DNA of 32,000 nt from Candidatus Saccharimonadota bacterium (GTDB lineage Bacteria; Patescibacteriota; Microgenomatia; UBA1406; GWC2-37-13), in the NCBI GenBank assembly GCA_016432445.1, contig CP066689.1, forward strand, positions 540,001 through 572,000, given 5' to 3'. The notes beneath the pieces are model-generated. The model was given only the letters and a program-made list of their open reading frames with translations. It made no database searches and was not told the origin of the DNA. This document shows positions 1-32,000 of this stretch, in pieces. The position numbers were made by a program, and so were the translations under genes. Positions within the stretch are counted from its first letter, which is position 1. Every line of letters begins with the position of its first letter.

Positions 1-2
1 AT

Positions 3-1184
3 GATGTTGATGAGTTAATGAATTTGATAAGAGCACTTGGCGCAAAAGCCGCATTTAGTGAAAAAAATAAAGTAAAGATAGATTCATCAATAATGGATAA
101 AAATAAAGTAGATCTGCTTCATGCTTCAAAGATTCGAGTTTCCTTTATGTTATTTGCTCCTTTGCTTCATAGATTTAAGAAATGTTATGTGCCAAATCCA
201 GGCGGCTGTCGTATTGGAGCCAGGCCTATAGATAGAATTATTGAGGGTATGAAACAATTAGGAGTTAAAGTTAACTATAATTCAGGAACGGGTTTTTATA
301 AAGCAGAGATGAAGGAAGAAGGCATTAAAGGTGAATATACCTTTGGTAAGCCGTCACATACTGGTACAGAAATTTTAATTATGCTCTCAGCTTTAGGTAA
401 AAATAAGGTAATTCTTAATAATACAGCTTTAGAACCTGAGGTGGATGAGCTTATAAAATTTTTAAATGAGTCAGGGGCAGATATTAAGAAAGAAGGCAGC
501 AGGATTTTAATAAAAGGTGTATCCAAACTTGTTCAAAAAAAACCTTTTCAGATCATGTCTGATCGGAATGAAGCGGTAACATTTGCAGTATTGGCTGTAG
601 CCACAAAAGGAGAAGTGACAATTGAGAAGATTCCGATTTTTTTAATTGAAGAATTTATAAAATGCCTTAAAAAAGCAGGCGGTGGAGTAGAAATTTACAA
701 CAATCAAAAGGTTAGATTTTTTTACCATGAAAGTTTAAATTCTTTAAACATAGAGACATCACCTCACCCCGGTTTTATGACTGATTGGCAGCCAAACTGG
801 GCAGTGCTTATGACTCAAGCTAAGGGCGAGTCAATAATACATGAAAGAGTTTTTGAAAATAGATTTTCATATGTAAACGAATTAAAAAAATTAGGTGCTA
901 AAATTGAATTTATTCCTTTAGGTGTAGCTAATCCAAAAGACTTTTACAATTTTGACTATAACCCAGAGAAAATATATCAGCAGGCAATTAAGATCACAGG
1001 ACATACACCTCTTCATAATGCAGCGTTGCAGATCAAGGATTTAAGAGCCGGTGCCAGCTTAATAATTGCTGCACTGGTGGCAACCGGTGAATCAGTTGTT
1101 CAAGGCGCATCCATTGTTGAGCGTGGCTATGAAGACTTTGAAAAAAAGGTACAGCTTTTAGGAGGAAAAGTTAAAAAAATATAA
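3..1184 (+). CDS. murA: UDP-N-acetylglucosamine 1-carboxyvinyltransferase (MurA); 5' end lies outside the window
   Basis: Frame 3 is open from the window edge (DVDELMNLIRALGAK...), so the gene starts upstream. It has the MurA active-site loop NPGGCRIGARPID, with the Cys matching the fosfomycin-target Cys of E. coli MurA. It also has SPHPGFMTDWQ and a C-terminal ERGYEDFEKKVQLLGG. Confidence 0.9.
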   Translation, partial: DVDELMNLIRALGAKAAFSEKNKVKIDSSIMDKNKVDLLHASKIRVSFMLFAPLLHRFKKCYVPNPGGCRIGARPIDRIIEGMKQLGVKVNYNSGTGFYKAEMKEEGIKGEYTFGKPSHTGTEILIMLSALGKNKVILNNTALEPEVDELIKFLNESGADIKKEGSRILIKGVSKLVQKKPFQIMSDRNEAVTFAVLAVATKGEVTIEKIPIFLIEEFIKCLKKAGGGVEIYNNQKVRFFYHESLNSLNIETSPHPGFMTDWQPNWAVLMTQAKGESIIHERVFENRFSYVNELKKLGAKIEFIPLGVANPKDFYNFDYNPEKIYQQAIKITGHTPLHNAALQIKDLRAGASLIIAALVATGESVVQGASIVERGYEDFEKKVQLLGGKVKKI

Positions 1185-1199
1185 TTGATATAATAAGTT

Positions 1200-2486
1200 A
1201 TGGTGCAGATTGACAATATACTTTTGCTAGCTGGGGGGGATTCTACGAGATTTTGGCCTCTTAAAGAAAAAAACTTAATGAAATATTTGGGTAAAACACT
1301 TATCGTTCATCAAATTGATCAATTAGCTAAAAAGTCTGATCGTTTGATAATCGTGGCGGGAATTCACAATAAAGAAGCAATAGAAAAGATTGTTGAACAA
1401 CAGCCGGAAATTAGCGGTTGCGCAATTGAGATAATTCTTCAAAATGAAAAGTTAGAAGGTCAAGGAGGGGCAGTACTTTCGGCTAAAGGTAAAGTAAATG
1501 GAGATGTATTGATATGTAATACCAATGATATTTTTGATTATTCTTTTATAGATAAACTAGCAGAAACTAAAGAAAAAAAAGATTTTATTTTTTTAGCTAA
1601 AAAAGTAAATGAATATTTTCCCGGAGGCTATGTTGAGTTTGATGAAAACAATAAAATCAAAGGAATCATTGAAAAACCTGATCCTGAAAAAGTTCCTTCT
1701 GACATCACAAAACTTGTTGTTGATTATTTTGCTGATTTTGAAGAGCTTACAAGTGCATTAGAAAAAGTTACAACTGATAAAGATGACTGGTATGAACAGG
1801 CTTTATGCAAGATTATTGAAAAGACTAATAACTCAGATTATCTGCTTTATGACAGCTATTGGTACACTATTAAATATCCTTGGCATATACTTGATATGAA
1901 TAATTATTTTCTTTCTCAGATTAAGCAAACTTATATCGATAAAAGCTCATTAATATCAAAAAATGCAGTTCTTGAAGGAATGGTGCATATCGGAAAAAAT
2001 GTAAAAATAGGAGATTTTGCTAAGATTGTGGGACCTTGCTTTATAGGTGAGGGAACAGTTATTGGCGATTTTACAATGATCCGAGCCAGCCATATTGGAA
2101 GTCATTCTTTAATTGGAGGATATTCAGAAGTAACAAGATCTTACCTTGGAGAAAGAGTAATGCTGCACCGCAATTATGTGGGTGACTCAGTATTGGCAGA
2201 TGATGTTCTGATGGGAGCTGGTGCCGTTACTGCCAATTACCGCTTTGATGAAAAAATGATAAATTCAATGAGTAAGGACAGGTCTAGACCTGTCCCTACA
2301 AATAGGCAAAAATTGGGAGCAATAATAGGAAAAAAGACAAAAATAGGAGTTAATAATTCGATTTATCCGGGAATAAAAATCGGAAGTTTTTGTTTAGTTG
2401 CTCCTCAAGGTTTAGTAGATAGTGATGTTGAGGATAATGTTTATTTAATTAAAGGAGTTAAGAAAAGGAATGAACTGAATCGATAA
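1200..2486 (+). CDS. Sugar-phosphate nucleotidyltransferase with a C-terminal left-handed beta-helix (GlmU-like architecture)
   Basis: The N-terminus has the NTP-transferase G-loop LLLAGGDSTRFWPL. The C-terminus has hexapeptide repeats (IGKNVKIGDFAKIVGPCFIGEGTVIGDF...IGKKTKIGVNNSI). TATAAT at 1189-1194 lies 5 nt before the ATG. The CDS contains palindrome P1. Confidence 0.8.
   Translation: MVQIDNILLLAGGDSTRFWPLKEKNLMKYLGKTLIVHQIDQLAKKSDRLIIVAGIHNKEAIEKIVEQQPEISGCAIEIILQNEKLEGQGGAVLSAKGKVNGDVLICNTNDIFDYSFIDKLAETKEKKDFIFLAKKVNEYFPGGYVEFDENNKIKGIIEKPDPEKVPSDITKLVVDYFADFEELTSALEKVTTDKDDWYEQALCKIIEKTNNSDYLLYDSYWYTIKYPWHILDMNNYFLSQIKQTYIDKSSLISKNAVLEGMVHIGKNVKIGDFAKIVGPCFIGEGTVIGDFTMIRASHIGSHSLIGGYSEVTRSYLGERVMLHRNYVGDSVLADDVLMGAGAVTANYRFDEKMINSMSKDRSRPVPTNRQKLGAIIGKKTKIGVNNSIYPGIKIGSFCLVAPQGLVDSDVEDNVYLIKGVKKRNELNR
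2272..2300 (+). repeat. GC-rich hairpin palindrome P1 (GTAR...YTACA family)
   Basis: GTAAGGACAGGTCTAGACCTGTCCCTACA. Positions 2276-2295 form a perfect 20-bp palindrome. It lies in frame within the nucleotidyltransferase CDS and encodes KDRSRPVPT. Confidence 0.85.
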
Positions 2487-2497
2487 TTTATTAGCTA

Positions 2498-3508
2498 TTG
2501 TCATGGAATTATAGTATGGAGCAGTCTTTTAAAAAAATTACAGTTCTAGGTGGAGGAACAGGAACATTTGTTGTTCTTTCGGGATTGAAAAAATATCCAA
2601 TAGATCTGGCGGCAATTGTGACCATGATGGATTCAGGAGGATCAACAGGCAGATTAAGAGATCAGCTTGAGGTTCTTCCGCCAGGAGATTTAAGGCAATG
2701 TCTGGTTGCGCTTTCTGAGGCGCCTGCGCTATGGAGAAAATTATTTTTATACCGCTTTGAAAACGGAGATTTGCAAGGACATAATTTCGGCAATATTTTT
2801 TTATCGGCCTTAGAAAAAGTTTCAGATAATTATGATGAGGTTATTGAAATGGCCAGTTATGTTTTGAAAACAAAAGGACAGGTATTTCCGGTAACTTACA
2901 ATAAAACAAATTTATGTGCTGAGTATGAAAGCGGAGCTGTAATTAAAGGAGAGGGTAACATCGATGAAGATAACAAAGAAAAAAGCAGAATTAAACGGGC
3001 GTTTTTGGAACCAGACGTTGAGCCCTGTGAACAGTCAGTTAAAAGGTTGCAGGAATCAGATGTTATCATCATTTCACCTGGTGATCTTTACACCAGTATA
3101 ATTCCTATTCTTCTGGTTAAAGGAATTAAAGAGACAATTCAGCAAAGCAAAGCCAAAATAATTTATATTCTTAACCTTATGACTAAATCTGGTCAAACGA
3201 CAGGTTATACGGCTTTAGATCATATTTATGATCTGACCTATTATTTAGGAAAAACTCCTGATACTGTAATAGTTAATAATGGAGAAATTCCTCAGAATAT
3301 ATTACAATGGTATCAGTCTCATAACGAGCGTTTGGTGAAAAACGATTTATTTAAGAGCGGCTTTAAAGGGAATATCATTGAAGAGGATGTCGTTGACAGC
3401 AGTAAATATATTGAATCTAAAGCTGATGTATTAACTAGAAGTATTCTAAGACACAGCATTGAAAAATTGACCTTAAAGTTATTTGATCTGATTCAGAAAT
3501 ATGCTTAA
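2498..3508 (+). CDS. yvcK: YvcK/CofD-family (UPF0052) protein
   Basis: Signatures VLGGGTGTFVVLSGLK, MMDSGGSTGRLRD and ISPGDLYTSIIP. The TTG start at 2498 comes from the ORF track; ATG at 2516 (MEQSFKK...) is an equally plausible start. Confidence 0.78.
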   Translation: MSWNYSMEQSFKKITVLGGGTGTFVVLSGLKKYPIDLAAIVTMMDSGGSTGRLRDQLEVLPPGDLRQCLVALSEAPALWRKLFLYRFENGDLQGHNFGNIFLSALEKVSDNYDEVIEMASYVLKTKGQVFPVTYNKTNLCAEYESGAVIKGEGNIDEDNKEKSRIKRAFLEPDVEPCEQSVKRLQESDVIIISPGDLYTSIIPILLVKGIKETIQQSKAKIIYILNLMTKSGQTTGYTALDHIYDLTYYLGKTPDTVIVNNGEIPQNILQWYQSHNERLVKNDLFKSGFKGNIIEEDVVDSSKYIESKADVLTRSILRHSIEKLTLKLFDLIQKYA

Positions 3509-3866
3509 AAAACATACAATTTCTTTTAAAAATGCCTTTGCGGGTGTATTTTGGGCACTAAAGACTCAGCCGAATTACAAAGTACATTTATTTTTTTCAT
3601 TTTTGGCATTGATTGGCGCATGGTTTTTAAAGGTATCTTATGTAGAATTTTTAATAATAGTTCTTCTTATTACTGCGGGTTTGACAATAGAAACGATCAA
3701 TACAGCTATAGAGGTAACGACTGATGCAATTGAAAAAAAATGGAATGAAGATATTAAAGTAGCCAAAGATACAGGTGCAGCATCAATGCTTTTTTTTGCA
3801 GCTGGAGCTTTTTTAATAGCCTGCATAATCTTCATTCCGAAATTAATATTACTGTTTAGCAAATAA
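3501..3866 (+). CDS. dgkA: Diacylglycerol/undecaprenol kinase (DgkA family)
   Basis: A 121-aa three-TM protein. Prokaryotic DAGK-type motifs are FKNAFAGVFWALKTQPN, TIETINTAIE and KVAKDTGAA. It overlaps the upstream ORF by 8 nt. Confidence 0.8.
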   Translation: MLKKHTISFKNAFAGVFWALKTQPNYKVHLFFSFLALIGAWFLKVSYVEFLIIVLLITAGLTIETINTAIEVTTDAIEKKWNEDIKVAKDTGAASMLFFAAGAFLIACIIFIPKLILLFSK

Positions 3867-3870
3867 ATTA

Positions 3871-4908
3871 ATGGCCATATATTTTTTTGCCACTTTAGTA
3901 TCCTTTATTCTTAATTTCATCCTTATCATTCCTTTTATCAATTTTTTATATAAAATTAAGTTTCAAAGGATTATCCAGAAAACAAAAGATGCCTTTAATA
4001 AACCTACTCCGATATTCGATAAGTTTCATAAACATAAGACCGGTACGCCAGTAGGAGGAGGCATACTTATTGTAATTACTACGATTGTACTTTTTTCTTT
4101 ATTTTTATTTCTTTTTTTGCTTTTTAATAGGAATATTCAAACAAATTTTCCATCTGTTATTGCCGAAATTAAGATTATTATTTTTGCTTTTGTAAGTTTT
4201 GCTATATTGGGAGTTTATGATGATCTGAAGAAGATGCTTCTTTGGAAAAAAGAACAGTTTTTTGGTTTAAGATTAAGGCATAAATTAATTATTGAAATAA
4301 TCCTGGCTTCTATAATCTCAGTATGGTTATTTTATGATTTGAAAATTGACATTATTCACATACCGTTTTTCGGCGTTTATGAGCTTTCTTATTTTTATAT
4401 TATTTTTTCTACTTTTGTTATAGTAGCATTTGCTAATGCTGTAAATATTACGGATGGACTCGATGGATTGGCTAGTGGGATTTTAATGATCAGTCTGGCC
4501 AGTTTCTGGGTTATTTCGCGCGCAATTATTGATGTGCCGTCATCAATTTTTATTGGAGTTTGGATAGGAGGGCTTATCGCATTCTTATATTTCAATATTT
4601 ACCCTGCCAGAATCTTTTTAGGAGATACAGGTGCTTTATCATTTGGAGCCACTTTTGCAGTTATTGGTCTTATCTTAGGAAAGGCTTTTGCCTTACCTAT
4701 CATCGGAGGCATTTTTTTTATTGAGATATTATCATCCTTAGTACAGCTTTTGGGTAAAAAATTCCTTAAACGTAAATTGTTGCCAGTGGCTCCGCTTCAT
4801 CTCTGGTTTCAAACAAGAGGATGGGAGGAACCAAAGATCGTCATGCGCTTCTGGCTTTTTGGCATTGTTTTCGCCTTCGTCGGTCTCATGATCGCGTTTA
4901 TGAAGTAA
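3871..4908 (+). CDS. mraY: Phospho-N-acetylmuramoyl-pentapeptide transferase (MraY)
   Basis: A polytopic membrane protein with NAVNITDGLDGLASG, VYDDLKK and LGDTGALSFG motifs. Confidence 0.92.
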   Translation: MAIYFFATLVSFILNFILIIPFINFLYKIKFQRIIQKTKDAFNKPTPIFDKFHKHKTGTPVGGGILIVITTIVLFSLFLFLFLLFNRNIQTNFPSVIAEIKIIIFAFVSFAILGVYDDLKKMLLWKKEQFFGLRLRHKLIIEIILASIISVWLFYDLKIDIIHIPFFGVYELSYFYIIFSTFVIVAFANAVNITDGLDGLASGILMISLASFWVISRAIIDVPSSIFIGVWIGGLIAFLYFNIYPARIFLGDTGALSFGATFAVIGLILGKAFALPIIGGIFFIEILSSLVQLLGKKFLKRKLLPVAPLHLWFQTRGWEEPKIVMRFWLFGIVFAFVGLMIAFMK

Positions 4909-4944
4909 TCTAATATCCTTGAAAAATAAGCTATAATTTAATGT

Positions 4945-6288
4945 ATGGAGGAACAGGATAATTATTTTGAGTTTAGTTCTTATGAACTGAGTTATGACCG
5001 TCAAATAATAAAATTTCATTATAAACTCGGTATTAAAGACAAAGAGCCGTTAGAGTTTATAGAAACTATTACTCTTCCTGTACCTATTGCTGATTCTATT
5101 CCCAAAGTACTTATAAATTCTTTACTGCAAAATCTTCACTTAATGCTTGGAATAAGTTACTGGAAAATATTTTGTCAGAAAAACATTAGGATTAGTTCTT
5201 ATTCTCTCACAAAAGAACAGGCGGAGTTTTGGAATACTGTTTATACCAAAGGGTTAGGTGAATTTTTTTATAGAAACGAGATTAATTTTAAAGGACTAGT
5301 AAATTTTCCTTATAGTGAAAATGCTAATGCCGTTTCAATTAATTTTGAAAGACAAAATCGTTCTTTAGTAGGTTTAGGAGGCGGTAAGGATTCATTAGTT
5401 ACAATAGAACTTTTAAAAGAAAAATACAAACGGATAACCGCTTTTATTTTAGAAACTCAAAGACCATATCCTTTAATTCAAGGATTAATAAACAATATCG
5501 GCATTGATTCTTTAACAATAAAAAGACAGCTTGATCCTCAGCTTTTTGAAGCTAATAAAATGGGTGGGGCTTACAACGGTCACGTTCCTATCTCAGCAAT
5601 TTACGCTTTTGTCGGACTACTGGCTGCAGTTGTTTACGATTACCGCTATGTCATCGTCTCTAATGAAAAAAGCGCCAACATAGGCAATGTTGAATATTTT
5701 GGGCAAATAATTAATCATCAGTGGAGCAAATCGGAAGAATTTGAGAGGCTTTTTCAAAATTATACAAAACAGTTTGTTACTCCTAACGTTTATTATTTTT
5801 CATTAATCAGGCCATTATCAGAGATGAAAGTTACAGAAATATTTTCAAAGTATGATAAATATTTTAAAATATTTTCAAGCTGTAATAATAATTTTAGGGT
5901 AGGGATAACCCTAGGGTTGTCTGTACATCAAAAATGGTGCGGCAGCTGTCCTAAATGCGCTTTTGTTTTTTCAATGATGGCAGCATTTTTACCTAAAACT
6001 AAACTAGTTGAGATATTTGGGAGAAATCTTTTTGCCGATCAATCTCTTATGAACATGTACAAAGATCTTTTGGGTATTGGCGATATTAAACCTTTTGAGT
6101 GTGTGGGTACATTTGAGGAATCAAAAGCCGCCTTTTACAAAGCATATTTAAATAAAGAGTATGAAAAAGATGCAGTTATGCAGATGTTTGAGAAAGAAGT
6201 TCTGCCCAATATTAACAATCCTGATGAACTGATAAAAAAGGTTTTATCGACCGGGAATTCATCAATGATACCTGAGGAGTTTAAATAA
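4945..6288 (+). CDS. PP-loop (adenine-nucleotide alpha-hydrolase-like) protein; candidate MurL-type UDP-MurNAc-L-Ala-L-Glu epimerase
   Basis: It has an SGGKDS-type PP-loop, VGLGGGKDSLVTIELLK, about 140 aa from the N-terminus, and a C-terminal cysteine cluster, WCGSCPKCAF. It sits between mraY and murD and ends 1 nt before the murD start. TATAAT at 4932-4937 lies 7 nt before the ATG. It contains palindrome P2. The product name is an inference from context. Confidence 0.55.
   Translation: MEEQDNYFEFSSYELSYDRQIIKFHYKLGIKDKEPLEFIETITLPVPIADSIPKVLINSLLQNLHLMLGISYWKIFCQKNIRISSYSLTKEQAEFWNTVYTKGLGEFFYRNEINFKGLVNFPYSENANAVSINFERQNRSLVGLGGGKDSLVTIELLKEKYKRITAFILETQRPYPLIQGLINNIGIDSLTIKRQLDPQLFEANKMGGAYNGHVPISAIYAFVGLLAAVVYDYRYVIVSNEKSANIGNVEYFGQIINHQWSKSEEFERLFQNYTKQFVTPNVYYFSLIRPLSEMKVTEIFSKYDKYFKIFSSCNNNFRVGITLGLSVHQKWCGSCPKCAFVFSMMAAFLPKTKLVEIFGRNLFADQSLMNMYKDLLGIGDIKPFECVGTFEESKAAFYKAYLNKEYEKDAVMQMFEKEVLPNINNPDELIKKVLSTGNSSMIPEEFK
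5899..5927 (+). repeat. GC-rich hairpin palindrome P2
   Basis: GTAGGGATAACCCTAGGGTTGTCTGTACA. It shares the 15-mer AACCCTAGGGTTGTC with P3. Both stem imperfections are G-T/T-G wobbles on the plus strand. It lies inside the PP-loop CDS and encodes VGITLGLSV. Confidence 0.8.
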
Positions 6289-6289
6289 T

Positions 6290-7516
6290 ATGAAACTTGA
6301 TGAGCTAAAAAATAAAAAAATACTGATTCTGGGATATGGGAAGGAAGGAAAATCGACCGAGAGATTTTTGAAAGAAAAAATCCCAGATCTTAAAGTTGAT
6401 GCTACGGATAAAACTATTGATCCGGATTATTTATCAAAACAGAAAGATTATGATTTGGTAATCAAAACTCCGGGGATACCTAAGCATTTAGTAACAGTTC
6501 CCTATACTACAGCTACCAATATTTTTTTTGCTAATACTAACAATCTAATTATTGGAGTGACAGGAACAAAGGGTAAAAGCACGACAGCCAGTTTGATTTA
6601 TTCAATACTGAAGCAAGCTGGGGAAAATGTCCGTTTGGTAGGCAATATTGGTAATCCAATGCTTGATGAGCTAGGTAAAGGTGTCAACCCGGAAGAGATT
6701 TTTGTCATAGAGTTATCCAGCTATCAGCTTGATGATATTCATTACTCTCCTCACATTGCTGTTATTGTGAGCTTGTTTCCTGATCATATGAATTATCATG
6801 GAAATATTGAAAATTATTATGAAGCTAAACACAATCTTATTCGCTTTGTCAAAGAAAATGACTATTTTGTTTACAATGATCAAAATCAAATTTTGTCTTT
6901 ATGGGCAAAGCAAGCAGTTTGCAAAACTATTCCGTTTGACATAGATATTCCTGTTGCTGAGCAACAACTGCCGCTTATTGGCGAACACAATAAAAAAAAT
7001 ATTCAAGCGGCCATTACTATTGCCAGAATTCTAAATATAAAAGATGAGATAATAGCGACCGCTATAAAAAGTTTTAAACCTTTGCCTCACCGTTTGCAGA
7101 ATGTTGGTACTTTCCGGGGCATCACTTTCTATGATGACGCTATTTCTACTACTCCTGAATCAACAATAGCCGCTATAAATAGTTTTGAGAAAATAGGAAC
7201 AATCTTTTTGGGTGGAGAAGATAGAGGATATGATTTTTCAAAATTAATCGAGTTGTTAATAAAAAGAAAAATTTCGAATATTGTACTTTTTCCAGACAGC
7301 AGAAAAAGAATATTAGAATCTTTGAGAGTACATGCGGAAACATTGCCAAATATACTGCAGACAGAAAATATGGAAGAAGCTGTAAGATTTGCTTATGAAA
7401 ATACTCCAGTAGGCACGATTTGTTTACTTTCTACTGCATCGCCAAGCTATAGTTTGTGGAAAGATTTTCAGGAAAAAGGTGATCTTTTCCAATCCTACGT
7501 CAAACAAGTTGCCTAA
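6290..7516 (+). CDS. murD: UDP-N-acetylmuramoyl-L-alanine--glutamate ligase (MurD family)
   Basis: The N-terminal Rossmann segment is KILILGYGKEGKS and the Mur-ligase P-loop is GVTGTKGKSTT. HRLQ is followed by the FYDDAISTTPEST region. An SD-like GAGGAG lies about 10 nt upstream. Confidence 0.88.
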   Translation: MKLDELKNKKILILGYGKEGKSTERFLKEKIPDLKVDATDKTIDPDYLSKQKDYDLVIKTPGIPKHLVTVPYTTATNIFFANTNNLIIGVTGTKGKSTTASLIYSILKQAGENVRLVGNIGNPMLDELGKGVNPEEIFVIELSSYQLDDIHYSPHIAVIVSLFPDHMNYHGNIENYYEAKHNLIRFVKENDYFVYNDQNQILSLWAKQAVCKTIPFDIDIPVAEQQLPLIGEHNKKNIQAAITIARILNIKDEIIATAIKSFKPLPHRLQNVGTFRGITFYDDAISTTPESTIAAINSFEKIGTIFLGGEDRGYDFSKLIELLIKRKISNIVLFPDSRKRILESLRVHAETLPNILQTENMEEAVRFAYENTPVGTICLLSTASPSYSLWKDFQEKGDLFQSYVKQVA

Positions 7517-7523
7517 ATAAAGA

Positions 7524-8618
7524 ATGATAAAAAAAAGAGCACCCGTTAAAAAAAATTTGAGTATATGGTTATTTTTTTTGCCAATTATACTTTCGCTCGT
7601 CGGATTATTTTTTGTTTTTGAGGCTTCATCAGTACGAAGTTTTACTGAATATAATGATAGCTTTCATTATCTGAAGCTTCAGGGTATGTGGATTTTAGTG
7701 GGAATATCAGCAATGATCTTCTTTTCGCTATTTGATTATCACAAGCTTTACTATATTTCTTTTTTCTTAATGGTGGGGACAATATTAATGCTTCTTTTAG
7801 TTTTAATACCTGGTATTGGTTACAAAGCTGGAGGAGCCCAGCGGTGGATCGATTTGGGAATTATAAACTTTCAGCCGACAGAGTTTGCCAAGCTTTCAAC
7901 AATTTTATACTTAGCTTCATGGTTTATCCACAGGGAAAGAAAACGTTTTTTCTCATTTTTGATACTTTTGAGCGTTTTAATGCTTCTGATAATGGCCCAA
8001 CCTGATATGGGGACAGCTATTATAATTTTCCTTCTAGGTATTCTTATTTATTATTTGGCCGGATTTGAGTTATATTTTTTATTAGCTCTAGTACCATTAT
8101 CGGCTGCAGCTTTTTATATTTTAGTTCAGATTTCTCCTTACCGCTTCAAGAGGCTTTTGGCTTTTTTTAACCCCAGTCTCGATCCTTTAGGAATAACTTA
8201 CCATATAAATCAAATATTAATTTCTCTGTCAAACGGCGGCATTTTTGGGCAGGGATTTGGAGCTTCACGTCAAAAATATATGTTTTTGCCTGAAGCTCAT
8301 ACTGACTCAATTTTCGCCATTATTGGAGAAGAGGGTGGATTCATTGGTAATGTTTTACTTATCGGAGCTTTAGTTTTATTGATTTATTTTCTATATAGAG
8401 TAAGCATAATGGGAAGCGACCGTTTCGGTAAACTTTTGGCCGGAGGTATTTTTGCTTTTTTTAGCTTGCAGATTATGATTAATCTTGGAGCAATGGTAAA
8501 TCTTATTCCTTTAACCGGGGTTCCTCTCCCTTTCTTTTCTTACGGGGGTTCTAACCTTCTTGTTTCTTTTGTTCTTCTTGGTATTGCCATCAACATTGCC
8601 AAACAGAGTCGCGCTTAG
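7524..8618 (+). CDS. ftsW: SEDS-family peptidoglycan glycosyltransferase FtsW
   Basis: SEDS motifs QPTEFAKL, AQPDMGTA, PEAHTDSIFAIIGEEGGFIG and GVPLPFFSYGGSN. It lies between murD and murG. Confidence 0.88.
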   Translation: MIKKRAPVKKNLSIWLFFLPIILSLVGLFFVFEASSVRSFTEYNDSFHYLKLQGMWILVGISAMIFFSLFDYHKLYYISFFLMVGTILMLLLVLIPGIGYKAGGAQRWIDLGIINFQPTEFAKLSTILYLASWFIHRERKRFFSFLILLSVLMLLIMAQPDMGTAIIIFLLGILIYYLAGFELYFLLALVPLSAAAFYILVQISPYRFKRLLAFFNPSLDPLGITYHINQILISLSNGGIFGQGFGASRQKYMFLPEAHTDSIFAIIGEEGGFIGNVLLIGALVLLIYFLYRVSIMGSDRFGKLLAGGIFAFFSLQIMINLGAMVNLIPLTGVPLPFFSYGGSNLLVSFVLLGIAINIAKQSRA

Positions 8619-8645
8619 AAGGTTCAAATCTGGTAAAATATCATT

Positions 8646-9761
8646 ATGAAGATAATGGTGACGGGCGGGCATTTGACACCGGCTTTGGCGTGTATTGATG
8701 AATTATTGGCCAAAAAAGATATTGAGATAGTTTTTGTAGGGAAGAAATATAATAATGAACGGGAAAAAACATTATCTTTAGAGTATAAAGAGATTACGGC
8801 TAAGCCAGTACCCTTCATTAATCTTAAAGCGGGACGATTGAGCCGCAGTTTTTCATTAAGGACGATTCAAAACTTGGTTAATATACCTGCAAGCCTTTGG
8901 GAATCATACTTCATTTTATCCAAAGAAAAGCCGGATAAAATTTTATCTTTCGGTGGCTACATTGCCTTACCTATTTGCCTAATTAGTTTAATTTGGGGCA
9001 TTCCTTTTTATACTCACGAACAAACCATTCAACCAGGTTTGACAAACCGTATTCTTGGATTTTTTTCTAAAAAGATCTTTGTTTCTTTCAAAGAAACAAA
9101 AAAATATTTTCCTAAAAACAAAGTTATTATCACCGGTAATCCCATCCGCAGGCAGGTATTTGAAATAATCAAAAAACCTTTTTTAATAGAAGAAAAACTG
9201 CCGGTTATTTATGTTACTGGTGGTTCTCTGGGTTCCCATAGCATTAATGAGCATATGAAAAAAATTCTTGCTTCACTTCTTGAACGTTATGTAGTAGTTC
9301 ATCAAACAGGAAATTTGGCGGAGTATCAAGATTATGAAAAGCTTATCCACTTTAAAACCCAGCTTCCTGAGAACTTACAAAAGAGATATTTTTTAAAACA
9401 GCATCTAAACGCTGATGAAGTTGGATATGTTTATAAGAATACAAATCTGTTTGTCTCAAGAGCCGGAGCTAATACTTTTTTTGAGCTTACGGCCTTAAAA
9501 AAACCGGCAGTTGTAATACCGTTGCCTTGGTCAGCCTATGGAGAACAACAGAAACAAGCTGAGGTTCTGAAAAATGCAGGAGTAGCTGAAATTTTTGATC
9601 AGTCAGATAATAGTTCTAAACTTCTTGCATTAATAGAAAAAATGGTGAACAATATAAAAAAGTATCAAGTCAAGTTTAATAATTCAAAACTGAACTATTC
9701 TCAAAATGCAGCAAAAGTTATCATATCATCGCTTCTTCAAAATCATCTTCAAAATCATTAA
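8646..9761 (+). CDS. murG: Undecaprenyldiphospho-muramoylpentapeptide beta-N-acetylglucosaminyltransferase (MurG)
   Basis: The GT28 N-terminal loop is MVTGGHLTPALA and the C-terminal motif is VSRAGANTFFELTALKKPAVVIPLP...EQQKQAE. TGGTAAAAT at 8631-8639 ends 6 nt before the ATG. Confidence 0.88.
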   Translation: MKIMVTGGHLTPALACIDELLAKKDIEIVFVGKKYNNEREKTLSLEYKEITAKPVPFINLKAGRLSRSFSLRTIQNLVNIPASLWESYFILSKEKPDKILSFGGYIALPICLISLIWGIPFYTHEQTIQPGLTNRILGFFSKKIFVSFKETKKYFPKNKVIITGNPIRRQVFEIIKKPFLIEEKLPVIYVTGGSLGSHSINEHMKKILASLLERYVVVHQTGNLAEYQDYEKLIHFKTQLPENLQKRYFLKQHLNADEVGYVYKNTNLFVSRAGANTFFELTALKKPAVVIPLPWSAYGEQQKQAEVLKNAGVAEIFDQSDNSSKLLALIEKMVNNIKKYQVKFNNSKLNYSQNAAKVIISSLLQNHLQNH

Positions 9762-10473
9762 GTACTTTTTTATAAATATTTTTGTTATTATCGTTGGTTT
9801 TTATGTCCTTTATTTGCTTGATATGAAGTTCAAGGTAAAGAATATTGAGATTTCTGGAATAACAAATAAATTTAACTTAGTAGGATTGCAAGAGCTTAAT
9901 GGAAAAAATATTTTGCTGCTGTCTGGTGAGACAATTAAAAGAGATTTGCTGATGAATAATCCTATTATTAAACAGATTAATGTTCAAAAAAAATATCCGG
10001 ATAAGCTAATTTTAATAATTGAAACATATAGGCCTGCTGTTTATTTTGTGGTTGATCAAGGATATTTTATTTTAAGTGCGGATGGCAGGATACTAAGTAA
10101 GATTAAAAAAGATTATCCGCAGAATGAGCTGTTACCTGGAGGAATTCCTAAGATAAACTACTATCAAAAACTAAATTATTCGTCCTGGAAAAACGGTGAT
10201 TATTTAAGATACAAGGATATTGTATCAGCACTACATTTTTTAAAAACAGCTCTTGATTTGGGATTGGAAATCAATACTATTGATATTAACGGAACAAATA
10301 TGATAGCATTACAAATGAAAGGAAAAAAGATAATTTTCACAACCGAAAAAGACGAATCAGTCGAAGATTACCAGCTTAACACAATAATTCGACAGTTTAA
10401 GATAGAGGGAAGAGATTTTGATGTTTTGGATTTAAGGTTTGATAAACCCATGGTACAATTTAAAAATAATTAA
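9706..10473 (+). CDS. ftsQ: FtsQ-like division protein (TM helix plus POTRA domain)
   Basis: An N-terminal TM helix (YFFINIFVIIVGFYVLYLL) is followed by a POTRA-like KVKNIEISGIT...INVQKKYPDKLILIIETYRPAVYF. It lies between murG and ftsA. ATG 9706 overlaps murG by 56 nt and is the only canonical start that keeps the TM helix. Confidence 0.7.
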   Translation: MQQKLSYHRFFKIIFKIIKYFFINIFVIIVGFYVLYLLDMKFKVKNIEISGITNKFNLVGLQELNGKNILLLSGETIKRDLLMNNPIIKQINVQKKYPDKLILIIETYRPAVYFVVDQGYFILSADGRILSKIKKDYPQNELLPGGIPKINYYQKLNYSSWKNGDYLRYKDIVSALHFLKTALDLGLEINTIDINGTNMIALQMKGKKIIFTTEKDESVEDYQLNTIIRQFKIEGRDFDVLDLRFDKPMVQFKNN

Positions 10474-10478
10474 CCCTC

Positions 10479-11747
10479 ATGGCTGATAAACTAATCTGCG
10501 GTGTTGATATAGGCAGTTCAAAAATAGCAACTGTTGTTGGGATTGATTCTCCCGATCATGATGAACTTCGCATCATCGGCTTTAACTCAACTCCATCAAG
10601 AGGAGTAAAAAAAGGCTTAGTAGTTGATATTGATCAAGTAACTACATCCATAGAAGAAAGTGTGGAAAAAGCAGAACGTATGGCTGGTCATAAAATAACT
10701 CACGCTTTTGCTTCGGTTGGAGGACCTCATATATCTTCACTTAACTCTCATGGTGTAGTTGCTGTTTCTAATCCTCAAGGCGAGATAACTGAAGATGACG
10801 TCGTTCGAGCAGTTGATGCGGCTAAAGCTATCTCTCTTTCTACGACTCGCCAGATTATTGAAATTTCACCGAGAGATTATAGTGTTGATGGCCAGTCAGG
10901 AATAAAAAATCCTGTTGGCATGAGCGGGGTAAGACTCGAGGTTGATACTCACCTTATTACAGCATCAACTACAAATTTAAAAAATATAGACCGCTGTCTT
11001 TCAGATCTTGGTATAACTAATGCCGGTTTTATTTTCTCAGGCTTAGCTTCTGCTGAAGCGGTATTAACTGATACAGAAAAAGATTTGGGAGTAGTGCTAG
11101 TTGATATTGGCGGAGGAAAAACAGATCTTTGTATTTATATTGACGGATCTTTATCTTACTCGGCGTCAATTCCTATTGGCGCCAAGCACATTACTAATGA
11201 TATCGCTGTTGGTTTAAGAGTTTCTTTAGCTTCAGCCGAGTTAATTAAAATTTTTTTAAGCAAACATCTTAATGCTAATAAATTAAAAAATAAAACAGGG
11301 GATTTACCTAATCTTAAAGAATTAAATATAACTGAAGATATCAGTGATATATCTGTTAAAAATGTTATTGAAGAAATTGCTAATCCAAGAATCGAGGAGA
11401 TTTATAAATTTATTGGAGAAGAAATAGAAAAAAGCGATTTTGCTAAAAATATTCCTTCGGGTCTTGTGATTACTGGGGGTGGAGCTTTGACTGTAGGTAT
11501 GGTTGAGGCTGGAAGAAAAATAATTGGTTTGCCGATAAGGCTTGGGATTCCTGAAAAGGTGAGTGGATTGGTTGATGAGATAATTGATACTCAATTTTCA
11601 AGTACAATTGGATTGATATTTTATGGAAAAAAACATGCTTTAAGCGAAACAAAAAAAAATAAGGATTTTAATAAAATATTTAAAGATTTTTCCATAAATA
11701 AATCTTTTTCTAAATTTAAAGATTTATTTAAACAATTTTTACCTTAA
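10479..11747 (+). CDS. ftsA: Cell division protein FtsA
   Basis: Actin-fold phosphate loops GVDIGSSKIATVVG and LVDIGGGKTDL, plus VITGGGA. The C-terminus has an amphipathic helix, FSKFKDLFKQFL. Confidence 0.92.
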   Translation: MADKLICGVDIGSSKIATVVGIDSPDHDELRIIGFNSTPSRGVKKGLVVDIDQVTTSIEESVEKAERMAGHKITHAFASVGGPHISSLNSHGVVAVSNPQGEITEDDVVRAVDAAKAISLSTTRQIIEISPRDYSVDGQSGIKNPVGMSGVRLEVDTHLITASTTNLKNIDRCLSDLGITNAGFIFSGLASAEAVLTDTEKDLGVVLVDIGGGKTDLCIYIDGSLSYSASIPIGAKHITNDIAVGLRVSLASAELIKIFLSKHLNANKLKNKTGDLPNLKELNITEDISDISVKNVIEEIANPRIEEIYKFIGEEIEKSDFAKNIPSGLVITGGGALTVGMVEAGRKIIGLPIRLGIPEKVSGLVDEIIDTQFSSTIGLIFYGKKHALSETKKNKDFNKIFKDFSINKSFSKFKDLFKQFLP

Positions 11748-11750
11748 ACT

Positions 11751-12911
11751 ATGTTGGTTAAGCCAAAAGCTGGACAAGCTGCAAGAATAAAAGTAATTGG
11801 CGTTGGCGGTGGAGGCGGCAATGCTATCTCTTCGATGATTGATGAAGGCGGCATACCAGGAGTTGAGTTTGTAGCTGTAAATACTGATGCCCAAGCACTT
11901 CTTCACAATAAAGCCGGAGTTAAAATTCAAATAGGCGAGAGTTTAACTAAAGGTTTAGGGTCTGGAGGAAATCCTGACGTTGGCTTAAGTGCAGCTGAAG
12001 AATCAAAAGATAAATTAAAGGAAGAATTAGATGGTGCAGACATGGTGTTTATTACCGCTGGTGAGGGTGGCGGAACAGGAACAGGAGCTTCTCCTATTGT
12101 AGCTGAGGTTGCCAAAGAAGTCGGAGCTTTGACTGTTGCTGTTGTTACCCGGCCTTTTGAATTTGAAGGTTCAAAAAGAAAAATCACAGCTGATCAAGGA
12201 ATTCAAAAACTTAAGGACAATGTTGATACCCTTATAGTTGTTCCAAACCAGCGGATTCTCCAGGTTATTGATAAAAAAACTCCTATTCTTGATGCTTTCA
12301 AAAAAATTGACTCGGTTTTACATCAAGGTGTTAAAGGTATTGCCGAGCTTATTACTTTACCTGGTCTTATTAATGTTGATTTTGCTGATGTAAGGACAGT
12401 TATGAGCAATTCCGGGACTGCTTTAATGGGAATGGGAATAGCAAGCGGTGATAAAAGAGCTTTGGCTGCAATAAAACAGGCAATATCTTCTCCATTACTT
12501 GATGTCTCAATTGAAGGGTCGCGCGGCATACTTTTCAATATTGTCGGTGGACCAGATTTAACAATGTCTGAGATTGATGAGGCGGCCTCAATAATTCAAA
12601 AAACTGCTGATCCTGATGCTGATATAATTTTTGGCGCGGCTATAGATGATAAGATGCTTGATCAAATAAAAATTACGATTATTGCGACAAAGTTTAATGA
12701 AGGAAAACTTAAATTTTTTAAGTTTCAAAAAGATCAAAGGCCGGAGGTTCCTCTAAATATTCCTTCTGCAGTTGAAGAAGAACAAGTACTTTCCAAGAAA
12801 GAAGTAAAAGATAAAATGATAAGTGCAGTTGCCGATGATTATTTAGACGATACTGAACTTCTTGGTGAAGACTCCGAATTTGATATTCCCGCATTTTTAA
12901 GAAAAAAATAA
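11751..12911 (+). CDS. ftsZ: Cell division GTPase FtsZ
   Basis: The tubulin signature is GVGGGGGNA...[19 protein letters not shown], with NVDFADV. The conserved C-terminal peptide is DIPAFLRKK. Confidence 0.97.
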
Positions 12912-12914
12912 AAT

Positions 12915-13811
12915 ATGGGAGAAGGAGAGACTAGGCCTACAAATCCTTTGGACTTCTTAAAAACAAAAGCAAAAGAGATTTTCGCTCGAAGACATGGAGA
13001 TGATTTAACTAATATATTTAGGCAAAGAGCAGTTGATGCTAGAAATAGTCTGTCTTCAATCTCTGATGAAAAAATAAAAAAAACTGAACATGCCATTAAG
13101 ATCATGGCTGAATGCATTCCTGAAGCAACTCTCGTTGGAGGCTGGGCGTTAAGGCTTTATCTTCGACAAAGGGGATTATTAATTCCGACTGTTCCGGCAA
13201 TTGATATTGACTTCACGATTCCTCCAGCCAATTATGATCAAGTGCGGGAAGCTACAAGATTTCCACAAGAAACAGACTTTGAATTTACTGGTGTACCATT
13301 ATCTGAGAAGAGAAAAGCACTGATTACTGCTAAGCTTAGACGAAAAGGGGAGAAAGAACCGGTACCGGATTCGATGGGTGGGGGTTATAGAAATTTTATG
13401 AAAAGCACCAAAGAGGAGATGGCTTTGGAGGATAATGATTTTAAACAGCATATTGATTTATTTAGAACAGATGAAGTAGCGCAATCACAAAAACTGAGAG
13501 TAGATGGTGTTGAAGTTACAGTTTTAACGCCTGAGGAATTACTAATAAGACGATTTAATCAGCTCAATCGCTATCTTCCTGGTAAAACTTTAAATTCACA
13601 GCAAACAATCGAGATCCCAAGAAAAATTCTTCAATATTTTTATTTAAATGGAGCAATCACTCATGAAAAATCATTAATGAGATTGTGGGAAGAAAGAAAA
13701 GCTCAAGGAATTGTTACGGATGATTATCCGCAGGCATTTATATCATTAATAGAACAAATCGACTCCGGCATATCCTCTGGTAAAGTAACTTTACTTGATA
13801 AATATCATTAA
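12915..13811 (+). CDS. Hypothetical protein with a Pol-beta-type nucleotidyltransferase-fold motif
   Basis: The pattern LVGGWALRLYL...AIDIDFTI fits hG[GS]-x(n)-DhDh, and a later HIDLF could supply the third carboxylate. It starts 4 nt after the ftsZ stop. I recognise no family. Confidence 0.6.
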   Translation: MGEGETRPTNPLDFLKTKAKEIFARRHGDDLTNIFRQRAVDARNSLSSISDEKIKKTEHAIKIMAECIPEATLVGGWALRLYLRQRGLLIPTVPAIDIDFTIPPANYDQVREATRFPQETDFEFTGVPLSEKRKALITAKLRRKGEKEPVPDSMGGGYRNFMKSTKEEMALEDNDFKQHIDLFRTDEVAQSQKLRVDGVEVTVLTPEELLIRRFNQLNRYLPGKTLNSQQTIEIPRKILQYFYLNGAITHEKSLMRLWEERKAQGIVTDDYPQAFISLIEQIDSGISSGKVTLLDKYH

Positions 13812-13820
13812 AAGTTCAGT

Positions 13821-14561
13821 TTAAACTTCAATTTCCACAAGAATTGGGAGGTGGTCGGAGTAAGGAGTCTCAATAACTTTTGCTGATTTTACATTAATGT
13901 CTTCTGTTACAAAAACATAATCCAATCGCCAGTTTAAATTATTTTCCACAAAGCCTTCTTTATCAAATGGTTTTGTAGTCCAGGTTTTTTCACCAAAATC
14001 CGGTCCGGCATTCTTTAAATAAATACTAATCTGATCGATAGGATAAGTATTTGGAGGAGAGTTTAAATCTGCTGTAAAAATAAAATTACTTTTTTTTCCT
14101 TTAAGAATGTTTACGAGTTTATCCGTTTCTTTCTTACGCGCTTGGGTAATCTCAAAGCGGGAAGAATATGATAAATGAGTAGTACTAAAAGTTAAAGTGT
14201 GATTATTTACATTAATACTAGCTTCCATATATATACGGCCTTCTGTTGAAGGTTTCTTTGGTCCTGGATTTCTGTCTTGAATGAAAATATGATTCTTACT
14301 TAAAAGAGGAAACCTGGAAAATATAGCGTTACCTTGATTATTTTTTTCCGGTCGGTCATCATAACTATCTGCTTCTTTATAGAAATAATTATAATCAAGT
14401 TTGTCTGCCAAATATTTGGCAGTATCAGCCTTTGGTTCTTTGAAGTTTTGGAAAAATTCCTGTCCGCAGATTACATCAGGATTAATTCTTTTTATTTCTT
14501 TGGCAATATTTTCTATTTTTTCTACATACCAAACATTCCACTGTAATAATTTAATGACCAT
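13821..14561 (-). CDS. Endonuclease/exonuclease/phosphatase (EEP, DNase I-like) family protein
   Basis: Motifs LLQWNVW, ICGQEF, GNAIFSRFP and a C-terminal SDHLPILVEIEV. I moved the start to ATG 14561 because the longer ORF would run into the ileS start. TAAAAT (minus strand, 14572-14567) lies 5 nt upstream of that ATG. Confidence 0.8.
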   Translation of the reverse strand: MVIKLLQWNVWYVEKIENIAKEIKRINPDVICGQEFFQNFKEPKADTAKYLADKLDYNYFYKEADSYDDRPEKNNQGNAIFSRFPLLSKNHIFIQDRNPGPKKPSTEGRIYMEASINVNNHTLTFSTTHLSYSSRFEITQARKKETDKLVNILKGKKSNFIFTADLNSPPNTYPIDQISIYLKNAGPDFGEKTWTTKPFDKEGFVENNLNWRLDYVFVTEDINVKSAKVIETPYSDHLPILVEIEV

Positions 14562-14566
14562 AGATA

Positions 14567-14589
14567 ATTTTATCACTTTGTAATATAAT
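14567..14589. promoter_or_regulatory. Back-to-back -10 boxes for the divergent EEP gene and ileS
   Basis: On the plus strand, TATAAT at 14584-14589 lies 8 nt before the ileS ATG at 14598. On the minus strand, TAAAAT at 14572-14567 lies 5 nt before the EEP ATG at 14561. The whole intergenic region is 36 nt. Confidence 0.5.
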
Positions 14590-14597
14590 TTACAGAT

Positions 14598-17588
14598 ATG
14601 TTTAAGCCTGTTGAGAGCGTCATAAATTTTGTTGAGATGGAGAAAAAATGGTTGAGACATTGGTACGAAACGGGCATTATTGAAAAATATCTTCATAAAA
14701 ATGATGCTTCAGTAAAAAGATTTTCTTTCATGGATGGACCAATTACCGCCAACAATCCAATGGGAGTTCATCATGCGTGGGGAAGAACATACAAGGATTT
14801 ATGGCAAAAGTTTTATAACTTATTAGGATACAAACAAAGGTTTCAAAACGGATTTGATTGCCAAGGTCTGTGGGTTGAGGTTGAGGTGGAAAAAGAACTA
14901 GGATTAAAATCAAAAAAAGATATAGAAAATTTAGTGCCGGGCAATCGGAAAGATTCAATCGCCAAATTTGTTGAACTTTGCAAACAAAGAGTTTACAAAT
15001 TTTCAGGCATTCAAACTGAACAATCCAAACGTCTGGCCTACTTTATGAATTGGGATAACTCTTACTTCACCATGAGTCCAGAAAATAACTTTATGATTTG
15101 GTACTTTCTTAAAATTTGCTATGAAAACGGCTGGATTTACAAAGGCCGCGAATCAGTGCCGTGGTGTCCGCGTTGTGAGACGGCTATATCTCAACACGAG
15201 ATGCTGACTGAAGATTATAAGCAAATAACTCATGACTCTATTTATCTTGAGTTGCCAATTATTGATAAGAAAAATGAGTATCTTTTAGTTTGGACTACAA
15301 CTCCTTGGACAATACCTGCCAACATTGCGGTTGCTGTTGATGAAAAACTTGATTACTCATTAGTTCAAGGCAATACTGGCGATTATTATTGGGTAGCCAA
15401 TGCTTTGATTGAACCAGTTTTTAAGGGTGATTACAAAAAAATAGTTAAAAATGTTAAGGGAAAAGAACTTGTTGGTCTTAAATATAAAGGACCGTTTGAT
15501 GATCTTCCGGCAGTTGCAGAAGTAGCAACAAAAAATTCTGATAAATTTCATGTTGTTGTGGCCACTGATGATAACATTATGCCTATTTCGGTTACTGAGG
15601 GTACAGGAATGGTACACACAGCAGTTAGCGCTGGAATTGAAGACTTTAAACTTGGAAAAAAATATGGTTTACCAATGATTCCGGTTATTGCTGATAATGC
15701 GGATTATTTACCAAACATGAGTTTCTTAGCTGGAAAAAATGCTAAAAAACATCCAGAAATAATTATTAACTACCTGCAGGAAAGGGAAAAAAATTATGGA
15801 GAAAATTGGGTATTTGCTGTTTTTAGTTATTCTCACCGTTATCCTGCCTGCTGGCGTTGTAAAACAGAGTTAGTATGGAAAATCGCAGACGAGTGGTATA
15901 TATCGATGGATTCTCCATCGAAATCTCAAATGTCAAATGTCAAATTTCAAAACTTAACTTTGAGGGAGAGAATGATTGACGCAGCAAAAAAGATTAAGTG
16001 GATGCCGGAGTTTGGACTGGATCGAGAACTTGATTGGCTTAAGAATATGCATGATTGGTTAATAAGTAAAAAAAATCGTTATTGGGGATTGGCTTTACCA
16101 ATTTATGAGTGTGAAAAATGTAAAAGCTTTGAAGTTATTGGCGGATATGATGAATTAAAAGAAAAAGCGGTTGAAGGCTGGAAGGAATTTGAAGGTCATA
16201 CACCTCATAAGCCTTTTATAGATGAAGTTAAGATCAAGTGTTCCAAATGCAATGAAGTAGTTACCCGTATTGATGATGTTGGAAATCCTTGGCTTGATGC
16301 CGGCATTGTACCTTTTTCTACTCTCATTGATCCAAAAACAGGAAAAGTTAGTTACCTTGCTGACAAAAATTATTTTAAAGAATGGTTTCCGGCGGATTTT
16401 ATCACTGAATCATTCCCGGGACAGTTTAAAAACTGGTTTTATGCCATGATTGCTATGTCAACAGTTTTAGAAGATACTAATCCCTATAAAACAGTTTTAG
16501 GTTTTGGGACTCTTCTTGGTGAAGATGGAAGGCCAATGCACAAAAGCTGGGGGAACTCGATTGAGTTTAATGAAGGGGCAGACAAAATTGGCGTTGATGT
16601 CATGCGCTGGATGTATTCGCGCCAAAATCCGGCTGACAATATGCTTTTCGGCTACAAAAAAGCTGATGAAGTCAGACGGCAATTTTATTTAATGCTGTGG
16701 AATTCGTATAAATATTTTGTGGATTATGCGATACAGGATGAGTTAAGAGTTAAGAGTTTAGAGTTTAGAGTTGAGAAGTTGAAAAATGTTTTGGATATGT
16801 GGATTGTTAATCGATTTGTTTGGTTGGTTAAGTTTGTTGAAAAGAGTTTGAAACAATATAATGCAAAAGATGCGGCTCTGGAAATTGAAAAGTTTGTTAG
16901 TGATTTATCAACCTGGTATATAAGGCGAAGCCGCGATAGAGTTGGCGCAAGCTCTGATAATAAAGAAGATAAAGAGGAATTTTATAGTACATTGAATTTT
17001 ATTTTTACTAATTTATCAATCATATTATCTCCTTTTATGCCATTTGTAGCGGAGAAAATATATAAGAACTTAACTGAAAATGAGTCCGTTCATTTAGCTG
17101 TATGGCCTAATTTATCTGTCGATATAGATGAAAACTTAATTAATGAAATGCAGACACTAAGGGAAGTTACTGAGGTTGGACATAGAGTTCGCAAAGAAAA
17201 AAGCCTTAAAGTTAGGCAGCCATTAGCTAAGGCTATAATCTCTTTGCCGAGGAATAAAACATTAAAGCATAAATTATTTCTTAGCCAGCTTGATGATTTA
17301 ATTAAAGGAGAGTTAAACGTTAAGGACATTGAATGGAAAACAAATAATGATGATCTGATAAGCGTTGATTATGATACTAACATTACTGAGGAATTAAGAC
17401 TGGAGGGAGAGCTTAGGGATTTAATAAGGTCAGTTCAGAGCGAAAGAAAAGAGAAAAATATCCGGATAAATCAAACAATAGAACTGGTTCTACCAGAAAA
17501 GTTTAAAAAATTTGAAGATTTAATAAAAAAAAGAGTCAATGCAAAAGAAATTTCTTATGGAGATGAACTGAAAATAGAGGTAAAATAA
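14598..17588 (+). CDS. ileS: Isoleucine--tRNA ligase (IleRS)
   Basis: The N-terminus (FVEMEKKWLRHWYETGIIEKY...FMDGPITANN) is typical of IleRS. Zinc-knuckle-like WCPRCETAISQHE and ACWRCKTELV are present, along with DWLISKKNRYWGLALPIY. The KMSKS-position loop reads PMHKSWGNSI. It contains two heptamer-repeat arrays. Confidence 0.85.
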   Translation: MFKPVESVINFVEMEKKWLRHWYETGIIEKYLHKNDASVKRFSFMDGPITANNPMGVHHAWGRTYKDLWQKFYNLLGYKQRFQNGFDCQGLWVEVEVEKELGLKSKKDIENLVPGNRKDSIAKFVELCKQRVYKFSGIQTEQSKRLAYFMNWDNSYFTMSPENNFMIWYFLKICYENGWIYKGRESVPWCPRCETAISQHEMLTEDYKQITHDSIYLELPIIDKKNEYLLVWTTTPWTIPANIAVAVDEKLDYSLVQGNTGDYYWVANALIEPVFKGDYKKIVKNVKGKELVGLKYKGPFDDLPAVAEVATKNSDKFHVVVATDDNIMPISVTEGTGMVHTAVSAGIEDFKLGKKYGLPMIPVIADNADYLPNMSFLAGKNAKKHPEIIINYLQEREKNYGENWVFAVFSYSHRYPACWRCKTELVWKIADEWYISMDSPSKSQMSNVKFQNLTLRERMIDAAKKIKWMPEFGLDRELDWLKNMHDWLISKKNRYWGLALPIYECEKCKSFEVIGGYDELKEKAVEGWKEFEGHTPHKPFIDEVKIKCSKCNEVVTRIDDVGNPWLDAGIVPFSTLIDPKTGKVSYLADKNYFKEWFPADFITESFPGQFKNWFYAMIAMSTVLEDTNPYKTVLGFGTLLGEDGRPMHKSWGNSIEFNEGADKIGVDVMRWMYSRQNPADNMLFGYKKADEVRRQFYLMLWNSYKYFVDYAIQDELRVKSLEFRVEKLKNVLDMWIVNRFVWLVKFVEKSLKQYNAKDAALEIEKFVSDLSTWYIRRSRDRVGASSDNKEDKEEFYSTLNFIFTNLSIILSPFMPFVAEKIYKNLTENESVHLAVWPNLSVDIDENLINEMQTLREVTEVGHRVRKEKSLKVRQPLAKAIISLPRNKTLKHKLFLSQLDDLIKGELNVKDIEWKTNNDDLISVDYDTNITEELRLEGELRDLIRSVQSERKEKNIRINQTIELVLPEKFKKFEDLIKKRVNAKEISYGDELKIEVK
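15902..15957 (+). repeat. Heptanucleotide tandem array H1 inside ileS
   Basis: Eight 7-nt units: ATCGATG GATTCTC CATCGAA ATCTCAA ATGTCAA ATGTCAA ATTTCAA AACTTAA. The array encodes ...SMDSPSKSQMSNVKFQNLT. Confidence 0.8.
16740..16781 (-). repeat. Heptanucleotide tandem array H2 inside ileS (same family, inverted orientation)
   Basis: The plus strand reads GAGTTAA GAGTTAA GAGTTTA GAGTTTA GAGTTGA GAAGTTG. The reverse complement re-phases to TTCTCAA CTCTAAA CTCTAAA CTCTTAA CTCTTAA. The array encodes ELRVKSLEFRVEKLK. Confidence 0.75.
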
Positions 17589-17592
17589 CTTT

Positions 17593-18627
17593 ATGGGTTT
17601 ATTATTGTTGCTATCTTTTTTTTTATATACATTTGGACTTTTTAATCTGCTTGGTATAAATTCTGTTTTTTTTAAGCAACAAATTATTTTTGGCGTAATT
17701 GGATTTGGAGTTTATTTAATTATGAAGAAAATGGGACTTCATTTTTTTCGTTTAAACGCACGTTTTTTTTACATTCTTTTTGTAGTTATATTGATTTTAA
17801 CTTTCCTCATTGGTCTTGAGGTCAAGGGTTCACGCCGATGGATTAATCTTGTTATCTTTAATTTTCAAGCTTCTGAGTTTTTTAAATTTTTTTTTATTAT
17901 TTTTCTGGCTGATTTTTTTACTGTAAACCGTAAATTTCTGAATGATATAAATATATTAATCAAATCATTGATATATTTTTCCCTTCCGGCGTTAATTATT
18001 TTTAAACAGCCTGATTTAGGAAATACGATTGTTTATTTTATGATTTTTCTGTCTATGGCTTTTTTTTCAGGAATACCTAAAAAAAACATAGCTAAAATTA
18101 TTTCAATTGCCATTTTAATAATTCCTTTGTTTTGGTTTTTTCTTAAAGATTATCAGAAGGCAAGGATTTTAAGTTTTTTAAATCCGCACTTTGATACGAG
18201 CGGATCTACCTACAATATGATTCAAGCCATTATTACAGTTGGTTCAGGGCAGTTTTTCGGTAGGGGATTAGGGGCTGGTACTCAGTCTGGACTATCTTTT
18301 TTGCCTGAAAATCATACTGATTTTGCTTTTTCATCGCTAGTTGAACAGTTTGGATTTGTCGGAGGAACTGTGACGATATTGCTTTATTTTGCAGTTGCTT
18401 ACGTTTTAATAAAAAAAATAACGAAATGGTATTACGAAAGAAATGAAAATGCCAGATTTAACTTTCTGTTTTTAATTGGTTTTTTTTCTTTTTTGACAGT
18501 TCAGATTTTTATTAACATAGGTATGAATTTGGGAATTATGCCAATAACCGGCATTACTTTACCTTTTATTTCTTATGGCGGTTCTTCCCTGATAACATTA
18601 ATGATTGGATTAGCCCTTATTCCATAA
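17593..18627 (+). CDS. rodA: SEDS-family peptidoglycan glycosyltransferase RodA
   Basis: SEDS motifs QASEFFKF, KQPDLGNT, PENHTDFAFSSLVEQFGFVGG and GITLPFISYGGSS. This is the second SEDS paralog in the window. TAAAAT at 17581-17586 lies 6 nt before the ATG. Confidence 0.82.
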   Translation: MGLLLLLSFFLYTFGLFNLLGINSVFFKQQIIFGVIGFGVYLIMKKMGLHFFRLNARFFYILFVVILILTFLIGLEVKGSRRWINLVIFNFQASEFFKFFFIIFLADFFTVNRKFLNDINILIKSLIYFSLPALIIFKQPDLGNTIVYFMIFLSMAFFSGIPKKNIAKIISIAILIIPLFWFFLKDYQKARILSFLNPHFDTSGSTYNMIQAIITVGSGQFFGRGLGAGTQSGLSFLPENHTDFAFSSLVEQFGFVGGTVTILLYFAVAYVLIKKITKWYYERNENARFNFLFLIGFFSFLTVQIFINIGMNLGIMPITGITLPFISYGGSSLITLMIGLALIP

Positions 18628-18635
18628 GTTAAATT

Positions 18636-18698
18636 TTCGATGTTCGACATTCGATATTCGAATATCGAAGATCTAAAATCGAATCTCTGCGATCTTGA
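18636..18698. repeat. Heptanucleotide tandem array H3, intergenic (rodA-rplU), itself a 48-bp imperfect palindrome
   Basis: The units are TTCGATG TTCGACA TTCGATA TTCGAAT ATCGAAG ATCTAAA ATCGAAT CTCTGCG ATCTTGA. Arms 18636-18659 and 18660-18683 are complementary at 20 of 24 positions around a central TTCGAA. Confidence 0.8.
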
Positions 18699-18722
18699 TA
18701 TTGGATGTTTTTCCTGTATAAT
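18695..18722 (+). promoter_or_regulatory. Sigma70-type promoter of rplU-rpmA (transcript probably leaderless)
   Basis: TTGATA (18695-18700), a 16-nt spacer, then TGTATAAT (extended -10; TATAAT at 18717-18722). The ATG at 18729 is only 6 nt downstream and no SD is visible. Confidence 0.6.
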
Positions 18723-18728
18723 TGATTT

Positions 18729-19034
18729 ATGGCAAAATTTGCTGTAGTTAAAACAGGCGGAAAACAGTTTGTTGTTAAAGCAAATGATGAGATTGTTGTC
18801 AATAACCTCTCCGATCAAAAAGAAGTAGACTTGGAAGTCTTAGCAACATTTAATGATAATGGTGATGACCTTGAGATTGGTAGCCCTACACTTGAAAAAA
18901 AAGCCAAAGCTCAAATCATTGAGAATGGTAAAGGGGAAAAGATAAGAGTAGCAAGATTTAAATCTAAAGTCCGCTATAGACGAGTTAAAGGATTCAGACC
19001 ACAATTAACGAAAATTAAAATATTAGCAATATAA
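18729..19034 (+). CDS. rplU: 50S ribosomal protein L21
   Basis: MAKFAVVKTGGKQFVVK...RYRRVKGFRPQLTKIKI has a typical L21 N-terminus and basic C-terminus. rpmA follows directly. Confidence 0.93.
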   Translation: MAKFAVVKTGGKQFVVKANDEIVVNNLSDQKEVDLEVLATFNDNGDDLEIGSPTLEKKAKAQIIENGKGEKIRVARFKSKVRYRRVKGFRPQLTKIKILAI

Positions 19035-19035
19035 T

Positions 19036-19281
19036 ATGGCACATACAAAAGCTCAGCGAGCAGTAAGAGGCAATAGAGACTCACGTTCAAAACGATTAGG
19101 CGTGAAGGTATATGGTGATCAGGCAGTCGTAGCCGGAAACGTGATAATCAAACAAAAAGGTACAAAAGTGCGAGCCGGCGATGGTGTCCAGCTTTCAAAA
19201 GATTTCACTTTAATTGCTTTAAAACAGGGAACAGTTAAGTTTATCCAAAAAAAAGGGCAGCAATACGTAACAGTAATATAA
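19036..19281 (+). CDS. rpmA: 50S ribosomal protein L27
   Basis: MAHTKAQRAVRGNRDSRSKRLGVKVYGDQ..AGNVIIKQKGTK. There is no N-terminal pro-peptide, which fits the absence of a prp gene between rplU and rpmA. Confidence 0.93.
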   Translation: MAHTKAQRAVRGNRDSRSKRLGVKVYGDQAVVAGNVIIKQKGTKVRAGDGVQLSKDFTLIALKQGTVKFIQKKGQQYVTVI

Positions 19282-19303
19282 ACTTCTTTGGTAGAATGTG
19301 TTA

Positions 19304-19852
19304 ATGAAGCCTGAAATTCTACGGATAATTGATAAAATACGTGAAGAAAAAGACTATCTTCAAAAAGCCAGACAAATTTTGTATCTTAATAAACAAAAAG
19401 ATATTTCTATAAAAGATATTGCTGGTTCTCTTTCACTTAAATCATCCTACGTTTGCCATATTTTAAGATTAAATAGACTCCCTGAACTTATCGTGGACGG
19501 TTATTATGCCAAGCTTGTAACCTTAACCCATTTATTTATTTTAAGCCGTTTAAAAGAGACAAAAAAAATGCTTGAAGCTTATGAAAAAGTGCTGATTGAT
19601 AATCTTACCGTTGGACAAACTGAGTTTCTAATCAGAGACATTATTTATGATATAAAGTCTACGGGAGCCAGGATTTCATCAGATGAGATTAAAGATTTAA
19701 ATACACTTCTCACTCAAGGGAAAAAAAACCTCTCAGTTAAGCTGATTCAAAGCAGAATAAAATCTAAATTAATATTAGAAATAAAAGGTAGTTTGCTTAC
19801 AACAAGCGAAGCTTTAAGAAATTTAATTGGCAGACTGAAAAGTGATAAATGA
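19304..19852 (+). CDS. ParB-like helix-turn-helix protein lacking the N-terminal ParB/Srx CTPase domain
   Basis: DIAGSLSLKSSYVCHILRLNRLPELIV resembles the ParB/Spo0J HTH (LGKS.S.V.N.LRLL.LP). I see no GERR-type N-terminal box. I prefer ATG 19304 over the track's GTG 19298 because TAGAAT at 19292-19297 lies 6 nt upstream of it. Confidence 0.6.
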   Translation: MKPEILRIIDKIREEKDYLQKARQILYLNKQKDISIKDIAGSLSLKSSYVCHILRLNRLPELIVDGYYAKLVTLTHLFILSRLKETKKMLEAYEKVLIDNLTVGQTEFLIRDIIYDIKSTGARISSDEIKDLNTLLTQGKKNLSVKLIQSRIKSKLILEIKGSLLTTSEALRNLIGRLKSDK

Positions 19853-20440
19853 ATTGTAGATATTAAGAGTCGAGTGAAATGATTTAGGAAAAGGATTATT
19901 TATAGTGCCCATTTTGCTTGCCGGAAAGTATCTATAAAAAACTTGTCCTATGATAGATGATAAAGGAATTGGGCCAAACTCTCGAGAATCTGAGGAGCGA
20001 GGGCGGTTATCGCCTAAGACAAATAAGTAATTTTGAGGTACTGTTACCAGAACTCCTTCTTTTACAAATCCGCCTTCCCAAGTATTAGTCGTTACGTTTA
20101 TATAATTTTCATTAAGTATACTGCCGTTAACAAAAACTTGTCCGTCTTTTATGGAAACACTATCTCCAGGAATAGCGATAATTCTTTTAATATACTCAAT
20201 ATCTGGATTTTTTGGAGATTTGAAGACAACTACATCTCCCCTTTCAGGTTGTCTAAATTTATAAGTGATTTTGCTAGTAAAGATATAATCACCACTATTA
20301 AAGGTAGGGTCCATTGAGGCTCCTTTTACCTGATTCGGCTGAAGGATAAAAAGATATACAACTATAAAAAGAGATCCAATAAAAACCACAGTTTCCAATA
20401 TATCCATCACAAACTCTATGATAGTTTTTAAACCGCTCAT
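19823..20440 (-). CDS. lepB: Signal peptidase I (S26 family)
   Basis: An N-terminal TM helix, catalytic Ser box GASMDPTF, Lys box YIKRIIAIPGD and GDNRPRSSDSREFG. Its 3' end overlaps the convergent ParB-like ORF by 30 nt. Confidence 0.9.
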   Translation of the reverse strand: MSGLKTIIEFVMDILETVVFIGSLFIVVYLFILQPNQVKGASMDPTFNSGDYIFTSKITYKFRQPERGDVVVFKSPKNPDIEYIKRIIAIPGDSVSIKDGQVFVNGSILNENYINVTTNTWEGGFVKEGVLVTVPQNYLFVLGDNRPRSSDSREFGPIPLSSIIGQVFYRYFPASKMGTINNPFPKSFHSTLNIYNSFITFQSAN

Positions 20441-20510
20441 AACATTAATTTTAAGAGAAAACTCTCAAGAAAACAAGAAGGGAAATAGTATAATATAGTT
20501 AGTTCACAAT

Positions 20511-20584
20511 GGCCGCTTAGCTCAGTTGGCTAGAGCGTTGCATTCACATTGCAAAAGTCGGGGGTTCGAGTCCCTCAGCGGCCA
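20511..20584 (+). tRNA. tRNA-Val (anticodon CAC)
   Basis: Hand-folded cloverleaf. The acceptor stem is GGCCGCT/AGCGGCC and the D arm is GCTC-AGTTGGCTA-GAGC. The anticodon arm is TTGCA-TTCACAT-TGCAA and the T arm is GGGGG-TTCGAGT-CCCTC. The discriminator is A and CCA is not encoded. Confidence 0.9.
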
Positions 20585-20630
20585 CATCCTCAAAAATTCA
20601 TGTATAATAATACTTTCATAAAATATCACT

Positions 20631-21659
20631 ATGAGTAAAGAAATCCTAACTCTTCCAAAGATTGCGTTGCCGGATATCGGCGGTGTGCTGGACGATAAAT
20701 TAAGAGGTCCAGCAGTTGAATTATGTAACCGTGTAGAAAGAAGCTTTGTTTTAGACGCTGAATCGAAACACAATTTACAAAAAGTAGCTGTACTTATGGG
20801 GGATGGTTATTATCCTTATGAAATTGCCAATCATACTAGTTTTGCAGATGGAGGTGCGCAGGTTAAGATTCAAGCAGCATTAGCAGAGTATGCTGGTATA
20901 GAAAAAAGTTGGGTTACAGTGGCGCGAACTATGGCAGATGGTAAACAAGGTATTGGTGCAAGATGGACATATTGGGTATCGGATGCCTTTTTTGGCAGTA
21001 AGAATGTTGGACAGTTTCTGGTAATTAGGGACCACGAGAAGCATTTATATACGGATGCAGAAATGCAGAAGCACAATAAAAGAAACAAAGAAATTCTAGA
21101 AGAACTACGTGCGAAAAATCAGCCCCTTCTTTCTTTTTCAGAGGCTCGGATGCATGGTGGACGGGAAAAACCAATGGACGTGGCTGAGACAGGATTTTTA
21201 CCTGGAAAAATTTATAATATTTTCAGATTTGCTGGGTATCTTTACAGATCTGTAGATAACATAAACGGTTTGACTGTGCCAAATGAGATTGGAACTGCCG
21301 GAATTATTGCCAACGATATAAGAAAGGGATTACCTTTTATGGTAGTGCCTGTTGGAATAAGTCGAGCTTATAAGCTGGCAAATCCAACAACTAAGTTGCC
21401 AACAGGAGAAGCTATTGTTGACTTATTTAGAGACGAACCAACCTTAATAGTAAATGTTAGAGTTGGTGAACCAATTGTAGATGAGGAAATAATAACGGAG
21501 ATGAAAAAAAGATTTGGGGTGGATCGGAAAGGTGCTGTTGCTTTAGGAATGATGAGAAATCCTAAGGAATTTTATAGATACTTTATGGGAGGTAAAATCG
21601 CGCCGTTATTACTACCAGCAGAACGAGGAGTTTATACTGATGCTATTGCTATACCTTAA
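20631..21659 (+). CDS. Acyltransferase of the PlsC/LPLAT (HX4D) family
   Basis: It has the HX4D box ANHTSFADG, a motif-III-like FSEARMHGG and a motif-IV-like FMVVPVGIS. By eye it is richer in G+C than its neighbours. TAAAAT at 20619-20624 lies 6 nt before the ATG. Confidence 0.65.
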   Translation: MSKEILTLPKIALPDIGGVLDDKLRGPAVELCNRVERSFVLDAESKHNLQKVAVLMGDGYYPYEIANHTSFADGGAQVKIQAALAEYAGIEKSWVTVARTMADGKQGIGARWTYWVSDAFFGSKNVGQFLVIRDHEKHLYTDAEMQKHNKRNKEILEELRAKNQPLLSFSEARMHGGREKPMDVAETGFLPGKIYNIFRFAGYLYRSVDNINGLTVPNEIGTAGIIANDIRKGLPFMVVPVGISRAYKLANPTTKLPTGEAIVDLFRDEPTLIVNVRVGEPIVDEEIITEMKKRFGVDRKGAVALGMMRNPKEFYRYFMGGKIAPLLLPAERGVYTDAIAIP

Positions 21660-21677
21660 AAGGTATAATTAAAACTA

Positions 21678-22412
21678 ATGAAATTATTCTTTAACTTCGT
21701 TTTATACAAGACTCCGGAAAAAGAGGTTTTGCGTTTGAAAAGGGAAGTGCAAGCTTTAGGATTCTCTGATTATAAAATACATTTTTTTGATAATTCGCAT
21801 AACGGGAAAGGATTTGCTTATGGAGCAAATAAGGGCATTTGTGCTGCGCTTAAAGAAAAAGCGGATTTAATTGTTCTTGCAAATCCTGATATATCATTTT
21901 ACGCAGGTAAGGACAACCCTAGGGTTGTCCCTACATATAATGATTTTATCGAAACATCAAAACATTTTGATATTTTCAGTTTTGCTATGAAACAGGGTGG
22001 ACAATTATATTATGGCGGAGAAGTAGACCGCTGGCGGATGAGCGGCGGAGTCATTAGTAAAAAGCCTAAAGAAAGATTTGCAGAGTGTGATTTTGTATCA
22101 GCATTAATGGCGATACAAAGAGAGGTTATTGAAAAAGTAGGTTTTTTGAAAGAAGATTATTTCCTGTATTATGAAGATGTTGAGTACTGCTATAGAGCAA
22201 AAAAGCTTGGTTTTAAGGTAGGCATTGATTCTCAGCATTTGTATGAACATTTTGAAAGTTCAAAAGGAAGCAAATTGAAAAACCATTATCTTTTCTGGAA
22301 TAGAGTTAAGTTTATGAGAGAGTATGGTACTCTTTCCCAAAAAAGCAGGGAACTATTAAGATTGCCTAAAACTTTTTTTGAAATATTTACCAATAACACC
22401 CGCGGGGTGTGA
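21678..22412 (+). CDS. Glycosyltransferase family 2 (rhamnosyltransferase-like, short)
   Basis: Motifs GFAYGANKG, LANPDISF and YYEDVEYCYRAKKLGFKV. TATAAT at 21664-21669 lies 8 nt before the ATG. It contains palindrome P3. Confidence 0.75.
   Translation: MKLFFNFVLYKTPEKEVLRLKREVQALGFSDYKIHFFDNSHNGKGFAYGANKGICAALKEKADLIVLANPDISFYAGKDNPRVVPTYNDFIETSKHFDIFSFAMKQGGQLYYGGEVDRWRMSGGVISKKPKERFAECDFVSALMAIQREVIEKVGFLKEDYFLYYEDVEYCYRAKKLGFKVGIDSQHLYEHFESSKGSKLKNHYLFWNRVKFMREYGTLSQKSRELLRLPKTFFEIFTNNTRGV
21907..21935 (+). repeat. GC-rich hairpin palindrome P3
   Basis: GTAAGGACAACCCTAGGGTTGTCCCTACA. Positions 21911-21930 form a perfect 20-bp palindrome. It lies inside the GT2 CDS and encodes GKDNPRVVPT. 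Confidence 0.85.
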
Positions 22413-22417
22413 TTAAT

Positions 22418-23431
22418 ATGAAAATATCGGTTGACGGTGGAGGACTCTGCGCTAGTGAAGATCAAAGATTTGGGAACTACACTTTCAGCAGAAATTTTCT
22501 TCAGGCATTAAATAAATACGATAAGGAAAATGAATATTTTGTTTATACATTTTGTAATTTAAACGAAGGGACAGAACACTGTTTTGTCCCTACATTATTT
22601 AACAAAAGAATAAAATTCGAAAAATTACTGCCTAAAAAATTTTGGATGAAAGGCAGAGTAACTTTAGAGGAAATACTTAATAGAAAAGATATTTTTTTTG
22701 CTTTAAACCAGGCATTACCGCTTTATACCTCAGCTAAAATCATTTCTTTTTCCCACGGATTATCTTTTTACTTTCACCCTGAATATTATCCAAATGATTA
22801 TCACCGTTTGAAAAATCAACTTAATGAAATGCTTAAAAGATCGCAATACATTATTGTTTCTTCTCAAAAAGTCAAAAATGAGATTGCTTCGTTATCCCTT
22901 GCAATGACAGAAAAAATTAAAATTATGCCGTTTGGGATACCATTCGATATGGAAGATTATGTTCCTCACAGAAGAGAAAAATATTTTATGTATGTAGGAA
23001 TGAATACACCTGTAAAAAATATTGATTTCTTGAAACAAGCTTTTAATAAGTTTAATATAAAAGCGGAGTATAAACTTTACATGATTGATTCCAATATTAA
23101 AAGAGATGAGTTAAGGAAAATGTATGCTAAAGCAACTGGATATCTGACTGCATCTCATTACGAAAGTTTTAATTTTCCGGTTCTTGAAGCTTTAAGTCAA
23201 AAGTGTCCCGTTATAGCTTTAAAATCTGCAATCATACCTGAGATGGAAGGATATGTTGATGTCGTAGGGGACGCAGATCTGCGTCCCGTACATTATAAAA
23301 ATGAATTTGTTAAGAAAATGATAGCAATTGCTAACGGAAAGCATAAAAAAATTGATAGAATCAAGTTATTGAAAGATTTTTCTTGGAAAAATTGTATTAA
23401 TAAACTTCAGAATCTTTACTATTATGAATAG
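22418..23431 (+). CDS. Glycosyltransferase family 1/4 (GT-B, EX7E type)
   Basis: The C-terminal motif is SHYESFNFPVLEALSQKCPVI. I prefer ATG 22418, which has a GGGGTG purine stretch 8 nt upstream. The alternative GTG 22409 overlaps the upstream stop as GTGA. It contains palindromes P4 and P5. Confidence 0.8.
   Translation: MKISVDGGGLCASEDQRFGNYTFSRNFLQALNKYDKENEYFVYTFCNLNEGTEHCFVPTLFNKRIKFEKLLPKKFWMKGRVTLEEILNRKDIFFALNQALPLYTSAKIISFSHGLSFYFHPEYYPNDYHRLKNQLNEMLKRSQYIIVSSQKVKNEIASLSLAMTEKIKIMPFGIPFDMEDYVPHRREKYFMYVGMNTPVKNIDFLKQAFNKFNIKAEYKLYMIDSNIKRDELRKMYAKATGYLTASHYESFNFPVLEALSQKCPVIALKSAIIPEMEGYVDVVGDADLRPVHYKNEFVKKMIAIANGKHKKIDRIKLLKDFSWKNCINKLQNLYYYE
22565..22594 (+). repeat. GC-rich hairpin palindrome P4
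   Basis: GAAGGGACAGAACACTGTTTTGTCCCTACA. It has 12-bp arms around a single central C, with one G-T wobble. It lies inside the GT4 CDS and encodes EGTEHCFVPT. Confidence 0.8.
23264..23292 (+). repeat. GC-rich hairpin palindrome P5
   Basis: GTAGGGGACGCAGATCTGCGTCCCGTACA. Positions 23268-23287 form a perfect 20-bp palindrome. It lies inside the GT4 CDS and encodes VGDADLRPVH. Confidence 0.85.
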
Positions 23432-24200
23432 TATAAAACTTTCAGTCATCATACTGACAAAAAATGAAGAAAAAAATATTGAAAGATGTTTAAACTCAGT
23501 AAGGCATGCTGATGAGATCGTTGTTATTGATGATAACTCAGAAGATGAAACTGTTGACATTGCGAAAAGATATGGCGCTAAGACATTTCAAAAAAAACTT
23601 GGTGATTTCGCAAGCCAAAGAAATTTTGGTTTGGATAAAGCTCAAGGCAGGTGGATTTTGTTTATAGATGCCGATGAAGAACTGACGACTCAGTTAGTAA
23701 CAGAGATAAACAGCGCTATTAACAATGACAATAACGACAGTTTTTTTATTAAGAGAAGAGATTTTTTTATGGGAAAAGAGATAAAACATGGAGATGTAAA
23801 ATCAGCTAGAGAGCGCGGTTTTATTCGGTTGGTGAAAAGAGGGTCTGGCAAATGGGTCGGTAATGTACATGAGGTTTATCAACCAAATGTAGGGGCGCAT
23901 CGTGATGCGCCCTTACTCAAGAGCTTTATTAATCATTATCCTCACCCGACCATCAAAGAATTTTTAAGTGAAGTAAATTTTTACAGTACAATGCGTGCTA
24001 AAGAACTTTATTCATCCAAAAAAACCGTAAATATTATTGAAATAATTTTTGTTCCTTTCGCAAAATTCTTTTGGAATTATTTTATAAGATTAGGAGTGCT
24101 TGATGGACCTGAGGGTTTTATTTACGCATTCTTTATGAGTTTTCATTCCTTTTTAGTCAGAGCAAAACTTTATCAATATAAAAACTACCCAAAATATTAA
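23424..24200 (+). CDS. Glycosyltransferase family 2 (WaaE/KdtX-like)
   Basis: Motifs LSVIILTKNEEKNIERCL, IVVIDDNSEDETV and ILFIDADE. It overlaps the upstream gene by 8 nt and contains palindrome P6. Confidence 0.82.
   Translation: MNSIKLSVIILTKNEEKNIERCLNSVRHADEIVVIDDNSEDETVDIAKRYGAKTFQKKLGDFASQRNFGLDKAQGRWILFIDADEELTTQLVTEINSAINNDNNDSFFIKRRDFFMGKEIKHGDVKSARERGFIRLVKRGSGKWVGNVHEVYQPNVGAHRDAPLLKSFINHYPHPTIKEFLSEVNFYSTMRAKELYSSKKTVNIIEIIFVPFAKFFWNYFIRLGVLDGPEGFIYAFFMSFHSFLVRAKLYQYKNYPKY
23889..23916 (+). repeat. GC-rich hairpin palindrome P6
   Basis: GTAGGGGCGCATCGTGATGCGCCCTTAC. It has a 9-bp stem with a 2-nt loop, plus a G-T wobble and a GTA/TAC clamp. It lies inside the second GT2 CDS and encodes VGAHRDAPL. 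Confidence 0.8.
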
Positions 24201-24316
24201 ACATACTTTTTTATTTAACTTTCTTTACGTTTTCTTTCGGTCAGTTAGGCCGATTATCTTTTTTTAATCAGGAAGCGAATCTTTATTTATATGAATTATT
24301 TTTAGGCACGCTTTTT

Positions 24317-25366
24317 TTGTATTTTATTTTCAAATATAAACTTAAGCCATTTCGATTATTGTTAAACAAATTCGCTTACATCGCTTATTTTTTTTTATTT
24401 TTAATTTTGGATTTCCTCCTGAAAATAAACTCTTTTTCATCGTTTGAAAATTTCATCTCTTCTCTTTATTTATTAAGGCTCTTATTTTATTTCTTATTTT
24501 TTATATTTTTTATATTTTTTTTAAACAAAAATAGACAGTTTTTACAGCTCATTAGGAGGGGATTAATAATATGTCTGGCCTTGATATTGGTGTCTTCAGT
24601 ATTCCAGTATTTTTTTTACCCTGACTTAAGAAATCTTAGTTATTTAGGTTGGGATCCTCATCTTTATCGGGTATTTGGTACTTTTCTTGAGCCGGCGGTT
24701 TTATCAACAGTTCTTGGATTATTTTTTATTTTTATTTCGATTAATCGATTAATCAATAGAAAATATTTAGAGATAACACTTCTAACTGTTTGTTTAATTT
24801 TGATTGCACTAAGTTTTTCTAGGGGAGTTTACATAGGATTTGCTATCAGTTTAGGAATTTATTTATGGCAGAAAAAAAATAAGTACTTTTCACTTTTTTT
24901 TGCTGGGTTTATTGTTTTGATATTGCTGCTTCCCAAGCCGGCAGGTGAGGGCGTAAACCTACTCAGGAACTCAACTATAATATCGAGAGTTAATGATTAT
25001 TCTGCTGGGATTGAGGTTTGGAAAAAAGACCCGATTTTTGGAGTCGGTTACAATAGGATAAGTTATGCAAAGTCTGGAAATAATCAAAGTTCTATCAATC
25101 ATGCCAAAGCTTCCTTTCACTCGAGCTTTCTTATATTACTGGCCGGAAGCGGGATAATCGGGTTAGTCTTATTTTTGTTTGTTTTGAAAGGTTTAGCTCA
25201 GATTAATATTTTTTCTTTTTACAGTGTTATTTTTTTAAGCAGCGCTTCTTTAGTAGATAATTTATTATTGCATCCATTTATTTTGTTTGTTTTGTTTACG
25301 ATGATTGCGTATGCAAAGGGCGAGTCGCGCCTCGCCCCTACAACTATTCATCCTTCTGATAAATAA
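24317..25366 (+). CDS. O-antigen ligase/polymerase-like (Wzy_C-type) polytopic membrane protein; start uncertain
   Basis: It has many TM helices and a loop region FSRGVYIGF...GVGYNR...HAKASFHSSFLILLAGSGIIG. The reading frame is open back to 24182 and encodes a further hydrophobic segment, but no ATG/GTG/TTG precedes 24317. The C-terminus carries palindrome P7. Confidence 0.65.
   Translation: MYFIFKYKLKPFRLLLNKFAYIAYFFLFLILDFLLKINSFSSFENFISSLYLLRLLFYFLFFIFFIFFLNKNRQFLQLIRRGLIICLALILVSSVFQYFFYPDLRNLSYLGWDPHLYRVFGTFLEPAVLSTVLGLFFIFISINRLINRKYLEITLLTVCLILIALSFSRGVYIGFAISLGIYLWQKKNKYFSLFFAGFIVLILLLPKPAGEGVNLLRNSTIISRVNDYSAGIEVWKKDPIFGVGYNRISYAKSGNNQSSINHAKASFHSSFLILLAGSGIIGLVLFLFVLKGLAQINIFSFYSVIFLSSASLVDNLLLHPFILFVLFTMIAYAKGESRLAPTTIHPSDK
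25318..25342 (+). repeat. GC-rich hairpin P7 (left end degenerate, CCCCTACA tail conserved)
   Basis: GGGCGAGTCGCGCCTCGCCCCTACA, with a 7-bp stem GGGCGAG/CTCGCCC and a 6-nt loop. It lies at the 3' end of the O-antigen-ligase-like CDS. It is also immediately downstream of the stop of the convergent Ig-like gene. Confidence 0.65.
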
Positions 25367-26057
25367 CCGTAATTGTTTTGGTTTCGATATTACCGGCATT
25401 ATCCTCAGCTGTCACAACAATTTTATTTTCTCCTGGGTTAAGGTTAACTGTGGTTTGAAAATTACCATTGGAGTCAGTAACTAACGGTAAGCGGCTAACT
25501 TTAATATAGATTTCACTTTCTGTTCTTCCTGCAAGTTTAATAGATGACTGCGTAGTTTTAGAAGAATCACTTGGTTCGGTAATTTCCAGTTTAGGTTTTT
25601 CATTTTTGTATAAGACAGTGAACAGTTGAGATTTTTTTTCATCTTTTGATTTTTTAGTTGCGGCTTTTAGATAGATTTCATTGGTTCCCAGTTTCAAGTC
25701 ACCGATTTCTTCATTGAAAATTTCTGAGGACTTCAATGATATTTCTTTTACTTTTTCATTATTGAGATAAAACTCTATTTTATCGAAATTAGAGGAGTAT
25801 CCAGAGACACTAAGATTAGCGCTGTTTGTCGCAACTGGCAGATCATCAATATTTAAGATTCCATAAAAATCATCCTTTTTTTCAGTTGCTTGAGAGTTCT
25901 TTTTATCAGAAGTTAAACCCGATATAAAAAGAGTAGTGTTGACGATAAGTTTTAATCCAAAAGTTAAAAGAAGAATAACTAATGTCGATATGCAAAGTAT
26001 ATAAAAAATTAGTTTATTGCGGAACTGTTTTTGCTGATAAGAACTTAAGCGTGACAT
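25344..26057 (-). CDS. Membrane-anchored protein with Ig-like/Big-type beta domains
   Basis: An N-terminal TM helix (LIFYILCISTLVILLLTFGL) is followed by beta-rich repeats ending NPGENKIVVTAEDNAGNIETKTITVIY. The start codon shares 1 nt with the encoded CCA end of tRNA-Thr. It overlaps the convergent upstream ORF by 23 nt. Confidence 0.7.
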   Translation of the reverse strand: MSRLSSYQQKQFRNKLIFYILCISTLVILLLTFGLKLIVNTTLFISGLTSDKKNSQATEKKDDFYGILNIDDLPVATNSANLSVSGYSSNFDKIEFYLNNEKVKEISLKSSEIFNEEIGDLKLGTNEIYLKAATKKSKDEKKSQLFTVLYKNEKPKLEITEPSDSSKTTQSSIKLAGRTESEIYIKVSRLPLVTDSNGNFQTTVNLNPGENKIVVTAEDNAGNIETKTITVIYQKDE

Positions 26058-26130
26058 GGAGCCACTCGGGAGAATCGAACTCCCGTCAACGATTTACGAA
26101 ACCGCTGCTCTTCCATTGAGCTAGAGTGGC
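26057..26130 (-). tRNA. tRNA-Thr (anticodon CGT), CCA encoded
   Basis: The reverse complement folds as a cloverleaf. The acceptor stem is GCCACTC/GAGTGGC and the D arm is GCTC-AATGGAA-GAGC. The anticodon arm is GCGGT-TTCGTAA-ATCGT and the T arm is GGGAG-TTCGATT-CTCCC. It ends T-CCA. Confidence 0.88.
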
Positions 26131-26215
26131 AAAATAGTCTCTAGACTTGTGACTTTTACATTGTAATTTTATCATTAAATGGAAGAATTTGCTTTGTTTA
26201 AACTGTAGTATTTGT

Positions 26216-26315
26216 AAAAAAAAGGGGAACAGAGGTGGGAAATGTAAGGCTGCATTAAATGCAGGTTGCGGCTTGGTGCCGCAGTTGACCTTAACAAATC
26301 TTTCCTCTGTTCCTC
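26216..26315 (-). terminator. Candidate branched (three-way-junction) terminator or 3' UTR structure after the KGG gene
   Basis: On the minus strand an outer 10-12-bp helix (26304-26315 with 26224-26235) encloses two 6-bp hairpins. These are TGCGGC/GCCGCA at 26267-26283 and CTGCAT/ATGCAG at 26250-26264. The structure is followed directly by T8 (26223-26216). Confidence 0.4.
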
Positions 26316-26347
26316 AAGCTGCACCGCAGTTGGATAAGTTTACCTAT

Positions 26348-26677
26348 TTAGTTTTGAATCGCCTTCCTGGATCGGCCTCCTTTCTTTCCGATTGTGGAAT
26401 AATACTCGGGGCCGTGTTTTTCTTTCACGGCTTCGCCGCCCTTGCGGCCAATGGTGGAGTAAAACTCCGGCCCTCTTTTGGCCTTTACGGCATTCCCGCC
26501 CTTGCGCCCGATCGTGACGTAGAACTCGCGTCCGCGCTCTTTAGCGACAGTCTCGCCGCCTTTGCGGCCGATTTTGGCGTAGAACTCAGGTCCATACTTC
26601 TCCTTGACCTTTTCTCCGCCCTTCTTGCCGGCCTCCCTGACGGTCATCTCTTTCTTGGGCTCGTCATCTTCTGCCAT
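26348..26677 (-). CDS. KGG-repeat general stress protein (YciG/GsiB-like)
   Basis: About four 20-aa repeats of the form EFY..IG.KGG..V....G. I placed the start at the internal ATG 26677 because AAGGAG lies 6 nt upstream of it. The gene and its flanks are conspicuously GC-rich compared with the rest of the window. Confidence 0.85.
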   Translation of the reverse strand: MAEDDEPKKEMTVREAGKKGGEKVKEKYGPEFYAKIGRKGGETVAKERGREFYVTIGRKGGNAVKAKRGPEFYSTIGRKGGEAVKEKHGPEYYSTIGKKGGRSRKAIQN

Positions 26678-26847
26678 TTGTCTCTCCTTAAAATTTGTGG
26701 TACTGCCCATTTTGAGGTGATGTAATGCTACGTCAATGGGAACCTCCTCCTGTTTTATTGGTGCGTGATCTGCTGACTTTTTCTCTTCAGATCGAGAGCG
26801 TTAAATCATATCGATCCTTTAAGAACAAGGCGCAAATCCTTGATTAA

Positions 26848-26875
26848 ATTATATCCTATAATCTCTAATAATCAA
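26848..26875 (-). promoter_or_regulatory. Candidate sigma70-type promoter upstream of the KGG stress gene
   Basis: The minus strand reads TTGATT (26875-26870), a 16-nt spacer, then TATAAT (26853-26848). This implies a 5' UTR of roughly 160 nt before ATG 26677. Confidence 0.45.
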
Positions 26876-26926
26876 GCATTTTCTTATTTGAGAGTGTCCA
26901 CCAGATAAGACTTAGAGTATCTCAGT

Positions 26927-27199
26927 TTAAGGAGACTTTTTTCTTAATAGTTTTTTTATAGCAGTTAATATAAAGACTAAAGTTATTGATAATGGAAACC
27001 AAAATAGTAAATCAAATAAAAGGCCGCCAATAATTATTTTGTTTGAAAGATTTCCCATAATTCCACCACTTCCGCCATAATAAGGAAATGGCCATCCTGC
27101 TTCAAATATTTGATCACAGCATTGTCCGCTATTATTAACAAAATAAGAAAGTCTGAGAAAAAAAAGTGTTATTAAAAATGCCAGTAAAAATTTTTTCAT
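26927..27199 (-). CDS. Small hypothetical membrane/secreted protein (90 aa)
   Basis: It has an N-terminal signal/TM-like segment MKKFLLAFLITLFFL and a C-terminal TM helix. The middle segment reads GQCCDQIFEAGWPFPYYGGSGG. No SD is visible. The minihelix-like repeat B ends 3 nt upstream of the ATG. Confidence 0.5.
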   Translation of the reverse strand: MKKFLLAFLITLFFLRLSYFVNNSGQCCDQIFEAGWPFPYYGGSGGIMGNLSNKIIIGGLLFDLLFWFPLSITLVFILTAIKKLLRKKSP

Positions 27200-27202
27200 T
27201 TG

Positions 27203-27240
27203 CAGAGCGGGAGACGCACTTTTATTTGAACCGCTCCTGC
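27203..27240 (-). repeat. tRNA-acceptor-like minihelix repeat, copy B
   Basis: The minus strand reads GCAGGAG-CG-GTTC-AAATAAAAGT-GCGT-CTCCCGC-T-CTG. The 7-bp terminal stem GCAGGAG/CTCCCGC has one A-C mismatch. It ends 3 nt upstream of the ATG of the 90-aa ORF. Confidence 0.6.
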
Positions 27241-27323
27241 TTGAATTTATATCTCATTTTAGCAAGTTAATGGGAGTTTATAAAGCTGAGTAGGAAATGG
27301 AAAATTGATATAATCTTGTTACT

Positions 27324-27878
27324 ATGCCAGAAAGATTAAATTCTTCGGATAACGAAGCAAATAAAGGTTACGAAAAAAGAAATACCCTTAATGATATAAG
27401 ATCAGTTGGGGCTACTAAACCTTTAGGCTATCTACCCTTTAGTCATATTATGGAACTTGGAGAGACACCGGAAAACTTGATAGCTGAATCTTCATCAAGA
27501 GGTCTGGAATACAAAACAATTCAGCCAAATGACGTATCCTCTTCAAATTCTATTTTATATGTATTTGACAGAGAAGCTCTTCAGAAATTATTAGACGAAA
27601 GAAGACAAATTCTTGAAGATGTTCAATGGCCGACAGAAGCAGAATCATTTGTGCATTATATAGCCCAGCATAAAGCTCCACAGGAAACAGAATTGTTTGA
27701 TGTTGTTGCTGATGCATTTGCTGATTTCACTAATCCTGGCAGGAAAACATTCCCTAAACCATTAACAACAAGACAAAAAATTAACATTACTATTACAAAA
27801 ATGATTGGAGCCCCACAATTTGCTAGAAATAGAATAGCATTTAACAAACAACTCAAAGAGAGAAAATCATTAAAATAA
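27324..27878 (+). CDS. Hypothetical protein (184 aa), no recognisable domain
   Basis: This is the only long ORF here. TGATATAAT (extended -10) at 27306-27314 ends 9 nt before the ATG. Confidence 0.6.
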   Translation: MPERLNSSDNEANKGYEKRNTLNDIRSVGATKPLGYLPFSHIMELGETPENLIAESSSRGLEYKTIQPNDVSSSNSILYVFDREALQKLLDERRQILEDVQWPTEAESFVHYIAQHKAPQETELFDVVADAFADFTNPGRKTFPKPLTTRQKINITITKMIGAPQFARNRIAFNKQLKERKSLK

Positions 27879-28039
27879 CTTTAAATCATTATTTTAATAA
27901 CAAAGACACGGGATTTGAACCAAAATGAAGCTAAATTTTCGTATGTTGACGAGAAGGGGTGTAAACAATTTATGAATGATTTTAGGATTAGCCCGTTGTA
28001 TCAATATATTCAGCACTTTGATACACAGGGTATCCCGTC

Positions 28040-28077
28040 TGGAGCGGGACACGCAAATTATTTTGAACTAATCCTGC
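28040..28077 (-). repeat. tRNA-acceptor-like minihelix repeat, copy A (tRNA-Gly-derived, ends T-CCA)
   Basis: The minus strand reads GCAGGAT-TA-GTTC-AAAATAATTT-GCGT-GTCCCGC-T-CCA. Its 5' 15 nt and its 3' end plus trailer (CGCTCCAGACGGG) match tRNA-Gly at 29048-29121. The D-arm 3' strand, the anticodon arm and most of the T arm are missing. Confidence 0.6.
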
Positions 28078-28212
28078 TTAATTTCCTTTCTCATTTTAAC
28101 AATTTGATGGAAATATATCAAAGCAAAGATTGACAATTACAGTTAAACATATGGTAGACTAAATAAAGACTCACTAAAGATGATGTAGAATTATTGGAAG
28201 GAGGTGTTTTTT

Positions 28213-28386
28213 ATGAACAAACAACAAAATCCAATAGTAATTGCATTGATGGTTGCCGGCGCATTCTTAGGATATAGGATACTTACAGGTAAATTTGAAC
28301 AACCTATAGATTGGCTGGGAGTAGCATTGGTAGGAGTAATTGCTTATTTTGGGGCTTGGTATATGCAAAAAAGAAAAGCAAAATAA
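28213..28386 (+). CDS. Small two-TM membrane protein (57 aa)
   Basis: A strong SD, GGAGG, at about 28199-28203 lies 9 nt before ATG 28213. Two hydrophobic helices are followed by a basic tail, QKRKAK. Confidence 0.65.
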   Translation: MNKQQNPIVIALMVAGAFLGYRILTGKFEQPIDWLGVALVGVIAYFGAWYMQKRKAK

Positions 28387-28432
28387 TAGTTCAAACCAAA
28401 AAAAGCAAAATTATTAATGGAATTTAAGTCAC

Positions 28433-28954
28433 ATGGGTTTTTATAAACACACTATAGAAGAACTTGATGGGAAAGTATTCGTACAGAAAAAAGTAGATGA
28501 CGATAAAGTAAATAAACTAATTCTAGCGATTGTGGTAGCTTTAGCAGTAATGTTTACTTTATTAATAGCTCTACCCGATGTATCTTCTGGTAAAAAACCA
28601 TTAACCGATCTAATTCTAGCTTTAGTTCTTATTTTTGTCGGGGGATCAATAGGGGGAATTGCTGTAAAATTAGTTTTAACTTTTATACTACCATTCGTAT
28701 CTCCAAAAGTTATCTTAGATAATAAAACCCAGCTACTTTCAACATCAAATGGCAGTTTAGATATTAAATTTTCAGACGTTGAAGATGTTTTGATTACAGA
28801 AAAAGCAGCTATGTGGTTACCAATAAATTTTGTCACATTAAAATTGAAAAGTGGTCAGACTTCATTGCCATTTAATTTTATTTCATACAACGAAGCAAAA
28901 AGCGTCCAAGAAAGAATTAAAGTATTAATAATGAAGAAAGGGGATTTGAACTAA
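28433..28954 (+). CDS. Hypothetical membrane protein (two TM helices plus a small C-terminal beta-rich domain, possibly bacterial PH-like)
   Basis: Hydrophobic helices LILAIVVALAVMFTLLIAL and LILALVLIFVGGSIGGIAV are followed by a soluble tail of about 85 aa. The last codons (GDLN-stop) lie inside repeat R2. Confidence 0.6.
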   Translation: MGFYKHTIEELDGKVFVQKKVDDDKVNKLILAIVVALAVMFTLLIALPDVSSGKKPLTDLILALVLIFVGGSIGGIAVKLVLTFILPFVSPKVILDNKTQLLSTSNGSLDIKFSDVEDVLITEKAAMWLPINFVTLKLKSGQTSLPFNFISYNEAKSVQERIKVLIMKKGDLN

Positions 28955-29047
28955 TTTGAGGCTAAAGATTATGAAATTTTCGTCTAGGACACGGGACACT
29001 ACTCCTTTTTCAAACTTTTTGAGGCTAAGATTGAACTCTGCCCCGTC

Positions 29048-29121
29048 TGGAGCGAGATACGAGAATCGAACTCGCATCTCCACCTTGGGAAGGTGGCATT
29101 CTACCATTGAACTAATCTCGC
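29048..29121 (-). tRNA. tRNA-Gly (anticodon CCC), CCA encoded
   Basis: The reverse complement folds as a cloverleaf. The acceptor stem is GCGAGAT/ATCTCGC and the D arm is GTTC-AATGGTA-GAAT. The anticodon arm is CCACC-TTCCCAA-GGTGG and the T arm is GCGAG-TTCGATT-CTCGT. It ends T-CCA. Confidence 0.88.
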
Positions 29122-29130
29122 TGAATTTTT

Positions 29131-29156
29131 GGCGGGTACCACTGAACTACCACCGC
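29131..29156 (-). other. tRNA 5'-half-like sequence in the predicted tRNA-Gly leader
   Basis: The minus strand reads GCGGTGG-TA-GTTC-AGTGGTA-CCCGCC, which looks like an acceptor 5' strand, D stem and D loop and then breaks off. It lies between the predicted promoter and the mature tRNA-Gly 5' end. Confidence 0.5.
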
Positions 29157-29167
29157 AAACATTGTAT

Positions 29168-29196
29168 ATTTTATCTTTTTGATAGTTTTTTATCAA
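29168..29196 (-). promoter_or_regulatory. Sigma70-type promoter driving tRNA-Gly
   Basis: The minus strand reads TTGATA (29196-29191), a 17-nt spacer, then TAAAAT (29173-29168). The tRNA-half-like leader starts about 11 nt downstream. Confidence 0.6.
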
Positions 29197-29207
29197 TACG
29201 GGAGAAA

Positions 29208-30407
29208 TTATTTCCTAACAAGCAGAATGCCAAAAGGGGTGTTGCGGCCGGGGCCGGCAAGATAACGGCCATTATTCCACAAAGCTATTGAACCGCCTGA
29301 ATCAAGATTCAAAGCATTTTGAATGCCTAGAGATTTTAATACGTGGGCCATCTCGGAAGTTGTTACATTGTGAACGACACCAATATAAACAGTATTTCCG
29401 CTGGCTCCAATAAAAGCTCTTGTTCCTTTTCCTAAACGCTTGGCCTCACCATCATTTCCATAGACGACTTCTCCATTTAGAAGTAATAATGGCTGATTGG
29501 CAATAACTGCGTCGACTCCAGTATCGCGGCCCCATTCAAGAGATTGGCCTACAAATCTGGCAAAGTTGCCTGAGAAAATAACTGCCGGTACGGTACTGTA
29601 AACATTGTTGCCTGAATTAAAATAAGTTTTGTCTTTATTCATGAGCAAAGTATCAAAAGTGTTCGTTTTGCCGGCGCAGCTTGGATAAGCGGCAGGGCAA
29701 AAATATGGACCGTTTACCGCGGCAAATGCTCCGTTTCTTTGAGCATATTCTCCCAAAGACATGACGGGACAATCATTGCCACAGTCTGAGCCTGAGGCAG
29801 TGTCAACTATTACCTTTGTGGAGTTAAGATCTGCGCTTATGATTGAGACTGTGAAAGTGCCAACATCTGAGTTCACTTGCTGAGTACTTGAACCCGATGA
29901 AGGAGGTGTATTACTTGAGGAAATATTTGCTGGAGGTTGGTAAGCTGCCGCAATCTCATTTTTTTTGTCACTAATTGATTTAGATAATTCAGCCAGTTTA
30001 CTTTCTGCGCTGGCGTAATTTTTTTTGGATAACAAAGTTAGAGTTTCAGTGAAAAGTTCATCAAACTTTGAGGTTTTAGCAGACATTTCCTTTAAACTAA
30101 GAAGCTGCTCATAAGTTTTGACGGCTTTACTGTAGGTATTTTGAATATTATTGATCTCTTCAGTATTTTTTTTATTTATTTTTACTTGATCTTGATTTTT
30201 AAAATCGGTAAGTTCAGCTTTGGTTTGAGAAAGCTGCTGATTTAATTTTGACTTTGCGGAGCCCAAAGCCAGAAGTGAGGTTTTCAAATTTGTCGACTCA
30301 AAAGCAAAATAACCGGCCAAAACTAAAAGAATTATTATCGGCAGTATCCGAAAAAAATGAAATAATTTTGACCGCTTTTTTAGAGTGTTTAAAAATGATT
30401 TGATCAT
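29208..30407 (-). CDS. Phosphodiester glycosidase (NAGPA/DUF2233-like) family protein with an N-terminal TM helix and coiled coil
   Basis: The C-terminal domain has AAVNGPYF, NQPLLLLNGEVV, RAFIGASGNTVYIGVV and ALNLDSGGSIALW. The N-terminus has a TM helix followed by a long coiled-coil-like segment. Confidence 0.75.
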   Translation of the reverse strand: MIKSFLNTLKKRSKLFHFFRILPIIILLVLAGYFAFESTNLKTSLLALGSAKSKLNQQLSQTKAELTDFKNQDQVKINKKNTEEINNIQNTYSKAVKTYEQLLSLKEMSAKTSKFDELFTETLTLLSKKNYASAESKLAELSKSISDKKNEIAAAYQPPANISSSNTPPSSGSSTQQVNSDVGTFTVSIISADLNSTKVIVDTASGSDCGNDCPVMSLGEYAQRNGAFAAVNGPYFCPAAYPSCAGKTNTFDTLLMNKDKTYFNSGNNVYSTVPAVIFSGNFARFVGQSLEWGRDTGVDAVIANQPLLLLNGEVVYGNDGEAKRLGKGTRAFIGASGNTVYIGVVHNVTTSEMAHVLKSLGIQNALNLDSGGSIALWNNGRYLAGPGRNTPFGILLVRK

Positions 30408-30418
30408 GAGTTTTTTTT

Positions 30419-30455
30419 AAAAAAATATGCCGTTAAGAAGAAATTATTTTACGGC
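30419..30455 (-). terminator. Intrinsic terminator after the 89-aa ORF
   Basis: The minus strand reads GCCGTAA-AATAATTTCTTC-TT(A)ACGGC, then ATA and TTTTTTT. The stem is 5 G/C-rich bp plus 2 A-T bp, with one bulge. Confidence 0.5.
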
Positions 30456-30543
30456 TAATTAAGTATGAATAAGTATATCAAATACTATAAAACTGTCAAG
30501 TTAAAATGTAGTCTATAGGATCACTTTCACTTGGGTATAATTG

Positions 30544-30813
30544 TTACCTTCTTTTTTTAATCGTTGGGCTGCTGGCTGCGGATTTTTCAAAACTAGAATC
30601 GGCTACGAGAGGTTTGCGTATTTCTTCAGCTCCGCTGTTTTCTAGGTGATTTTCCAAAGCCTTAGGGGATTTATTATCAATGCTTGATGTTATTCCATAT
30701 GTGCCAACGCCAAATGGACTTTTATTAACTAGTTCATCAACTTTTTTTGCAAGATGAAAAGGATCATCTTCTACAGGCTTTATTACCCTTACTACACGTC
30801 GTCTCTTTTTCAT
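30544..30813 (-). CDS. Hypothetical small protein (89 aa) with basic termini
   Basis: This is the only ORF in the interval. Its termini are MKKRRRVVRV...TIKKRR. A hairpin plus T-run terminator follows it. No SD is visible. Confidence 0.45.
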   Translation of the reverse strand: MKKRRRVVRVIKPVEDDPFHLAKKVDELVNKSPFGVGTYGITSSIDNKSPKALENHLENSGAEEIRKPLVADSSFEKSAASSPTIKKRR

Positions 30814-30942
30814 AGAACCATGATAAAACTTAAGTTTAAGGTATACATAAGAATGATGTAATATTTCTGTAAAAGATAGTCCACTTACATTTTACGGCTA
30901 ATCAACCTACGCGGTTGCCTAAAGAGGAGTATAATTATAAAT

Positions 30943-32000
30943 ATGGGTGATCAAGAAAAGTTCACAAACAAGGTGATTGCTCAGGTTCTCCGCTCTGTTG
31001 CTGCTGCTTATCTTCTTAAAGGGGAAAACCGTTTTAAAATAATAGCTTATGATAATGCCGCTGGTACAGTTGAGCATATGAACCGCGAACTTAAAGATAT
31101 CTGGCAGGAAGGAAAAATACATGATGTGCCTGGGATTGGTCCATCAATATCCGAACATCTGACCGAGTACTTTAAAAAAGGCCACTCCAGTCATTTTGAC
31201 CGGATCTTAAAAGGAATTCCGTCTGCAGTTTTTACCTTAATGAATGTTTCGTTTATAGGACCAAAAAGAGCTTTAAAACTTGTAAAAGCACTACATCTTT
31301 TTAATTCTGATACAGCCATAAATGACCTTAAAGAAGCTTGCCTAAGTGATAAAGTATCCAAGATTCCAACATTCGGAAAAAAGTCTCAGGATGACATACT
31401 TTTGTCGATTGAACTTTATGAGCAAAGCACTAAAAAAACCGAAAGAATGCCCTTGCCTTATGCTTCTGAGCTGGCTCAAGAAGTAGTGGAATATCTTAAA
31501 AAACTTCCATGGGTAATCCGAGCTGACGCTTTAGGTTCTTTACGGCGGATGGTGGCAACTGTAGGCGACATTGATGTCGCAGTTGCCGCTGAAGATAAAA
31601 ATGCCAGTTTGATAATTGATAAATTTATTAATTTCCCCCGAATGATAAGAGTTGATAATGCGGGCGGGAAAAAAGCTTCAATTATTGTTAGTCCAAACAT
31701 AAGAGTTGATTTAAGAACTCAATCACCGGCTACATACGGATCAATGCTTCAGTATCTTACCGGCAGCAAATCACACAATATTAAGTTAAGGGAGTATGCG
31801 CTAAAAAAGGGTTATTCATTATCTGAGTATGGTTTGAAACCTTTGAAGAAAATTCAAAATTCAAATGTCAAATTTCAAAATTACAATTCAAAATCCAAAA
31901 TTTTAGAGTTTAAGGATGAACCTTGGCTTTATAATTTTTTAGGACTGGATTATATTGAGCCTGAGCTCAGGGAAGGGACAGATGAAATAGATATAGCTTT
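30943..32000 (+). CDS. DNA polymerase X family (Pol beta-like); 3' end lies outside the window
   Basis: This ORF is absent from the supplied track because it stays open to the window end. My own frame-1 translation is MGDQEKFTNKVIAQVLRSVAAAYLLKGENRFKIIAYDNAA...VPGIGPSISEHL...GSLRRMVATVGDIDVAVAA...LQYLTGSKSHNIKLREYALKKGYSLSEYGL...LGLDYIEPELREG. That covers the HhH motif, the NTase GS..DIDV motif and the PolX thumb. TATAAT at 30930-30935 lies 7 nt before the ATG. Confidence 0.85.
   Translation, partial: MGDQEKFTNKVIAQVLRSVAAAYLLKGENRFKIIAYDNAAGTVEHMNRELKDIWQEGKIHDVPGIGPSISEHLTEYFKKGHSSHFDRILKGIPSAVFTLMNVSFIGPKRALKLVKALHLFNSDTAINDLKEACLSDKVSKIPTFGKKSQDDILLSIELYEQSTKKTERMPLPYASELAQEVVEYLKKLPWVIRADALGSLRRMVATVGDIDVAVAAEDKNASLIIDKFINFPRMIRVDNAGGKKASIIVSPNIRVDLRTQSPATYGSMLQYLTGSKSHNIKLREYALKKGYSLSEYGLKPLKKIQNSNVKFQNYNSKSKILEFKDEPWLYNFLGLDYIEPELREGTDEIDIA
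31851..31906 (+). repeat. Heptanucleotide tandem array H4 inside polX
   Basis: The units are AATTCAA AATTCAA ATGTCAA ATTTCAA AATTACA ATTCAAA ATCCAAA ATTTTAG. The 20-mer TCAAATGTCAAATTTCAAAA at 31861-31880 is identical to 15933-15952 in ileS. Confidence 0.8.

What the first reader, a model, noticed from the sequence alone, without database searches (positions are those of the whole stretch)
21907..25342. Family of ~28-bp GC-rich hairpin palindromes with conserved GTAR...YTACA ends, embedded in frame in intact CDSs
I found seven copies by eye.
- P1 (2272): GTAAGGACAGGTCTAGACCTGTCCCTACA
- P2 (5899): GTAGGGATAACCCTAGGGTTGTCTGTACA
- P3 (21907): GTAAGGACAACCCTAGGGTTGTCCCTACA
- P4 (22565): GAAGGGACAGAACACTGTTTTGTCCCTACA
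- P5 (23264): GTAGGGGACGCAGATCTGCGTCCCGTACA
- P6 (23889): GTAGGGGCGCATCGTGATGCGCCCTTAC
- P7 (25318): GGGCGAGTCGCGCCTCGCCCCTACA

Shared architecture: most copies have a 3-bp GTA/TAC clamp, one unpaired position, and then a stem of about 10 bp with a G/C-rich base. The internal stem sequence differs between copies but stays self-complementary, which is covariation.

Statistics: three copies contain perfect 20-bp palindromes. The naive chance expectation is about 4^-10 per position, or about 0.03 per 32 kb. That figure is not composition-corrected, and GC-rich arms in an AT-rich genome should be rarer still.

Orientation and RNA-level signal: every non-Watson-Crick position inside the stems is a G-T wobble on the plus (sense) strand. 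These are P2 T5906-G5919 and G5903-T5922, P4 G22574-T22584 and P6 G23892-T23913. On the antisense strand these would be A-C mismatches. All copies point the same way relative to the coding strand, and the right end (CCCTACAtta) is better conserved than the left.

Location: all copies lie inside uninterrupted ORFs, and four are read in the same frame as ...V/A-P-T. Five of the seven fall in the glycosyltransferase cluster, with consecutive spacings of 658, 699 and 625 bp.

Comparisons from established knowledge: REP elements carry a conserved GTAG head next to an imperfect palindrome recognised by RAYT/TnpA-REP Y1 transposases, but REPs are extragenic. Rickettsia palindromic elements insert in frame into genes but are much longer.

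Inference: this is a mobile or structure-selected intragenic hairpin element. It could act as an RNA processing, pausing or attenuation signal, or as a single-strand DNA recognition site. I know of no description that matches it.
Basis: partly seen in the sequence, partly recalled or inferred. Interest (0 to 1): 0.85.

Follow-up and report, generated by a model that had tools for sequence, protein, structure and literature searches.

The report
REP transposon hairpins inside CPR genes
The seven GC-rich palindromes are real, but they belong to an already described family of small mobile hairpins (REP elements served by a RAYT tyrosine transposase), here sitting in frame inside genes of a tiny, gene-dense Roizmanbacteria genome.

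Summary
All seven palindromes are at the stated coordinates, inside long plus-strand ORFs, and about ten times more numerous than shuffles predict. They are not a new kind of element.

- **Family:** the 28-nt GTAG…CTAC palindrome occurs across many bacterial phyla and in phage contigs. Its ends are conserved and its core is almost always self-complementary.
- **Transposase link:** in at least 8 of 120 genome loci the palindrome lies in frame inside a Y1 (HUH) transposase gene, just after the HUH motif. This matches the "double-foot" REPs of TnpA_REP subclass 2.4 (RAYT group 4; Quentin 2018). Intragenic GTAG REPs were reported by Di Nocera 2013.
- **This genome:** the window's Roizmanbacteria MAG encodes such a RAYT (QQG44804.1). 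It carries VGTGRDLSLQ, the peptide a REP of this family encodes.
- **Orthologs:** none encodes the hairpin residues.

Two things remain unexplained. Copies inside host genes usually keep only one intact GTAG foot. They also add only 2–8 residues instead of 9–10.

Verdict: new member of a known kind, moderate-low interest.

The parts
2272..2299 (.). P1: 28-nt REP, GTAAGGACAGGTCTAGACCTGTCCCTAC. It lies in frame (SKDRSRPVPT) in a nucleotidyltransferase/hexapeptide-repeat (GlmU-like) gene at 1200-2486. The canonical GTAG foot is on the bottom strand only.
   Evidence: Covariance model E=3e-9. Same core as the copy inside the Patescibacteria RAYT gene in L078. Only +2 aa relative to 15 homologs.
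5899..5926 (.). P2: decayed REP, GTAGGGATAACCCTAGGGTTGTCTGTAC, 24/28 identical to P3. It lies in frame (VGITLGLSVH) in an uncharacterised 447-aa ORF at 4945-6288. GTAG foot on the top strand only.
   Evidence: Covariance model E=0.35, which is marginal. DNA fold is not better than shuffles, z=-1.1.
21907..21934 (.). P3: 28-nt REP, GTAAGGACAACCCTAGGGTTGTCCCTAC. It lies in frame (GKDNPRVVPT) in a 244-aa ORF at 21678-22412 with weak GT2-like similarity. GTAG foot on the bottom strand only.
   Evidence: Covariance model E=9e-9. Weak Pfam GT2 hit for the host.
22565..22593 (.). P4: 29-nt REP variant, GAAGGGACAGAACACTGTTTTGTCCCTAC. It lies in frame (EGTEHCFVPT) in the GT1-family glycosyltransferase gene at 22409-23431. 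GTAG foot on the bottom strand only.
   Evidence: Covariance model E=2e-4. +7 aa relative to homologs, in a variable loop.
23264..23291 (.). P5: 28-nt REP, GTAGGGGACGCAGATCTGCGTCCCGTAC. It lies in frame (VGDADLRPVH) in the same GT1 gene. GTAG foot on the top strand only.
   Evidence: Covariance model E=3e-3. +8 aa relative to all 17 homologs. DNA hairpin -11.9 kcal/mol, z=-5.7.
23889..23916 (.). P6: 28-nt REP, GTAGGGGCGCATCGTGATGCGCCCTTAC. It lies in frame (VGAHRDAPLL) in the GT2 glycosyltransferase gene at 23424-24200. GTAG foot on the top strand only. It is inverted relative to P1 and P3 in its R/Y asymmetry.
   Evidence: Covariance model E=2e-9, minus strand scoring best. +4 aa relative to 18 homologs, in a variable loop.
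25318..25341 (.). P7: REP with an eroded 5' end, GGGCGAGTCGCGCCTCGCCCCTAC. It resembles the family member GTAGGGGCGAGCGATCGCTCGCCCCTAC. It encodes the C-terminal tail (KGESRLAPT) of the Wzy_C/O-antigen-ligase-like gene at 24317-25366. It sits 2 nt beyond the stop of the convergent gene at 25344-26057, the usual REP position between convergent genes.
   Evidence: Covariance model E=0.14. Related family member listed.

Best explanation
The palindromes are REP elements of the 'double-foot' type: a G+C-rich hairpin with the guide tetranucleotide GTAG at its 5' foot and the complement CTAC at its 3' end, so that either DNA strand can present GTAG plus hairpin. In the published model this class is the substrate of TnpA_REP/RAYT Y1 (HUH) transposases of subclass 2.4 (Bertels group 4). 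These enzymes bind the folded hairpin on single-stranded DNA, read the GTAG guide, and cut and rejoin nearby. The window's genome encodes one such enzyme elsewhere on its 1.10-Mb chromosome. In a CPR genome with almost no intergenic DNA, new copies land mostly in genes. Only copies that keep the frame, avoid the TAG/TAA-creating phase and fall in tolerant surface loops survive, here mainly in fast-evolving envelope glycosyltransferases. They are then translated as roughly 10 odd residues. The window copies look old or immobilised: each keeps only one intact GTAG foot, and P2, P4 and P7 are further decayed. Shown here: family membership, the presence of the cognate transposase in the same genome, and the absence of the encoded residues from orthologs. 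Inferred: that this RAYT mobilised these copies, and how.
For: (1) Pan-bacterial family. GTARGGAC-N12-GTCCYTACA hit 20 viral loci. GTARGGACA-N10-TGTCCYTACA hit at least 120 genome loci from Patescibacteria, Bacteroidota, Chloroflexi, Cyanobacteria, Nitrospinota, Spirochaetes, Gammaproteobacteria and others, at 30-69% GC. The unconstrained inner 10 nt are fully self-complementary in 130 of 165 matches. Length is 28 nt in 163 of 178 copies, a figure biased because the search patterns fixed that length. On 54 distinct copies, 98.3% of cells are paired and the covariation score is 0.478 against 0.107 in shuffles.
(2) Transposase link. Seven of the 120 loci (L052, L062, L067, L078, L083, L135, L145) carry eight intact copies in frame inside 170-200-aa ORFs, just after the HUH motif. 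An eighth locus, L043, has a decayed copy at the same place. The ORFs hit Pfam PF01797 Y1_Tnp, two of four above the curated cut-off. Their best NCBIfam hit is REP-associated tyrosine transposase. A profile of the clade hits only 4ER8, E. coli TnpA_REP, in the PDB.
(3) Same genome. P0215 = QQG44804.1, 'MAG: transposase [Candidatus Roizmanbacteria bacterium]', lies on a contig of 1,103,789 bp. The window's own QQG43817.1 and QQG43818.1 lie on a contig of the same length. P0215 keeps the invariant HUH histidines, the WQ motif and the tyrosine, and contains VGTGRDLSLQ. In L135 and L083 that peptide is encoded by GTAGGGACAGGTCGCGACCTGTCCCTACA.
(4) Literature match. Quentin 2018 (PMC6006769) describes subclass 2.4 with NH[IFV]H, WQ and YIxNNP motifs, double-foot REPs, and REPs inserted in frame within tnpA_REP between HuH and Y. 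Di Nocera 2013 (PMC3733652) reports intragenic GTAG REPs.
(5) No ortholog has the hairpin residues at P1, P4, P5 or P6.
(6) In loci below 48% GC the family is mostly extragenic: 22 of 105 copies are intragenic against 61% of random positions. The intragenic state in Roizmanbacteria (window 7/7, L045 2/2) is therefore a property of the host genome, not of the element.
Against: No transposition or cleavage by a subclass-2.4 RAYT has been shown, here or in the papers read. The DNA of the RAYT gene of this genome could not be fetched, so its internal REP is inferred from the peptide. P0215 has DHFH rather than NH[IFV]H and, as annotated, lacks about 10 N-terminal residues. Net length gains over orthologs are +2, +4, +7 and +8 aa, not the +9 or +10 expected of a clean 28-30-nt insertion. 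In another Roizmanbacteria genome, a copy in YchF adds 0 to 3 aa. No empty site or target duplication was found. None of the window copies has two intact feet. The stems in the window (five different cores) differ from the core inferred inside the genome's RAYT gene.
Confidence: 0.82

Rival explanations
1. The hairpins are kept because they act in the mRNA, as RNase processing or protection sites, ribosome or polymerase pause sites, or attenuators. Their relation to REPs would be secondary.
For: The hairpins are stable: -7.7 to -11.9 kcal/mol as DNA for six of seven. Inner stems are perfect in P1, P3 and P5 even though a foot is mutated. P7 sits at the 3' ends of two convergent genes, where REPs are thought to stabilise transcripts (PMC3733652). 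Five of seven copies cluster in one operon-like gene row.
Against: The element is a near-perfect palindrome and occurs with either strand as the sense strand. Wobbles number 4 on the sense strand against 2 on the antisense strand in the window. Pair 4 is A.C on the sense strand in 5 of 7 intragenic transition cases. No T-run follows the hairpins and there is no Rfam match. Elsewhere the family is mostly extragenic and tied to a DNA transposase.
Confidence: 0.1
2. The copies were not inserted. They were written over existing codons by a conversion-like or template-switch process that copies a REP onto a partly similar target. That is why they add so few residues.
For: Net gains are only +2, +4, +7 and +8 aa. 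The YchF copy in L045 covers the conserved beta-strand before the G5 motif, with 0 to +3 aa relative to solved YchF proteins. In related phage contigs, orthologous hairpins carry different cores (L018 against L022).
Against: All comparisons are with orthologs only 45-60% identical, and mostly in variable loops. Insertion followed by compensating deletion gives the same picture. No donor-target similarity was shown, and no such activity is known for Y1 transposases.
Confidence: 0.07
3. The palindromes are chance symmetry or a by-product of coding for particular peptides.
For: None beyond the weak scores of P2 and P7.
Against: Seven observed against 0.77 expected in shuffles. The same element is read in two frames, giving unrelated peptides. 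The encoded residues are absent from orthologs. The same sequence family is present in hundreds of unrelated genomes.
Confidence: 0.01

Closest known systems
'Double-foot' REPs of TnpA_REP subclass 2.4 (Quentin, Siguier, Chandler, Fichant 2018, PMC6006769), equal to RAYT group 4 of Bertels et al. 2017 (PMC5581495)
   Same: 5' GT[AG]G and 3' C[TC]AC around a long G+C-rich stem with G-C pairs at the base. The cognate Y1 transposase has NH[IFV]H-type HuH, WQ and YIxNNP-type motifs. REP copies are inserted in frame inside the transposase gene between HuH and Y. Distribution is scattered over many phyla.
   Different: The published samples name Cyanobacteria, Bacteroidetes, Chlorobia, Caldilineae and 'various phyla'. 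Neither paper, as searched, mentions Patescibacteria/CPR or phage genes. In the window every copy is inside a host gene and none has both feet intact.
Intragenic GTAG-tagged REPs (Di Nocera, De Gregorio, Rocco 2013, PMC3733652)
   Same: GTAG REPs found entirely within ORFs of known proteins, translated in frame, and thought to be tolerated in loops or linkers. That paper also notes frequent G-T pairing in stems.
   Different: There the intragenic copies are a minority, often dimers encoding 20-30 aa, and are enriched in replication and repair genes of Opitutus, Xanthomonas and others. Here they are single 28-nt units, essentially all copies in the window, mostly in glycosyltransferases.
E. coli REP/BIME with TnpA_REP (structure 4ER8; Messing et al. 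2012, PMC3479197)
   Same: GTAG guide 5' of an imperfect palindrome, recognised on single-stranded DNA by a monomeric HUH/Tyr enzyme. 4ER8 is the only PDB hit of the profile of the RAYT clade found here.
   Different: E. coli REPs have one foot and bulged stems, are extragenic, and usually occur as inverted pairs. The enzyme belongs to subclass 2.2 (DHLH, WE).
Rickettsia palindromic elements (RPE)
   Same: Palindromic repeats inserted in frame in protein genes of a small AT-rich genome and translated.
   Different: By established knowledge, not tested here, RPEs are roughly 100-150 bp, have no GTAG foot and have no known dedicated transposase. The short R. conorii RPE-4 and RPE-6 fall in the CGTC class according to PMC3733652.
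IS200/IS605 subterminal hairpins (IS608, ISDra2)
   Same: 20-25-nt hairpins with a 5' guide tetranucleotide, read by a Y1 HUH transposase on the lagging-strand template.
   Different: Those hairpins bound a gene-carrying insertion sequence. Here the hairpin is the whole element and the transposase is encoded elsewhere.

Membership tests
REP, double-foot type (cognate of TnpA_REP subclass 2.4) | GT[AG]G tetranucleotide at the 5' foot of the hairpin | tested here: met
   Every copy has one canonical GTAG. It is on the top strand in P2, P5 and P6 and on the bottom strand in P1, P3, P4 and P7.
REP, double-foot type (cognate of TnpA_REP subclass 2.4) | Reverse complement C[TC]AC at the 3' end, giving a second foot on the other strand | tested here: inconclusive
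   The outer GTA/TAC is kept in 5 of 7 copies. The second foot is mutated in all 7 (GTAA x3, GTAC x2, GAAG, or lost). The copies read as degenerate double-foot REPs.
REP, double-foot type (cognate of TnpA_REP subclass 2.4) | Long G+C-rich stem with G-C pairs at its base and compensatory variation between copies | tested here: met
   Perfect 20-bp inner palindromes in P1, P3 and P5. GC content 0.48-0.85 in a 33% GC genome. Family-wide covariation.
REP, double-foot type (cognate of TnpA_REP subclass 2.4) | Match to a model built from family members of other genomes | tested here: met
   Model R1: P1, P3 and P6 at E about 1e-9 to 1e-8, P4 at 2e-4, P5 at 3e-3. P7 (0.14) and P2 (0.35) are marginal.
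REP, double-foot type (cognate of TnpA_REP subclass 2.4) | A RAYT/TnpA_REP gene in the same genome | tested here: met
   P0215 = QQG44804.1 lies on a 1,103,789-bp contig, as do the window's QQG43817.1 and QQG43818.1.
REP, double-foot type (cognate of TnpA_REP subclass 2.4) | REP copies within or flanking (within 1 kb of) the RAYT gene | tested here: inconclusive
   P0215 contains VGTGRDLSLQ at the expected place. In L083 and L135 that peptide is encoded by the 28-mer. The DNA of this genome's gene was not obtainable.
REP, double-foot type (cognate of TnpA_REP subclass 2.4) | Extragenic location (the 'E' in REP) | tested here: not met
   7 of 7 copies are inside ORFs. Not disqualifying: intragenic REPs are documented (PMC3733652, PMC6006769), and the family is mostly extragenic elsewhere.
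REP, double-foot type (cognate of TnpA_REP subclass 2.4) | Binding, cleavage or mobilisation by the cognate transposase | not testable with these tools
   Needs biochemistry or population sequencing.
TnpA_REP subclass 2.4 / RAYT group 4 (applied to P0215, outside the window) | HuH NH[IFV]H, W motif WQ, Y motif YIxNNP, and a variable REP-bearing insertion between beta3 and alphaC | tested here: met
   P0215 has DHFH (D in place of N), HWQRSF, YIRSNP, and VGTGRDLSLQ after the HuH strand. The H, H, W, Q and Y columns are invariant in 32 homologs. 76 of 120 close homologs show a REP peptide by a strict pattern, in frame 0 or frame 1. Pfam PF01797 is precomputed for P0215. 4ER8 is the sole PDB hit of the clade profile. 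The NCBIfam REP_Tyr_transpos scores of 59-63 bits, measured on two clade members (L078 and L135 proteins), are below the 80-bit equivalog cut-off.
Rickettsia palindromic elements | Element of roughly 100-150 bp with a family-specific consensus | tested here: not met
   The elements here are 28-29 nt.
MITE or IS-derived inverted-repeat element | Terminal inverted repeats around an internal segment, with target-site duplication | tested here: not met
   The whole element is one hairpin. No direct repeat flanks any of the seven copies (read by eye).
Intrinsic terminator or known structured RNA | Hairpin followed by a T-run, or a match to an Rfam family | tested here: not met
   No T-runs after the hairpins. 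Rfam finds only three tRNAs in the window.

The most novel reading that the evidence does not exclude
Inside host genes these REPs may not be passive insertions. Copies in non-transposase genes are preferentially 'one-footed': pair 4-25 is broken while the stem stays intact. Copies inside RAYT genes (8 of 8) and most extragenic copies keep both feet. The intragenic copies also stand in for native codons rather than simply adding about 10. This would mean either selection that disarms REPs once they sit in genes, so that both strands cannot be cut, or a replacing, conversion-like mode of spread. In gene-dense CPR genomes and in phage structural genes, either would make REPs a source of protein-loop variation.
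Probability: 0.2. Interest if true: 0.6.

Novelty: new member of a known kind. Interest (0 to 1): 0.3.

Why it matters
The finding extends the REP/RAYT system, specifically subclass 2.4 with double-foot REPs, to an ultra-small CPR (Roizmanbacteria) genome. It shows what happens when such an element spreads where there is almost no intergenic DNA: the surviving copies become short translated inserts in enzyme loops, mostly in envelope glycosyltransferases.

In practical terms, these 28-mers explain odd peptides such as VGTGRDLSLQ, RDRSRPVPT and VGAHRDAPL in MAG and phage proteins.

The one-foot bias and the small net length changes are cheap, testable leads on how hosts live with REPs inside genes. 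The central phenomenon itself is already published.

Tried and rejected
- **Known RNA families:** Rfam at gathering thresholds found only three tRNAs. A permissive scan of 26000-27400 found nothing relevant.
- **Population variation:** I looked for presence/absence polymorphism, but six Logan contigs from different runs are 100% identical to the window.
- **Extending the genome sequence:** P0215 and the first window ORF are not on record. The contig carrying the last gene ends about 500 nt beyond it.
- **Empty sites among fetched loci:** L092 and L144 are 94% identical, but the hairpin lies in a roughly 350-nt indel, so this is not a clean site. L043 against L135 shows a decayed REP inside a second RAYT gene rather than an empty site.
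- **Cultured phages:** a BLAST of a 30-mer against the INPHARED collection found no match.
- **Literature search by sequence strings:** only primer noise came back. One 2026 preprint that came up in the first literature search could not be opened.
- **P0215 against the PDB:** a single-sequence search found nothing. A profile was needed.
- **Considered and dropped:**
  - Eukaryote-like splice sites (CAG|GTAAG at P3): coincidence, since the ORFs are continuous.
  - Xer/dif-like 11+6+11 sites: the arms covary, so structure rather than sequence is conserved.
  - CRISPR repeats: the copies are not arrayed.
  - Translational bypass or RNA splicing: not needed, because all frames are open.
  - Regular spacing of about 660 bp: only three intervals and no supporting evidence.

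Full report
**1. The observation**

The window is about 33% G+C with nearly all genes on the plus strand. It comes from a Candidatus Roizmanbacteria (CPR/Patescibacteria) MAG. Its GT2 protein is 100% identical to NCBI QQG43818.1, which lies on a 1,103,789-bp contig.

Each lies inside a long plus-strand ORF and is translated as 9-10 residues. The host genes are:
- a GlmU-like nucleotidyltransferase (P1);
- an uncharacterised 447-aa ORF (P2);
- a weakly GT2-like ORF (P3);
- a GT1 glycosyltransferase (P4 and P5);
- a GT2 glycosyltransferase (P6);
- the C-terminal tail of a Wzy_C/O-antigen-ligase-like protein (P7).

GC-rich hairpins with at least 10 Watson-Crick pairs number 7 in the window; six of these are P1-P6, the seventh is an unrelated hairpin at 11159-11186, and P7 falls just below this cut-off. 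Sixty dinucleotide shuffles gave a mean of 0.77 and a maximum of 3. Six of the seven fold as DNA hairpins of -7.7 to -11.9 kcal/mol. P2 is no better than shuffles. Independent assemblies of six sequencing runs are identical to the window.

**2. The elements belong to a very widespread family**

A pattern made from the shared ends of P1 and P3, with the middle left free, hit 20 stretches of viral contigs.

The genome hits include Patescibacteria (another Roizmanbacteria, Saccharibacteria, Peribacteria), Bacteroidota, Ignavibacteria, Chloroflexi, Cyanobacteria, Nitrospinota, Spirochaetes and Gammaproteobacteria. Their G+C ranges from 30 to 69%.

The free inner 10 nt are perfectly self-complementary in 130 of 165 matches and 4/5 paired in 27 more. 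This is an unbiased test of structure, because the pattern did not constrain those positions.

The same complete 28-mers recur in unrelated phyla; an example is GTAGGGACAGGTCGCGACCTGTCCCTAC. CPR genomes share the CTAG-centred cores seen in the window: L078 has the P1 core and L072 is close to the P3 core. The length is sharply 28 nt, although the search patterns fixed that length. On 54 distinct copies, 8 of 12 pairs show changes on both sides.

A covariance model built only from these foreign copies recovers the window copies:

| Copy | E-value |
|---|---|
| P1, P3, P6 | about 1e-9 to 1e-8 |
| P4 | 2e-4 |
| P5 | 3e-3 |
| P7 | 0.14 |
| P2 | 0.35 |

The model finds nothing else in the window.

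**3. What the family is**

A RAYT sequence recalled from memory served only as a probe. It picked out ORFs that overlap the hairpins in several genome loci.

In L052, L062 (two copies), L067, L078, L083, L135 and L145, the 28-mer lies in frame inside a 170-200-aa ORF. It always sits just after the HUH strand, for example ...MPNHIHGIIEINRSSVGTGRDLSLQDIKIKSLSEIMGAYKTT.... L043 has a decayed copy at the same place.

These ORFs hit Pfam Y1_Tnp, with two of the four tested above the curated cut-off. Their best NCBIfam hit is REP-associated tyrosine transposase, below the equivalog cut-off. A profile of the clade hits only E. coli TnpA_REP (4ER8) in the PDB, aligning the HUH and W...Y motifs.

Among the 120 closest database homologs, at least 76 show the REP-encoded peptide by a strict pattern. 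It appears in frame 0 (VGTGRDLSLQ, VGTGLDLSLQ, VGTIHELSLQ and others) or in frame 1 (RDRSRPVPT, the same peptide as P1). Some copies are nested or duplicated. The nucleic-acid hairpin, not the peptide, is therefore what is conserved.

This is exactly what Quentin et al. 2018 describe for TnpA_Y1 subclass 2.4 (Bertels group 4):
- HuH motif NH[IFV]H, W motif WQ, Y motif YIxNNP;
- 'double-foot' REPs with 5' GT[AG]G and 3' C[TC]AC;
- REPs inserted within the tnpA_REP genes without disrupting the frame;
- abundant in Cyanobacteria and Bacteroidetes and scattered over other phyla.

Di Nocera et al. 2013 had already catalogued GTAG REPs lying entirely within genes.

**4. The window's own genome has the transposase**

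The homolog search returned P0215 (QQG44804.1, 'MAG: transposase [Candidatus Roizmanbacteria bacterium]'). Its only contig is 1,103,789 bp long. That equals the contig length for the window's QQG43817.1 and QQG43818.1, and the accessions fall in the same block.

P0215 keeps the invariant HUH histidines, WQ and the tyrosine. It contains VGTGRDLSLQ at the expected position. Its DNA could not be retrieved, so the internal REP is inferred from the peptide.

**5. Insertions relative to orthologs**

None of the aligned homologs encodes the hairpin residues. The net length differences are smaller than a clean 28-30-nt insertion would give:

| Copy | Homologs aligned | Net gain |
|---|---|---|
| P6 | 18 | +4 aa, in a variable loop |
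| P4 | 17 | +7 aa |
| P5 | 17 | +8 aa |
| P1 | 15 | +2 aa |

In another Roizmanbacteria locus (L045), one copy lies in a 728-aa ATPase-like ORF and one in YchF. Against solved YchF proteins, the YchF copy adds 0 to 3 residues and covers the strand before the G5 motif.

REP-coded residues therefore stand in for native ones. This fits insertion followed by compensating deletion, or some replacing mechanism. With orthologs only 45-60% identical, I cannot tell which.

**6. Where the family sits elsewhere**

In loci below 48% G+C, only 22 of 105 copies are inside long ORFs, against 61% of random positions. The family is therefore REP-like and mainly extragenic.

The intragenic copies fall into three groups:
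- those in RAYT genes;
- those in phage genes, namely terminase large subunit, a Mu-F-like protein and a DNA methylase;
- those in Roizmanbacteria.

The intragenic habit in the window is best explained by the host's lack of intergenic DNA plus selection. Phase 2 of GTAG or GTAA creates a stop codon. Consistent with that, only phases 0 and 1 are seen.

**7.

Pair 4-25 is A.C on the sense strand in P1 and P3, G.G in P2 and P5, and G.T in P6. Counting it consistently gives 4 sense-strand wobbles against 2 antisense ones. Across all intragenic copies with a transition at this pair, A.C is on the sense strand in 5 of 7 cases.

The covariance model prefers opposite strands for P1/P3 and for P6. The intact GTAG is on the top strand in three copies and on the bottom strand in four. 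No T-run follows the hairpins and no known RNA family matches.

An RNA-level side effect is not excluded. REPs are thought to stabilise transcripts, and P7 sits at the ends of two convergent genes. But the sequence gives no evidence for it.

**8. An unexplained pattern**

Foot status differs by location:

| Location | Both feet intact | Pair 4-25 broken |
|---|---|---|
| Inside RAYT genes | 8 of 8 | 0 of 8 |
| Extragenic | 69 of 83 | 8 of 83 |
| Inside other genes | 4 of 17 | 11 of 17 (6 of 11 without the window) |

Twelve of the 17 copies inside other genes keep exactly one intact foot. Fisher's test gives p = 4e-6 with the window and 1e-3 without it.

In the window the defect sits at pair 4-25 in five of seven copies, produced by three different base changes, while the inner stems of P1, P3 and P5 remain perfect. 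Random decay would not be so focused.

One reading is selection against elements that can be cut on both strands, or that stay mobile, inside genes. The sample is small and confounded with genome type, so this is a lead and not a result.

**9. Verdict**

The best explanation is a REP/RAYT system of a published class. The instance is new for CPR and unusual in being wholly intragenic, but the kind is known. The mechanism of mobilisation is inferred from the family, not shown.

Noticed in passing
window 2272-25341 (P1-P7), plus loci L012, L019, L066 and L079: Copies inside non-transposase genes mostly keep only one intact GTAG foot, with pair 4-25 broken and the stem intact. Copies inside RAYT genes (8 of 8) and most extragenic copies (69 of 83) keep both feet. 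Fisher p = 4e-6 with the window and 1e-3 without it.
   Followed up: partly
window P1, P4, P5, P6; L045:3372-3399 (YchF): REP-coded residues replace native residues rather than simply adding about 10. Net gains are +2, +7, +8 and +4 aa against orthologs. The YchF copy adds 0 to +3 aa and covers a conserved beta-strand.
   Followed up: partly
L012:1145-1172, L012:3455-3482, L013:4786-4813, L017:3986-4013: The same hairpin family sits in frame in phage genes: terminase large subunit, a Mu-F-like head protein and a DNA methylase. The two REP/RAYT papers read for this report (PMC3733652, PMC6006769) were not seen to discuss REPs inside phage genes.
   Followed up: partly
L018:3457-3484 against L022:3324-3351: Related phage contigs (about 80% identical) carry a hairpin at the same position with different, still self-complementary cores: CAGGTCGAGACTTG against CAATTCGCGAATTG.
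   Followed up: no
proteins P0150, P0156, P0184, P0186 and P0240 (RAYT homologs, outside the window): Some RAYT genes carry nested or tandemly duplicated REP-coded segments. Examples are VGTGRDAAS repeated three times before VGTGRDLSLR, and VGTGRDLSF...IIRTGHDLSLQ split by about 25 residues.
   Followed up: no
window 22392-22414: Another GC-rich palindrome (core CACCCCGCGGGGTG) spans the stop codon of ORF 21678-22412 and the GTG start of the next gene at 22409. It lacks GTAG/CTAC ends and was not matched by the REP model.
   Followed up: no
window 11159-11186: A GC-rich imperfect hairpin, CTCGGCGTCAATTCCTATTGGCGCCAAG, lies inside ORF 10479-11747. It is unrelated in sequence to the REP family.
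   Followed up: no
window 26348-26710 (minus strand): A locally GC-rich (about 43%) 120-aa gene made of five KGG stress-protein repeats (Pfam PF10685, E=2e-22). It is overlapped by a spurious 178-aa plus-strand ORF.
   Followed up: yes
window 25318-25366: The ends of the convergent genes 24317-25366 (+) and 25344-26057 (-) overlap by 23 nt, and P7 sits right at this junction.
   Followed up: no
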